From IMG/VR virus record IMGVR_UViG_3300042384_000288, positions 1-64,000 of that record: 64,000 nucleotides of DNA; one strand, 5' to 3'. The stretch comes from a virus. The translations under genes were made by a program, and so were the position numbers. Of this stretch, positions 1 through 64,000 are shown one piece after another. Numbering within the stretch: the first letter of the stretch is position 1; each line of letters starts with the position of its first letter. The notes beneath the pieces are model-generated. The model did no database searches, was not told the origin of the DNA, and worked only from the letters and a program-made list of their open reading frames with translations.

Positions 1-315
1 GCCAGAATTCGAAGAAGCTATGTTCGAGTAAAGCACACCATCTGATGTTATTTGCCATGTGTCGGTAGCGTCATTCCAACGCAATTCTACATTGGCTAGA
101 CTACCTCTATCAATTATTAGTCCTGATGTGCCTGCGCCTGCCGGACTAACACCAGATCCGGATTCACCGACATTCAATGCTAGATCTTTATCGACGATGT
201 TTGTGTTTGTAACATTTAATGTGTCGTATGTTCCTGCAACCGTAAGATTACCTGTGAGAATTACATCAGTAGTATCAATTGTATACGAGGAGTTAAGTTT
301 CTTAACTGTGGCCAT
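1..315 (-). CDS. Virion structural protein, partial (runs off left edge); not in the ORF track
   Basis: Hand translation from ATG at 315 gives MATVKKLNSSYTIDTTDVILTGNLTVAGTYDTLNVTNTNIVDKDLALNVGESGSGV...GLIIDRGSLANVELRWNDATDTWQ, open to position 1. The GNLTV / DRG / W motifs are typical of phage fibre-like proteins; late-promoter box at 335-341. Confidence 0.8.
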   Translation of the reverse strand, partial: MATVKKLNSSYTIDTTDVILTGNLTVAGTYDTLNVTNTNIVDKDLALNVGESGSGVSPAGAGTSGLIIDRGSLANVELRWNDATDTWQITSDGVLYSNIASSNSG

Positions 316-363
316 TTTTTATTCCAGTTTCTATTATTTATGCTAATTGTAGATAGTGTAGTC

Positions 364-394
364 AAAAAAAATAACAGCCGAAGCTGTTATTTTT
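364..394 (-). terminator. Intrinsic terminator with cUUCGg tetraloop
   Basis: Minus strand reads ATAACAGC-TTCG-GCTGTTAT followed by a T run, just after the stop of 408..1355. Confidence 0.85.
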
Positions 395-407
395 AAGTTG
401 ACTAAAA

Positions 408-1355
408 TTAGTCGTTTGTTGCTAGTTTTACTGTTGTGTTTACAACTGCTGAACCTGTTGAAGTCCATCTTGCGTGGCTATTTGCAGCAAATTGTGTACC
501 TGCTGTGTATCCATCAATATCTGCCGGGAATAACAATGCTGTACGTGATTCAAGTTTACCGACTACATAACTACCGTTGTCAGAATCAAACGCTGTTAGT
601 GTCATTTCGCCTGCGGCTGTTGGGCCACCTGCAGCAACAACTTGCGCTACTGTTGGGCTGTTAACACCGTTAACACCTGTTGGAACTAAACGAACTACAT
701 CAGTACCATCAGCATTAGTTACGCGATAACGACGTGAACTGCGTTGACTAACGATATCAGCTTGTTTACCAATTGTGCCACCGGTAATCCGTGCGTTAGC
801 ACGGATTGTGTTAGCTGTAACTGTTGAAGCTGCTAATACTGCTGTTAATGAACCTGCAGATCCAATATCACCAAAGCTAATTAATGTTGTACTTGTTGCG
901 CTGGTATTAGCGGCACTCATTGTAACATTACCTGTGCCGATAGCTGTGATTGTAGTAGTTGCTGCAAATGCTGTATTTGCGGCCATACCGACAAATAAAC
1001 CTACAGTAGTTGAAACTGTTAGTACATTTGAACCACTAATTGCTCCGCCTGTGACTACTACGTTAGCCGGTTTAACTAAGGTAATTACCGGTGCAGTTGT
1101 GTAACCAGTACCTGCTGTTGTAACACTAGCTGTATCGATACGACCGTTAGCTGTACTAACTGCATCGACTGTCACTCTGGCAACTGTGCCACCGATTGGG
1201 CTAAGTGCCACTGTAGCTGTTAAACCTTGTGAGTAGTTTGTACCACGGTTTGTGTAAGTAATACTCGAAATACCTTCACCACCTGCAGCACTGTATGTTA
1301 AACCATCATTAACATTATCTGAACCAAAAAACTTTTTCTTAATAGGACGTCCCAT
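408..1355 (-). CDS. Virion structural protein (Thr/Ala/Gly-rich, possible head decoration or fibre)
   Basis: Likely start is MGRPIKKK at 1355 with an AAGGAG Shine-Dalgarno upstream. Contains the AGTGYTTAPVIT motif also seen in the giant baseplate protein; lies directly downstream of the capsid gene. Confidence 0.7.
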   Translation of the reverse strand: MGRPIKKKFFGSDNVNDGLTYSAAGGEGISSITYTNRGTNYSQGLTATVALSPIGGTVARVTVDAVSTANGRIDTASVTTAGTGYTTAPVITLVKPANVVVTGGAISGSNVLTVSTTVGLFVGMAANTAFAATTTITAIGTGNVTMSAANTSATSTTLISFGDIGSAGSLTAVLAASTVTANTIRANARITGGTIGKQADIVSQRSSRRYRVTNADGTDVVRLVPTGVNGVNSPTVAQVVAAGGPTAAGEMTLTAFDSDNGSYVVGKLESRTALLFPADIDGYTAGTQFAANSHARWTSTGSAVVNTTVKLATND

Positions 1356-1380
1356 TTGTTTTCTCCTTATATATTTAATT

Positions 1381-1432
1381 GTTCTACAATCTACGCGGTT
1401 GGGACCGCATAAACTCTCATTCAAGAGCGAAC
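1381..1432 (-). ncRNA. Structured 5' leader (three-way junction) of the 408..1355 gene
   Basis: GTTC/GAAC closing stem, CTCT/AGAG hairpin and TTTATGCGGT/ACCGCGTAGA hairpin (G-U pairs only on the minus strand). Begins after a 5-nt spacer downstream of an ATAAATA box. Confidence 0.55.
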
Positions 1433-1437
1433 TCTAG

Positions 1438-1444
1438 TATTTAT
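1438..1444 (-). promoter_or_regulatory. T4-type late promoter box (ATAAATA)
   Basis: Matches the gp55-dependent TATAAATA consensus; the same box precedes many structural genes here. Confidence 0.65.
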
Positions 1445-1465
1445 CGTTTTTAATAGTTATAGCCA

Positions 1466-1490
1466 ACAAAAAGCCCCTTGCGGGGCTTTT
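1466..1490 (-). terminator. Intrinsic terminator after major capsid gene
   Basis: Minus strand reads AAAAGCCCC-GCAA-GGGGCTTTTT. Confidence 0.9.
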
Positions 1491-1517
1491 CTTATCGTTA
1501 CCTCTAAGAAGTTAATC

Positions 1518-2687
1518 TTATTGGAATGATAGGTTAGAAACACCAATTGTTTCTAAGTAATCAGCTGCGTTACCTAGAGATGAAGCAGTGTTTGTTAACT
1601 CAGCGTAGCCATAACGTGTCATAAAGCCAACTACTGGTTCGAAAGTAGCTGGATCTAATACAACGCCAGAGCTCATTAGAGGCACGTATGGGCAGTAGAA
1701 CGCAGCTGCATCAGCTTCGCTAGAACCTTTGTAACCTACTAATACTGAAGTACCTGTGTTAGCATAGCTGTCAACATAGATCTTCATAGCATTGTTTAAA
1801 GTACCAACAAATTTAGTGTTTGTCGGAGCTTCGAATGTACCTTCTGTACTACGAGCAAAAGCTGAAGTAGTTGCAGATTGTAACACTGTTAACGCTTCTG
1901 AACTTACAACTGCCCAGTTAGCTGCACCGCGACGTGTACGTTGAGCGATTAAGTTAGCAGCGCGGTTGATAACAACTGCTAATGCTGCGTGTTCATCACC
2001 TACGAATGTAGCTGTACCACTTACTGTTGATTGGTTGTAGTTGAATGAATTACCAGCCAATGAACGTAGACTTGCTAAGATCTCTTGGTCGATTTCAACT
2101 GTGATTTCTTGTGCTAAAGCTGCCATGATTTCTGCTTCAACATCTAAACCGTGCATAGATTGTGCATCTTGCGCAGCTTCAAATGTCCAACGTGCAGACA
2201 ATTTACGTGTTTTAGCTTCAACAACTTGTTTCAAGATTTGAACGTTAATACGGTTACCTGGTGTGCCTTCTAAAGTGCTTGTTGAAGCAGCTTTACCAGC
2301 TGTTGTACCAGAGTATGCAGTAGCGATCTTAAATGGGCTCAATGCTTCATCACCTGGTGTTGTGCTGTCACCGCTGGTTGCAGAAACTGCATCAGCATAA
2401 CGTACACGTAGAGTGTGAATTTGTGCCACTGGGCCAGTCATTGGTTGTACACCAACGATTTCGTTTGCAATAACTGTCGGCATTACACGACGGATTACTG
2501 GAAGAATAACGCGGTTTAATGTAGCTACGTTACCAACAGCAGTTGCGCCGCCAGATGCAGTTTCCATCAAGTGTTTCTTAGTATTTTCTAAGATAATAGC
2601 CATTGTAGTTCTTTTCGAACCTTGTAGACCTTCTAACAGGGCGTCTTTGGTCTCGTTCCAACGGCCTTCTAATAGTTGGGTTGTCAT
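1518..2687 (-). CDS. gp23: Major capsid protein (T4 gp23-like)
   Basis: GVQPMTGP, KTRKLSARWTFEAAQD, EIDQEI, FYCPYVPL and GFMTRYG motifs; position after scaffold and protease. Confidence 0.97.
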   Translation of the reverse strand: MTTQLLEGRWNETKDALLEGLQGSKRTTMAIILENTKKHLMETASGGATAVGNVATLNRVILPVIRRVMPTVIANEIVGVQPMTGPVAQIHTLRVRYADAVSATSGDSTTPGDEALSPFKIATAYSGTTAGKAASTSTLEGTPGNRINVQILKQVVEAKTRKLSARWTFEAAQDAQSMHGLDVEAEIMAALAQEITVEIDQEILASLRSLAGNSFNYNQSTVSGTATFVGDEHAALAVVINRAANLIAQRTRRGAANWAVVSSEALTVLQSATTSAFARSTEGTFEAPTNTKFVGTLNNAMKIYVDSYANTGTSVLVGYKGSSEADAAAFYCPYVPLMSSGVVLDPATFEPVVGFMTRYGYAELTNTASSLGNAADYLETIGVSNLSFQ

Positions 2688-2714
2688 TTCTTTATTTTCC
2701 TTTAAAAAAGTTTA

Positions 2715-3818
2715 TTACTTTAGCCCTGCTAAACGACGAATTTCAACAACGTTGTTGTCGGACTCGGTAACGTTTGCTTTAGCAGATTTATCACCAGTTA
2801 CTTCTACACGTGATTCAGCAAGCACTGACTTTTCAGTCGTTTGTGTTTTTGCTGGAGCATTATTTAGAACTGCTGGCAGATACTTGTCGTATGCATTTTG
2901 AAGTTTTTCAGTTTGCACACCTTCGAGTAAGCTAGACATTACACTTGCTTTCTCTTTATTCAACGTACTCAATAATCCATTTAGTGTTTCCTTACGGCTA
3001 ACACTTTCTTTGATTACTCGAACTTCACGTTCTTTAGACTCAACAAGAGCTTCTTTTTCTGCAATTGCCTGTTGACTTTCAGCTATCATAGCGTCTTTCG
3101 TTGCTAATTCTGCTTTAAGTTTTGCGAATTCTTTGTTCTCATTTAAGTGAGTGACAGCAAATTCATTTGCAAATGCTTCAAATAAGCGACGACCAAACAT
3201 GTTCTCACGAGCCATTTGGATGTCTTCTTTAAGTTGAGCTAACTCTGAGCCTAGATTTTTTGCTACTGCTTCTTTTACAAGACCAGCACTGCGTTTAACA
3301 AAAGCTGTTTGTAGATCTGCTAATTTATTTTTAGCTTCAGCTACAAGTTTAACTTTAGTTTCAACAACATCACGTTTGTCTTGTTCAAACTCTTTGATTT
3401 CTTCAGCTAACGCACGAATAACAAATTTTTCTAACTTAGCGGTTGCTTCGTTTTGAATTTTGCGATCAGCACGTAATTCTTTGATTTCTTCAGCTAATTT
3501 ACTAGTCATAAAACTATTAAATTTACCTGTACTTTCAACCATATGACGTTTAAATTTCACACGGTCTTCTGCAAGAGCTTGTTTCTCATCGGCGAACTCA
3601 GTAAGTTCAGCGGTAAGTGATTCAGTAACCATTTTGTCTAGAGCTTCAACCATTACATTTTTATCGTGTTCATAGCGGCGAGCGAACTCTTCGCGCAATT
3701 CAGCGCGAACAACTTCACGTGCTTCATTAATTTGTGTTTCCCAAGCTTCTGTAATAGCAGTTTGAGTAGCTTCATTAATGATGCCACTATCTAACAATGG
3801 TTTGATAGCATCTAACAT
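2715..3818 (-). CDS. gp22: Prohead core scaffolding protein (gp22-like)
   Basis: Glu/Lys/Ala coiled-coil protein between protease and capsid; many (L/I/V)xE protease-type sites. Confidence 0.85.
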   Translation of the reverse strand: MLDAIKPLLDSGIINEATQTAITEAWETQINEAREVVRAELREEFARRYEHDKNVMVEALDKMVTESLTAELTEFADEKQALAEDRVKFKRHMVESTGKFNSFMTSKLAEEIKELRADRKIQNEATAKLEKFVIRALAEEIKEFEQDKRDVVETKVKLVAEAKNKLADLQTAFVKRSAGLVKEAVAKNLGSELAQLKEDIQMARENMFGRRLFEAFANEFAVTHLNENKEFAKLKAELATKDAMIAESQQAIAEKEALVESKEREVRVIKESVSRKETLNGLLSTLNKEKASVMSSLLEGVQTEKLQNAYDKYLPAVLNNAPAKTQTTEKSVLAESRVEVTGDKSAKANVTESDNNVVEIRRLAGLK

Positions 3819-3827
3819 TACGATCTC

Positions 3828-4469
3828 CTATTTAATTTTTAGATCTTTGATCAAGCGTGTAACTTGCTCTTTCAAATACTTCTGTACTCTTTGATCTGCG
3901 CTGGCTTCTTTTGCCATTTCGAATACCTTTTCGCCACCACGCATATTCATCAGTCCTTCGTAAATCGCTGTTGGATATGCATTAGGAGCACTAGGTTGCG
4001 CAACTACATCTACAGTGACTATTTCAAAGTCACTTACTTTGCCGTCACCTTCTACGTTGCCGGAGCCACGAGAGCTAACACCAAGTTTTACACCAGAATC
4101 CAACATAGTCTGAACTAACTGACCCATTGGAGTAGGTAATATTTTTAATTTGCCGAAACCGTTAGGACCGTCCATCCACATATCTGTAATCATGTGACTA
4201 ACACGGTCTAGATTAATTTTCAAATCATCGGGGTGATCCACTTCGCCTAAAACGCTGTAACCACCTTTGATTTGTTCATTAATAGCTGTAACGGCTTTAG
4301 AAATCTCATTAACTGGATATACACGTTCATTGTGATTTTTAACACCACCTTGAATGAATATACCTTTCATGTAACATGTTTTGCCGCCGCGGCCGGAAGC
4401 GTCGTCTTCTAACAACACTTCCATTCTAGCTGCATCAAATGTTAAATTTTCTTTAAGATATAAAGCCAT
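3828..4469 (-). CDS. gp21: Prohead maturation protease (gp21-like)
   Basis: GIFIQGGVKNHNERVYP, LGEVDHP, GVSSRGSG and DVVAQPSAPNA motifs. Confidence 0.96.
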   Translation of the reverse strand: MALYLKENLTFDAARMEVLLEDDASGRGGKTCYMKGIFIQGGVKNHNERVYPVNEISKAVTAINEQIKGGYSVLGEVDHPDDLKINLDRVSHMITDMWMDGPNGFGKLKILPTPMGQLVQTMLDSGVKLGVSSRGSGNVEGDGKVSDFEIVTVDVVAQPSAPNAYPTAIYEGLMNMRGGEKVFEMAKEASADQRVQKYLKEQVTRLIKDLKIK

Positions 4470-4481
4470 TGACTTTTCCTA

Positions 4482-5345
4482 TTAACGTGCTAACGGGCTT
4501 TTTGTGTTTACGCCACCAACAGCTTTACCTGTTGTTTGACCTTCACCTGTTTTACCTGTTTCTTTCTTAGCAAAAGCATTACCTGCTCTAGCACCAGGTT
4601 TGTTTAATGGATTATTTACTAATGTGCCTTTTGGTTTTTCGCTAGCTGCAGGGCGATTACCGTCTTGGTTAGCTGTAGCGCCTTTACCTGTTACAATATT
4701 AGCAGCTGTACCGCCCATATCGTTTTTACCAGCTACAGTAGACTTAGCGTTAACGCTTGCACGTTTACCTACACCAACTTCTCCACCTTCTGCTTTTTGA
4801 TTTGTTTCACCAACTCTTTCTACGTATTCGCGAACAATTGATTCATCAACTTCATCTTCTTCATCTTCTTCATCTGATTCAGCTTCCATGAATTGTTGTT
4901 CACCCATGTTGTCATCATCCATGTTGTCATCACCGTGAATGCCTGGGAATTGTTCTTCTTCTTGCTCTTCACCTGCCATTAAAGCATCGAATTCTGCTTT
5001 AAGTTCATCAAGTGCTGACTCTAGATCTTGTACGCGATCTTCAACATCACCGTGCTCTTCTTCGTGGTCGTCTAAGTCACCACTGTCATCAAAGTCCATA
5101 GAATCAGAATCTTCGTCGTCTATGTCCATCATGTCTTCTTCTTCGCTTAGACCTTCTTCGTCGTGGCTAACTTCGTCTACTAGATCTTCAACTTCGTTAC
5201 CGCCAACTTCATTCAAATCGTTTTCATCGATTAGGCTTTCATAAATGTCACGTGATTTTTCTACAACAATGTTGTGGAACAATTCGCGGGCCTTGTCGGT
5301 TTCATCATTAATGATGAATTCAACTAACTGTTCGTACTTGTTCAT
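4482..5345 (-). CDS. Highly acidic prohead core-like protein
   Basis: Asp/Glu-rich, with AAGGAG SD; sits between portal and protease, where T4 has gp67/gp68. Confidence 0.65.
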   Translation of the reverse strand: MNKYEQLVEFIINDETDKARELFHNIVVEKSRDIYESLIDENDLNEVGGNEVEDLVDEVSHDEEGLSEEEDMMDIDDEDSDSMDFDDSGDLDDHEEEHGDVEDRVQDLESALDELKAEFDALMAGEEQEEEQFPGIHGDDNMDDDNMGEQQFMEAESDEEDEEDEVDESIVREYVERVGETNQKAEGGEVGVGKRASVNAKSTVAGKNDMGGTAANIVTGKGATANQDGNRPAASEKPKGTLVNNPLNKPGARAGNAFAKKETGKTGEGQTTGKAVGGVNTKSPLAR

Positions 5346-5474
5346 AAGAACTCCTTAATATTAAGTGTTATAATTGTGATATACAATTAATGGATATGTC
5401 TTTGTAATATTATTTACAAATTAGTTGTCAAATTGGGGTTAAATGCGTTGTTTTTGATTCAAAACGAAAGATAA

Positions 5475-5699
5475 TTACATACCTGCGTTAGGTTCGGGCG
5501 GTGGAGTGAATTGAGTCTGTACTGCTTCTATTTTCTTTTCTTTTTCTAATTTACGCACATCATTCATAATACGTAGACGATTAAGTTGTTTAAGTGTTAG
5601 TTTGGTTTTACGCAGGTCACTTAGTTTCAAAGTGGTATTGTCGTCCTTTTCAGTACGATACCCAGGTAAATTGTTGTCAAACATTTCAAATAATTGCAT
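5475..5699 (-). CDS. Small hypothetical head-module protein
   Basis: Probable start is MQLFEMF at 5699, 5 nt after a GTAAATA box; basic core RKTKLTLKQLNRLR. Confidence 0.7.
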   Translation of the reverse strand: MQLFEMFDNNLPGYRTEKDDNTTLKLSDLRKTKLTLKQLNRLRIMNDVRKLEKEKKIEAVQTQFTPPPEPNAGM

Positions 5700-5719
5700 A
5701 TAGTTATTTACCAAAATAC

Positions 5720-7438
5720 TTAAATTGCAGCGGCCCCGGCAGGTGCTGCACCTGCGCTGGCAATAGGACTAGCTGTACCAGGAGTGCCGGGTACTGCACC
5801 TTCTGCTCCTTGATCTTGTGCGGCGGGGTCAGCACCAAATGTATCCATATCTTGCTGTAGACCAGCAGTTGTTACATCTACTGCACGTAGTCCTGCTTCC
5901 GCCGCCGCACCATCGTCAACTATTCCACGTTCCTCTTTCCATAATTCAGAGTTACGTTGTAGTTCTTCTTCGCTTAGATCTAAGTATCGCTCCATTAAGA
6001 AACGTTTGCTCAGATATGGGTATGCTTCTAACGAAGTAAACGTACCAATACGTACTTGATCAATTTCAGCTTGGCGATACTTGGCAAAATTTTGTGGTTC
6101 ATTAAATCGTAGTTCGAATAAACTACTATCAATGTTTATTCCTCTCCAACGCATAAACATTTTGAATTCTTGATCTAACTTGTCTACTATTAAACTTTGT
6201 AGACGCATACAGTATTGATTAAACCGCCATTCTTGAATAAGAGCAGTTGTAGCACGCCCGTCATTAAATGCTTGGCTACTTTCATCATCTCCTGTAGGCA
6301 AGTAACTACTAGGAATACGCAGTCCACGGAACATTTTATTAGTAAAGAATCTTAAGTCAGTGATTTCACCTAGATTAGTACCGCCCGGAAATGGTTCTAC
6401 TGTAGATCCTCTACCATCTGCGGTCACAGGAAAGAAATAGTCTTCGTTTGTGCTCAATGGGTTATATGTAGCATCCATCATGTTCTGCCCACCACCCGTT
6501 TGTGTAGGTATACGACGTTGATGTATTTCGTTCTTAACACGGTCAACATAGGCCATGGCCATGTGTGTGGGCATGTTACCTACATCAATTTTAAACACAC
6601 GACGTTCTGGTGCACGCTGTATACGATAGATAATAATTGCATCTTCTAACAGTTCTTTTTGTTTAAAAATCTTAAAGATACTTTCTAAAATGCTAGTACC
6701 AAATGGCCAATTAACATCCAGCCCTTCTGTTAGGCTTACATGTAATATGTGTTCTGCATTAAGGCACGATTCATTTTGTGCATGACTAAAACGACTACCG
6801 CCACTGAATGGAGCATTGGGTTGTGTATAACTACCGCTAGGTCCACCTATTTGAGGATGATTAGTATAGGTATCTGTGCTGGCCACTGCAGTAGCAGTCA
6901 AATTTTGAAAGTTAATATTCATATCTTTAATGATATATTGTTCTGGTTCTTTACCTTTGGCTTCATTGACAATTACCTTGGTAATTTTATGTGTTTCTGT
7001 CCAATAAAGTTTGAAGGTTTCTGGATCACGTAAGAATACTTGATCGCCATATTTTAATACATTACGAAATAATTTAAACAGGCGTTTGTTTAGGTCGTTT
7101 AGACTGACCCACTCTTGTAGTTGATCTTTAAGAATTTTGATTTCGTTATCTGTAGGATCTTCTTTAAAAAATAAGTCAAATCCTGTGCCATTTTCAATAT
7201 TAGTCTGTGTACTAAATTCAGCTATGATGTCTAATGCAGCATTAACTTCACTGTCCATGTCCATTTGTTCATATTGATTGTATCGCTCTGTACGATTAGG
7301 ATGCCCAATATAAACTTCCGGTAACTGACTGGCAAAGTTTCGATATCCTGTATCGGGTAGTGTACCACTAGCGCCGCTTATCGGACTTAGTGTTCCGCTG
7401 CTGTTATTTGCCGTTTTAAAATATTTCTTCCATGCCAT
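5720..7438 (-). CDS. gp20: Portal vertex protein (gp20-like)
   Basis: LLEDAIIIYRIQRAPERRVFKIDVGNMP, EDYFFP, PGGTNLGEITD and GLRIPSSYL motifs. Confidence 0.96.
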   Translation of the reverse strand: MAWKKYFKTANNSSGTLSPISGASGTLPDTGYRNFASQLPEVYIGHPNRTERYNQYEQMDMDSEVNAALDIIAEFSTQTNIENGTGFDLFFKEDPTDNEIKILKDQLQEWVSLNDLNKRLFKLFRNVLKYGDQVFLRDPETFKLYWTETHKITKVIVNEAKGKEPEQYIIKDMNINFQNLTATAVASTDTYTNHPQIGGPSGSYTQPNAPFSGGSRFSHAQNESCLNAEHILHVSLTEGLDVNWPFGTSILESIFKIFKQKELLEDAIIIYRIQRAPERRVFKIDVGNMPTHMAMAYVDRVKNEIHQRRIPTQTGGGQNMMDATYNPLSTNEDYFFPVTADGRGSTVEPFPGGTNLGEITDLRFFTNKMFRGLRIPSSYLPTGDDESSQAFNDGRATTALIQEWRFNQYCMRLQSLIVDKLDQEFKMFMRWRGINIDSSLFELRFNEPQNFAKYRQAEIDQVRIGTFTSLEAYPYLSKRFLMERYLDLSEEELQRNSELWKEERGIVDDGAAAEAGLRAVDVTTAGLQQDMDTFGADPAAQDQGAEGAVPGTPGTASPIASAGAAPAGAAAI

Positions 7439-7471
7439 ATTATTTCTCTCTGAGATACTGTATTTAAGCCG

Positions 7472-10306
7472 TTAGTAGCTGTTTTGTAATAATCCTGATG
7501 CGTACTTGTTATTTTGTTGCATTGCTGACAAAATACTATTTAATATATCAGATTGTGCTCGAAGTGCACCAGTTATTGCACTGCCTTCTAAGTTTACAGG
7601 AATTGACTTGTTATCCGGTAATGGCACTACTGCTTCAGTTCCGTGCAAGGTTGCAGAATACCCGCTTAATGACCCGCTGGCAATACCACCTTTGGCAAAG
7701 CCTGTAGCATAGTCAGACATTTTTGCACCAGCACTAGACTCTGTCAGGCCAGTAACATAGTCTGACATTTTTGTACTACCGCCAGACTCCAGGCCAGTAA
7801 CATAGTCTGACATTTTTGTACTACCGCCAGTCTCTTTTATTGATGCATCAAGTTTAGAACCGCCTTCACCTATTAGATCTTTGGCTTTGTCTAACTCACT
7901 TTGTATTTCTTGTTTTAGTTTTGGCCAACCGCGTGCAAAATCTAATATCTCTCGTGCGGTGTTTTGATCAACAACTTCACCGCCAAGAGTCCAAGATCCG
8001 TTATCTTTATCTCCTACCCACTTAAGTGCAGCGGCTGCTTCTAAGAAATAACCGGCGATTGACCCTTTACCTTCAGAAGTTATCGCTTGCATACTATTCA
8101 TTGCTTGGCTAGTTAGTTGACCTACTGATAAATTTCCTAATTTACCTAAGATTTCTTTAGATTCTTTAGCATCAGAAGTTATCGCTTGCATACTATTCAT
8201 TGCTTGGCTAGTTAGTTGACCTCCTGATAAATTTCCTAATTTACCTAAGATTTCTTTAGATTCTTTAGCACTAGTAACTTCTGCAGGACCTTTAACAATT
8301 TCTGGTCCAGCTTCACCTACTATACCTGTTTCGCCGGCTGGAATAGTACCTCCTTCAGCGTACAAGGCAGGTCCCGAATCATTAATCATCTGTTGGTATT
8401 TTTCATCAGATGATTTCATTCCTTCAGTACGTTTTTTCTCGTCTTTAGCCGCTTCTTGTTTATATTTTTTAGGATCAGATTTTTTAAGTTGTTCTAATTC
8501 TTCTTGGCGTCTTTTCTTTTCGTCAAGCACTCGCTCAGCAGCTTCGTCTATAGCTTTGTTGCCGCTCTGACCAAATGTTTTGTCAATGATTGATTGTAAG
8601 CCTTCGAGCATTGCCTTACTAACATCAGCAAATTTCTTAATAGGTACATCCATCATTTCTTGCATTTTAATTTTTAATTGTTGTGCCGCTTGTTCTGCAG
8701 CCATTAGACTTTCTTGGTATCCGCCTGCAGCCCCCGCTGCTTTATCTCCTTGAGCAATTGATTTTTTAAGATTTTCGCTGTTAAGTTTTAGACTTTGTTG
8801 TCCTTGACTATCAAATGCCGCTGCAAGATCTGCGTTTTTACCAGTAGCAATGGCAGCCATACTCACTGCACGCCCTACTTCATCTGTAGCTTTTAAATAT
8901 CTATCACCTTGTTGTGCAAACCCGCCAACCATATCTACTACTTGTGCGCCACCACTATTTAATGAATCAGCAAATACTCTACCACCATCTGCGGCACCTG
9001 TTAAGTTAGCGCCTACATCTGTAACTGCACCTCCTAGCACTGTAGCTTGTATGGCGGCTCTACGTTGAGTTTCGTCCATTAGCGCAAGACTAGCTTTTAC
9101 CCGACTAGGTAGTCCAGGATCGTTAGTTTTACGAGCAATTTCGTTTACTTTAGAAAAGAATGCATATTGCTCAGCTTGTTTTTTTGCTTGATCCATTCGC
9201 TGTTTAGCATCTTCACCTGTAATGTTTGCTACAATACGCATGTTTTTAGCTAGATCAAGAGTAGCTTCTGCTACTGCTTTATTAGTAGTTGTACCGCCTG
9301 TACCTGTTCTACGCAAATCACTGATAATTTGTGCAGAAAGTTCTGCTTGTTCTTGAAATCCAAATCCTAAGTTTTGCATTTCTCTTTGTAAGGTTTGTCC
9401 ACTGCGGCCAGTAGTTCTTGCAAACTGACTAGTAACATTGGCCATCATCTTAGCACCATCGCTAACTGTATAGCCTGCTTCTGCTAATAAAGGTGCTGTA
9501 TTTTTTACTGCACCAGAGAATTGCTCCACAGTCAGTCCTGCCATACTACTGTAGCGGCGCATGTCATTCATACCATTAGCAAACATTGCGCCTGCACTGT
9601 TCATTTCATGGAAAGATTTTACTGTTTTTTCTACTTCTTTTTGTAGTATTTCAACTCCAAACTTAGCCAGTTTGTTCATTGAATCGGCACTCTTATCTAA
9701 GACGATACCGAATATCTCTAAGGCAGCAGCCGCAACCATACCGGCTGGACCAAATCTCATCAGCATAGGTGCAGCGGCTTGTAATCCCTGGCCTAAGGCT
9801 TTGGTTCCTGCTGTTGCTACATCAATACCAGCAGTCATTAGTCCCGAGGCTAAGTCTACACCAGTAGCATTACTTTGTAACCCTTTAACAAAGTCACCAG
9901 CACCTTTTACTGCCGCAGATGCCATGCCCGAGGCAGCTTTTGTTGTGGCTTCTTGCATTCCTTTCATGCTAGCTGACGTTTGTAGTGCGTCGCGTTGTGC
10001 TAACAATGCTGCTTTTGTTTGTTCTGCGGCTAATTTTTTAGTAGCGTCTTGCTCATCTTCCATTGAATCGGTTAGATCCTCAATAGCAGAGTCAAGTTTG
10101 TTCAGCATGTCTACTTGATCTTTGTAGCCTTTAGCTCCCTTGGCTACTTCTTTGTTAAGTTTACCAAGCTCTTTTTGGAAATCAGCAGAATTTTTTTGAA
10201 TATTTTTGACAAAAGACGATAGAGTTTTGTCGCTTATTCCAAACTTTTCTTGAAGTTGATCTAGAGCTTGCTGTAAGCCTTCAATATCTATTTCTTGATC
10301 TGCCAT
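7472..10306 (-). CDS. Tape-measure-like protein
   Basis: 944 aa, Ala/Gly/Gln-rich and helical; C-terminal YAEGG..GIVGEAGPE and FAKGG..LHGTEAVVP motifs; adjacent to the tail chaperone pair. Confidence 0.75.
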   Translation of the reverse strand: MADQEIDIEGLQQALDQLQEKFGISDKTLSSFVKNIQKNSADFQKELGKLNKEVAKGAKGYKDQVDMLNKLDSAIEDLTDSMEDEQDATKKLAAEQTKAALLAQRDALQTSASMKGMQEATTKAASGMASAAVKGAGDFVKGLQSNATGVDLASGLMTAGIDVATAGTKALGQGLQAAAPMLMRFGPAGMVAAAALEIFGIVLDKSADSMNKLAKFGVEILQKEVEKTVKSFHEMNSAGAMFANGMNDMRRYSSMAGLTVEQFSGAVKNTAPLLAEAGYTVSDGAKMMANVTSQFARTTGRSGQTLQREMQNLGFGFQEQAELSAQIISDLRRTGTGGTTTNKAVAEATLDLAKNMRIVANITGEDAKQRMDQAKKQAEQYAFFSKVNEIARKTNDPGLPSRVKASLALMDETQRRAAIQATVLGGAVTDVGANLTGAADGGRVFADSLNSGGAQVVDMVGGFAQQGDRYLKATDEVGRAVSMAAIATGKNADLAAAFDSQGQQSLKLNSENLKKSIAQGDKAAGAAGGYQESLMAAEQAAQQLKIKMQEMMDVPIKKFADVSKAMLEGLQSIIDKTFGQSGNKAIDEAAERVLDEKKRRQEELEQLKKSDPKKYKQEAAKDEKKRTEGMKSSDEKYQQMINDSGPALYAEGGTIPAGETGIVGEAGPEIVKGPAEVTSAKESKEILGKLGNLSGGQLTSQAMNSMQAITSDAKESKEILGKLGNLSVGQLTSQAMNSMQAITSEGKGSIAGYFLEAAAALKWVGDKDNGSWTLGGEVVDQNTAREILDFARGWPKLKQEIQSELDKAKDLIGEGGSKLDASIKETGGSTKMSDYVTGLESGGSTKMSDYVTGLTESSAGAKMSDYATGFAKGGIASGSLSGYSATLHGTEAVVPLPDNKSIPVNLEGSAITGALRAQSDILNSILSAMQQNNKYASGLLQNSY
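7710..7834. repeat. Three imperfect ~45-48 bp in-frame repeats (KMSDY[V/A]TG)
   Basis: atagtc[a/t]gacatttttg occurs three times; the protein reads STKMSDYVTGL twice, then AKMSDYATG. Confidence 0.85.
8073..8270. repeat. Near-perfect 2 x 99 bp tandem duplication (33 aa)
   Basis: tcagaagttatcgcttgc...ttctttagca starts at 8073 and 8172; one substitution (Val/Gly). Confidence 0.95.
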
Positions 10307-10330
10307 TTTTTAACCCCATTTTTACGCACC

Positions 10331-10364
10331 ATAAATAATATTATGGTACTATCAATTATTTATA
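10331..10364. promoter_or_regulatory. Pair of oppositely oriented late promoter boxes
   Basis: ATAAATA (+) at 10331-10337 for the gp26-like gene; TATAAATA (-) at 10357-10364 for the tape-measure gene. Confidence 0.65.
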
Positions 10365-10375
10365 GGATTTAAATC

Positions 10376-11239
10376 ATGGATCAAACATCGCAACCTACAG
10401 TAAGTCATAACCCGTTAGTAAAGCATTTTAGACAACCAGCAATTTATTTAAAACTGCCTAGCGGTGGTCAATTTTGGCCTGAAGGGAGTTTAGACCTACC
10501 GTTAAATGGTGAGATTCCTATTTTACCAATGAGTACCAAAGATGAAATTACGCTTAAAACACCAGATGCACTTATGAACGGTCAAGGTGTAGTAAACGTA
10601 ATTGAAAGTTGTTGTCCGAGTATCAAGGACGCATGGAAAACTCCTAGCATTGATGTAGATGCACTAATTATTGCTATACGTATTGCTAGTTATGGTAATG
10701 CTATGGATATAGAATCTTCATGTCCTAAATGCAACGAAGCTAACGAATATAGTATTGATCTAGGTAATGTATTATCTAATATAACTCCAGCAACATACGG
10801 TGGAAAAATATCCGCGGACGAATTAAAAATTAAACTGCGGCCACAGGCTTATGTTAATGCTAACAAATCAAGCATGATATCATTCGAAGAGCAACAGATT
10901 CTAAGAACCTTGGCGCAAATCGAAGACAATCCAGAAGAAGCTAAAAAAGCATTTGATCAGCAGCTAGCTAAACTGATCAATATAAACATTAGTATGTTAG
11001 CTACTAGCACAGATTATATCGAAACACCCGACGGACAGATTGTAACAGATCCTACGTATATTGAAGAATTTTATAATAATTGCAATAGTGGTGTTATCAA
11101 AGCGGTTAGAACACAACTAACTGAATTTAATAATGCCAGCGGAATTAAACCAGTAGCTGTAAAATGCAATCACTGCGAACATGATTTTGAAATTGGTATC
11201 ATGTTTGATTATTCAAGTTTTTTCGGAAAAGGCTCTTAA
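10376..11239 (+). CDS. gp26: Baseplate hub / tail assembly chaperone (T4 gp26-like)
   Basis: RQPAIYLKLPSGG, PMSTKDE, DVDALIIAIRIASYG and two CxxC pairs (CPKC, CNHC); ends in SFFG. Confidence 0.75.
   Translation: MDQTSQPTVSHNPLVKHFRQPAIYLKLPSGGQFWPEGSLDLPLNGEIPILPMSTKDEITLKTPDALMNGQGVVNVIESCCPSIKDAWKTPSIDVDALIIAIRIASYGNAMDIESSCPKCNEANEYSIDLGNVLSNITPATYGGKISADELKIKLRPQAYVNANKSSMISFEEQQILRTLAQIEDNPEEAKKAFDQQLAKLININISMLATSTDYIETPDGQIVTDPTYIEEFYNNCNSGVIKAVRTQLTEFNNASGIKPVAVKCNHCEHDFEIGIMFDYSSFFGKGS
11218..11224 (+). promoter_or_regulatory. Putative -1 ribosomal frameshift site T TTT TTC
   Basis: Fits X XXY YYZ in the frame of the upstream gene (AGT TTT TTC); the -1 frame continues FRKRLLTLENNAVLAMIQG without a stop. 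Confidence 0.65.
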
Positions 11240-11265
11240 CACTAGAGAACAACGCAGTTCTAGCT

Positions 11266-11454
11266 ATGATACAGGGCTATGAACGTGATGTAAGAGCCTT
11301 AAAAGATGATGCGTTACGAATGAGTTGGTATATGCGTGGTGGTTTAAGCTACGACGATGCTATGATGTTAAGCGTAACTGAACGCGAACTGATAGGTAAG
11401 ATAATCAAAGATAATATGGAAACTACACAGAAATCAAGGCTGCCTTTTTTTTAG
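11266..11454 (+). CDS. gp51: gp51-like hub assembly peptide, probably made as a -1 frameshift extension of 10376..11239
   Basis: WYMRGGLSYDDAMMLSVTERE motif; frame is open back to 11221 across a T-TTT-TTC heptamer; no obvious SD before ATG 11266. Confidence 0.65.
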   Translation: MIQGYERDVRALKDDALRMSWYMRGGLSYDDAMMLSVTERELIGKIIKDNMETTQKSRLPFF

Positions 11455-11478
11455 ACGTAGTTGTTCTTAAAGTAAGTT

Positions 11479-11505
11479 AAAGGCTATATTCGTATAGTCT
11501 TTTTT
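11479..11505 (+). terminator. Intrinsic terminator after the chaperone pair
   Basis: AGGCTATA-TTCG-TATAGTCT followed by a T run. Confidence 0.8.
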
Positions 11506-11619
11506 ATTGACTAGTGTTTAAGATGTCTTAACGACATCTGCATTTATCGCTTGCGCTCAAATGCTTTTTCTTCTAATCTAATTAATCTAATTTACTTTGA
11601 ACTACTGTATGTTCTTCTA

Positions 11620-11990
11620 ATGCTTTATCCAGATGTAGGTCATACTTCACCTATCCGCTAGGCAAAGTATAAGAGACTCTTTATCCGAGTGCTACTATCA
11701 TACTAACTAAAAGAGATTGTATTCAATTACACGGAGGCGGTCAGCCGGTACCCCCTACTCTTGCTTCATCTGGCGGATGCTAATATAGCCGTAGTTAGCC
11801 AACTATATTAGTCACGTGGGTTGTATCTTTTTCACAGTGCCCACATCATTTGGTTTTTACACCTAATTTTATATTGTTTGATCGCTTTTTACAGCACAAT
11901 ACGGTTCTTGCCATCAAGTGTGTAGTCTAGTCTACACGTTCCATTCGGGGCCATTACGCGACCGAAATCTCCTCTTGATACAGCGCATGC
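11620..11990 (-). ncRNA. Large structured non-coding RNA of unknown class (~370 nt)
   Basis: ORF-free region with about ten nested stems, a long-range CCAGATG/CATCTGG helix and an 8-nt loop pseudoknot. Mismatches on + become G-U pairs on -. Confidence 0.75.
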
Positions 11991-12001
11991 TGCAGCAGTG
12001 G

Positions 12002-12436
12002 CTATTTTGTAATCTTTAAGTCTTTTACGGAATTTTTACCAAGTTTAAGTTGAATAATGCCATTGTAGTTGTTTTCACGCAACAATACATCTTCCTTAAA
12101 TTGATAATAGGCTTCCAAGTAATTAGTTTCGCCTCGGGAGTTGCACAGATGTACAATTTCACGAGTAAATTTCTCTTTGCCTAGTGCGCTAATGTCTTCC
12201 ATTAAACGCTGTGATGAGCCCCAATATGTTTTCCAGTCTGTTTCTATGACTTCGTGTCTTTTGTTTTTCTTGCCTTTTAGAGGTGGTCTCTTTTTGATAG
12301 TAATGAAGTATTTGCGGCCAATGTAATCATGACCATTTACTGTGTTGGTAATTCTATATATAAAGCCATAATAAGTTTGAATATCCTCGGAGTTAAATAT
12401 TGTGCCATTATAAGTCCAAGGATAATCGTATACCAT
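12002..12436 (-). CDS. Minimal GIY-YIG-family nuclease (catalytic domain only)
   Basis: GFIY...YIGRK, YWGSS, E (NYLE) and NYN motifs; 144 aa with no appended NUMOD/HTH domain. Confidence 0.8.
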   Translation of the reverse strand: MVYDYPWTYNGTIFNSEDIQTYYGFIYRITNTVNGHDYIGRKYFITIKKRPPLKGKKNKRHEVIETDWKTYWGSSQRLMEDISALGKEKFTREIVHLCNSRGETNYLEAYYQFKEDVLLRENNYNGIIQLKLGKNSVKDLKITK

Positions 12437-12444
12437 ACTGCTAT

Positions 12445-12630
12445 TTATTTCGCAGACATTGCATTTTTCTTCTCTTGGATTTCTGCTCTTCTTGCTTTGG
12501 CTAATTTAGCTAAATCACCTAATGCACCACGAGCACGTGCCGCTGCTGCTTTAACGCCTTTGTCTTCAAACTTTGCGCTTTCTTCTGTGTAAACAGCTAC
12601 CGCTGCTAAAATATCTTCATGAATTGACAT
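12445..12630 (-). CDS. Small basic histone H1-like (Hc1-type) protein
   Basis: KFEDKGVKAAAARAR...LAKLAKARRAEIQE motif; AAGGAG SD and TTAAATA box upstream. Confidence 0.7.
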   Translation of the reverse strand: MSIHEDILAAVAVYTEESAKFEDKGVKAAAARARGALGDLAKLAKARRAEIQEKKNAMSAK

Positions 12631-12675
12631 TATATGTCTCCTTGTTGTTGTGTATTTAACCGCCTATAGTGGTGG

Positions 12676-13356
12676 TTAAATTATTTTCTTACAGTTGATA
12701 CCATGCCACCTTGCATAATTTCCAATTGATACTGTTTTATCACAATATGGGCATGTTTTTGGAGGTAGTTTATTAATTCTGTCAGCTACCTCCGGTTTAC
12801 CCCACGATGGATTCTTTTCTTTCTTAAAACCAACGTTTGGGTTTCCTTTGAGAGCCTTGCTTAAATTTTTATTATGTTCGGCCGGCCTATTTTTATTATA
12901 TTCTTTTAACTTAATGCTTTTCTTTTGTCTAGTTTCTATAGAATCAGTATGTCCGAACAATGGAGATAATTCTCCTCTTTTTCCGTAAGATGGATTTTTA
13001 TCTCCTTGCCTTGCTAAACTTTTCTTTTGTTTAGTCGCTTCAGAATCCTTACTTCCAAGTCGATTCCCTGCATCAAAACAAGCATTGCTTCTATTATAGC
13101 TCAATGGATGATTTTTAGCATCTAACAGTATTAGGTACTTTGTTTCTAATTCTCTAATATACTTGGCTTCTCCTATAGCTAAAATTTCATAGCACCACTC
13201 ATTACGATTTTCTAAAATAAGAGGTTTAACAATAAGACTTGAGCAAATATATTTTTCATGACGGTTAGGATTCCATCCTTTTTGTGTTTTAGATCCAACA
13301 TACCACATTCCTGTGGGGAGGTGAGTCCATCTATATAGATAAGGTATTGTATTCAT
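12676..13356 (-). CDS. Free-standing homing endonuclease (GIY-YIG variant with NUMOD3-like repeats)
   Basis: PYLY...WYVGSK, ELE and SYN motifs; SEATKQKKS, DKNPSYGK, SIETRQK repeats; C-terminal CPYC..H..C. Likely start MNTIPY at 13356 with GGAG SD. Confidence 0.8.
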   Translation of the reverse strand: MNTIPYLYRWTHLPTGMWYVGSKTQKGWNPNRHEKYICSSLIVKPLILENRNEWCYEILAIGEAKYIRELETKYLILLDAKNHPLSYNRSNACFDAGNRLGSKDSEATKQKKSLARQGDKNPSYGKRGELSPLFGHTDSIETRQKKSIKLKEYNKNRPAEHNKNLSKALKGNPNVGFKKEKNPSWGKPEVADRINKLPPKTCPYCDKTVSIGNYARWHGINCKKII

Positions 13357-13364
13357 AAGATACT

Positions 13365-13427
13365 CCAGTAAAGTAATAAGGGCTATCTGTGTTACTGGCA
13401 CAGAAGGATGATCAAGTCCGTTCGCCC
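13365..13427 (-). ncRNA. Structured leader (three-way junction + pseudoknot onto SD) of the homing endonuclease gene
   Basis: GGGC/GCCC closing stem, GGA/TCC hairpin and CTGTG-CCAGTAA-CACAG hairpin; the loop is the exact complement of TTACTGG overlapping GGAG. Confidence 0.6.
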
Positions 13428-13435
13428 ATTAATAT

Positions 13436-15208
13436 TTATGCAATATCTACATCAGTCGAATATGACGTGAAACCATTCTCCTTAACTACACGCATTACAT
13501 TGTCAACTCGACCTGCTAATTCATCTTTATGACTTATGAGCCAAACTGACTTACTACTTTCTCTAGTCATTTTCTTAAGCATAGCAAGAGCATTTTCAGT
13601 ACCACTAGAATCAAACCCGTTGTCTATTAATTCATCGATGAATACTAAGTTAATTGGTTGATATAATGATTCATATACATCTCTAAAAGCAAAACTTAGA
13701 CTCAATATTACTCTGGTCATCTCACCGCGGCTAAGATTGTAGAAGTCTAACTCTCTGCCTAATTCTTGTATTTCTACACTTAGATCATTTAAAAATTTAA
13801 CACTGTGTGGTAAGCCAATTTTATCTAAGTAATAGCCTAATCGAGCATTTAAGTAGCTTAAGTTTTGATCAATAATACGTTTACGTATAAACGAATCTTT
13901 GTTTGTTAATAGTTTTAATAAAAACTCTTGATGTTCCTTGACACGCATTAGTTCATTCATTACGGCGTAATCAATTTCAGCTAAGGCTGTAGTCTTCATC
14001 TCTTCAATTTGTTCATCGTAAGGGTCAGTTTCAGCAACTTTGCCCGCTAGCTGTGTTTGTAAGCTAGCTACTGTGCTACGATGATGGATAGCATCTTCTT
14101 CCTTATCGTAGAACACATTAGGTTGTTGACCCAACTCGCCTAGCTCTTTTCTAGTTGCTTGGAATAATTGTAGTTGACCGAACAACTCAATGTACTGTTG
14201 GTGTGCTTCTGCTAAGATAGCTTTTTTACCTGCTAGTACTTCTTCATGTTTATTATCGTGGAATGTTTGCCCACAAGCATAACAAGTATGCGCTTCCAAA
14301 TCACTAATTTCTTTTTCTGTCTTGTCTACGAGCTTTTGTTCTCTGACACAATCTGCGTCAGCACGTAAGATAGCTTTATCTAAGTCACCCAAATCTTTAC
14401 GCTTTTGATTATATGCTGTAAGGTCTTTGTGTGCTTGTATTTCACTATCGATATCGATCTTTAATAGTTCATCTAAGGCAGTTTGCAGTTTTGTTACGTC
14501 TTCTGCATGTTTGGTAGTCCACATAGTTTGTCGACGCTTTAGGCTCTCAATTTGCTCTTGAATACGGCCATTTGCGTCAGTAATCGCCTTAATATTGAAC
14601 TCTTCTTGTTGAATTGCATCCTTAGTAGCCTTACTCTGTTCTTTTAGTAGATCAGCTTTTTCACTAAGCAAGGTAATACCAAGCAACTGCTCAATAATAG
14701 TACGTTGTTCATTTGCCTTAAGGCTTAGGAACGGTTCTGTATAGGTATTAAGTGCTACAATATGCTTGAACATATCGTGGCTCATACCTAGCAAGCGTTC
14801 AATTTCCTGCTGTGTTTCGCGGCTGTCACCTTGGCTGTTATCGTCTTTGCTTTCCTGTTCTTGATCACCGATATAAAACTTTAGTACATTGTGTTTACGG
14901 CCACGCTCGATACGATAGCTTTCACCTTGTACTTCAAAATCAATAGTAACCAGCATACCTTTGGCATTGGTCTTGTTAATTAAATTATCTTTACGAATAT
15001 TAGTAAGTGCTGTACCGTACAGAGCGTAGCTTAGTGCATTAATGATGGTAGTTTTGCCTGTACCATTACGTGCTCCGCTGTCGTCTCCACCTAAGTCAAT
15101 GTTCTCACCTAAGACTAAGGTCAAGTCTCTACGGTCAAACTCAACTGCTTGAGTAGCATTACCTACACTCATAAAGTTGCGTACGGTTAAATTCTTAATT
15201 CTAAACAT
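13436..15208 (-). CDS. gp46: Recombination endonuclease ATPase subunit (gp46/SbcC/Rad50-like)
   Basis: Walker A NGTGKT, coiled coil with CYAC zinc hook, LSRGE signature, Walker B FIDE, ISH. Confidence 0.95.
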   Translation of the reverse strand: MFRIKNLTVRNFMSVGNATQAVEFDRRDLTLVLGENIDLGGDDSGARNGTGKTTIINALSYALYGTALTNIRKDNLINKTNAKGMLVTIDFEVQGESYRIERGRKHNVLKFYIGDQEQESKDDNSQGDSRETQQEIERLLGMSHDMFKHIVALNTYTEPFLSLKANEQRTIIEQLLGITLLSEKADLLKEQSKATKDAIQQEEFNIKAITDANGRIQEQIESLKRRQTMWTTKHAEDVTKLQTALDELLKIDIDSEIQAHKDLTAYNQKRKDLGDLDKAILRADADCVREQKLVDKTEKEISDLEAHTCYACGQTFHDNKHEEVLAGKKAILAEAHQQYIELFGQLQLFQATRKELGELGQQPNVFYDKEEDAIHHRSTVASLQTQLAGKVAETDPYDEQIEEMKTTALAEIDYAVMNELMRVKEHQEFLLKLLTNKDSFIRKRIIDQNLSYLNARLGYYLDKIGLPHSVKFLNDLSVEIQELGRELDFYNLSRGEMTRVILSLSFAFRDVYESLYQPINLVFIDELIDNGFDSSGTENALAMLKKMTRESSKSVWLISHKDELAGRVDNVMRVVKENGFTSYSTDVDIA

Positions 15209-16389
15209 TAATTATCTCTATATAAATCTAAAGTTATGCAATGAAGTCCGCCGTCAACAAAAAATCGATGTCTCCATGGAATCACTATACATTCTATATT
15301 ATGCTGTCTTAATTTCTCTTTTACAACGGGCGTGATGTTCGAAACACAGATCGTATTGGCATCTAATGCCAATACATTAACATCAAATACAGATTCTGCA
15401 ATGTAACCAACCCAAGATTTAAGATTACCTTCGACAAATTTAATAAATTCGTCGTTGTGCTCTTCGCCTGCCAGCCACCATTTTCCGTTAACCTTTTCTC
15501 TCATCAACTTAAATTTAGTAATTAAATTTTGATATTCACTAGGCGGAATACCTATTACTGTATAGTCCGAAAAATAATTTTGATAATCAATTAAAGGATC
15601 GATACCTAGAATAACATTATTTCCTAGCACAGCAAAACATCCGTCTACGTGTCCTGCTTTTGAAGTAAATTGACGTATTGGACGAGGATCATTGATATGT
15701 TTAGCTAACCATTGGGGATAATCACAATATTCTGGTGCGTCAACATATATGTTATGATTAGTGTTAATGACATTTGGCCCCTGTAACGCACCCATTTCTT
15801 TAGTTTCGTATTCTAATGCCTGTTGAAAAGATTTTATTTCGTTAACAATAGATAGATCGTTAGGCCAGCATCCAGATACATAGTCTTGATACTGTGGCCA
15901 ATCCGATCCCGCTAATTCAACATACTTTTCGTGTGAATACCAAATATCTTTTTCTTGATTGTAATTATTTGATGCTGCAGACATCGAAGCAGAATAAAAT
16001 TCATCATTTTGATTTACTAAATTAATAACATTAGGGCAATATTTTTCTAATATTGGAGTAATTGGATTATAAAAATCTGGACTGAATTGATACATAGTAT
16101 CACCAATAACAGCGTGCAAGTTTCTTACATGTAACGGTGGAACATACGCATTATCTGAATCAAAATAACCTGTAGGAGTATCTGGTCTGATAACAGTACA
16201 ACCGTAGTCTTTGAGAGTCTTTTCAAAAATTTCAAGATCTTCATTAATCTCATGCGACATACGCATCAATGGCTCTCGCACTGAAGCAGATTTAATTTTT
16301 GAAAAAAATTCCGGATAAACGTAAGATCCTAACATTACGGATCTTAACTGTCCGTAGGTATTAAATTTTTGATAGGTATTATAACTCAT
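15208..16389 (-). CDS. Amidinotransferase-family protein (glycine/inosamine-phosphate amidinotransferase-like)
   Basis: N-terminal GQLRSVMLGS, GHVDG, FDVNVL and C-terminal DGGLHCITLDL carrying the catalytic Cys. Confidence 0.8.
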   Translation of the reverse strand: MSYNTYQKFNTYGQLRSVMLGSYVYPEFFSKIKSASVREPLMRMSHEINEDLEIFEKTLKDYGCTVIRPDTPTGYFDSDNAYVPPLHVRNLHAVIGDTMYQFSPDFYNPITPILEKYCPNVINLVNQNDEFYSASMSAASNNYNQEKDIWYSHEKYVELAGSDWPQYQDYVSGCWPNDLSIVNEIKSFQQALEYETKEMGALQGPNVINTNHNIYVDAPEYCDYPQWLAKHINDPRPIRQFTSKAGHVDGCFAVLGNNVILGIDPLIDYQNYFSDYTVIGIPPSEYQNLITKFKLMREKVNGKWWLAGEEHNDEFIKFVEGNLKSWVGYIAESVFDVNVLALDANTICVSNITPVVKEKLRQHNIECIVIPWRHRFFVDGGLHCITLDLYRDN

Positions 16390-16477
16390 CAGGCCAATTT
16401 CCTAAACCAGGGTGTGATTGCTCTACAAATTCTTCCATCCACTTAAGCAGTTGTTGAGATATTTCTTCTTGATGCAT
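16379..16477 (-). pseudogene. 32-aa ORF, probably a truncated gene start
   Basis: MHQEEISQQLLKWMEEFVEQSHPGLGNWPDEL; coupled to the gp47 stop (TAATG) and overlapping the amidinotransferase start. Confidence 0.45.
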
Positions 16478-17493
16478 TATAGGTGTCTGTAGATATCAAG
16501 TAAAAGTTTTGGATCATAATGATCGCTGTTGATATTAGTCAATTGATTAGTTACAATAGTGTCGATACTTTCAAACTGTATATTTCCTAATTGTATATCT
16601 TGTCCAATATCCATATTCTTAACAGGAATCAATGTAAGCTCACGTAGATTGTATGTACCTACAAATGTTTCTTTGATAAACGTAGCTTCTTCATAGGTAA
16701 TGTCTACGTCGATGTTTACACGACAGTGCATACTTGGTAATAGCAAAGTTTCTGGAGTGCGTAACATATCGCTTAGATTATATACTCGATATTTGGGCTG
16801 GTCGGGCCAAGCATGAAACTCTGGTTCAGCACCCCAAGTGAGTATCATCATACCACGTTCATCATCACCTGCATCTGCATAATTATGTGGAAACGCATTA
16901 CCAATGTATGTGATATTCTTATTAGTCTGGCGTTTGTGAAAGTGTCCGCTGAACATATGATCAACGTGACCAAAGTGTTCACCGCGTAGCTCGCCGTGTT
17001 CGGGCATCTGTACCATAGCATTCATAAAGAAGTGCGGCAATTCAAAATGCCCAAACATATACTTGGCATTCATTTTAGGAATCTTTTTGTAGTCGTCGCC
17101 TACTAGCCAAGGCACAATAGCTACATCACCTTCTGAGTAGAAATCATTTACAATTTCAATGTTAGGAATGTGCCTAGCCCATTCAGCTGACTGTATATCA
17201 CGCTTATCTCTATAGTATAGGTCATGATTGCCTGGAATAAAGATAACACGGTCGAAGGCTTTGCCTAACAATTCTAAGGCTGTTAGACTGTAGTTCAAAG
17301 TAACGATGTTAATAGCTGCACGGTTGTTATGCCAGTCACCTAGCATAAAGCAAGTATCGCATCCTTCTGCCTTTGCTTCTTCAATAAACCATTTAACAAA
17401 GTTTAAACAATCATCGTTATGTAGTTGACTGTTGGACTTTAGGCCAAAATGGATGTCGGTTAATACTGCTGCTTTTTTAAATAAGTTTGCCAT
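16477..17493 (-). CDS. gp47: Recombination endonuclease nuclease subunit (gp47/SbcD/Mre11-like)
   Basis: TDIHFG, LGDW, GNHD, GHFE and SGHFH metallophosphoesterase motifs. Confidence 0.95.
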   Translation of the reverse strand: MANLFKKAAVLTDIHFGLKSNSQLHNDDCLNFVKWFIEEAKAEGCDTCFMLGDWHNNRAAINIVTLNYSLTALELLGKAFDRVIFIPGNHDLYYRDKRDIQSAEWARHIPNIEIVNDFYSEGDVAIVPWLVGDDYKKIPKMNAKYMFGHFELPHFFMNAMVQMPEHGELRGEHFGHVDHMFSGHFHKRQTNKNITYIGNAFPHNYADAGDDERGMMILTWGAEPEFHAWPDQPKYRVYNLSDMLRTPETLLLPSMHCRVNIDVDITYEEATFIKETFVGTYNLRELTLIPVKNMDIGQDIQLGNIQFESIDTIVTNQLTNINSDHYDPKLLLDIYRHL

Positions 17494-17499
17494 AGTTTA

Positions 17500-18444
17500 T
17501 TATATGATAGATACTCCGCAGTGTCTAATAGTTTGGTTAATTGAATAAGAATAAATTGATTGGTATTTACTAGTTATTATATGGTTAACTTCTTCAGTAT
17601 TCAAAACTAAATCTGTATCTGTGTAAGGATTTTTAATATAATTAATTTTGTCGAAATGTTCTGTTAAGTACTCTAAAAAAGTAAAGGAAATAGATTTCTT
17701 ATAAAAAATTTTTAAAAGTAGCAGTAAGTTAATAAATGTAATAATACTTTTGAGAGAATGCTTGATGTCAGTTTCACTTATAGTAAACGGAGCAGAACTT
17801 TTTATTAATTTAAGATTTTGATTGTATGACGCTGTTGTAGTTGTCATACAAAAGTTTAAATTTTGAGCGATTGATTGGCTGATGACCGTAGGATACAAGT
17901 TTATCCTAAGTATTGAAAAAATATTTTTACTATTAGTTAGTTTTTTAAAGTTATTAGATTCAAATAATGTCTCACTATGGTGTAAATACGGTAATTTTAA
18001 AATGTCCGCTAACACATGTGTTCCGGTTCTGCCAGGCGAAAATATAATTGCCTCAGAGCAATTGCTTGCATTTAAATCAAGTTGATCCATCCAGTAGAAC
18101 TCATCAACTGCCCATAGTCTTAAAGTCAGACCTTGAAGCCATATACTATACGTGAAATCTTCAACGTTAACTACATTTTCAAGACAAGTTACATCGTTGT
18201 CGTATGAGGTTATTATCTTTATAACCCGACAAAAATCTTTTAATTGAAATAATTCTGTATCCTCTATCGTGTCTGCCGACGTCAAATCAGTGACAGAATT
18301 TGGATTATTTTTCAAAAACTGTATCTTACTATCTAATGTTTTGTAATTTGCAATAGTGTTAATTGGTGTTAATTTTGAAATAACTGCAAATTTATTTTTA
18401 ACAGTAGAATTTCCGTTGTGCAATAACAAAACAGGTTTACTCAT
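17500..18444 (-). CDS. AT-rich hypothetical protein with sulfotransferase-like motif
   Basis: IFSPGRTGTHVL resembles the PAPS-binding loop; later R...SQSIA. Likely start MSKPV at 18444, overlapping the gp55 stop. Confidence 0.5.
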   Translation of the reverse strand: MSKPVLLLHNGNSTVKNKFAVISKLTPINTIANYKTLDSKIQFLKNNPNSVTDLTSADTIEDTELFQLKDFCRVIKIITSYDNDVTCLENVVNVEDFTYSIWLQGLTLRLWAVDEFYWMDQLDLNASNCSEAIIFSPGRTGTHVLADILKLPYLHHSETLFESNNFKKLTNSKNIFSILRINLYPTVISQSIAQNLNFCMTTTTASYNQNLKLIKSSAPFTISETDIKHSLKSIITFINLLLLLKIFYKKSISFTFLEYLTEHFDKINYIKNPYTDTDLVLNTEEVNHIITSKYQSIYSYSINQTIRHCGVSII

Positions 18445-19312
18445 CGGCACCCCAACCACCACCGCCCCAATCACCTTGTCTAGTATACGAAGGAGCATAA
18501 TTATTCATCTCTAAGATGTCATCTCGAATGTTTTGATTGCGTTTTTCGATGTTTAATACACGGGTAAAGCTGTTGGTAATTGCCGCGGTGTAGTAGGCAA
18601 ATGGGTTTTGACTTTTGGCTTCATCAAACTGTAGACCAATTTGACTTAGTTGCAACAGAGCTTGACTACGCATTTCATCATTGTAGGTATAACCACGCCA
18701 GTTTGAACGGGTAGCATAGCGTTCACATAACTTCACAAACATGTGCGCTAATTTAGGAGTCATCTGTCCGTGATCTTTACTGAATTCTCCCGGAGTGATA
18801 CCACCTTTCCAGTGACTTTTGCCTACTAATACTGGAGTTAGATCTTGATCAACGCAGTAATGTTGAAATGGAGGAAAATTTATTTTAACATATTTGGCCG
18901 CACCTTTGACTACAACTGGTTCGTCGTATTCTGTTTCAAAATTATCTTCGTCGTATTCTTCTTGTGCTTTAGCATCAGCTTTGCGCTGTTTAACGGTGTC
19001 GATGGGTATGTGTTCCCAGGTCATAACACGAAATACCACATCAGTAACTGGAATATTTTCTACAGGAATAGCAAACTCATCTAATTTTCTTTTATTACCT
19101 AGCAATAGTTCAGCATCTTGCTGTTCTTTGGCTAATCGTTCGCTACGTAGTTTTCTAGCTTCTGCTACTGCTTTTTTGGTAATATTTGCAACTCCACTAA
19201 CAATAGTATCATAGTTGGCTACTCCGGGATCAGAGAATGTACAGTAGGTTAATTTACTTTTGTGGATTTCTTTAAGAATATCTTTATTATTCAAATAATT
19301 TACGCGACGCAT
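18437..19312 (-). CDS. gp55: Late-transcription sigma factor (gp55-like)
   Basis: NYLNNKDIL, NWRGYTYNDEM and FDEAKSQNPFAYYT motifs; adjacent to gp47/gp46 as in T4-like phages. Confidence 0.92.
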   Translation of the reverse strand: MRRVNYLNNKDILKEIHKSKLTYCTFSDPGVANYDTIVSGVANITKKAVAEARKLRSERLAKEQQDAELLLGNKRKLDEFAIPVENIPVTDVVFRVMTWEHIPIDTVKQRKADAKAQEEYDEDNFETEYDEPVVVKGAAKYVKINFPPFQHYCVDQDLTPVLVGKSHWKGGITPGEFSKDHGQMTPKLAHMFVKLCERYATRSNWRGYTYNDEMRSQALLQLSQIGLQFDEAKSQNPFAYYTAAITNSFTRVLNIEKRNQNIRDDILEMNNYAPSYTRQGDWGGGGWGADE

Positions 19313-19392
19313 CTACTTTCCTTTTAATTTATCTGCTTCCTTTCTAGCTTAACAGCCTTTTTCATAGATTGGGTTTTCTTTTAACTACTACT

Positions 19393-19421
19393 ATTATATA
19401 GCCTATAAATACACTATACAA
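19393..19421 (-). promoter_or_regulatory. Sigma70-type promoter for gp55
   Basis: TTGTAT-17 bp-TATAAT on the minus strand. Confidence 0.6.
19404..19411 (+). promoter_or_regulatory. Late promoter TATAAATA for the baseplate operon
   Basis: Perfect T4 late consensus, followed by an AGAGG SD and ATG 19436. Confidence 0.75.
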
Positions 19422-19435
19422 GAGGTAATTGGATT

Positions 19436-20839
19436 ATGGCAATTTTTGTTTACGACACTGTGGTTAAAGATCCGGACACTGGACAAGATATCCAGTTTGG
19501 TCAATTGAGTGAACGTGATCAACGACAAATTCTAGCAGAGGATGAAGCTGCATCTGATGCTTCAATGAGTGAGTCGTTTAGGCAGTTCAAAGCTAGTACA
19601 GGAACGGCCAGTTACGAAATAGCAACACCTGGGTATGTTGCTGGACCAGTTACAGCAACCAGTGGAAGTTACAGTCGTGAAACAGGATACAAGCCTACTG
19701 AAAGTACAGCTCCGGATTCTGAAGGTGGATTTGCTGGTGATCAAACTGTAGCGTCAGGTGGCGGGTATGATCCTCGAGCGTTAGAGCCATATACAGGAGC
19801 ACCCGATTTTAACGCAACAACCACATGGACTGGCGGAGGTTATGATCCAGATGCTCGAGCCGGTGGATATGATCCAACAACAGGTTATGTAGAAAGTGCA
19901 GGTAACAGTCTTGGCGGGCAGGCAGCCATATCAGAGAATTATACAGGAGCTCCAGATTTTCGTGGCGGCGGGTACGACCCAAGTATTGAGGGATTAAGTG
20001 ATCCAAAAAACCAGCGACTTGCTGCCGCAGGTATTAAAGAAGGTGGAGAAGCTAGCAATCCCGCAGCGGAACCTAGTGTTGCGTTCAGCACAGAACCGGA
20101 TACCGGCAATGCTAACATGGATAAAGATTGGCGAGTGCGCATAAGTCTGTCAGAACGTGCTAGATTTTTTTATAATGCAGTAGAAGGCAACCAACTATTA
20201 ATTCCACTAAAAAGCACCAACGGAGTTATTTTTCCTTATACTCCTAATATCACTGTGTCGCACGTTGCCACTTACTCACCAGTAAATCCAACACACAGTA
20301 ACTACGCACAGAACTTTTATAATAACAGTGATGTAAGTGACATAACTATCCAGGGTGATTTTACTGTGCAAAATATAGAAGAAGGAAAATATCTAATGGC
20401 TGTTATATACTTTTTTCGTGCAGCTACCAAGATGTTTTTTGGGCAAGGTCAGGGAGTAGGCAATCCTCCACCGATAGTGTTCTTAGACGGTTACGGCAGT
20501 CACTACTTTCCGCATGTTCCTTGTGTGATTACAAACTTTACTCACACATTGGCTGCGGATGTAGACTACATGGAAATTCCTATGCTGGTCAAAACATTAA
20601 CTAGTACTCAGACAGGAGTAAATCCTGAGCGAGCAGATAATTTGCCTGGACCGAGACTTGGTGTTGTTCAAAAGAACTTTGATACCGAGATCACCAGGTT
20701 ACCCACTAGCAGTTCTATAAGTATTACATTGAAACCACAGTATAGTCGCAAAAATCTTCATGACAGATTTGATCTTACTAAATTTGCCGCAGGCGAATTA
20801 TTGCGTGATAAAACTAACGGGTATGGAGGATTCTTATAA
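19436..20839 (+). CDS. Baseplate-tail tube junction protein (gp48/gp54-like) with low-complexity N-terminal extension
   Basis: GVIFPYTPNI, GNPPPIVFLDGYG and VPCVITNF motifs; directly upstream of the gp53-like gene. Confidence 0.6.
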   Translation: MAIFVYDTVVKDPDTGQDIQFGQLSERDQRQILAEDEAASDASMSESFRQFKASTGTASYEIATPGYVAGPVTATSGSYSRETGYKPTESTAPDSEGGFAGDQTVASGGGYDPRALEPYTGAPDFNATTTWTGGGYDPDARAGGYDPTTGYVESAGNSLGGQAAISENYTGAPDFRGGGYDPSIEGLSDPKNQRLAAAGIKEGGEASNPAAEPSVAFSTEPDTGNANMDKDWRVRISLSERARFFYNAVEGNQLLIPLKSTNGVIFPYTPNITVSHVATYSPVNPTHSNYAQNFYNNSDVSDITIQGDFTVQNIEEGKYLMAVIYFFRAATKMFFGQGQGVGNPPPIVFLDGYGSHYFPHVPCVITNFTHTLAADVDYMEIPMLVKTLTSTQTGVNPERADNLPGPRLGVVQKNFDTEITRLPTSSSISITLKPQYSRKNLHDRFDLTKFAAGELLRDKTNGYGGFL

Positions 20840-21141
20840 TGTCAGTAGCTTACAGTAGACACAGTCCTTATTTTAATAATGAGTCGTTTGGACCATTTTT
20901 AGATGTGTCAACCTTGCCTAGTATACCGTATGATCCCACGGATGTAGTCTACGAAATTGATGCTATCTATAAGCATCGTCCGGACTTATTGGCCTATGAT
21001 TTGTACGATAACAGCGCCTTATATTGGGTATTTTCGGCACGTAACCCTAATACAATGAAAGATCCAATTTTTGATTTCTTGCCTGGTGCTACTATATACA
21101 TTCCAAAAAAAGCCACACTCACAGCAATACTAGGAATATAA
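20839..21141 (+). CDS. gp53: Baseplate wedge protein (gp53-like, LysM-type)
   Basis: HRPDLLAYDLYDNSALYWV...IYIP motif. Confidence 0.8.
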   Translation: MSVAYSRHSPYFNNESFGPFLDVSTLPSIPYDPTDVVYEIDAIYKHRPDLLAYDLYDNSALYWVFSARNPNTMKDPIFDFLPGATIYIPKKATLTAILGI

Positions 21142-21144
21142 TTA

Positions 21145-24100
21145 ATGGCAGAAAATGCATTAGTCAAAGTAATTTCCAATAGCCCGGGTTATGGTATTTT
21201 TGAAGACTCTACAGGAGCCACTGTTAAACGCGCCGGTGATAGAAACTGGCGCAATAATAATCCAGGAAACCTTGAATTTGGTAGCTTCGCCCAGTCTAAT
21301 GGAGCAATAGGAACCGACGGAAGATTTGCTATTTTTCCTACTTACGCTGCGGGACGTGCTGCTAAAGAGAAATTACTGTTTGGGGACACGCGATATCGAG
21401 GCAAAACTATTGCAGAAGCAATTTCAATATATGCTCCAGAATCTGAAAATAATACCACGTCTTATATTAACAGCGTTACTAAGGCAGTAGGTTTACCATC
21501 TAGTACTCAAATGAGCAGACTAACCCCTGCTCAAAGAACAACAATGTTAGATGCAGTGCAGAAAGTAGAAGGGTTTAAGGTAGGAACTATATCAGAAATT
21601 GACCCAGCAAAAATTCCTGTAGTGCCGCCACCGCCCGCAGTAGGTGAAACAATAATTGATCCGGCTACAGGACAAAGACTCAGAGTAGCCACTGAAGAAG
21701 ATATTAGACGTAACGGTGTACTGGGCGGAACTAATAACGCAAGAAAAACAGTAGAACCACCTTCAGAATCCGGAGTAAGGCAAACAATAAACGTAACACC
21801 AATACCTAATCCGTTACATGCCTATGCTAGTTATACCTATGGTTTAAGTTTAGCTATGCTGACAATTGAAGAATACAACGATGTTATTAAAACACAAAAC
21901 TATATACCTAAAAGAGTGTTAATAGCCAGTGCAGGCAGGCATAATCAAACAAAAGAGCCCAATGGTCCTGCCGAATTTACTCGAGCACAGTATTTCAGTG
22001 AAGATTTCTTTTTTGAAAGTCTTGAAGTAGAAACAGTAATTGGTCTTAATGAAAGAACTCGCGCCACTAATGCTTTAACTTTTAACTTTACTATAATTGA
22101 ACCATTTGGTATAAGTTTAATAGATAGAATTATTAAATTAGCTAGTTCTCCAGAAGTTAAATCTAGAAATTATCTAGAACAACCATATCTACTGCAGATT
22201 GATTTTTTTGCAATTAATGACGCAGGTATAATTATAGGAGCTCTTCCTACTCAAACAAAACGTATCCCCATACAAATTTTGACCTTAGACATAGATGCTA
22301 GCAACAAAGGTGCAGTCTATAAGATTGCAGCAACAGTGTACAGTCACAGTGCATATAGCGTAAACACAATGGCTACGCCAGCACACTTTGAAATAGTAGC
22401 CGGAACAGTCGCTAGTTTCTTTCAAAGTACAGAAACTGAATCATCGCTAACTGGCGCTAAAAAACAACGCGAGCCAATCAGAAAAGATATTACTATAGGC
22501 GCCGACGGACTAGCACGTGGGCCCACCGGAGAAGTTGTGCCGTTAACCGCAGTAGATCAAAGAACTGCGGCTATTGTTAGTGCAGACCCTATTTACAAAG
22601 TTAAAAGCTACGGCAGTGCGTACAACGCATACTACAATGATCTAGTTAGAACTAATAAAATTAAAGTTGCTGATAAAATTTATTTTAAGTTTGCTGAAGA
22701 ATTTCAAAAAGCTAAATTTATATTAGGCAAAAAATTAAGTCCTAAAGATACTCCAATGGCTGAAGCCAGCACAGAGATTACAATACGTGCTGGAAAAACT
22801 GATGCAGCCAACGCTAACTTGGATTATAAAACAGCCATCTTTAGTATTAACGCTGGTACTAGCATTGACATGGTTATTAATTATGTAATACGTAATAGTG
22901 ATTATATACAAAATCAACTGACTGTTCCGGAAGATTATGGGTCAGATGTTGAATCATTCTTGGCTAAGAAAAAATCAAATAAAGATTTACCGTTAAAGTG
23001 GTTTAAGATAATCCCGCAGGTTGTACTAATAGAATATGATGGTATTAGAAAAGTTTGGGGTAGGGAAATTACCTATAATATTATTCCTTATGAAGTATAC
23101 AATACTAAAATTTCAGCGGCGCCACAAGGAACATGGAGCCATCCGATCAAACAATATAACTATTACTATACAGGAAAAAATGTAGATGTATTAGATTTCA
23201 AAATAGAATTTAACGCACTATATTTCACTGCGGTTACTGCATATAAAAACCACATGTCTCAAACCTACGGGCTAACGGATTATGACGATAGAGAACTTAA
23301 TCCAGACAACTATGTTGGCATGGAAAGTGGGCCCAACGCTATACAACCTATGAAAGAGTCTCGAGTTATTATTGATAGTCAGGCTAGGGCCACTGGCGGT
23401 AGTTACACTCCTAAGGCAGCCGCAGCTGCAGATGTACAGCAGAGTATATATACCACAGCCAATGGTGATATGATACAAGGTAGTTTGCGAATAATTGGTG
23501 ATCCTCAATTTATCAAACAGGATGATGTTTTTTATCCACCGTTTGATGTTATAGATCCTATTTCAGGAAAAAAAGGAACTCCGCCGGCAACGTCGGATCA
23601 AAGATTAATTGCAGACGGAAGTTTGCAAATGGACAATAGAGAAGTGTATGTTAGTGTTACCTTCAAAACACCAAATGATGTAAGTGAAGTTACTGGCTTA
23701 GCTAATTTTTCATCTGACTTTCAGCAGACAAGTATGTTTTCGGGTATGTATAGAGTACTTACTGTTAAAAATACTTTCAGCGGCGGAAGATTTGAACAGG
23801 TGCTTGAGATAGTAAGATTGCCTAGACAAACAAGTCTTGAGTATAATACTAATAATCAAACCACTCAACGTTCTGAAACTGATGAAAAATCCACAGTGGC
23901 AAATGCTATACCGGCACCACCAACAACAGCAACTAATAACACAGCGACTCCCTTACCCGAAGCAACACCAGCACCTGGTAATAAACCTGTAGAAGAAACT
24001 GCAGCACCAGTACAATCAGCTGAACAAAAAGAACTAGCAAAAGTTGCAGACACTGCAGAAGAAAAACCAATTACTCAAGCTACAGTAGTTGAAGAACCAC

Positions 24101-24468
24101 CGGCTGTTCCTCCAGCGCATGGGCCTGGCCCAGAGAAATTGGCATTAAAAGCTACATCCGATCAAGCCAGAGCCGCAAGAGATCAAGCACAATCTGCAGC
24201 AAATGCTGCGTTAGATGCAGTTGCGCAAATTGAATCTAGAATTGAGACTATACGTGCTAACCTTGATAGATATCCCGACAGAGTAGCACGGGGAGTATTA
24301 ACACAAGCCGAAGCTGACCCATTAATTGCTAATAATCAACAATCCTTGGCTCTAGCACAGAATCAGTTAGCAACTGCACAAGCTAAGTATGCACCTCTAG
24401 ATGCAGCCAATAAAGCTGCACAAACTGCATTTGTTAACGCATTAGATGCATACGCAAGAGCATCATAA
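21145..24468 (+). CDS. Baseplate hub protein with N-terminal lysozyme-like domain
   Basis: RNNNPGNL...FAIF...YAP.SENNT domain; hub-like IIGDP and SGMYRVLTV motifs; located between gp53 and gp5. Confidence 0.65.
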   Translation: MAENALVKVISNSPGYGIFEDSTGATVKRAGDRNWRNNNPGNLEFGSFAQSNGAIGTDGRFAIFPTYAAGRAAKEKLLFGDTRYRGKTIAEAISIYAPESENNTTSYINSVTKAVGLPSSTQMSRLTPAQRTTMLDAVQKVEGFKVGTISEIDPAKIPVVPPPPAVGETIIDPATGQRLRVATEEDIRRNGVLGGTNNARKTVEPPSESGVRQTINVTPIPNPLHAYASYTYGLSLAMLTIEEYNDVIKTQNYIPKRVLIASAGRHNQTKEPNGPAEFTRAQYFSEDFFFESLEVETVIGLNERTRATNALTFNFTIIEPFGISLIDRIIKLASSPEVKSRNYLEQPYLLQIDFFAINDAGIIIGALPTQTKRIPIQILTLDIDASNKGAVYKIAATVYSHSAYSVNTMATPAHFEIVAGTVASFFQSTETESSLTGAKKQREPIRKDITIGADGLARGPTGEVVPLTAVDQRTAAIVSADPIYKVKSYGSAYNAYYNDLVRTNKIKVADKIYFKFAEEFQKAKFILGKKLSPKDTPMAEASTEITIRAGKTDAANANLDYKTAIFSINAGTSIDMVINYVIRNSDYIQNQLTVPEDYGSDVESFLAKKKSNKDLPLKWFKIIPQVVLIEYDGIRKVWGREITYNIIPYEVYNTKISAAPQGTWSHPIKQYNYYYTGKNVDVLDFKIEFNALYFTAVTAYKNHMSQTYGLTDYDDRELNPDNYVGMESGPNAIQPMKESRVIIDSQARATGGSYTPKAAAAADVQQSIYTTANGDMIQGSLRIIGDPQFIKQDDVFYPPFDVIDPISGKKGTPPATSDQRLIADGSLQMDNREVYVSVTFKTPNDVSEVTGLANFSSDFQQTSMFSGMYRVLTVKNTFSGGRFEQVLEIVRLPRQTSLEYNTNNQTTQRSETDEKSTVANAIPAPPTTATNNTATPLPEATPAPGNKPVEETAAPVQSAEQKELAKVADTAEEKPITQATVVEEPPAVPPAHGPGPEKLALKATSDQARAARDQAQSAANAALDAVAQIESRIETIRANLDRYPDRVARGVLTQAEADPLIANNQQSLALAQNQLATAQAKYAPLDAANKAAQTAFVNALDAYARAS

Positions 24469-24486
24469 TAAACAAGGTAATTATAA

Positions 24487-26625
24487 ATGGCAATAGATCA
24501 AAGACAGGGTAATAAAGTTGTTAAATCACAGCGTAGAGAAGATGCGCCAGGTACTCGAGTTGACCCGTATCCGTATATTGGCATCGTTAAAAACAATTTA
24601 GATCCTACACGCTGTGGTCGCCTACAGGTGTGGATAGCTGATCTAGGCGGAAATCAAGACGACAGTAAAAATTGGCGTACTGTTAGCTATGCTAGTCCTT
24701 TTATGGGCGTAACTAACATCTCACAAAAAGATGCAGGCCGAGCACAAAACACTGCTAATAAATTTACTAACACTCCTAATACCTACGGATTTTGGGCAGT
24801 ACCACCAGATATCGGAGTTGAAGTATTGGTAATGTTTATTGCAGGCGATCCTATGCGCGGCTACTGGTTTGCCTGCGTGAATAGTAGTATTAGTAGATTT
24901 ATGATACCTGCAATAGCGGGCAGTACCAACACTGATCTTAGCGGAGCAAGTGCAGACATTAAAAATTCCTACAGACCCGGAAATCCAGCGCCAGTAACTG
25001 AATTTAACGATAACGATCCTACTATCAATCAAAAAGCCGACTTTTTTAACAATCCGAAACCAATTCACGAGCCACAGTATAGAGTTATGGTCAATCAAGG
25101 ATTAGACCGAGACACTGTTAGAGGACCTATCAGCAGCAGTAGTCAGCGTGAAACTCCTAGTCAAGTATTTGGTATCAGTACTCCTGGTCGTCCTTTTCCG
25201 GACCCAGGAGTTAGAGATCCTGATAATTTTCTAGCCAAGGTGGCCAAAGGACAGCTGACTGAAGCAGATTATGCCTACACCACTAGACAAGGTGGACATA
25301 GTTTCATCATGGATGACGGTAACCTCACAGGACGTGATCAACTAATACGATTACGTACAGCGCAAGGTCATCAAATTATGATGCATGATGCAGAAAACTC
25401 ATTGTACATCAATCATGCAGATGGTACTAGTTGGATTGAAATGACTAATACAGGTGCAATTAATGTTTACTCGAACAACGGAGTCAACGTTCGCACTGAA
25501 GGTAGTATTAATTTACATGCTGATCGCGATATTAATATGAACGCTGGCGGCAAAATTAATATAAAAGCAAGCAGCAGTTTTCAGATTGACGCCTCAAGTA
25601 TAAATGCGCTTAGTGGTGCCGCTATAGTGGTAAGTGCAGGCGGTACTATAGGCTTAAAAGCAGGAGGGCAATTCAATGTAGATGCTGGTCCTATATCTCT
25701 AAAAGCCGGCAGTGATCTATCAATGGAAGGCAGCAGTATTAAACAAAATAGTGGAGGTACAAAAGCAGTTACTCCGCCTAAACCTATACAGGTAAATTCG
25801 CTAACTGATACAGTAAAAGAATCTTCTACAGGACTGTGGGTAGCTGCATCTAGTTTAAGTTCTATTGTTCGAGTAGCACCGAGTCATGAGCCGTATGCTA
25901 GAGGGCAACTACCGCCATTCGCTGAACCGACTGCGTTAGGAATAACTCCTGCAGCGGCATACAAGGACGCTGTTGATAAGACCAAAGCAGTGGCGGGCAC
26001 TGCACCTACAGGAGCCACCGAATTAGATCTTCGCGCACAATCTAGTTCTGACTGTGCAATAGGTCCATTGACTGCTCAACAGATGACAGCTTATTTTGCA
26101 CAAGTGGCCAAAACAACCAGCGGTGGCGCACTAGGATTCGACAAAACTAAGTTTGCTAGCGAATACGAAGTAGTTAACACTGCTAATGCTGTTGGCAAAT
26201 ATCAATTTAGCTATCAGGCTCTTAAGGATCTAGGATATTTAACCAGCGATTGCTCAAGTAATGCAGAGATGTCTAATTCTAATAAATGGAAGGGAAAAAA
26301 CGGAATAGATAGTTTAGATACATTTTTAAAAACGTCAGCAGGTAAAGCAGAACAAGAAACGGCCATAGGTGAACACACCCTAAGAAATTATACCAGTTTG
26401 GTACAACGTGGTGCAATAACCTCAGAATTAAAATCTGAAGAAGTTGGTGGTTTACTAGCAGTGGCACATCTATTAGGTGCAGGCGGCGCCAATCAGTGGC
26501 GTAAAGGTGCAGGTGGTGCTGATCAGTACGGAACAACAGGTGACAAATATTTTCAAAATGGCAAATATGCAATAGCAGTGCTGGCACCAAAACTTGCAAC
26601 TATAGATCAACCAAAAACAGCATAG
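24487..26625 (+). CDS. gp5: Baseplate central spike (gp5/VgrG-like) with C-terminal lytic domain
   Basis: DPTRCGRLQV and PPDIGVEVLV (OB fold), GHSFIMDD, beta-helix-like repeats, C-terminal AVGKYQF / AHLLGAGGA lysozyme-like domain. Confidence 0.8.
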   Translation: MAIDQRQGNKVVKSQRREDAPGTRVDPYPYIGIVKNNLDPTRCGRLQVWIADLGGNQDDSKNWRTVSYASPFMGVTNISQKDAGRAQNTANKFTNTPNTYGFWAVPPDIGVEVLVMFIAGDPMRGYWFACVNSSISRFMIPAIAGSTNTDLSGASADIKNSYRPGNPAPVTEFNDNDPTINQKADFFNNPKPIHEPQYRVMVNQGLDRDTVRGPISSSSQRETPSQVFGISTPGRPFPDPGVRDPDNFLAKVAKGQLTEADYAYTTRQGGHSFIMDDGNLTGRDQLIRLRTAQGHQIMMHDAENSLYINHADGTSWIEMTNTGAINVYSNNGVNVRTEGSINLHADRDINMNAGGKINIKASSSFQIDASSINALSGAAIVVSAGGTIGLKAGGQFNVDAGPISLKAGSDLSMEGSSIKQNSGGTKAVTPPKPIQVNSLTDTVKESSTGLWVAASSLSSIVRVAPSHEPYARGQLPPFAEPTALGITPAAAYKDAVDKTKAVAGTAPTGATELDLRAQSSSDCAIGPLTAQQMTAYFAQVAKTTSGGALGFDKTKFASEYEVVNTANAVGKYQFSYQALKDLGYLTSDCSSNAEMSNSNKWKGKNGIDSLDTFLKTSAGKAEQETAIGEHTLRNYTSLVQRGAITSELKSEEVGGLLAVAHLLGAGGANQWRKGAGGADQYGTTGDKYFQNGKYAIAVLAPKLATIDQPKTA

Positions 26626-26638
26626 GATAAATATTGTT

Positions 26639-27016
26639 ATGGCTAATTTTTATAGAGGTTTCAGTACACTAGTTCCTAATAAAAAATTCCGTCTGACAGA
26701 CATGGAATTGATTAAACAGGATATCATCAATCACTTTAACATTCGCAAGGGTGAAAAGCTGATGAATCCAAATTTTGGTACTATTATCTGGAACGTGTTA
26801 CACGAACCTTTCACTGAAGAATTAAAAAGCGTTATAACAGAAGACATCAAAGCCATAGCCAAATACGATCCTCGTGTTAGTTTTGATAACATTATTGTTA
26901 CAGAATACGAAAGAGGACTGCAAATAGTTTTAGATCTTAGATATCTGCAGACTAATCAGAGCAATACCATGAGTCTACAGTTTGATAATCAAGCTAGAAC
27001 ACTTTTCTCTAGTTAA
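26639..27016 (+). CDS. gp25: Baseplate wedge subunit (gp25-like)
   Basis: RKGEKLMNPNFG and DPRV motifs. Confidence 0.9.
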   Translation: MANFYRGFSTLVPNKKFRLTDMELIKQDIINHFNIRKGEKLMNPNFGTIIWNVLHEPFTEELKSVITEDIKAIAKYDPRVSFDNIIVTEYERGLQIVLDLRYLQTNQSNTMSLQFDNQARTLFSS

Positions 27017-27067
27017 TTAAATACCTACTTTTTCCTTATAATAAATACATTATAACAGGAAATTCGT

Positions 27068-30000
27068 ATGGCTATCACCACAAGACAAACAGGGTTACTA
27101 GTTGCTGAAGATTGGACTAGACTCTATCAGACCTTCCGCAACGCAGACTTTCAAAGTTACGATTTTGAAACGTTACGTGCTAGTATGATCAACTATTTAA
27201 GATTATATTATCCTGAAGACTTCAACGACTATATTGATTCCAGCGAATTTGTAGCATTAATTGATCTAATTGCATTTTTAGGACAGAGTCTTGCATTCCG
27301 CAGTGATTTAAATGCACGTGAAAACTTCATTGATACTGCACAGCGTCGTGATAGTATATTGAAACTTGCACGTCTAATATCTTATAATCCTAAACGTAAT
27401 ATTGCCGCCAGTGGCTTTTTAAAAGTCGACAGTGTCAGCACCACTGAAGCAGTATTTGACAGCAACGGTATTAATCTTGGAGGATTAGTTATTACCTGGG
27501 CAGATTCTGGTAATGACAATTGGTTAGAACAATTTACCGCAGTGATTAATTCTAGTCTAGTTTCAAATCAAATCATCGGCAAACCTAGTAACAGTCAACT
27601 AATTAACGGGATTATTAATGAAGAATATCAAATTCGCTTGGTGCCTAGTATTGTACCAACATACAGTTTTAACAGTGCAGTTGGCGGAACTGAAAATGTT
27701 TTTGAAATAGTAAGTCCTACAAGTTCCGGAGAAGGTATACTTTATGAAGTTGCTCCTCGCCCTAATTTACCATTCAATCTACTTTACAAAAACGATAATT
27801 TAGGTAATAGCAGCATCAATACTGGTTTCTTTATGATGTTTAAGCAAGGCTCATTACGATCAGCCGATGTAGCATTTACAGAAAGTATTCCAAATCGAGT
27901 TTACAGTGTAACAATTGACAATATCAACAATAATGATATTTGGGTTTATAGATTAGATGCTGACGGTAACCCGATTGAATTGTGGGAACAAGTACCTGCG
28001 GTTAATAATACCAATGTTATCTATAATCAAAGTAATGTGCGTTCCATTTATCAAGTGGCAACTAGGGCAGGTGATCAAGTTGATTTGATATTTGGTGATG
28101 GCGCATTTAGTAATATTCCCCAAGGTAACTTCCGTATATATTATCGTGTCAGTAACGGGCTAGACTATAAAATTACTCCTAGTGAGATGCAGGGTATTAT
28201 AGTACCTATTAACTATGTAAGTAGAACCGGTAGAATTGAAACCATTACTATCAGAGGTAGTTTACAATATACAGTGGCTAATGCTACTAGTCGTGACACC
28301 ATTGAGGACATCAGACAAAAAGCGCCGCAACAATTTTATACACAGAATCGCATGGTCACCGGTGAAGACTATAATATTTTACCTTACACCTTGTTCAATG
28401 ATATTTTAAAAATTAAAGCAGTCAATCGTACCAGCTCAGGCATCAGTCGTTATCTTGATGTCATTGACGTAACAGGCAAGTACTCTAGCACTAACATATT
28501 CTGTCAAGATGGCATGCTATATCGTGACTCAATCATTGCAACGTTTAACTTTGACTATAATACAACCAATGACATTTATAAAACCATGTATAATCAAGTA
28601 GTTCCATTGGTACAACAAAAAGAAATGCTACAGTACTATTATGCAAACTTTCCGTTGATTTCAGTGTCGAATATACTTTGGAATTACAGTTCTGCAATAT
28701 CAAACGGCTGCACAGGGTATTTTTACGATCCGTTAGATAAAATCCTACAAGTAGGCCCCACTGTAGATAGCAATTTTAAATTTATACGCCAAGGTGCTAT
28801 TGTAAGATTTTCAGCTGGTCAGGGCAATTATTTTGACGCACGTAATAACATACAAACAGGTATGCCAAGCAAAGCTGGCGATAAAATTTATATCTACGCT
28901 ACCATTGAGCAATTACTCAGTGACGGTACTAACGGAGGGCAAGGCAACTTAGCCAACGGAACAGGTCCGGTAATTATAAATCAAATTGTACCACAAGGTG
29001 CTATTGCTGACAGAGTGTTTAGTGTATTTAATATTGATTTTTCTGAATCACTGATCAATACCATGGTAGGATATGTGCAGGCCTACGAAGATTTTGGACT
29101 AAGGTATGATGTTAATACCAGCAGTTGGAGAATTATTTTACCAAACGACGTTAGTACCAGCGAAATTTTTGACCCAACTAATAGCGGTAATACCAGTGGC
29201 CAATCATTAGACAGCAGTTGGTTAATTAGATTCCAAACAGTAGGGCAAACTTATACTGTTTATTATCGTAATCTAAATTATATATTCGAAAGCGTATTAG
29301 AAACAGATTTCTATTTTGATGAAGCTGTTAAGATTTTTGATGCTGCAACAGGCACTACAGTATACGACCAAATTAAAATTTTAAAAACTAATAACAATCC
29401 AGATGACAGTGCGCCATTGGCGTTAGATTACATATGGTATATTTTTAAAAGTATTGTAGCATCAGACGGCTATGAGAATTCTAGTAAGATTTTAATTACA
29501 TTTCCAGACACAGACAACGATGGAATACCAGATAATCCTGAATTATTTGAACTGATAGTAGCACCAGAAATTTCAACCAGTAGCAAATATGTTTATTTTC
29601 GCAGCGAAGCAGGATACGATAATTTTATCGTACAGACACCAGTCGATAACAACACAGTGCTAAGCAATTATGCAACTTTACAAGATGCACAAATTGATGC
29701 CACTCTATATAGAAATGGGCAATTATTCTATTTGCCGTCTACTGATGAGTTTTATCAATTGTCAGTAGTTGGCTCAACCTACACTTTAAATTTAGTAACT
29801 AACTATATCGCTAAAATTGGTCGACAAGATTTGTATTTTCAGTATCGACATAATAGTCCTAACTATCGTCGTATTGACCCAAGTCCGAATAACATTATAG
29901 ACTTGTATGTATTAACTAAACAATATGCAATTGATTACACCGCTTGGATTCGGGATACAAGCAATACAGTGGCCAAACCTATACACCCGACTAACGAAGA

Positions 30001-30505
30001 ATTGAGTTTAACCTACAATAGTTTGGAAAATTTTAAAAGTATTAGTGATACAATTATCTATAATCCTGCAAAATTCAAACCAATTTTTGGTGCTAAAGCT
30101 GATCCTAGTCTTCAAGCAACATTTAAAGTTATTAAAAATCCTAATATTGTTATCAGCGACTATGATATTCAAACTTCGGTTATTGCAGCCATTGACAATT
30201 ATTTTGCTGTAGATAACTGGGACTTTGGTGAAACGTTTTATTTTAGTGAACTAGCTGCATATCTGCACACTACATTAGCTCCTAATGTAGCCAGTGTGCT
30301 AATTGTGCCTGCAAGTACAAGTAGTGCATTTGGTAGTTTGATGCAGATCAATGCTGATGTAAATGAAATAGTTGTTAGTGCTGCAACTGTAGATAATGTA
30401 CAGATAATTTCATCAATCACAGCCGCGCAACTTAATCAAAGAGCAGGTACCGTGATTACCGATGTTACTAATGCTGGAAGTAGCAGTGGCGGCGGGTACT
30501 ATTAA
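27068..30505 (+). CDS. gp6: Baseplate wedge protein (gp6-like)
   Basis: DFETLR, ENFIDTAQRRDSILKLA, FGDG and QNRMVTGEDY motifs; follows gp25. Confidence 0.88.
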   Translation: MAITTRQTGLLVAEDWTRLYQTFRNADFQSYDFETLRASMINYLRLYYPEDFNDYIDSSEFVALIDLIAFLGQSLAFRSDLNARENFIDTAQRRDSILKLARLISYNPKRNIAASGFLKVDSVSTTEAVFDSNGINLGGLVITWADSGNDNWLEQFTAVINSSLVSNQIIGKPSNSQLINGIINEEYQIRLVPSIVPTYSFNSAVGGTENVFEIVSPTSSGEGILYEVAPRPNLPFNLLYKNDNLGNSSINTGFFMMFKQGSLRSADVAFTESIPNRVYSVTIDNINNNDIWVYRLDADGNPIELWEQVPAVNNTNVIYNQSNVRSIYQVATRAGDQVDLIFGDGAFSNIPQGNFRIYYRVSNGLDYKITPSEMQGIIVPINYVSRTGRIETITIRGSLQYTVANATSRDTIEDIRQKAPQQFYTQNRMVTGEDYNILPYTLFNDILKIKAVNRTSSGISRYLDVIDVTGKYSSTNIFCQDGMLYRDSIIATFNFDYNTTNDIYKTMYNQVVPLVQQKEMLQYYYANFPLISVSNILWNYSSAISNGCTGYFYDPLDKILQVGPTVDSNFKFIRQGAIVRFSAGQGNYFDARNNIQTGMPSKAGDKIYIYATIEQLLSDGTNGGQGNLANGTGPVIINQIVPQGAIADRVFSVFNIDFSESLINTMVGYVQAYEDFGLRYDVNTSSWRIILPNDVSTSEIFDPTNSGNTSGQSLDSSWLIRFQTVGQTYTVYYRNLNYIFESVLETDFYFDEAVKIFDAATGTTVYDQIKILKTNNNPDDSAPLALDYIWYIFKSIVASDGYENSSKILITFPDTDNDGIPDNPELFELIVAPEISTSSKYVYFRSEAGYDNFIVQTPVDNNTVLSNYATLQDAQIDATLYRNGQLFYLPSTDEFYQLSVVGSTYTLNLVTNYIAKIGRQDLYFQYRHNSPNYRRIDPSPNNIIDLYVLTKQYAIDYTAWIRDTSNTVAKPIHPTNEELSLTYNSLENFKSISDTIIYNPAKFKPIFGAKADPSLQATFKVIKNPNIVISDYDIQTSVIAAIDNYFAVDNWDFGETFYFSELAAYLHTTLAPNVASVLIVPASTSSAFGSLMQINADVNEIVVSAATVDNVQIISSITAAQLNQRAGTVITDVTNAGSSSGGGYY

Positions 30506-30568
30506 TGTCAAAAATAGTTAGATTACGTTAGGTTAAATACTGTATAACTTTAGAGAATGGTATAATAA

Positions 30569-33500
30569 ATGGCTGTTAAAAAAACTTTAGATTTTCTTCC
30601 AACGATATTCAGATCTGACACGAATAATAAATTCTTGTCAGCAACAATGGATCAACTAGTTGAAGAACCCAATTTAACTAGACTGCACGGATATATAGGT
30701 AGAAAATTTGCTCCTACATATAAAGTAAACGATAGTTACATTTCTGAATCATCAGGGGATCGACAAAATTATCAACTTGAACCGGGTGTGGTCGTAAAAA
30801 ATAAACAAGATGAAATCACATTTTTTAGCAGCTATCCTGATCTTTTAAATAAAATTAGATATTATGGTGGTAACATTGACGATCATAGTCGTTTATTTGA
30901 TAGTCAATACTATAGCTTCGATCCACAAATTAGTTATGACAAGCTAGTTAATTTTAGTCAGTACTATTGGCTACCCGACGGACCCGATGCTGTGGAAGTT
31001 AATACCACGGGCATCAACTTAATTGAAACCTATATTGTTACTCGTGATGCGGCCACAAACAGCTACATTTTTAGATCGGAAGGAAAAATAGACTACAGCA
31101 TTACTCTTGCACGTGGCGGTACTTATCGATTCATTGTTGATCAACCGGGCTTTCCGTTTTGGATTCAAACAGAGTTAGGAGCCGACGGAAGAGTAACAGC
31201 AACACCTACTCTAAGTGCAAGAGATGTTCTAGGAGTCGAAAACAACGGTATAGATTCGGGTATTGTTACTTTCCGTGTACCATTAGACACAGCGCAAGAT
31301 AGATTTATTATTATGCAAACTGTGTATAATGTTGACTATGCAGTGCCTTTAGAATATACTAGTCTACAAAACAAATTTTTAAGTCAATTTTTGGCCAATT
31401 ATCCGCAATATTCTGGCATTACAGGAACACTTGATGGCAAATATCTAGTGTTTATATTACCAGAAGGGACTGTTAATCGAAGTCAGGCAGCATTTACGAA
31501 TGATGCAGTTGTTGACCCAGTAACTAATGCTATAATACCTGGATATGATGTGGGTTATGTTGTACCTTCTTCAATTCACTACGGAGTGTGGCAGGTTAAA
31601 TTTGTTGATGTTCCTGGGGTAGCTGAAAAGCTAATTCGTTTGGTACATATTCAAAATGTGGCTATAAATGAAAAAGTATACATTAGATACGGTGTACTTA
31701 ATGCTAACAAAGAATACTTTAAAGATTATGACGGGTTCTTCTACGAAGTTCCTTTACTATCAAGTATATTGGATACACTATACGTACAAGATGCGGCATC
31801 TGCTGGTATGTACGAGGCAGTGAAAATTATTAACTATGTTGGTTGGAATATCGATGTTGAAAATGATATTATAGGCAAAGTAAATTACACTAGCCCCAAT
31901 GGTGTGCAGTTTACCTCAGGATTAAAAATTGAATTTGGCTCTGACGTAATTCCTGCTAGCTATCAAAACAAACAGTATTATGCAGAAAACATTGGCGATT
32001 CTATTAGATTAGTCTGGGTAGATTTATTAGTCACACCTGAACCGTATCGAGCCGAGTTAGCATTAAATTATCCCTTAGGTATAGGAGAAAACTCATCTAA
32101 CGCAGAATACATAACTATTAATCGCGCTAGTAGAGACCTAAATGCGTGGAGTCGCAATAATCGTTGGTTTCATAGGGACGTTATTGTTGCCACAGCAACT
32201 TATAATAACACTGTTCCTCTAATAGATCAACGAAATCGTGCAAAACGACCAATCATTCAATTTGAATTAGATCTACAATTAGTCAACCAAGGAAGAATTG
32301 GTAAACAAGCAGTTGATATCTTAGATCTGTTTACGTTGGATCCTTTTACTGAATTACAAGGCACAGTTGCGTTAACAGCATTTGGCACGACTTTAACCAA
32401 CGGACTTCGTGTGCTGTTTGCAGGCGCAGTGGACCCTTTAGTAAAGAATAAAATTTATACTATAGAATTAGTACAATACGGATACGACACAGAGCTACGA
32501 CAACCCTCAGGTGAATTTTACGTTAATTTAGTAATTGCTGAAGATGGAGCAAGTGAAGCATATGACACTGTGGTAATTACACAGGGAAGATTCAAAGGAA
32601 CACAGTGGTATTTTGACGGTATTGACTGGAAAGAAAGTCAACAAAAAACAAATCTGCAACAAGCACCGTTATTTGACGTAGCAGATATCAATGGCAAAAG
32701 TTTCACTGAATTTGAACGTACTACCTTTGCAGGTACTAAGTTATTTGGTTATGCAGAATCGTCTGCAGCTGTACTTGACCCAGTACTACAACTACCATTA
32801 AGTTATAGAAACTTAGCTACTCAAGGAGAATTAGAGTTTAATACATTTTTTAATACTGATACCTTTAGTTATCTACTTGATGGAGTTTCTGTAACCAACG
32901 CTGTATCTACCGGATTCGTGCAAAGAGTTATCAGTAGAGATGTACTAAGTCCTAAGAATACCTGGAGAACGGTAGTAGAAGATACTAAACAATATCAACT
33001 GATCGGATATAATGCAGACGGAATCAACAGTGCATTTACCTTAGACGTAAGAACTGCTCCTAGCCAATCAGTGCCGTATTTAAAAGTCTTTAAAAATTAT
33101 GTTTATCAAACAACAGATCGATGGATACTAATTGACAACACTGTTCGATTAGTACAAAGTTTAAATTTTACTGGTGACGGAGTTACTGCATCTTTTACAG
33201 TGGATAACACTCTCAACGGTATAATAGTTAGTATAGATGGAGTCTTGCAAACACCGAGTCTATTTGGTATTGCGGGCAATGTAGTTACTTTTGAAGTACC
33301 TCCTTCAAAAAATAGTATAATACTAATTAGAACTATACAACTTCCTACTATAAATGATAAAATTGATATTTTAATCTATAGTAAACAACCTAGCGAGTTT
33401 GGAGTCTATCAAATTCCGTTGAACTTAGAATTAAATGCAAGAAATACCAACATCGAATCAGTAACTTTAGGTCAGATGCGCAATCATTTAGTGGCTATGT

Positions 33501-36500
33501 CTCAAAATAGTACTACGCTAATCGGTGACCCATTGGGTATTAGTAATCTTCGAGATGTTGAGATTAAACAACAAGGCGGTACTATTTTACAAAACAGTGC
33601 ACCTGTTCCGCATGCGAGTCTTTTCCTACTAGATGAAAAAGCTAATTTTATCAATGCTCTTCGTCTTGCTCAACGCGAATATAGCAAATTTAAAAACAAA
33701 TTTTTAGGATTAGCTACAACGTTATCGGGTATTAATCCTACTGATCCTGTTGCTAGTGTAGACTTAATTCTAACCAGTATTAACAGTATTAAGAATACTA
33801 CATTCCCGTGGTATTACAGCGATATGGTACCGTACGGCACATTAAAAAATACAATTACATACACGGTATTTAATACGTTGGATAGTGATTACGAAATTAC
33901 AAATGTTTTTAATGATCAAAATCTAAGCAATCAAGCGGTATTAGTTTATCTAAATGATGTACAATTAACTAAAAATATTGATTATATATTCTTACAGGAT
34001 CGTCCCGCAGTTAGATTTATTGGCGCTACCTTAGAGGGTTTAGAAGTCGATGATATTATTCAGTTAGTTGAATACACTAATACTGATGGTAACTACATTC
34101 CAGAGACTCCAACAAAATTAGGATTATGGCCAAAATATGTTCCTCAGATATTTTTAGATGATACCTATAGACAACCGATTAATGTTCTCCAAGGACACGA
34201 CGGTAGTATTACTCCAACGTTTGGCGATTACCGAGATAATTTTTTATTAGAATTAGAGAAACGTATCTACAATAACATAAAAGTATTAGATACTGCTTAT
34301 GAAAATGTTGTTGACGTAGTTCCTGGAAAATTTAGAGAAACTGACTACAATCTGACAGAAATGACACAGATATTATCTCAAGGATTTTTAAATTGGGTAG
34401 GCAACAACAAAATTGATTTTAGCTCAAACGATTCATTTAGACCCAACGATGCTTTTACTTGGAACTATAATGCGTTTCCTGACAGAGTCGACGGTGAAAT
34501 ACTGCCAGGCAGCTGGCGTGCTTGTTATCAATATTTTTATGATACTTTCCGCCCTCACTTAACACCTTGGGAAATGTTAGGATTTTCTGAAAAACCCGAT
34601 TGGTGGGAGGAATTCTACGGACCGGCACCATATACCGGCAGCAACAAATTGCTATGGGACGACCTAGAAGCTGGACGTATTCGCGAAGGCAAGAGATCAT
34701 TGATTGATCTAGGGCTGGGATTAGGTATAGATCCACGTTATGCTCGTCCGGGATTATCTGCATTAATACCAGTAGATGAAAACGGACAATTATTAAGCCC
34801 AGTGGCAGCAATAACTGGAGCATATAAATCTAATAGAGCAGGAGGTAGCTGGACTGTAGGTCAATATGGGCCTGTAGAGTATGCTTGGCGCACAAGTAGT
34901 GACTATCCATTTGCAATGCAAAGGGCTGCGGCCTTGGCTAAACCAGGCAGATATTTTGGTTTATTAGCAGATGCGTTTAATTACTATTACGACGAGACGT
35001 TAGATCAATATTTAACAAGAGGTACTAATAGACATATAACTCAATTTGACATAAATTACAACGGTAACTCTATCAACGGTCGTGTCTACAGAAGTGCAGG
35101 CTGGATAAACTGGGTAGCTGATTATTTGGTCAATCAAGGAATAAATCCTGCATCTGAAATACTTACAAAAATACAAAATTATGAAATTAAACTGTCATAT
35201 AAAACTGCAGGCTTTACCGATCAAAAATATCTTCAGATATTAGCAGAACAAGTAAGTCCAAGCAGTTTTGGTGACAGTATTGCAATACCTAACGAAAATT
35301 ATCAAGTTCATTTGTATAAATCGACTCCTGTTAACACGCTTCGTTATAGTGCAGTTATTGTTGAAAAAACATCCAATGGATATACTGTCAGAGGATATGA
35401 TTTAAATAATCCATTCTTTGTAATAATACCTAGTCAGGCAAATAATAATGCTACTAGAATCAATGTACTGAATAGTAGTGCTTCTATCTATAATAATTTT
35501 CAAAATCTTAGATTAACTGTGCCTTACGGTTATGAATTTACTACACAACAACAAATAGTTGACTTTCTGATTGGATATGAAAGAAATCTAAAAGGCAGAG
35601 GATTCACATTCGAAGAATTAGACAATCAACTAGGACAGGTTAAGAGTTTTAGATTAAGCGCAGAAGAATTTTTGTTTTGGGCACAACAGGGATGGAAGGC
35701 AGGTAGTATATTAGTGTTAAGCCCGGTAATTAATACTGTTCGAGCTACAACTATAAGCGGAATTACAGATGGAATCACGGATAGTCAATACGGTAGCAAA
35801 GTATTAGATGTTAATTTCCAAATGGTTAAAAATAATAATTATGATGTAATGCGATCAGCAACAGAATTTAAACTAACACTAACTGGTGACGGTGCAGTTG
35901 TGGGTTATTTAGAAGTTGATGTAGTACAATATGAACATGTATTAATCTTTGACAATAATACTGTGTTCAACGATGTTATTTATGAACCAGAGTCCGGTAG
36001 TCGTCAGTACAGACTTAGATTAATTGGACAAAAAACAGGTGCCTGGGATGGTAGTCTGTATGCTCCGGGATTTATATATAATTCGGGTGTAGTTGATTTA
36101 TGGAATCAAGGTAAGGATTATCTCAAAGGTGATCTAGTAGAATTTAAAAATCAATATTATGTTGCATTGGAAAATATTATTGCAGCTCCAGAATTTCAAT
36201 TTGGATTGTGGCAAATTATTGCGTCTAGTGAAATTAAAAAAGGACTTTTACCAAACTTTAGTACGCTGGCCAGTGCTGCAGAAGACTACTACGACAGTTA
36301 CGGTAGTATCAAAGATAAAAACCAAATACAACAAAGTCATAGCCTAATAGGATTCAAACCAAGACAGTATTTGAGTGATCTGGGACTAAGTGAAACTAGT
36401 CAAATTGAATTTTACAAGGGATTTATCAATCAAAAAGGTAGTGCAAATGCAGTAAACCAACTGCTTAATGCAGTGTTTAACAACTTAAACAGTAACATTG

Positions 36501-39500
36501 AATTCTATGAAGAATGGGCAGTGCGAGTAGGTGAATACGGAGCACTACAAAGTAATCCTTATGTGGAAATACCGTTAGCTGAAAATGAATACTCAGCTAA
36601 TCCTGCAATTGCACGTTTTGTTGCTGGCGCACAGTTTAACGACGGCGACGGTATATCGGTATTTAACGAAACTCAATTGTACAAATCCGAAGGAGTGTTT
36701 ACTGCTAGTATTGCATTAAATCGTACAAGTGCTAGTAACTATGACAACGATATTACCACTGCAGGTTACGTGAATATCAATGATGTTGACCTAACAATAT
36801 TCGATCTAGCCAACTACCAAAACATAGCGGGCGAAAATAGTCTAGATCGAATTGGTAGTGGGTTTACCATCTGGTGCGCCAAAGATTTCCAACAACGCTG
36901 GAACGTTTATCGTGTTACAGAAACAAGAAATACAGTACTAAGTGTAACTAATAGTTTAGATGGATTTATTACATTTACAACAAAATTGCCACACAAATTA
37001 ATTTTAGACGAAATATTTGTTATTAAGAGTTTTGATCCGGCATTTGATGGTTTTTATCAAGTGCGCACTGTTGTAAGTCTAACAGAGATTATGGTTCAAT
37101 ATACCGGAGATACTGCAGATCTAACTACGTTAGAAGGTGATGGACTACTGTTTGTTTTAGACAGTCTACGTTTCCAATACATGGAAGATGCACGTAAATA
37201 TCTTCCGCCGCACGGTTGGCAAGTGGGAGAAAAGATTTGGATTGATGAAGATGCAGCTACTAACTTAATACAAGGGCAACCTATTGCAACTCCAAATAAC
37301 ACATGGAAAGTTTATGAAAAAACGAGACCATGGAACGTAACTCAAGATTTAGATCGCATATCTACATTTGACAATGCCAACGGATTTGGTACTAGTATCA
37401 AAATGACGCAGGATAATCGAGTGATTGTCAGTGGAGCACCTTATCAAAATCTCGGAGTAGGTATAGTAAATACATTCTTGAAAGATAGTCAAGACAATTT
37501 CAATGAGGGGTTTGTTGTTGCTCCGGATACTGGCAACGCCACTGTTACCACAGCTAGCTTTGGATCAGTTGTAGATTTAGCACAGCTGAGAGGAATTACG
37601 TATCTAGCAGTAGGTGCCCCTCTAAGCAGCATCAATTCTAATACTAACATTGGGTTAGTGTATATCTATAAGAAAGACTCCAATGTAGCTGGATTTAGCA
37701 AAGCACAAGTGTTAGTAGGTATAGCAGGCCAAGATCAATTCGGTACAAGTTTAGCATTTAATCAAGATGGTAGTTGGTTATATGTAGGCGGAGTTGGAAA
37801 TAATGGTAAGGTTAGCTTATATGGTTTAAAACGTTTTGTTGAAAAAAATACCGGAATAGTAGTAGCTAGCTTAGGTAGTTCGACTGTAACAGTTCCGTTT
37901 GTTAGAGACCCTAATGTAAATTCAACTGATGCTAACAGTTTATTGATAACGTCATTTGGCAGAACATATATTCCGGTTATTGATTATACCGTTAATGGGC
38001 AAACAATAACGTTTAAAAATGCCTTTGCGGCAAATACAGAAATTACAGTAAGTCAAGGTCCGTACTATGCAATGTTAAATAACGGAGTGCCGTTGACACA
38101 TCCATTAGGTACAACTGGTACACAATATGGGTACGCACTGTCTAGCAGTTTTGACGGAGCACAACTTGCTGTAGGAGCTCCTAATGACACTGTGCAAGGC
38201 AAACTAGGCGCTGGTAGTGTTTGGGCATACGATCGATTAATTGAAGCGTTTAAGGCAGATGGTGGTATAGATTATGTAACTCAAAGCAATATAGCTGAAG
38301 TATACCGTGTTACAATCGAAGATGTTGAAGTAAATGATTACAAAATTATCGGAAGTAATACAGTAAGATTCCTTACTCCTCCACCGATTGGCAAAGTTAT
38401 TTTTGTTGAAACTAATCAATTTGTTTTATTAGAACGTATTACAGGCAAAGATGAGTTCATTCAAGCCAATGCTGCATTAGGTACTAGTTTAACAATTTGT
38501 TCAAACAATTGTGCGATTTATGTTGGTGCTCCATACTATGATAATGGAACAGCATACAACACTGGTGCAGTGTATAAATTCCACAATAGAGGTCGTTTAT
38601 ACGGAACCAATACTGGTACTACAGTAAACCCAACATTTACGCCAGGCGATAGTATTCGTTTAGATAACTTTGAAGTAACGGCAACAGGAACTACATTAGA
38701 TGATCTAGTTAATGATATTAATAATGCAGGTATTTTGGGTGTTAGTGCATTGAACGATCAAGGCAGACTAAGATTAAATTCTGATAAAACTGTAGCTAAA
38801 AACTTATTGCGTATGCTAGCAGGAACTGGTACAATATATGTTGATGCTGGTTTAGAAATTTTTGCACAAATGCAACTTATTACTAATCCATTTGATACTC
38901 CCGGTGAATACTTTGGTACTAAAGTTAAATTAGCAGCCAATGCCACCATGTTGGTAATTGGCAGTGGTCGCGGGACAACCAAAACATTCACTACATTAGA
39001 TAATGAAACAACAAATTTTGACTTTAACGCAACAGTATTCCGTGACGATATAGTAGGTAGTGGAAGTGTATACATTTACGAACTATACGATGATCCTCGA
39101 GATGCAGTTGAATATCCGGGTCGATATCAATACTGTCAACAGCTTAGTGTTATAAATCCACTACATCCTGATGACCCTGATTATAATCCGCAAGAAGGAT
39201 TAAATCCGGGCGACCAGTTTGGCTATGCGTTAGATATTGAAGGCACGTACATTATTATTAGTTCGCTAAAAGATAGTACTGCAGGCGCTAATGCAGGTGA
39301 TGTCTATGTGTTTAATAATCCTACAATGACTCGAGGATGGAATTTAATACATTACCAAGAAGAAACTGTAGATCCTGACAGTGTAAGTAGAATGTACTTG
39401 TACGATAGTACTGCTAGCACAATTTTAAGTAACCTACAATTTATCGATCCTGCCAAAGGACGTATCTTAGGGCAAGCAGAACAAGAAATTACATATAAAA

Positions 39501-42500
39501 CAGAATATGATCCTGCTCTGTATAATGCGGGAACAAATAACACAACCGACATTAATTCTCAACTCTATTGGGGAGCGAATCACGTTGGGCAAGTATGGTG
39601 GGATTTAAGTACTGTGCGTTTCATTGATTACGAACAGGGCACGTTAACATATCGTAGTATTAACTGGGGAGGAGTTTTTCCTGGCTCATCAATTGACGTT
39701 TACGAATGGGTAGAAAGTGATGTTATTCCTAGTCAATATGTTGAAAATGACGGAAACGGGATTCCTAAATTCGAAAATGACGGTGCGTATGTAGAAGAAA
39801 TATTTGTAGATCCTACAAGTAATATCATTTCTACTAGATATTATTTCTGGGTCAGAGACAAAACTATAGTAGATCCAAATAATCCTACACGTCGATTACC
39901 GATTCAATCAGTGGCTAGTATTATCGAAAATCCTAAAGCTCAAGGTATAGCCTACGGTGCGATCGTACGCAATGATGCAGTAATATTATATAATGTAACT
40001 CCGTTCTTAACAGCAGACGATACAGTATTGCATATCGATTATCAGAAAACTATTAACTCTAATATTATTCACAGTGAATATGAACTTATACAAAAAGGTA
40101 ATGCAAGTGCAATACTGCCTGCTAAAATAATCAATAAATTAGTAGATAGTTTAAGTGGTGTTGATGTTGAGGGTAACAGCGTACCAGATCCAACGCTGAG
40201 TCCTGCAGAACAATACGGTATAGGTGTACGCCCAAGACAAAGTATGTTTGTTAATCGTTTAGTTGCAGTAGCACAGTTAGTATCTTTTGTAAATGCAGTT
40301 TTTCAAGAAACTCCAATTACAGGCAATGCCGATCTTAGTGCTTTAAGTGCTGAGGATCCGCTACCTACTGACAAATTAGGCGAATACAATTTAAGAGTAG
40401 CAACTGATATTGAGTTAGCATACATCGATAGAGAACCATTGTCTGTGGGAACTATTGCGCTGGTCGAAAACGACACAACGCAGAGCGGATTGTGGGTATT
40501 ATATAGATTAGACGAAAACAGACAATGGGTAATTGATCGTGTTCAAAGTTACAAAAATAGTCTATACTGGGATTACGTTGACTGGTACGCTGTTGGATAT
40601 GATTCCTCAACGAAACCTACTTTTAGTGTGGACTCGGTTGTTGATGCATTAAAACAACCAGTTGCTGCAAATGATCTAATCAAAGTTAACAATGTAGGAA
40701 ACGGTCAGTGGCGCTTATTTTTAGTAGCGTTTAACGGAGCATTGATTACAGTTGGTATTCAAAATGGCACTATTCAACTTAATAGTGTGTTAGGTAACTA
40801 CGAAGACAATGGAATTGGTTATGGTAATCAAGGATTTGATCTAAGTAGGCATGACCAAAGTCCTAATACTGAAATCCGTGGTATTATTATTGCTATTATT
40901 GAAACAATTTTTGTTGGAGATCTAGCTGGTAAAGTGAATGAATTGTTCTTTACCCTAATTAATTATCTGTTAACTGAACAACCTTATGTAGACTGGTTAT
41001 TTAAGAGCAGTTTTATTAGTGTGAAACATCAATTGAGAACATTGAGTCAATTCCCTAGCTATGTTCGAGATAATCAAACATACTACCAAGATTATATCAA
41101 CGAAGTTAAACCTTATAGAACTAAAATTCGAGAATATTTAATTAACTATACTGGATCCGACGAATTTGAGGGTAGTATTACTGACTTTGATTTACCTGCA
41201 TATTATGACAGATCTTTAGGGCTGTTCCGTAGCCCAAGCGGTGAACAAGTGGTAGCTGACTTAGCAAGATGGCAGACACAACCGTATAATGAGTGGTATA
41301 ATAATCGTGCATTAGAAATTAGTAGTATTGTAGTAAGCACCGCAGGTGCAGGATACACTACTCCACCAGTAGTTACTATTACTGGAGGTGGTGGCGTAGG
41401 TGCCACAGCCGAAGCTGTTATTGATGGCAACAACGGATCAGTGATCGGTATTACTGTAACAAACAGCGGTGGTGGATATTCAACCACCCCTACTATCAAT
41501 CTTAACGGTAGTGCAACTACTACTGCTGAAGCTGTTCCGGTTATGGCTAATAGACTCATAAGAAGTTTTGACACTCGTATTAAATTTGATAGAATAACTT
41601 ATCATACTACAATAAAAGAGTGGGCAGCTAACACCGCATATCGTGCAGGAGACATAGTCGCGCACTCGCAATTAGATGGCAATAAGTCTATTAGAAAAGC
41701 ATATACTGTAAATGTAGACATTATCACAGGTACAACTTTTGTAGCAACAGACTACACAGTATACGGTGCCGGCGAATTTAGTACAGCCAATGATCGCATA
41801 TTAGGTTATTACGAGCCAAGAGATACAATGCCGGCTATAGAAACAATTACACGATCTATAGATGTAGTGCAAGATGTTACTAACGCAAATATTATGTTTG
41901 TGACAGCTTTACCAGGTCTACGTAGAGATATGACTATCAGCGGAAGTGGTGCTAATGCAGCAACTATCACTGAAGTGGTATCAGGTGTGTTATTATTAAG
42001 CGGAAACATAACAGCTAATATTGGTAATTACCTAACACAAACAAGATTTTCAAATACATATATCAATACTGGAAATGTTAGCACTTCAAAATGGGCTAAT
42101 GTTGTTGCTACAGCTAATGTACAAATTACTGCAGAATTCCCTACAACATATGGCAACATAACTAATGCATATCGTGTAAGTTCTTATATTACTGAGCACG
42201 AATTTGATTTTGCTAATGTTGTTACTATAGTTGATACAACAACATTACCAGAGTCAACAGTAACTATTACATCAGTTTACCCTGTGGCCAACGACGTAAT
42301 CGCGGTACAACTTGATAGAGAACAAACTCAAGATTCGGGCAACATAATAACTGCAACTTACAAAAATCTAAGTCAATTAGTATCTGATTTAGAGTATCCT
42401 GGAGTTCAATTACAAGGAAGTCAATTTGTACAAGGACCAGGATACGATGCACCGTTTGGCAGCGTATTTGACAATATAGATTATAACAGTGACGGAACTC

Positions 42501-43276
42501 CGTTGCTAAGTGAAGCATCATTAGATTCTGTAATCCGTAGTACATATTCGGACTTGTTATTAGGCACCCGTGCGGAAGATATTAATATAGAAGGTGGAGA
42601 ATATGTTGATACGTACTCAAGCCATGCGCCAGAAGAACTAGTACCGGGGCGAGTATATGACGCATTGGATATGCAGATATATACAAAAATTAATGGTAAT
42701 ACAGAAGTTTTGGGATATCGCGTATTTACAAACATGCTAGACTATGTAACGTATACACGAATAGCAGATGCGCATTCAACAACACTAACGCAGGTATTAC
42801 TACCAACAGATACAGAAATTCATGTAGATGATGCTACCGTTTTAATGGAGCCAAATCCAGCAGCAAACTTACCCGGTATAGTGTTTATTGGTTGCGAAAG
42901 AATTGTCTACTATAGAATTAACAGAACTACTAACGTAATTGGCCTTATTCGTCGAGGCACACACGGTACGGCAATTATGCCAATACATGGCATAGGTGCA
43001 CGTGTAATTGACAGTGGACAAACACAGCATATACCTACAATAACAGTTGGCACAAATAACGCTAATGTTAGTGTTTGGTTTAACAGTGGAGCAAACGTTG
43101 CCACCGACGGTACTGGCTTCGAAGGTTCGACAACTGAGGCTGTTAATTTCTTAAAAGCCGCTACCGCAGGAAATGTACAAATAGCAACCGTTTCTGAGAT
43201 GATTATCACCGAGGATGCGGTAAATACATTAACGACTGAAGACGGCCAGATACTCATTGAGGAAGACCAAGCATGA
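30569..43276 (+). CDS. Giant (4235 aa) baseplate/virion structural protein with FG-GAP-like propeller
   Basis: Uninterrupted 12.7-kb ORF after gp6; [13 protein letters not shown] wedge-like motif, [11 protein letters not shown] repeats and seven FG..GAP-like repeats. Confidence 0.8.
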
Positions 43277-44394
43277 CAATAAAAATTAGCGAATTAAGCA
43301 GTTTAACCACGGTACAGGGCAATGTACAAATACCGTTGGTTGCCAACGTCGCAGGAACACTAACTACAGTTAGGGGAAATGTTGCCCAACTAACTGACTA
43401 CATATTAGGTACCTCTGGTATTGACTATGCTAATATTATAGCTAATGCAGCAACGCAGGCAGGGCAAATTTCTAATCTGACTAGTAATGCTGCAGTACAG
43501 TCGGGGCTGATAGCAGAACTACAAAGTAATGTAACAATATTACAGGGTGATATTATTACACTAACAGCCAATGCGGCTACACAGTCAGGTGAACTAGCAA
43601 CACTAACAGCCAATGCGGCTACACAGTCAGGTGAACTAGCAACACTAACAGCCAATGCGGCTACACAGTCAGGTGAGCTAGCAACACTAACAGCCAATGC
43701 GGCTACACAATCAGGTGAGCTAGCAACACTAACAGCCAATGCGGCAGTGCAATCAGGTGAGCTAGCAACACTAACAGCCAATGCGGCTACACAGTCAGGT
43801 GAGCTAGCAACACTAACAGCCAATGCGGCTACACAGTCAGGTGAGCTAGCAACACTAACAGCCAATGCGGCAGTTCAATCTGGATTACTAACAGACTTAT
43901 TAGCTAATGCGTCAGAGCAAACTACGGAAATAACTTCAGTAACCGCAAATGTTGCAATATTGCAAAGTAACGTAGCTACTTTATTTGTTAATGCTTCTAC
44001 ATTGGCCAACGTAGCCTCTAGTGGTGACTATAATGATCTGATTAATTCTCCTACGTTAAGCAATGTGGCAATCAGTGGTGACTATAATGATCTGATTAAT
44101 TCTCCTACGTTAAGCAACGTAGCCTCTAGTGGTAACTATAATGATCTGATTAATTCTCCTATATTAAGCAACGTAGCCTCTAGTGGTAACTATGATGATT
44201 TATTTAATTCTCCTATATTAAGCAATGTAGCAATCAGTGGTGACTATAATGATCTGATTAATTTACCAAATCTAGAGGCTATTACTAATTTTGTTCCAGG
44301 CAACGTCGAACATTGGACTGACTTCATCACTACGATTTTTGACGCAGTTAATAATCTAGCGCAACGTGTATCGGATTTAGAAAATCCAACATAA
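43273..44394 (+). CDS. Fibre-like protein with coiled-coil and SGDYNDL repeats
   Basis: N-terminal IKISEL motif; 14-aa and 18-aa tandem repeats. Confidence 0.75.
43558..43885 (+). repeat. 42-bp tandem repeat, 7 full + 1 partial copy ([14 protein letters not shown])
   Basis: acactaacagccaatgcggc... recurs every 42 bp from 43558. Confidence 0.95.
44008..44268 (+). repeat. 54-bp tandem repeat, ~5 copies ([18 protein letters not shown])
   Basis: Visible in both DNA and protein; xSGxYNDL is a common phage tail-fibre repeat. Confidence 0.92.
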
Positions 44395-44409
44395 AATAGA
44401 GGCAAAAAC

Positions 44410-44577
44410 TTGACAACAAACACGATAAATAATACTATTGAAGAAAATAAACAACAATCTGAGATTCAACAACCTCAAACGAAACAGCCAGATGAGCGTA
44501 GTGGGATTCATGTACAGGGGCATATAAAAATATTTGACCCACAAACAAAAGAAGTTTTCGTAAACGGACGAGCATAA
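44410..44577 (+). CDS. Small unannotated ORF (~55 aa) resembling the N-terminus of the next gene
   Basis: TTG start after AGAGG; ends PDERSGIHVQGHIKIFDPQTKEVFVNGRA; stop is 1 nt before ATG 44579. Confidence 0.65.
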   Translation: MTTNTINNTIEENKQQSEIQQPQTKQPDERSGIHVQGHIKIFDPQTKEVFVNGRA

Positions 44578-44578
44578 T

Positions 44579-45205
44579 ATGAGTTTAACAATGAATTTAG
44601 ACGTTATTGGAATGGTAAAGATTTTTGATCCTAAAACAAACGAAGTGTTTGTGGACAAGAAAAATGCCATCCACTACGAAAATATGAGTAAGGCTATTGC
44701 TAATTGTTTAGGAAACAAAAATACTGAACCTGGATTCGGCGGATTTATTACAGAAATGCATTTTGGCAACGGCGGCACCACAGTTGACCCTACTGGAGTT
44801 ATCACATACTTGCCTACTAATACTAATGTGCAGAGTGCAGATTTGTACAGTCCTACATACTATAAAATTGTAGATAATACCAGTGCCGCAAATAGCGACA
44901 AAGCAAGAAATAAAATAGAAATTAGTCATATTGCAGGATTGATTTACACTGACATTATTGTTAGTTGTTTACTAGACTACGGTGAGCCAGCAGGGCAAGC
45001 TGTGTTTGACAATAGCCAAGATTTGAGTGGCGAGTTTATTTTCGACGAGTTAGGATTAAAAGGGTTTAGTAACGACGGAGAAGGACTTGGTCCTTTACTC
45101 ACTCACGTTATCTTTAGTCCAGTGCAAAAATCATTGAATAGATTGATTCAAATTGATTACACAGTGCGTATACAGACACTGACGAATTTAAGTACAAACG
45201 CATAA
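44579..45205 (+). CDS. Virion structural protein (baseplate/fibre attachment)
   Basis: FGNGGT, FDELGL and LLTHVIFSPVQKSLNR motifs; precedes the fibre genes. Confidence 0.7.
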   Translation: MSLTMNLDVIGMVKIFDPKTNEVFVDKKNAIHYENMSKAIANCLGNKNTEPGFGGFITEMHFGNGGTTVDPTGVITYLPTNTNVQSADLYSPTYYKIVDNTSAANSDKARNKIEISHIAGLIYTDIIVSCLLDYGEPAGQAVFDNSQDLSGEFIFDELGLKGFSNDGEGLGPLLTHVIFSPVQKSLNRLIQIDYTVRIQTLTNLSTNA

Positions 45206-45218
45206 TTAGGATAATAAG

Positions 45219-46616
45219 ATGGCATATACTATAACCACAAGAGACGGACAACTGCTAGGTACCATAGCAGATGGTACCGTAAATACTGTCAATACTGATT
45301 TAATTTTAGTAGGTCGTAACTACAGTAACTATGGGCAAATAAAGCTCGATAACATGGTAAGGTTACTTGAGAATTTTAGCAACAGTGCAGAACCTGTAAG
45401 CCCATTGATAGGACAGTTATGGTGGGATTCTGGCGAAAAAAGATTAAAAATCTGGGGTAATTCAACAACAGACACTAGTCCGGGCGCAGGTAATTGGCGT
45501 AACGTGGGCAGTGCAACTGTATCAACAGCACCTCCTAACACAACTGTAGCAGGCGACATGTGGTTGAATTCATCTACTAGTCAGTTTTATGTATATGATG
45601 GTACAACTCCGTTTAATGCCAACGGATGGGTGTTAGTAGGACCAGGATATAATATTACCAACGGCAAAAGTACTGCACTTTGGGAACAAATTGCTGATAC
45701 TGCCGCAGTATTGCATAATGTTGTTAGCATTTATCTTGATGGTGTTAGAACTGCAATAATTAGCAAAGATCCAGAATTCCAGCCACAGGTAGCTATATCA
45801 GGATTTGGTAATATACAACTTGGGTATAACATGAACAGCAGTTATACTATCTACGGAACTGCTAATAATGCTAGTTTCTTAGGTAATCAGCCTGCTGCTA
45901 ACTATTTCCGTAATAATATCAACAACACAGGAACCGGTACACTAAGCATTGTTAACGATAGTGGAATTACTATCGGAACTGGCTCAGACTTAACATTATC
46001 AGTTAATAGTATTCATGCCAGAGTTATTAATAATACCAATGGGGGCAATGTTGAGATTTTTGCAACAGTTGGCGGAGTTTCGACAAGATACATTACAATC
46101 AATGGTACTACTGGCACGGTAGAGGTTGCAGCAGATCCTACTACTGCATTAGGGGTTGCTACTAAGCAATATGTAGACAATAGATTTATTAATGCAACTT
46201 TAACAGGGGTGTCAACTGCAATAACAGCGCCGGTCAATACTGCTAATACTATGATTGCTACTACTGAATTCGTTATAAATAATTCAGGATTTTTTACAAA
46301 CAAGATTTACCAAGGCGATAGCTACATGGAAATCTTGGATACAGGTACAGGGTCTGCTAATTTAGTAGTAGACGGTACTAGTGTAATGACTGCTAGTCAG
46401 TCAGGAGTTAATCTTAGAAATGGTGCATTGGCAGTGACTCAACCTGATATTTACAATGGTACAGGTAATACTAGAGTAGCCACTACACAATTTGTTAAAA
46501 ACGCTACCCAGTGGTGGGGAGGCAGTGCCAAATATGTTAGTACTGATGCTCCGCAACTAGGAGTAAATGATGCTGGTTCTAATAACGGTGATTTCTGGTT
46601 CCAGTATTCTGTATAA
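45219..46616 (+). CDS. Tail fibre / baseplate fibre protein 1
   Basis: MAY.I...GRNY..YG....N...LLENF...P..GQLWWD head; ATKQYVD fibre motif. Confidence 0.75.
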   Translation: MAYTITTRDGQLLGTIADGTVNTVNTDLILVGRNYSNYGQIKLDNMVRLLENFSNSAEPVSPLIGQLWWDSGEKRLKIWGNSTTDTSPGAGNWRNVGSATVSTAPPNTTVAGDMWLNSSTSQFYVYDGTTPFNANGWVLVGPGYNITNGKSTALWEQIADTAAVLHNVVSIYLDGVRTAIISKDPEFQPQVAISGFGNIQLGYNMNSSYTIYGTANNASFLGNQPAANYFRNNINNTGTGTLSIVNDSGITIGTGSDLTLSVNSIHARVINNTNGGNVEIFATVGGVSTRYITINGTTGTVEVAADPTTALGVATKQYVDNRFINATLTGVSTAITAPVNTANTMIATTEFVINNSGFFTNKIYQGDSYMEILDTGTGSANLVVDGTSVMTASQSGVNLRNGALAVTQPDIYNGTGNTRVATTQFVKNATQWWGGSAKYVSTDAPQLGVNDAGSNNGDFWFQYSV

Positions 46617-46652
46617 AATAGTAAGATAAATATAATATAATAGGTAACAACA

Positions 46653-47969
46653 ATGGCATATAACATTACTTTAACAAATAGCACTACTATTGGTACCATC
46701 TCAGACGGTACAGTTAATAGTTCGGCTACTAGCTTAACCCTAATAGGAAAAAACTATGCCGGATATGGTAACTTTTTAAATCAAAATTTTTTAAAGTTAC
46801 TCGAAAACTTTTCTTTTGGAACACCGCCGATAGCGCCGCAGACAGGTCAGCTATGGTATGATTCAGCAAATAAAATTCTTAAAATTTCTGCAGATGGTAG
46901 CAGCAATCAATGGAAACCTGTTGCTAGTTTGACAAGATCAACAACCACTCCTACTGTGCCGGCACCGATCGAAGGTGACATGTGGTGGGACCAAACCGCG
47001 TTACAGCTTAAAGTATACGGTGGTGGAATTAGTGATTGGATTACAATAGGTCCTGCATTTAGTACTGTGGGCGGCACTAGCGGATCTGTTGTAGAGACAG
47101 TTTTAGATAATTTAGGCAACAGCCAGATTATTATTAAATTATATATTTCAGGTAGTGTAGTAGGCATTATTAGTGGAAATATAGCTGGATTTACCCCACA
47201 GACAACTATTACAGGTTTTTCTAATATTAATTATGGTTTTAATGTGCATTCAAGTGCAACTTTTGCAGGCGGTGACGCAGCTAATGCAACAACAATAAAC
47301 GGACTGGCATCAAATCAATTTTTACGCAGTGATGTAAATGACAACAACAGCGGATATAATCTGACTGTTGGTAGTTTAACAGTGGGCGGATTTTTTACTC
47401 AAACAGAAAATGCAGCTAATGTTGAATTGAGAAATACAAAAAATAACAGCGACTTAAGTTTTTACGTAAACAGCGCAAATACTGTTTCGAAAGTTTTTAG
47501 CATCACAGGAACTACTAAAGCCGCAACATTATCTAACGCATTATTAGTTCAAGGTGCATTAACTGCCAGCACTACCTTAGCAGTAACCGGAGCCGCAACA
47601 CTATCGTCTACACTACAGGTTACTGGAAATATAACTCCTCAAAGCAATGGCACAGGCAGTGTAGGTACTAATACCAACAGATTTGCCAATGTATTTGCTA
47701 ACATAGTAACAGCGACTGATGCAATAACTACCACAGTAACAGCAAATACAGTAACATCAAACCTAGTAACAGCAAACACAATAACAGTGGCCAATACAGT
47801 AGCAGCTGCTAACTTAACAGCATCTTCAACGTTTAAAACAGCAGTCTACGCTACAACAACAGCAAGAGACTCGGCTATTCCAAGTCCACAGGCTGGGATG
47901 ATTGTTTTTGTAACCACAGGCACAACATTCTGGGGATATAATGGCAGCGCATGGGTAGCATTAAATTAA
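46653..47969 (+). CDS. Tail fibre / baseplate fibre protein 2
   Basis: Same N-terminal module as its neighbours; C-terminal ARDSAI..GMIVF..FWGYNGSAW domain. Confidence 0.75.
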   Translation: MAYNITLTNSTTIGTISDGTVNSSATSLTLIGKNYAGYGNFLNQNFLKLLENFSFGTPPIAPQTGQLWYDSANKILKISADGSSNQWKPVASLTRSTTTPTVPAPIEGDMWWDQTALQLKVYGGGISDWITIGPAFSTVGGTSGSVVETVLDNLGNSQIIIKLYISGSVVGIISGNIAGFTPQTTITGFSNINYGFNVHSSATFAGGDAANATTINGLASNQFLRSDVNDNNSGYNLTVGSLTVGGFFTQTENAANVELRNTKNNSDLSFYVNSANTVSKVFSITGTTKAATLSNALLVQGALTASTTLAVTGAATLSSTLQVTGNITPQSNGTGSVGTNTNRFANVFANIVTATDAITTTVTANTVTSNLVTANTITVANTVAAANLTASSTFKTAVYATTTARDSAIPSPQAGMIVFVTTGTTFWGYNGSAWVALN

Positions 47970-47983
47970 GATAACGGAACAAT

Positions 47984-49531
47984 ATGCCATACATTATAAC
48001 AACAACAGCAGGTGCAACGCTAACAACTGTAGCAGACGACGTCGTTAACACCACAAGTACTAGCCTAAGTTTAATTGGTAAAAACTATGCTGGCTATGGT
48101 ATATTCTTAAATGAAAATTTTGTAAGTCTATTAGAAAACTTTAATAACAGTACTGCACCTGCAGCACCTTTAACTGGACAATTATGGTTTGACAACTCTG
48201 GCGGCATATTAAAGTTTTACACAGGGGTTGTATGGAAACCGATCAGCACCAGTGCAGCCAGTGCAACTGAACCAAATAACCCTATAGTGGGTGATTTATG
48301 GTGGAATACTCTAACATCACAGCTTAATGTTCGTGGTCCTAGTAATTGGGTGGTGATCGGACCGGCATTTACTTCGATAGCAGGAACATCAGGCGCCATT
48401 ATAGAAACCATTTTAGATACTGTTTTATTAAGTCATGTTGTGGTTAACTTTTACATTAGTAATACCGTAGTTTCTATTCTAAGCAAAGACTCGTCGTTTA
48501 CTCCTCAAGTACCAATACCAGGATTTCCTACAATTAATCCCGGATTAAATTTAATATCAAGTTCGGTGCTGCCATCCAGTCAATTCTGGGGTAATTCTGT
48601 CAGCGCAGGTAGCGTAAGCGGAGTTAGCTTGACTAACTTCCTTAGATCAGATCAGGCTTCTACTAACGGTAGTAATACATTGACCGTGGGCAAACTTCAA
48701 GCAAATGCACATTTGCTTATTGATCCTACTCCAGCTGACGTACAGATTTATAGCAATAGTCCTGGTACATCTAAAGATATTGGAATATATGTCAACAGAG
48801 GCGGTACTCCGACATTAACTCAACGCTCAATTGCCACCACTGGCGGCACACAGTTTTATGCAAACTTAACTACAGTAAATGTAAATCCAACCAGCGACAA
48901 CGTAAGTGTAATTGGCAGTGGGACTACAAGATATGCAAATGTGCATAGCGTATCATTTACTGGAACAAACTTTTTCGGTACTGTGGGCACATTAACTACA
49001 TTAGGTGTAAGTGGTGTAACTACAGTTAACAGTGGTAATAATGTTACTGCTATTGTCAACGGTGGTACCAGCGGGATTGGTAATATCGGAACAGCGGCTA
49101 AGCCGTTTAACACAATTTTTGCTAGATCAACTTCGGCACAATACGCTGACTTGGCAGAACGTTTTGAAACTGACAGTCCTTTAATGCCAGGAACTGTGGT
49201 TGAACTTGGCGGTGCTAAAGAAATTACGCAAGCAGTTCAAGAACTAAGTGAAGAAGTGTTTGGTGTTATAAGTACATTACCAGGCTTCTTATTAAACGGT
49301 AATGCAGGAACAGATATAACTCATCCTCCGATTGCAGTTAATGGTCGAGTACCAGTGAGAGTAATAGGTACTTGTAGGAAAGGTGATCGATTAGTCAGCG
49401 CCGGCCGTGGTGTAGCACGTGCAGCTCAGAGAAGTGAACTTACTGCATTTAATGTAATTGGCCGCGCACTACAAGATAAAATTACCAACGAAGAAGGGTT
49501 GGTAGAAGCAATAGTTAAATTAAACAGTTAA
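47984..49531 (+). CDS. Tail fibre protein 3 with C-terminal ADLAE chaperone-like domain
   Basis: Same N-terminal module; YADLAERF...GRVPVRV..KGDRLVS..IGRAL C-terminus. Confidence 0.75.
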   Translation: MPYIITTTAGATLTTVADDVVNTTSTSLSLIGKNYAGYGIFLNENFVSLLENFNNSTAPAAPLTGQLWFDNSGGILKFYTGVVWKPISTSAASATEPNNPIVGDLWWNTLTSQLNVRGPSNWVVIGPAFTSIAGTSGAIIETILDTVLLSHVVVNFYISNTVVSILSKDSSFTPQVPIPGFPTINPGLNLISSSVLPSSQFWGNSVSAGSVSGVSLTNFLRSDQASTNGSNTLTVGKLQANAHLLIDPTPADVQIYSNSPGTSKDIGIYVNRGGTPTLTQRSIATTGGTQFYANLTTVNVNPTSDNVSVIGSGTTRYANVHSVSFTGTNFFGTVGTLTTLGVSGVTTVNSGNNVTAIVNGGTSGIGNIGTAAKPFNTIFARSTSAQYADLAERFETDSPLMPGTVVELGGAKEITQAVQELSEEVFGVISTLPGFLLNGNAGTDITHPPIAVNGRVPVRVIGTCRKGDRLVSAGRGVARAAQRSELTAFNVIGRALQDKITNEEGLVEAIVKLNS

Positions 49532-49540
49532 GGAACTAAG

Positions 49541-50458
49541 ATGGCATACTCACAAGGTGGACTGATTGAAGCAACGGATTATAACAATCTTATCAACGGT
49601 TCCAATCAATTAAACACAGTATGGGGTGTAGGCAACGGAGACGCGGGCTACGGACAAACTGCCATTGGCACAGTGGTAGCTGGAACTACAGTAACAGCTA
49701 CACAGTGGGCAACATTGATTAATACCTTAAACAGTGCTAGAAATCATCAGAGTGGAGTAGGGTCCGGTATTAGTGCTGTTACAGCTGGCCAGACTATTAA
49801 CCACTTAAACACCTTACAAACAGAAATTAACACAGCATTTACTAACCGAGGATTGCGTAATGCAACGGGCAGCACAACCACAGGCACAACTGATACAACC
49901 AATCCAACAGCAGGTGCTACATCAGCATTTAGTTATTTTAGAGACACCAACGTAACATTTAGCAGTGCTAACGCTGCTCGCTACTTCTTCAACGCTGGCG
50001 GGCAGATTAACTTTGTATGCAGTGCTACAGACAATGCTGGCACTAGTCGCAGTCAAACACTCAGGGATATGATAAATCAAGTTGGCGGCTTAAGTGCATT
50101 CCGTAATACTACCAATACTGGTCGCACTGGTACTGGTGGTACTATAGTTACTAATAACACCAGCTTTGGTTACAGAAATTTAACAGCCAGTGCCCAAAAT
50201 GTAGTTGACAATGATATTAGTGGCACATACTCAGCACACGATGTTAAATTACAATTATTCTCAAACGGTATAGATACAACCGACGGCTCAAACGGCGCAT
50301 CAGTTGTGTTTAGGCTGTTAGCAACCGCAGCCGCAGATGATAGTTTTGGTGGTGGTATTAATATCTCTCTGTCAGTCAGAGCAGACATAGTGTTTCCATC
50401 AACTGCACACCTGACTAATGTGTGGGGCACACCTACAATCTCATTCGACGGTGCATAA
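49541..50458 (+). CDS. Virion structural protein
   Basis: GYGQ, ATQW and ARYFFNAGG motifs; last gene of the late tail operon. Confidence 0.7.
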   Translation: MAYSQGGLIEATDYNNLINGSNQLNTVWGVGNGDAGYGQTAIGTVVAGTTVTATQWATLINTLNSARNHQSGVGSGISAVTAGQTINHLNTLQTEINTAFTNRGLRNATGSTTTGTTDTTNPTAGATSAFSYFRDTNVTFSSANAARYFFNAGGQINFVCSATDNAGTSRSQTLRDMINQVGGLSAFRNTTNTGRTGTGGTIVTNNTSFGYRNLTASAQNVVDNDISGTYSAHDVKLQLFSNGIDTTDGSNGASVVFRLLATAAADDSFGGGINISLSVRADIVFPSTAHLTNVWGTPTISFDGA

Positions 50459-50464
50459 AATCTA

Positions 50465-50494
50465 TTGACATACTATAGTAATATGTGTTATAAT
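50465..50494 (+). promoter_or_regulatory. Consensus sigma70 promoter
   Basis: TTGACA-18 bp-TATAAT with an extended TGn. Confidence 0.75.
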
Positions 50495-50495
50495 A

Positions 50496-50526
50496 AAGGT
50501 AAGTTTTTTCCGCTTACCTTTTTTTA
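50496..50526 (+). terminator. Intrinsic terminator ending the tail operon
   Basis: AAAGGTAAG / CTTACCTTT stem followed by a T run. Confidence 0.65.
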
Positions 50527-50541
50527 CGGCTATATACTTAT

Positions 50542-50856
50542 ATGACAGAATTAGATCAACTAACCAAACAAATACGTCAAGCAACTGACTACCAAACTAA
50601 CAAGCAGATCCTGCGTGAAAAAATTCAAGCAGATTTACATTTTGCCTATAACGGAGGATTGTTCAAAACTTCGCCAGAACTAATTGGATTTATCAATGCC
50701 TGGGATAGTGAAACATTGTATTTAGAAGATACCTACGAAAATCCAATTGAAATCAATCGAGACGAATTTTTATCTTTGTGCCGGCAACAATACCAACAGG
50801 TAATGAACACTTGGCATATAGAACATGAAGAACTTAAACGTGCCCGCAAAGTCTAG
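50542..50856 (+). CDS. Hypothetical protein
   Basis: First gene of an overlapping-gene operon; no motif recognised with confidence. Confidence 0.7.
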   Translation: MTELDQLTKQIRQATDYQTNKQILREKIQADLHFAYNGGLFKTSPELIGFINAWDSETLYLEDTYENPIEINRDEFLSLCRQQYQQVMNTWHIEHEELKRARKV

Positions 50857-51634
50857 AGGTGTTATATTATTTGCCTTTAATACTGCGGCAGTTGACTATG
50901 TGGCAATTGCAGATCAATCAGCGCGGCTTATACATCACACGCTAAATTTGCCTGTGACGCTGATAACTGACAAAGAAACAACTACTGAACACATTGATCA
51001 AACATTTGTAGTTGAAAACAATATAAACAATGTTCGCAAAGGTTATGCTAATTTAACAGCTTGGCGCAATGGCAATAGATACCAAGCATACGAACTAAGT
51101 CCTTATGATGAAACCTTACTCATTGACAGCGACTACCTAATGTTAGATCAGTCATTGTTAAAGTTGCTTGACTTAACTCAAGATTACCAAATTATGGGCA
51201 GTAATAAATTTCTCAAAGCAGTGTCGCCTACTCTGATGTCCGCTACCAGCATACCACAGGTATGGGCCACTGCGGTACTATTCAAAAAGACCTTAAAGTC
51301 TCAACTGTTATTTGCCCTAGTAGGAAGAATACAGCGCAATTATGATTACTATAGACGACTATACAACATAACTGCTACTAACTTTCGCAATGATTTTGCC
51401 TTTGCCATAGCCAACAACATTATCAACGGCTACGCACAAGACAACTTAATACCTTGGGCTATGCTGACCGCAGAAAATCCCGTAGTCAATATAGAAACAA
51501 CAACAAATGGATTAATAGTTAGAGAAGAGTCGCAGGCATATCTAATACCTCGTCAGAATCTACACATCATTGATAAAGATTATCTAACATCACCTAAGTT
51601 TGAACTATTTGTAGACAGTCTATGCCAAGAATAA
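50825..51634 (+). CDS. GT-A fold glycosyltransferase-like protein
   Basis: GVILFAFN, SPYDETLLIDSDY (DxD), WATAVLF and FRNDFA motifs. Confidence 0.65.
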   Translation: MKNLNVPAKSRGVILFAFNTAAVDYVAIADQSARLIHHTLNLPVTLITDKETTTEHIDQTFVVENNINNVRKGYANLTAWRNGNRYQAYELSPYDETLLIDSDYLMLDQSLLKLLDLTQDYQIMGSNKFLKAVSPTLMSATSIPQVWATAVLFKKTLKSQLLFALVGRIQRNYDYYRRLYNITATNFRNDFAFAIANNIINGYAQDNLIPWAMLTAENPVVNIETTTNGLIVREESQAYLIPRQNLHIIDKDYLTSPKFELFVDSLCQE

Positions 51635-52482
51635 CATCACACCAAGAACAGCAGGGATTTTTAACTATTGCTCAGAACACAGTAGATACTGACTATCTAA
51701 AGTTAGCCTATGTTCAAGCCATGAGCATTAAACTTGTAATGCCGCAGAGCAAATATGCAGTATTAGTTGATCACAATACTTTAGCGAGCGTAACTGAACA
51801 ACATAGACGAGTATTTGACTATGTTATCACTATTGACAATGACATGGCTGCCGACGAAACTTGGAAACTCAGTAATGAGTGGCAGGTGTTTGAACTAACT
51901 CCATTCAAAGAAACTATTAAATTAGAAAGTGATATTGTGTTTACTCGTAGTATCGAGCATTGGTGGACAGCGTTCAGACTGCGTGACATAGTGTTAAGCA
52001 CCGGCTGTAGAGATTATCGAGGTCAGTTGAGCACAGCAAGAGACTATCGTCGAGTATTTGATGATAACCAACTGCCTGATGTATACAATGGTCTAATGTA
52101 TTTTAGATACACAAGAACAGCTACGCAGTTTTTTAACATAGCTCAACAGATATATGCTAATTGGGATTATGTCAGTCAACAACTTTTAAAGAATTGTAGA
52201 GACCCGAGCCCAACCACTGACGTGGTCTATGCACTATCAGCAAAGATATTGGGAGTACAGTTATGCACGTTGCCTTCGGCAGACTTTATTAACTTTACTC
52301 ATATGAAGCCTGCTATTAATGCATGGTCTATTCGACCTTGGTGTGAACAGGTAGTATGTGAAACTGACCTACCTATGTTGCGCATAGCCAATCAAAATCA
52401 ATATCACCCAGTACACTATCATGACAAGACATGGGTTACTGATGACATTGTTAAGGAGTATGAGCATGAATTCTTTAGATGA
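51622..52482 (+). CDS. GT-A fold glycosyltransferase-like protein (paralogue of previous)
   Basis: GFLTIAQN, TPFKETIKLESD, YNGLMYF, TDVV and HMKP motifs. Confidence 0.6.
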   Translation: MPRITSHQEQQGFLTIAQNTVDTDYLKLAYVQAMSIKLVMPQSKYAVLVDHNTLASVTEQHRRVFDYVITIDNDMAADETWKLSNEWQVFELTPFKETIKLESDIVFTRSIEHWWTAFRLRDIVLSTGCRDYRGQLSTARDYRRVFDDNQLPDVYNGLMYFRYTRTATQFFNIAQQIYANWDYVSQQLLKNCRDPSPTTDVVYALSAKILGVQLCTLPSADFINFTHMKPAINAWSIRPWCEQVVCETDLPMLRIANQNQYHPVHYHDKTWVTDDIVKEYEHEFFR

Positions 52483-52813
52483 ATTAATTAAGGCATTTAG
52501 TTTAATAGAAGAAATAGTTGAAGAGCCATTTGAATACAGAATACATTATGACGACGCTGGTAATATTACCATGTGCACCATGCAGGATCATCCTGTAGAA
52601 ACTGATTATATTGTAGTGACTAAAGAAGAATATGATAACTACTATCAATACACTGTAGTCGACGCTAAACTTAAAAAGATTGACAGGAATCCAGGATATA
52701 ATGTACAATTAATTAAGAGCAATAGTGGATATCGAGTGGTAAAGAACCACGCCGGCCTTATTGTAGAAGGCAACGAAATCTATGAGAATATAGAATACTA
52801 TGCCGCTAATTGA
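52466..52813 (+). CDS. Hypothetical protein
   Basis: AAGGAG SD 7 nt before ATG 52466; overlaps the upstream stop. Confidence 0.65.
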   Translation: MNSLDELIKAFSLIEEIVEEPFEYRIHYDDAGNITMCTMQDHPVETDYIVVTKEEYDNYYQYTVVDAKLKKIDRNPGYNVQLIKSNSGYRVVKNHAGLIVEGNEIYENIEYYAAN

Positions 52814-53475
52814 CGGCGTTTTTCTTGAGCCAATTTAACTCCGGCCGAAATCCTTGCTTTTGTTTCGTCTGATACTCCGCGAGTTCTATTAGATTCTGCA
52901 ATTTTTGCTTTAGATTCAGCTGTGTGTTGTGGTCCAGAAATTTTACCTTTCTTATGTGATGGCCGACCTTTTAGTGTATTTGATATTTTAGCTTTGTTTT
53001 CTTCTGACATTGGCCCTTTTAATTTTCCTTTTAATCTTGCAGCTATATTAGCCGCATGTTCTGCGGTTTTCTTTTTACCCTTGCTTGCTGATGACATTTT
53101 TGCTTTAGTCTCGGCAGATAAAGGAATACCTATACAGCGGAGTGTTAATAGTATAGCATATTCTTTTTTGATTTGGTTATACAACCTAGAATTTATATAT
53201 CGTTGTTGATATAATCTGCTGCGTTTCATTCCTATTGCGGCATGTATCATTTTTTTGTATGCTGTACCCGATGTCATTTTTGGCAACAACATATGACATA
53301 TAAAATGCTCACGTCCAGTTAATTTAACTAAATTGGCGCTACTATTGTTGCCGCCTAGGGATTTAGGAATAATATGATGTTTTTCGATATAAACATCTTC
53401 TAATAACTCTCTTGACTTTGCTTTATTAATGATGTTATAATATATGTTAGTGTATTTGTTGTTTATAAATATCAT
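52798..53475 (-). CDS. HNH homing endonuclease with NUMOD3-like repeats, antisense insertion
   Basis: EKHHIIPKSLGGNN...NLVKLTGREHFICH; repeated SAETKAKMS / SEENKAKIS / TAESKAKIA. Confidence 0.9.
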   Translation of the reverse strand: MIFINNKYTNIYYNIINKAKSRELLEDVYIEKHHIIPKSLGGNNSSANLVKLTGREHFICHMLLPKMTSGTAYKKMIHAAIGMKRSRLYQQRYINSRLYNQIKKEYAILLTLRCIGIPLSAETKAKMSSASKGKKKTAEHAANIAARLKGKLKGPMSEENKAKISNTLKGRPSHKKGKISGPQHTAESKAKIAESNRTRGVSDETKARISAGVKLAQEKRRQLAA

Positions 53476-53490
53476 ACAGGACCTTTAAAA

Positions 53491-54393
53491 ATGACTACTA
53501 TTGTAGATGTGGCAGATTTATCAACTATTTATCTAAGTTATGACGAGCCGAGAAAAGAAGAGTTTTGGATTAAGATTCAAAACATGGTTCCGTGGGCTAA
53601 ACGTGTAGATGGGGTTAAGGGCAGTGATGCCGCGCACAAAGCCGCAGCGTCAGCCAGTGATACCGATCGCTTTGTGTTAATCGACGGAGATAACATACCA
53701 GACCCTGCCTTCTTTAATCTTCAGTTGGTATTGGATAACATATCCAGTAATAAAGTTTTTCGGTGGCGAGCCAAGAATCAAATAAACGGACTACAGTACG
53801 GTAACGGTGGACTAAGCTGCTGGACTAAAGAGTTTATAGAAAATATGCAGACACATGAAGCCAGCGATGGCAGTGCGGCTAACGATGTAGAGTTTTGCTT
53901 CTATCCTAATTATTGGGCAATGAGTGATTGCTACAGTACAACATACCCTAACGCTACACCATTTCAAGCATGGCGAGCAGGATTCCGCGAAGGCGTTAAG
54001 ATGTGTTTAGATCGTGGAGCAAAGCCCCCAATGGAAGAATTTGAGCGACGTGTACATAGTCGTAACTATGATAACTTATGTATTTGGCAAACCGTCGGAG
54101 CAGATGTTGAGAATGGATTTTGGGCTATACTCGGAGCACGTCAAGGTACGTATCTAACAATGTTAGAAGATCAATGGGACTACAAACAAGTACAAAATTT
54201 TGATGCGCTTGAAAAACTATGGAATGAATACGAAAGTATCAATGAACCCATAGATCACTGTAACCACTTAGGTGATGTATTACGTACTCGTTTAGGGTTG
54301 CCTATTGTAGACATGAATCCAGATGAAAGCAAGTTCTTTAAACATCATTATAAAAGTAACTTTAAGAATCAAGGCATAATGGTGCGTGAATAA
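53491..54393 (+). CDS. Glycosyltransferase-like protein (GT-A)
   Basis: LSYDEP, RVDGVKGSDAAH, IDGDN (DxD), YGNGG and AWRAGFREGVK motifs; TATAAATA box at 53464. Confidence 0.65.
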   Translation: MTTIVDVADLSTIYLSYDEPRKEEFWIKIQNMVPWAKRVDGVKGSDAAHKAAASASDTDRFVLIDGDNIPDPAFFNLQLVLDNISSNKVFRWRAKNQINGLQYGNGGLSCWTKEFIENMQTHEASDGSAANDVEFCFYPNYWAMSDCYSTTYPNATPFQAWRAGFREGVKMCLDRGAKPPMEEFERRVHSRNYDNLCIWQTVGADVENGFWAILGARQGTYLTMLEDQWDYKQVQNFDALEKLWNEYESINEPIDHCNHLGDVLRTRLGLPIVDMNPDESKFFKHHYKSNFKNQGIMVRE

Positions 54394-55339
54394 ATACACA
54401 TTAGAATTAGAAAATGACCAATTATTAAATATAATTCCACTGGTTAAATTCTTAAAAGATCACGAAGGAAAAGATATATCTTTATCTGTAAATCAAGAAT
54501 CGCATTGCCTTGAACATTGCAGAGTTTACGAGTTGCTTGATCTGTTTAATTTTAAGTCGGTAGTAATATATACGCAAAACTCTATTGAACAGCACAAGAA
54601 ATATATTATAGTATCGCGAGCAAGATTTTATTGGCTTCGCAAAGCAAAACTAGAAGCAGACCTAACAAAAAATTATGTATGGGATCAAACAAAAGTGTTT
54701 GGGTGCTTTTATGGCAGACCGTCTGCTGTTAGATTAGGTATAGCAGGTTATCTAACTAAAAATTATTTAGAAAAGTCATTAATAAAAATTAAATTTGATA
54801 CAACACACGAAGATTTAAGAAAACAATTTGAAATGACTAAAATATTTTCTTGGGATGTTAACAGTTTAAATAACATAGACTTATTATTATCTACTATACA
54901 GTTATCTACAGATTATGCATATAATTTACAGTCGGGTGAATATGATTACACCCATACTCTATCTAACGATTATAGAAGTATTTTTGTTGACATCATAAGT
55001 GAGCCTAACAATATAGGAAATAGCTTTTATCCGTCTGAAAAGTTTGCTCGTGCGGTGCTTTGTAAAAAACCTTTTATCGTTATGGCTCCAAAACATTATT
55101 TAAAATATCTTAAACAAATGGGATTTAAAACATTTAACAATTGGTGGAGTGAATCATACGATGATTTAGAAGTTAAGGATAGATATTTTGCTATACTACA
55201 GTTAATAGATCAAATAGCTTTATTAACAATAAATCAATTGGAAGAACTAAATTCTGAGATGTCGTCTGTCACAGAGCACAACTATCAATTATTGATTAGC
55301 GGTAATTATAGTGAAATTATAAAACCAATTAATGAATAA
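54386..55339 (+). CDS. Putative GT-B/GT10-like glycosyltransferase (TEK-motif family)
   Basis: FVDIISE...SEKFARAVLCKKPFIV...LKQMGFKTF...ESYD...HN C-terminal module. Confidence 0.5.
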   Translation: MNKYTLELENDQLLNIIPLVKFLKDHEGKDISLSVNQESHCLEHCRVYELLDLFNFKSVVIYTQNSIEQHKKYIIVSRARFYWLRKAKLEADLTKNYVWDQTKVFGCFYGRPSAVRLGIAGYLTKNYLEKSLIKIKFDTTHEDLRKQFEMTKIFSWDVNSLNNIDLLLSTIQLSTDYAYNLQSGEYDYTHTLSNDYRSIFVDIISEPNNIGNSFYPSEKFARAVLCKKPFIVMAPKHYLKYLKQMGFKTFNNWWSESYDDLEVKDRYFAILQLIDQIALLTINQLEELNSEMSSVTEHNYQLLISGNYSEIIKPINE

Positions 55340-56180
55340 ACCTATATTACCGTTTGTTGAAACTATGATTACACAGGTATGTAATTTAAGTTGTCACGGC
55401 TGCACTAACTACAGTGACCTACAACATGAAGGTTATGTTTCGTGGACGCAGGGCAAACAGGAATTAGAAGCATGGCTTACTCGAGTCGATATTTTAGATT
55501 TTGGTATATTGGGTGGTGAACCGCTAGTTAATCCAGAAGTGGACAAATGGATTGTCGGCCTACGAGAATTGATGCCCAATGCACAGATACGTTTTACTAC
55601 TAACGGTATCAAGTTGGATAAAAAGTTTCATCTGATTCAATTACTGCACGATATCGGTAACTGCGTGATTAAGATTGGCGTACACGTAACCGATCCTAAA
55701 TTAGAAGCAACTATACAACGCATATATGACAGTTATGATTGGGAACCAGTTACTGAATACGGTATAGACAGACATATTACAGGCGACCGTGTACGCTTTC
55801 ATGTTAAACGACCGGACACGTTCTATAAAACATATCAGAGCACTTATGCTGATATGAAACCACATAATAGTAATCCTGCAGAAGCGTTTGCTATTTGCTG
55901 TCAACAAACCTGTCCACTATTATATCAAGGCAAGCTGCATAAATGTAGTACTGCTGGGCTAATAAAAGAAACATTAGCTAAAGTGGGCAATCCTAACATG
56001 GATCTGTGGGAGCCAGTTATTGATCATGGTATAGGAACCGATTGTAGTGATACGGAATTAGAGAGATTTTTGGATAACTTCGGCAAACCTAATGACATTT
56101 GCCGCCAATGTCCCACCTTAGCGGATACCAATGCTAAAATTATTCATATTGACAATGTATCAACAAAAAAGATTAAATGA
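55332..56180 (+). CDS. Radical SAM protein
   Basis: CNLSCHGC, GGEP and TNG motifs; extra C-terminal cysteines (CxxC). Confidence 0.9.
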   Translation: MNKPILPFVETMITQVCNLSCHGCTNYSDLQHEGYVSWTQGKQELEAWLTRVDILDFGILGGEPLVNPEVDKWIVGLRELMPNAQIRFTTNGIKLDKKFHLIQLLHDIGNCVIKIGVHVTDPKLEATIQRIYDSYDWEPVTEYGIDRHITGDRVRFHVKRPDTFYKTYQSTYADMKPHNSNPAEAFAICCQQTCPLLYQGKLHKCSTAGLIKETLAKVGNPNMDLWEPVIDHGIGTDCSDTELERFLDNFGKPNDICRQCPTLADTNAKIIHIDNVSTKKIK

Positions 56181-57202
56181 ATATAAGCATACAAACATTG
56201 GATAGAAAGATTTGGCGCAAAGATTTACTAGTAGATGCGTTACGTCAATGCTACAGCACAAATCAGCCAATTCTATTAGATTTTAGCCCAGAGGGATCTT
56301 GCGCAGAAGCGTTGGGATTATACAAACTATTGGATGATTTCTGTCATCGATCAGGGTATAGCAAGCAACTTATTACAATTAAAACAGCTAATATGCTTGA
56401 GCATCATGCTGAATATAATATTATTAAAGATGTTAGCTGCTGGTATGAAGTAGCTAAAATTAAAAAATGGCTGATAGGCAAGACTTTAGATATCCGCTAT
56501 ACCCCAACTAAACATTTTGCTAATTTTTCTAGTAGAAGTAATTGGTATAGATTATGGATTGCAACTATATTAGACAAATATTATGCTGATAAAACGCTAC
56601 AAACATATCATTATGATCCGCTGAGAGAAAATTTTAATGGTAACGGTTATGTTGGATTAGATGATTTAATAAATTATAAATGTGACATTGTAACTGACGC
56701 TGTGGAATTTATTAAAACTTGTCCGCGCACCTTAGATATAGAATATTTACAAAATTTAGATAATTGTAAAGATAGCATATTTCAACATGAAAATAGTTAT
56801 TATCCAATACAACACCCATCAAATTTAAATTTGTTGCAATATTATAATGATATATTTGTTGATGTTGTATGTGAACCAAATGTTAGTGGTAATTGTTTTC
56901 TAGTAACGGAAAAACTATGGAGATGCATTGTCGCACGTCGTCCATTTATAGTAATGTCAAATCCTAATTACCTTGCTAATCTACATAAATTAGGATTTAA
57001 AACATTCAACGACTACTGGTCCGAGGAATATGATTATTATAGGCAAACAAACCGCATACATAAAATTGAATCATTATTAGCTAGTATTGTAACAATGGAT
57101 ACCGGTGAATCATTGACTAAAATGAAAGATCTATTAGATCATAATTATAATGTATTCATGATGTTGAATCAGTTTAAACTTCGAGGGGCATTTATTCGAT
57201 GA
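56177..57202 (+). CDS. Putative GT-B/GT10-like glycosyltransferase (TEK-motif family)
   Basis: FVDVVCE...TEKLWR...RPFIV...GFKTF...EEYD...HN module. Confidence 0.5.
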   Translation: MNISIQTLDRKIWRKDLLVDALRQCYSTNQPILLDFSPEGSCAEALGLYKLLDDFCHRSGYSKQLITIKTANMLEHHAEYNIIKDVSCWYEVAKIKKWLIGKTLDIRYTPTKHFANFSSRSNWYRLWIATILDKYYADKTLQTYHYDPLRENFNGNGYVGLDDLINYKCDIVTDAVEFIKTCPRTLDIEYLQNLDNCKDSIFQHENSYYPIQHPSNLNLLQYYNDIFVDVVCEPNVSGNCFLVTEKLWRCIVARRPFIVMSNPNYLANLHKLGFKTFNDYWSEEYDYYRQTNRIHKIESLLASIVTMDTGESLTKMKDLLDHNYNVFMMLNQFKLRGAFIR

Positions 57203-58353
57203 AAATAACTGTGTGGGCACGCGACCCGTGGTGGGATCAATATTACTACGGACTATTTAAAGATATGGCTGAAATTATGCCCGACAATAGCGAGATGCAT
57301 TATATTATATACGATCCTATCTCACGTAATTTTGAAAAAATAAAAAAAACTACCTACACTGAAAAATTAGTAGGATTGATGATTATAGAAGAACTACAGT
57401 ACGAATGTGACTACACTAGTAATCAATTCTCTCCCGCTGCGGCACACATTATCGATTTATGTAATTTAAATCCCAATACACAGTTTATTATATTTACGGA
57501 AATTGAATATTTTAATAAAGAAGTTCCGGAGATCAGTAATCTCCGGATTGTGCCAGTGGGCACCGGCATAATGTTTGAGCATGCGCATCGTGATACAATA
57601 ATCCCAGTAACTGAAAAGAATTTGTTATCTACTCAAACATTTGTGAGTTTAAATAGATCAGTTCGACCTAGTAGAGTTACATTACTAAGTTATCTATTAG
57701 GAACAAGCCTGGCGGACTGCGGATACCTTTCATTTAATTCAATGGATTTAATTAAAGATCATTCTTCTTGGTTGAGTTATTGTCCGTGGGGTATACCGGA
57801 TAAATACCGTCAGGAAATATTAGATGGTTTTGAATTATTAAAAGTTGGCCACGGGATTACCCAATCGATAACTGCTGTTGATAATCTCTATAATATACAG
57901 GCTTGCGATAATGTTACTAATTTTAATGAATTTTTGCGAAGTATTTATAAAAATACATTTGTGGAAATTGTGTCAGAAACAACGTTTACTTTACCGGGTA
58001 TATTAGTTACAGAAAAAACAAAAAATAGTATATACGGATATAACTTTCCTATTTTTGTTGCTGGAAAAGGCATAGTTAATCATTTAAAAAATGATCTTGG
58101 ATTAGATATGTTTGACGATATTATTGATCATAGTTACGATACTATTGAAGATAATGTTACACGCATCACTACAGCTATAGATTCTAATAAACGACTGCTA
58201 ACAGATTCTTCGTATATTAAGAGTTGCTGGCAAAATAATTTTGATAGATTTACTAGTAACGTACACATATTACGTACCCAAATTGAAAAATTTTATCGGC
58301 AACGAGCATGGTCTAAATTAACTGATATATTGAGAGAATGTGGCTATAATTAA
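57199..58353 (+). CDS. Putative GT-B/GT10-like glycosyltransferase (TEK-motif family)
   Basis: LNRSVRPSR, FVEIVSET...TEKT...FPIF...FDDIIDHSYD module. Confidence 0.5.
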   Translation: MKITVWARDPWWDQYYYGLFKDMAEIMPDNSEMHYIIYDPISRNFEKIKKTTYTEKLVGLMIIEELQYECDYTSNQFSPAAAHIIDLCNLNPNTQFIIFTEIEYFNKEVPEISNLRIVPVGTGIMFEHAHRDTIIPVTEKNLLSTQTFVSLNRSVRPSRVTLLSYLLGTSLADCGYLSFNSMDLIKDHSSWLSYCPWGIPDKYRQEILDGFELLKVGHGITQSITAVDNLYNIQACDNVTNFNEFLRSIYKNTFVEIVSETTFTLPGILVTEKTKNSIYGYNFPIFVAGKGIVNHLKNDLGLDMFDDIIDHSYDTIEDNVTRITTAIDSNKRLLTDSSYIKSCWQNNFDRFTSNVHILRTQIEKFYRQRAWSKLTDILRECGYN

Positions 58354-58362
58354 AATATATGT

Positions 58363-58391
58363 TTGACCAATATACCGTTAGAATATATACT
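58363..58391 (+). promoter_or_regulatory. Sigma70-type promoter upstream of the radical SAM array
   Basis: TTGACC-17 bp-TATACT. Confidence 0.55.
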
Positions 58392-58427
58392 TAGTAATGT
58401 GGGCTCCAAATAAACAAATATAATATT

Positions 58428-59819
58428 ATGATAAAAAGTAATTTCCTGACTGCTGCAGAAGAAATGAAGGACAAGTTAGGTCCTGCTCTCTGCTTGGCTA
58501 AGTGGCAACAGGTAAGTCTACACTTGCCTACAGGACTTACTAACAGTTGCTATCACCCACCCTTACATGAGATCGACAGTGCTCCGTTGCTATTCAATCC
58601 CGGTGCGCTACATAATACTGATTACAAGAAACAACAGCGCAAACTCATGCTAGAGCAAACACGCCCGGCTGAATGCAGCTACTGCTGGAGTGCCGAAGAT
58701 AACCAGCAACTAAGCGATAGACACTATCGTTCCGGTGAGCCGTGGGCGGCTGAACACTATGAAACGATAGTAAACGCACCATGGGACCAAGACGTTGTAC
58801 CAAGTTATGTTGAAGTAAACTTCAGTCATGGCTGTAACTTAGCTTGTTCATATTGCAGTCCGCAGTACAGTACAGAATGGGGCAAAGATATTGGCAGATG
58901 GGGAGCATACCCAACTAGTACTCCGCACAATGCGCCCGAACACTTTCAAGGTCGACGTAAACCTATTCCAGTTCGTGAAGCTAATCCCTATGTAGAAGCA
59001 TTTTGGCGTTGGTGGCCTGAATTATACCCTAAACTTAAACATTTCCGTATGACAGGTGGTGAACCACTTATGGATAAGAATACGCATCGTGTGTTTGATT
59101 ATATACTTGCCTTGCCTAAGAGTGACCTGCACGTAGATGTTACTAGCAACTTCAGTGTTGAGCCTGAACTGTTTGACAAGTATCTAGACAAAGTAAAACA
59201 GCTATGTGAGGGTGAACGCATCGAACACTTTATGCAATATGTTAGCTTAGATACCGGACTTCCTGAACATGCAGAATATATACGCGATGGGCTATATTGG
59301 GATAGAGTCATGCGCTATACTAACGATTTCCTAGCAGTAGTGCCATACCGCAATAGCCTAACGTTTATTATTACAATGAACAATTTAAACATACTTGGAC
59401 TAAAACTTTTATTGACACAGATATTAGAGATGCGTAACAAATACAGCACAACTTATCAACGTGTGTGGTTTGATACGCCACTATTACGTAGCCCAACCTA
59501 TCAAAGTTTACAAATACTACCAGCAAGTTATGTTCGCATATTAGAAGATGTTGTTACATTTATGCGAGCAAATCAAGCAGATGAAACTGCTGATAACTTT
59601 GGGGGCTTTAAAGATTACGAAATACAACGTATGGAACGTAATGTAGATTGGATGAAACAAGGTTGCGAACTTGCCGCAGACTATGTTACAATACAAAGAG
59701 CAGACTTCTATAGATTTTTTAATGAATACGATAAACGCAGAGGGTTAAACTTTTTGGAAACATTTCCACAAATGAAAGAGTTTTGGCAGGAGTGCAAATA
59801 CCATGCCGAAACTAACTAA
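58428..59819 (+). CDS. Radical SAM protein with N-terminal auxiliary Cys cluster (SPASM/twitch-like)
   Basis: CLAKW..SCYH..ECSYCW, then CNLACSYC and GGEP. Confidence 0.9.
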   Translation: MIKSNFLTAAEEMKDKLGPALCLAKWQQVSLHLPTGLTNSCYHPPLHEIDSAPLLFNPGALHNTDYKKQQRKLMLEQTRPAECSYCWSAEDNQQLSDRHYRSGEPWAAEHYETIVNAPWDQDVVPSYVEVNFSHGCNLACSYCSPQYSTEWGKDIGRWGAYPTSTPHNAPEHFQGRRKPIPVREANPYVEAFWRWWPELYPKLKHFRMTGGEPLMDKNTHRVFDYILALPKSDLHVDVTSNFSVEPELFDKYLDKVKQLCEGERIEHFMQYVSLDTGLPEHAEYIRDGLYWDRVMRYTNDFLAVVPYRNSLTFIITMNNLNILGLKLLLTQILEMRNKYSTTYQRVWFDTPLLRSPTYQSLQILPASYVRILEDVVTFMRANQADETADNFGGFKDYEIQRMERNVDWMKQGCELAADYVTIQRADFYRFFNEYDKRRGLNFLETFPQMKEFWQECKYHAETN

Positions 59820-61179
59820 CGAAACAGATGTAGAATATAAGCGCAGAGTGATTGACATTAAGTCAGCGAGCTTCTGTGCGGCTAAATGGTATAACGCTAC
59901 TATATGGTTAGGGTCGGGACAGACTACTAGCTGTCATCACCCATTGCCTCATGCTATTGACCTAGAAGCAATTAAAACTAATCCCAGTGCTATCCATAAC
60001 ACTCCGCAAAAGAAATTAGAGCGTAAACAGATGCAGGTGGGTGAACGTCCCAGTGGATGCGAATACTGCTGGAAGATTGAAGACATGTACAAGGATCCTA
60101 AATATACCGGAGTTGATGTTGGCACTCCAATTAGTGATCGTGTATACAAAACAGTAATTTATGATGATAAGGATTTAGATCTTGCCTACAACACCGACTA
60201 CCAAGAAGATGTTAATTTACAAACTTTGGAAATCGCATTCGACAGAACTTGTCAGCTTGCTTGTAGCTACTGTAACCCTGCTTTCAGTACCGCCTGGGTT
60301 AGAGATATTAAACGCAATGGAGCCTATGAACACCTTGTATCTGACGGACGCAATCACTTTACTCACACTCACGATCATAGCCAACTGTTTACTATTGATC
60401 AAGTCAATCCTTACGTTGAAGCATTCTTTAAGTGGTGGGAGTCAGACCTACACAAAACATTAAAAGAACTGCGTATCACCGGCGGCGAACCGCTTATGTC
60501 GGGGTACACATGGCGCCTAATAGAATGGTTCCAACAGAATAAAGGACAAAGCACCACACGTCTTGCTATCAACAGCAACTTGTGCTTTGAACAAGATAAG
60601 TTAGAGAGGTTATTAGATGCTACACAAGGTATCGAACTGGATTTGTACACTAGCAACGAAAGCTGGGGTCGCCACGCAATGTATATACGCGATGGTTTGG
60701 ATTGGGATCAGTGGGTTAATAATGTTATGTTCTTATTGGATAGCGGTAAGTTGCGTGGCCTACATGTTATGTGTACCATCAATGCTCTATGCTTATTAAG
60801 CATAACAGATCTACTATGGATGATTGTTAAATTTAAACGCAAATACGGTAAGGATAGTATTAACTTTAGCCTAAATATCCTACGTTTTCCTAGTTTTCAA
60901 AGCCCACTAATATTACCGTTAGAATTGCGCAAACAGTTTGCCAAGGATCTAGGACAGTTTGGTACTGCGGCACACGAACATCTACATGAATATGAATTCA
61001 ATCAATTACAAAGATTAATTGAATACCTGAACACAGTAGACAGTCCACATAGCGGAGCATTATCACGTGAAATATTACAGCGTGACTTTAAGAACTTTTA
61101 TCAGCAATACGACCAACGCCGCGGTCTAGACTTTAAATATACATTTACACAATTAGCTAACTGGTACGATACACTATGA
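59803..61179 (+). CDS. Radical SAM protein with N-terminal auxiliary Cys cluster
   Basis: CAAKW..SCHH..GCEYCW, then CQLACSYC and GGEP; paralogue of the previous gene. Confidence 0.9.
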   Translation: MPKLTNETDVEYKRRVIDIKSASFCAAKWYNATIWLGSGQTTSCHHPLPHAIDLEAIKTNPSAIHNTPQKKLERKQMQVGERPSGCEYCWKIEDMYKDPKYTGVDVGTPISDRVYKTVIYDDKDLDLAYNTDYQEDVNLQTLEIAFDRTCQLACSYCNPAFSTAWVRDIKRNGAYEHLVSDGRNHFTHTHDHSQLFTIDQVNPYVEAFFKWWESDLHKTLKELRITGGEPLMSGYTWRLIEWFQQNKGQSTTRLAINSNLCFEQDKLERLLDATQGIELDLYTSNESWGRHAMYIRDGLDWDQWVNNVMFLLDSGKLRGLHVMCTINALCLLSITDLLWMIVKFKRKYGKDSINFSLNILRFPSFQSPLILPLELRKQFAKDLGQFGTAAHEHLHEYEFNQLQRLIEYLNTVDSPHSGALSREILQRDFKNFYQQYDQRRGLDFKYTFTQLANWYDTL

Positions 61180-63731
61180 GCGACGAGCCAAGCAAAAAAT
61201 TAACAGTACATCACAAAAATCACAATTACAATACTCGTAAACCTGTTTATATACACGAAGATGATTTAACCAAAGATCATACATATAAACTGATAGAAAG
61301 TAAACACTTCTGCATGATACCGTGGACGCACATGCATGGTATTCCCGATGGTCGAGCATATCCCTGCTGTCTGGGTGAAATGCATTTGCCGATTGGTAAT
61401 TTCAAAGACAATACCATGAAGGAAGTATGGAATGGAACTCCGTACAAACAGATGCGTCTAAACATGTTAGAAGATAAACCCAGCAAAGAATGCACACGCT
61501 GTTACGAGCAAGAAGATAATGGATTCTTTAGTATGCGCAATAGCCAAAATAAAAACTTTGGTCATCATATTGCATTAACAGATAAAACCAATGCCGATGG
61601 AAGTTTAGATGACTTTAAACTACGCTACTATGATGTACGTTTCTCTAATCTATGTAACTTTAGTTGTCGTACCTGTGGTAGTTTGTTCAGCAGTAGTTGG
61701 TACGCAGAAGAAACTAAACTATTTGGTAAATTAAACCATCCTCAGATTATGTTTGCTGGTAAAAATAAAGATGACATGTGGGAACAGATGCAGGAACATA
61801 TCCCATACCTAGAACAGATTTACTTTGCCGGCGGTGAACCATTGATTATGGAAGAACACTATCGCATTCTCGAAGAATTAGTCAAACGTGAAATGTTCCA
61901 TGTACGATTGATCTATAATACAAACTTTAGTCACATACGTCTTAAAGATAAGATGGTGTTTGAATACTGGAAACTGTTTGATACAGTTTGTGTAGGTGCA
62001 AGTTTAGATGACTCGTATCTCCGCGGAGAGTACATACGTAAAGGTACAGACTGGGCAGAAACAGTAGAAAACCGTCGCAAAATGATTGAAATTTGCCCCA
62101 ATGTTGACTTTTATGTTAGCAGTACAGTTAGTATACTCAATGCCTGGCATTTGACTGAATTCCATAAAGAATGGGTCGACCTTGGTTTGATTAGAGCAAT
62201 GGATTGGAATGTAAATATTTTGCAAAGTCCAGAACGTGATCGAATTGATGTATTACCAATTCAATTTAAAGACAGAATTAAACAACGAGTTGAAGAACAT
62301 ATTGCCTGGCTAGCTCCAATAGATCAACTGCAACGGGCTACTTCTGGTTATAAAGCTATTATTACATTCATGTATCAAGATGATAAGAGTCACTTATTGG
62401 GAGAATTCTTTAAGATAAATGATCAAACTGATGAATTCCGTAGAGAAAAATTTGAAACGATATTTCCTGAATATCGAGAGTTGCGCAATCACTTAGGCAT
62501 TAATAAAACGCATGATAGTATTTGTATGTTGCCGTGGGTCAGTTTAGAAGCTAGCCCAGTGGGTACTGCTCGTCCGTGTTGTCTGGCTAAAGATGAAATT
62601 ACCAAACCCAACGGCACTCCGTATAAACTAAAAGAAAGTTCATTGGCAGAAATTTATAACAGTGAATATATGCAGAATCTTCGACAACAATTTCGACGCG
62701 GTGAAAAGCCTAGTACATGTAATCGTTGTTGGAGTGAAGAAGATGCCGGCATAGTTAGTAAACGTATCAACAGTAGAATTAGACTTAAAGAATTCTATCC
62801 TATCGTTGATTGGAAAAATGACACGCCAGATCAACTATGGTTTATTGATTTAAAACTAGGTAATATCTGTAATCTTAAATGTCGTATATGTGGATCATGG
62901 TCTAGTAGTAAATGGGCCAAAGAAGAAATTGATTACGAGTCTAGGAAATACAAAGAGGTACAAGGATACAATCGCAAACAACATAGTGCATACAAATTTC
63001 TACAAGATGGCACATGGCCAAGAGAAAGCGAAGTATTTTGGGAAAATTTAAAAGAACTACTGCCCAATATCAAGTACTTTGAATTTACCGGTGGAGAACC
63101 ATTCTTAATTGAAGAACATTTTAAACTATTACGCTATGCAGTCGACCACGGGTACAGTAGTCGTATAGATATACACTATAATACCAATGGTACAGTATAT
63201 CCGACAGATGAAGAAGCTAGTCTATGGGGTAAATTTCGAAATGTTGAGATCGCTGTTAGCATAGATAATACCGAAGAACGATTTGAATATGAACGTTACG
63301 GTGCCAACTGGAAAGAAGTAACAGTCAATGTAGTTAAATTTAATGCAATGAGAACTAATTTAATTAAAACACAAGTTTGTATGACTGTAAACATACAAAA
63401 TGTTTATTACTTGCCAGAATTGTGTGATTGGGTTAATACTCAATCTTTTGATATGGTGCATTTTAATATGTTACATGATCCCAATGTAATGTGTATTAAT
63501 CGTATGACTCCTGTTGCACAAAAATTAGTTATAGATAGATTAACCGTTTATCCGTTCAATGTCAAACATCGAGTAGAAATTGATAAAATAATTCAATTTA
63601 TTGAAAACGGCCAAGGCAGCGATGGTACAGAATTTGTACAGAAAATGCAACAGACTGATGTGTATCGTGAGCAGAGTATGTTAACTACACATAGAGAAAT
63701 TGCACTAGCAATGGGCTATGTTGAAGCCTAG
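61176..63731 (+). CDS. Tandem double radical SAM protein
   Basis: Two complete units: CMIPW..PCC..CTRC..CNFSCRTC..GGEP and CMLPW..PCC..CNRC..CNLKCRIC..GGEP. Confidence 0.9.
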   Translation: MSDEPSKKLTVHHKNHNYNTRKPVYIHEDDLTKDHTYKLIESKHFCMIPWTHMHGIPDGRAYPCCLGEMHLPIGNFKDNTMKEVWNGTPYKQMRLNMLEDKPSKECTRCYEQEDNGFFSMRNSQNKNFGHHIALTDKTNADGSLDDFKLRYYDVRFSNLCNFSCRTCGSLFSSSWYAEETKLFGKLNHPQIMFAGKNKDDMWEQMQEHIPYLEQIYFAGGEPLIMEEHYRILEELVKREMFHVRLIYNTNFSHIRLKDKMVFEYWKLFDTVCVGASLDDSYLRGEYIRKGTDWAETVENRRKMIEICPNVDFYVSSTVSILNAWHLTEFHKEWVDLGLIRAMDWNVNILQSPERDRIDVLPIQFKDRIKQRVEEHIAWLAPIDQLQRATSGYKAIITFMYQDDKSHLLGEFFKINDQTDEFRREKFETIFPEYRELRNHLGINKTHDSICMLPWVSLEASPVGTARPCCLAKDEITKPNGTPYKLKESSLAEIYNSEYMQNLRQQFRRGEKPSTCNRCWSEEDAGIVSKRINSRIRLKEFYPIVDWKNDTPDQLWFIDLKLGNICNLKCRICGSWSSSKWAKEEIDYESRKYKEVQGYNRKQHSAYKFLQDGTWPRESEVFWENLKELLPNIKYFEFTGGEPFLIEEHFKLLRYAVDHGYSSRIDIHYNTNGTVYPTDEEASLWGKFRNVEIAVSIDNTEERFEYERYGANWKEVTVNVVKFNAMRTNLIKTQVCMTVNIQNVYYLPELCDWVNTQSFDMVHFNMLHDPNVMCINRMTPVAQKLVIDRLTVYPFNVKHRVEIDKIIQFIENGQGSDGTEFVQKMQQTDVYREQSMLTTHREIALAMGYVEA

Positions 63732-64000
63732 TACACTTTGTCTTGCGCCCTGGGTACATACATACCTAAGCCCTCAGACCGAACGACGTATGTGCTGTGC
63801 CAGTCGCGAACCTGCGCAAAATTTTGAACAATATATTGACGTCTCGGCGGGTACAGGGCGTTATATACCAATAACTCTGGATGAACACTGGAATAGCGAG
63901 CACATGCGGTCGGTCCGTCGTCGCATGATTGCTGGGGAAACCCTCCCAGAGTGTGAGGTATGTAATGATAAGCTGTTGAACACATCAGTTTACCGTAGTT
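63718..64000 (+). CDS. Further radical SAM-type protein, partial (runs off right edge); not in the ORF track
   Basis: Hand translation MLKPSTLCLAPWVHTYLSPQTERRMCCASRE...WNSEHMRSVRRRMIAGETLPECEVC, the same N-terminal Cys module as the preceding genes. Confidence 0.8.
   Translation, partial: MLKPSTLCLAPWVHTYLSPQTERRMCCASREPAQNFEQYIDVSAGTGRYIPITLDEHWNSEHMRSVRRRMIAGETLPECEVCNDKLLNTSVYRS

What the first reader, a model, noticed from the sequence alone, without database searches (positions are those of the whole stretch)
11620..11990. Large ornate non-coding RNA with a pseudoknot in the only long ORF-free gap
Seen on the minus strand: ATCAAG/CTTGAT (11979-74/11918-13) enclosing TTCGG/CCGAA and GTGTAG/CTACAC; TATTGT/ACAATA; recurring purine loops GCT-GTAAAA-AGC, GGT-GTAAAA-ACC and CT-GTGAAAA-AG; GTGGG/CCCAC; a CTAATATAGTTG/CGGCTATATTAG stem whose loop GCTAACTA (11799-92) can pair with TAGTTAGT (11709-02); and a long-range CCAGATG/CATCTGG helix (11773-67/11635-29) enclosing AAGAG/CTCTT, GGGGG/CCTCC, CGG-CTGA-CCG, ACTC/GAGT and ATACTTTGCCTA/TAGGTGAAGTAT. 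Several + strand mismatches are G-U pairs on -, which points to selection on an RNA of that strand. I cannot match it to tRNA, tmRNA, RNase P or group I/II introns.
Basis: partly seen in the sequence, partly recalled or inferred. Interest (0 to 1): 0.9.

Follow-up and report, generated by a model that had tools for sequence, protein, structure and literature searches.

The report
Large twin-box RNA of jumbo phages
The gene-free stretch behind a small nuclease gene of this uncultured T4-like giant phage encodes a real, roughly 470-base, doubly knotted non-coding RNA that carries the same 7-letter word twice; its job is unknown, but relatives occur in culturable E. coli, Cronobacter and Agrobacterium phages, so it can now be tested.

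Summary
Real feature. The minus strand of 11993-11521 encodes a structured RNA. It begins right after the stop codon of a 144-aa GIY-YIG gene, at the end of the gp47-gp46 operon of an IMG/VR jumbo phage.

About 170 related phage contigs carry it on the same strand. In the window's own clade, 107 proposed pairs are 93.5% paired (about 40% in slid controls), and 45 show compensatory changes.

- **Not conserved:** its long-range CCAGATG/CATCTGG helix, ACTC/GAGT and CT/AG. A second pseudoknot (tetraloop to junction) takes the place of the long-range helix.
- **Rfam:** no match to the window. The 5' domain of a sister clade is the orphan Polynucleobacter-1 motif (RF01718), so the family is partly catalogued.
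- **Most unusual trait:** two 7-nt boxes (GGAUAAA, 11686-11680 and 11630-11624) are identical in 92 of 94 relatives although they take 13 different sequences. I found no complementary partner.
- **Cultured relatives:** the same core and twin boxes occur in Rak2-like phages (4-5 copies per genome), and the core in Atu_ph07.

Function is unknown. The link to the nuclease is unproven. This scan found the same family earlier on other DNA.

The parts
12002..12436 (-). 144-aa catalytic-domain-only GIY-YIG nuclease gene (context). Its stop codon lies 9 nt before the first RNA helix.
   Evidence: Pfam PF19835 SegE_GIY-YIG, E 8e-38; phrog_447. Directly upstream on the same strand in 147 of 174 RNA loci. 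GIY/YIG, Glu and Asn motifs are conserved.
11980..11993 (-). 5' hairpin H0 (GCAG / CUGU)
   Evidence: 100% paired, one compensatory change (helix 1).
11913..11979 (-). Three-way junction: H1 AUCAAG/CUUGAU enclosing H2 UUCGG/CCGAA and H3 GUGUAG/CUACAC
   Evidence: helices 2-4: 98-100% paired; 13 of 17 pairs compensatory.
11872..11901 (-). Hairpin UAUUGU..ACAAUA with GCU-GUAAAA-AGC; a sub-clade insertion
   Evidence: Present in only 3 of 14 sequences and invariant. Untested.
11852..11863 (-). Hairpin GGU-GUAAAA-ACC
   Evidence: helix 7: 2 of 3 pairs compensatory.
11816..11844 (-). Hairpin GUGGG/CCCAC with inner UG/CA pairs and a conserved A-rich loop (..GAAAAAGAUACAA)
   Evidence: helices 8-9.
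11780..11811 (-). P7 12-bp hairpin. Its loop 11799-11792 (GCUAACUA) is the 5' strand of pseudoknot 1.
   Evidence: helices 10-11. Loop and partner covary across clades: UUAGCGU/ACGCUAA, CUAGUAU/AUACUAG, UUAUUAU/AUAAUAA.
11770..11772 (-). Junction strand CAG: 5' strand of pseudoknot 2, pairing with tetraloop bases 11744-11742
   Evidence: 100% paired with 3 of 3 pairs compensatory in the window's clade (helix 12). 4 bp, 100% paired and 3 compensatory in clade C. Same in Rak2-like copies.
11711..11762 (-). Invariant core closed by P8 AAGAG/CUCUU. Contains P9 GGGGG/CCUCC with the 3-nt bulge UAC (11750-11748), hairpin CGG-CUGA-CCG (11747-11738) and variable hairpin P9b (11731-11718).
   Evidence: The 19-mer GGTACCGGNNNACCGCCTC hits at least 119 IMG/VR contigs, and all 115 analysed (new loci only) carry the element. 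P8 covaries strongly in clade C. P9 and P9b.
11702..11709 (-). UAGUUAGU: 3' strand of pseudoknot 1
11680..11686 (-). Box 1, GGAUAAA (5' flank ACUC)
   Evidence: Identical to box 2 in 92 of 94 non-redundant relatives; 13 box sequences.
11642..11670 (-). P10 hairpin AUACUUUGCCUA / UAGGUGAAGUAU, between the boxes
   Evidence: (95% paired).
11624..11630 (-). Box 2, GGAUAAA (5' flank AUCU)
11521..11564 (-). Two 3' hairpins: TH1 GCAUUU-GAGC-GCAA-GCGAU-AAAUGC (tandem G-A, GNRA loop) and TH2 AGAUGUC..GACAUCU. They follow a variable A-rich linker.
   Evidence: Conserved in all three clades, with stems that covary. 78-100% paired in the window's clade (helices 18-21).

Best explanation
**Shown**
- A ~470-nt non-coding RNA is made from the minus strand as the last part of the gp47-gp46-...-GIY-YIG transcription unit.
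- It belongs to a large family of RNAs found in giant T4-like phages.
- Its fold, 5' to 3':
  1. a clade-specific 5' domain (here a three-way junction);
  2. several hairpins;
  3. hairpin P7, whose loop forms pseudoknot 1;
  4. an almost invariant core: helix P9 with a UAC bulge and a CGG-NNNA-CCG hairpin, whose loop forms pseudoknot 2 with the upstream junction;
  5. two identical 7-nt boxes flanking hairpin P10;
  6. two 3' hairpins.

**Inferred**
- The RNA acts in trans as a folded particle.
- The double-pseudoknot core is a rigid scaffold that displays the two boxes as unpaired, equivalent reading heads.
- One kind of partner reads both boxes by sequence. It could be two copies of a complementary nucleic-acid word, or the two halves of a symmetric target or protein complex.
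- The box would therefore be a re-programmable specificity element, and the rest of the RNA the constant machinery.
- The partner and the biological role (for example competition between phages, or control of a phage or host nucleic acid) are not known.
For: **Family and strand**
- Iterated nhmmer finds the element in 58 of 80 gp46 loci, always on the gp46 strand. It also finds it in all 115 analysed loci hit by the core 19-mer.

**Structure**
- Window's clade: 93.5% of cells paired against 33-44% in slid controls. 45 pairs have changes on both sides, and 0 of 500 shuffles reach this.
- Clade C core plus pseudoknot 2: 97.7% paired.
- Strand asymmetry in folding energy.

**Boxes**
- Mutual information of 0.94-0.98 bits between equal positions of the two boxes. 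No other core column correlates.
- Identical in 92 of 94 sequences with 13 states. Even within the window's 14-sequence clade there are 6 states.
- All 8 combinations of the three variable positions occur. That needs repeated double changes.
- The flanks stay different (ACUC against AUCU), which argues against gene conversion.

**Generality**
- Rak2-like cultured phages carry 4-5 copies each of an element with the same junction/P8/P9/bulge/loop topology and a covarying pseudoknot 2 (100% paired).
- Those copies have twin boxes CGUCAG or CGUCAA at the same places, behind the same AAUCU flank.
- In Klebsiella phage Kae01 one copy has each type, and the boxes match within each copy.
Against: - No partner was found. 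No complement (G-U allowed) sits at any consistent place in the RNA. No strict complement with a shared context lies within about 6 kb either side.
- Only three of the seven box positions vary within this family (R, R, W). That looks more like a constrained structural motif than a free guide.
- The counts of parallel changes (18-24 per position) rest on a tree that recombination among phages can inflate.
- I obtained no expression data, so the ends, abundance and trans action of the RNA are inferred.
- Homology with the Rak2-like and Atu_ph07 elements rests on shared architecture and a 17-nt core. It has no significant sequence or covariance-model score.
Confidence: 0.5

Rival explanations
1. 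The RNA is the partner of the GIY-YIG nuclease encoded just upstream. It would either guide the nuclease to DNA through the boxes or hold it in check.
For: - The gene is directly upstream on the same strand in 147 of 174 loci. 14 of the other 27 loci lack enough upstream sequence to tell.
- Only 23-33 nt separate the stop codon from the RNA in the window's clade, so the two are co-transcribed.
- The protein is a bare catalytic domain with a lysine-rich insert and no DNA-binding domain, and its catalytic motifs are kept.
Against: - Gene order is conserved throughout this phage group. The convergent baseplate genes downstream are equally constant neighbours, so adjacency alone says little.
- About 10% of loci have a 0.9-1 kb insert between gene and RNA.
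- PA5oct, Phosso and Atu_ph07 have no homologue of the protein, yet Atu_ph07 has two core-bearing elements.
- Rak2-like phages carry 4-5 copies in gene-free gaps. The gp46-locus copies in GAP32 and UE-S1 lie next to an oppositely oriented EndoVII gene, not a GIY-YIG gene.
Confidence: 0.15
2. The RNA is a self-assembling or catalytic particle, like the phage-borne ornate RNAs ROOL and GOLLD or like OLE. The boxes would serve symmetric contacts between copies.
For: - Its size, the near-invariant unpaired nucleotides and two pseudoknots.
- Box 2 with its flank reads AUCURGAU, which is self-complementary.
- ROOL, GOLLD and OLE form homo-oligomers (PMC12286853).
Against: - Box 1 with its flank (ACUCRGAU) is not self-complementary.
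- Symmetric contacts predict covariation within a box, not identity between two boxes.
- No Rfam similarity to those families.
Confidence: 0.15
3. The RNA is a conformational switch. The two boxes compete for one complementary strand, so both must match it.
For: Competing for one strand is the simplest known reason for two segments to stay identical. In GAP32 box 1 overlaps the 3' strand of a local hairpin.
Against: - No column in the core or in the full-length clade alignments covaries in Watson-Crick fashion with the variable box positions at anything near the box-to-box signal.
- No complementary 7-mer was found.
- The GAP32 hairpin is not conserved (64% paired).
Confidence: 0.1
4. The RNA is a cis-acting 3' untranslated element (stabiliser, processing site, terminator complex or riboswitch-like regulator) of the operon. 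RF01718 was first tentatively classed as cis-regulatory.
For: - It lies at the 3' end of an operon and ends in hairpins.
- The table in Weinberg et al. 2010 marks Polynucleobacter-1 as possibly cis-regulatory.
Against: - About 470 nt with two pseudoknots and an invariant core is far more than known 3' stabilisers need.
- It sits downstream of genes, not upstream.
- Related elements stand alone in gene-free gaps, in several copies per genome.
Confidence: 0.07
5. The element works as DNA: a replication origin or recombination site, with direct repeats flanking a palindrome.
For: Two 7-bp direct repeats flank an inverted repeat between convergent transcription units. Another first-reader note proposed an origin.
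Against: - G-U pairs make the fold strand-specific.
- Compensatory changes also maintain pseudoknots, which DNA cruciforms do not need.
Confidence: 0.03

Closest known systems
Polynucleobacter-1 RNA motif (Rfam RF01718; Weinberg et al. 2010, PMC2864571)
   Same: Sister-clade RNAs share the window's whole 3' part (P7, both pseudoknots, core, boxes, 3' hairpins). Their 5' 141 nt match RF01718 at 101-119 bits. Both 5' domains contain a three-way junction with two hairpins. The environment is the same (fresh water).
   Different: The window's own 5' domain does not match the model, even at E up to 10. RF01718 covers less than a third of the RNA and includes neither pseudoknot, nor the invariant core, nor the boxes. 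No function is known, and the only paper in the held library that mentions it is the 2010 survey.
ROOL, GOLLD and OLE: large ornate bacterial and phage RNAs (Rfam; cryo-EM in PMC12286853)
   Same: Several hundred nucleotides long, many helices and pseudoknots, often phage-borne, function unknown.
   Different: No sequence or structure match in Rfam. No tRNA genes nearby. Oligomerisation is untested. Twin identical boxes are not a described feature of those RNAs, to my knowledge.
Repeated unannotated elements of Rak2-like jumbo phages (GAP32, UE-S1/121Q-like, fHe-Yen9-04, pEa_SNUABM_12, fENko-Kae01) and two gene-free loci of Agrobacterium phage Atu_ph07
   Same: - The junction ACCGUYRY, P8, P9 with a 3-nt bulge, and a hairpin loop forming a covarying pseudoknot with the junction.
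- Twin boxes behind the AAUCU flank.
- One copy sits at the same place, after gp46.
   Different: - 4-5 copies per genome instead of one.
- The bulge is AAA rather than UAC, and the boxes are CGUCAG or CGUCAA.
- There is no GIY-YIG neighbour.
- Similarity is below the reach of nhmmer and of my covariance model, so homology is inferred from architecture.
- None is annotated as RNA. UE-S1 lists only a 'repeat_region'.
Group I introns carrying GIY-YIG homing endonuclease genes (T4 td / I-TevI type)
   Same: A GIY-YIG gene next to a structured, pseudoknotted RNA in a T4-like phage.
   Different: No Rfam intron match. No interrupted host gene and no downstream exon, because the next genes converge. 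The nuclease gene is almost universally present rather than sporadic.

Membership tests
Polynucleobacter-1 (RF01718) | cmscan score at or above the gathering score (37 bits) | tested here: not met
   No hit in the window at gathering or at E up to 10 on 11400-12100. Relatives of clade C score 101-119 bits.
Polynucleobacter-1 (RF01718) | Consensus architecture: 5' hairpins, then a long-range helix enclosing two hairpins | tested here: inconclusive
   The window has one 5' hairpin and a three-way junction of the same topology, but no sequence similarity to the model consensus.
Twin-box large phage RNA (uncatalogued; defined here) | Invariant core GGUACCGG-NNNA-CCGCCUC with a 3-nt bulge | tested here: met
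   Window 11752-11734. The pattern hits at least 119 viral contigs, and all 115 analysed carry the element.
Twin-box large phage RNA (uncatalogued; defined here) | Pseudoknot 2 between the tetraloop and the upstream junction | tested here: met
   CAG 11772-11770 with CUG 11744-11742. 100% paired and compensatory.
Twin-box large phage RNA (uncatalogued; defined here) | Pseudoknot 1 between the P7 loop and the strand following P8 | tested here: met
   11799-11792 with 11709-11702.
Twin-box large phage RNA (uncatalogued; defined here) | Two identical 7-nt boxes flanking hairpin P10, behind flanks ACUC and AUCU | tested here: met
   GGAUAAA at 11686-11680 and at 11630-11624.
Twin-box large phage RNA (uncatalogued; defined here) | Match to a covariance model built from other members | tested here: met
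   Model R1, built from clade C only, scores the window at 38.3 bits, E 1.7e-7, full length.
ROOL / GOLLD / OLE / HEARO / raiA | Rfam covariance-model match | tested here: not met
   No hit even at E up to 10.
tRNA, tmRNA, RNase P RNA | ARAGORN or Rfam detection | tested here: not met
Group I intron with homing endonuclease | Intron core match and flanking exons of an interrupted gene | tested here: not met
   No Rfam hit. The genes downstream are convergent.
RNA-guided nuclease system | Physical and functional dependence of the neighbouring nuclease on the RNA | not testable with these tools
   Only synteny is available, and related RNAs exist without the gene.

The most novel reading that the evidence does not exclude
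The two boxes are a duplicated, re-programmable guide. The constant double-pseudoknot scaffold would present two identical 7-nt heads to a repeated or palindromic nucleic-acid target. This would recruit or license a phage factor, possibly the co-transcribed domain-less GIY-YIG nuclease in this clade. That would make it a new kind of RNA-programmed recognition system in giant phages.
Probability: 0.12. Interest if true: 0.95.

Novelty: new variant of a known kind. Interest (0 to 1): 0.78.

Why it matters
- **A catalogued orphan grows.** A 141-nt Rfam orphan motif turns out to be one optional domain of a much larger RNA. That RNA is widespread in abundant freshwater giant phages.
- **It becomes testable.** By architecture, the family also occurs in culturable jumbo phages of E. 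coli, Salmonella, Klebsiella, Cronobacter, Erwinia, Yersinia and Agrobacterium. A function can therefore be sought at the bench.
- **The covariation pattern is unusual.** Two segments are kept identical rather than complementary, across more than a dozen different words and in a distant branch of the family. I know of no description of this in structured RNAs. It points either to a sequence-programmable reading element or to an unfamiliar structural principle.
- **Annotation.** These gaps should not be filled with small hypothetical ORFs, as several phage records have done.

Tried and rejected
- **Rfam**, at gathering and at E up to 10, on the window: nothing relevant.
- **GenBank phages.** blastn at 'near' and 'distant' settings with the window's RNA, its locus, and a clade C member: no match.
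- **Core 19-mer in bacterial genomes.** 120 hits, mostly in high-GC genomes. None carries the element by nhmmer, so they are chance matches.
- **Partner for the boxes.**
  - Complement with G-U allowed, inside the RNA.
  - Strict complement within the fetched loci, by position and by shared context.
  - Mutual information against every aligned column.
  - All negative.
  - My early idea that a 5' motif GGUCYGGA in clade B pairs with the boxes was wrong. That motif is part of a local hairpin.
- **Other readings of the boxes, rejected:**
  - CsrA-type GGA sites: GGA is lost in the AGAU variants.
  - Hammerhead reading of the first 3' hairpin: the 'UGAUGA' is part of a covarying stem.
  - Translational bypass as in T4 gene 60 (matched RGA codon plus stop): there is no ORF, and a stop follows the landing site.
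  - Target-site duplication or gene conversion: the flanks stay different and the insertion is orthologous.
- **PA5oct.** Its RNA-seq-defined ncRNA001 and ncRNA002 (PMC7318152) show no similarity by eye. Model R1 finds nothing in PA5oct, Phosso or Atu_ph07.
- **Public sequencing runs.** I therefore have no read evidence and could not test whether the stretch between the boxes is skipped in RNA.
- **Solved structures.** No relative of the nuclease by sequence.

Full report
**Setting**

The window is the first 64 kb of a 111-kb IMG/VR virus record. The genes around the finding are T4-like:
- a gp47-like phosphoesterase and a gp46-like SMC nuclease subunit on the minus strand;
- a NUMOD3 homing-endonuclease gene;
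- a 61-aa Hc1-like gene;
- a 144-aa GIY-YIG gene (12436-12002);
- convergent baseplate genes on the plus strand.

By gp46, the closest cultured relatives are the jumbo phages PA5oct (50% aa identity), Sinorhizobium phage Phosso, Agrobacterium phage Atu_ph07 and the Rak2-like group.

- The minus strand folds 3.2 sd better than shuffles. The plus strand does not.
- Using gp46 as bait I fetched 80 related viral loci. Iterated nhmmer found the element in 58 of them, always downstream of gp46 and on its strand.
- The most conserved 19-mer (GGTACCGGNNNACCGCCTC) hit at least 119 more viral contigs. All 115 analysed carry the element.
- The same pattern in bacterial genomes gave only chance hits.
- The sequences fall into three main clades of 65 (C), 39 (B) and 11 (A, with the window).

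**Structure**

I aligned 14 full-length sequences of the window's clade and counted pairs for a structure of 107 pairs:
- 93.5% of cells are paired, against 33-44% when partners are slid.
- 45 pairs change on both sides, against 8-13 in the slid controls.
- 0 of 500 shuffles reach this.

The pseudoknot is clearest between clades. The loop and its partner read:

| Clade or sequence | Loop / partner |
|---|---|
| Window | GCUAACUA / UAGUUAGU |
| Other clades | UUAGCGU / ACGCUAA |
| Other clades | CUAGUAU / AUACUAG |
| Other clades | UUAUUAU / AUAAUAA |
| Other clades | CUAUUC / GAAUAG |

Three proposed helices fail:
- ACTC/GAGT is 56% paired.
- CT/AG is 39% paired.
- The long-range CCAGATG/CATCTGG is 78% paired in clade A only. 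In clades B and C the 5' strand reads CCGUUGAU or CCGUUGU and cannot pair with the conserved AUCUGGAU.

What that junction strand does instead is pair with the tetraloop of the invariant hairpin. This is pseudoknot 2:
- CAG with CUG in the window;
- UUGU with ACAA, UCAU with AUGA, and UCG with CGA elsewhere.
- It is 100% paired, with compensatory changes in every clade tested.

There is a 5' hairpin right after the nuclease stop codon. After a variable A-rich linker come two conserved 3' hairpins whose stems covary.

**The twin boxes**

Two 7-nt segments lie 57-70 nt apart on either side of P10. They are identical in 92 of 94 non-redundant sequences, although three positions vary (RGAURAW) and rarer forms occur (GCAUAAU, ACAUGAA, AGACGAA).
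- Mutual information between equal positions is 0.94-0.98 bits. Nothing else in the core correlates.
- The four bases before each box stay different (ACUC against AUCU), so this is not plain gene conversion.
- All eight combinations of the three variable sites exist. A crossover within a box cannot create matched pairs, so repeated double changes are required.
- A parsimony count on a tree of the rest of the RNA gives 18-24 changes per site. Recombination can inflate that, so 12 (13 states minus one) is the safe floor.
- I found no complementary partner in the RNA or within about 6 kb.

**Relation to known families**

Rfam has no match to the window. The 5' 141 nt of clade C relatives match Polynucleobacter-1 (RF01718) at 101-119 bits. 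Clades A and B do not match. That motif was listed in 2010 as a possible cis-regulatory RNA of Burkholderiales and fresh water, and it has no follow-up in the held library. The family is therefore partly catalogued, but as a fragment. A survey of IMG/VR structured RNAs reported candidates of only 29-151 nt (PMC10690425).

**The nuclease neighbour**

The GIY-YIG gene sits directly upstream in 147 of 174 loci, and most of the rest are truncated contigs.
- It is a bare catalytic domain with its motifs intact.
- Co-transcription is very likely.
- A functional link is not shown. Gene order is conserved on both sides anyway, about 10% of loci have an inserted gene between the two, and related RNAs occur without the gene.

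**Wider family**

- **Atu_ph07.** A two-mismatch search for the core found two paralogous gene-free elements. One of them has CUC-AUGAAU and UCU-AUGAAU flanking a long hairpin.
- **Rak2-like phages.** The gap after gp46 in GAP32 and UE-S1 holds an element that recurs 4-5 times per genome in 62 Rak2-like phage records.
- **Shared core.** Nine copies aligned show the same junction/P8/P9/bulge/loop core. Pseudoknot 2, P8 and P9 are 100% paired, and 11 of those 15 pairs are compensatory.
- **Shared boxes.** These copies carry boxes CGUCAG or CGUCAA behind the same AAUCU flank. In Klebsiella phage Kae01 the two types coexist in different copies, each matched within its own molecule. The constraint therefore acts within one RNA.
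- **Limit.** This homology rests on architecture. nhmmer and my clade C covariance model do not reach these sequences.

**Reading**

That this is a real, large, trans-acting structured RNA of a broad jumbo-phage family is well supported. How it works is inference. My preferred model is a constant scaffold that presents two identical reading heads to one kind of partner.

Earlier notes of this scan on other genomes reached similar conclusions. I reached the twin-box observation on my own before reading those notes. The Rfam link came from my own search, run alongside them. The enterobacterial lead I tested here after reading them.

Noticed in passing
window 1353-1428 (-): A match to the Rfam cis-regulatory motif freshwater-2 (RF02980): 57.8 bits against a gathering score of 49.9.
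   Followed up: no
window 12676-13401 (-) and 12445-12630 (-): A NUMOD3 homing-endonuclease gene and a 61-aa Hc1 histone-like gene lie between gp46 and the GIY-YIG gene. The gp46-to-GIY-YIG distance varies by about 1.5 to 4 kb among relatives, and Hc1 is found in only a few. This stretch is an insertion hot spot.
   Followed up: partly
window 11570-11600 (-): The A-rich linker before the 3' hairpins holds a tandem UUAGAUUA-AUUAGAUUAG, conserved in the window's clade as UUAGAUUAGAAGAAAAAG. No role is assigned.
   Followed up: no
window 30569-43276 (+): A single 4235-aa open reading frame.
   Followed up: no
L331:1150-1760 (-) and L327:1150-1850 (-) (Atu_ph07 near 490.1 kb and 383.3 kb): Two paralogous structured elements sit in unannotated gaps. 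Both share CCGUUGUUGCAG...GGUACAGGAYAACCGCC and several 'hairpin + AUGAA' motifs. Only the first shows clear twin boxes.
   Followed up: partly
L337:7651-8456 and L338:7666-8512; paralogues L339-L350, L354-L367: Rak2-like jumbo phages carry 4-5 copies per genome of a ~500-nt gene-free element, all on the + strand in GAP32 and UE-S1. Some records annotate small hypothetical ORFs or a 'repeat_region' over them.
   Followed up: partly
L320:9017-11207 (PA5oct) and L321:9410-10425 (Phosso): The equivalent place after gp46 in PA5oct and Phosso also has long stretches with no ORFs or only tiny ones. Neither my model nor the core pattern matches there.
   Followed up: partly
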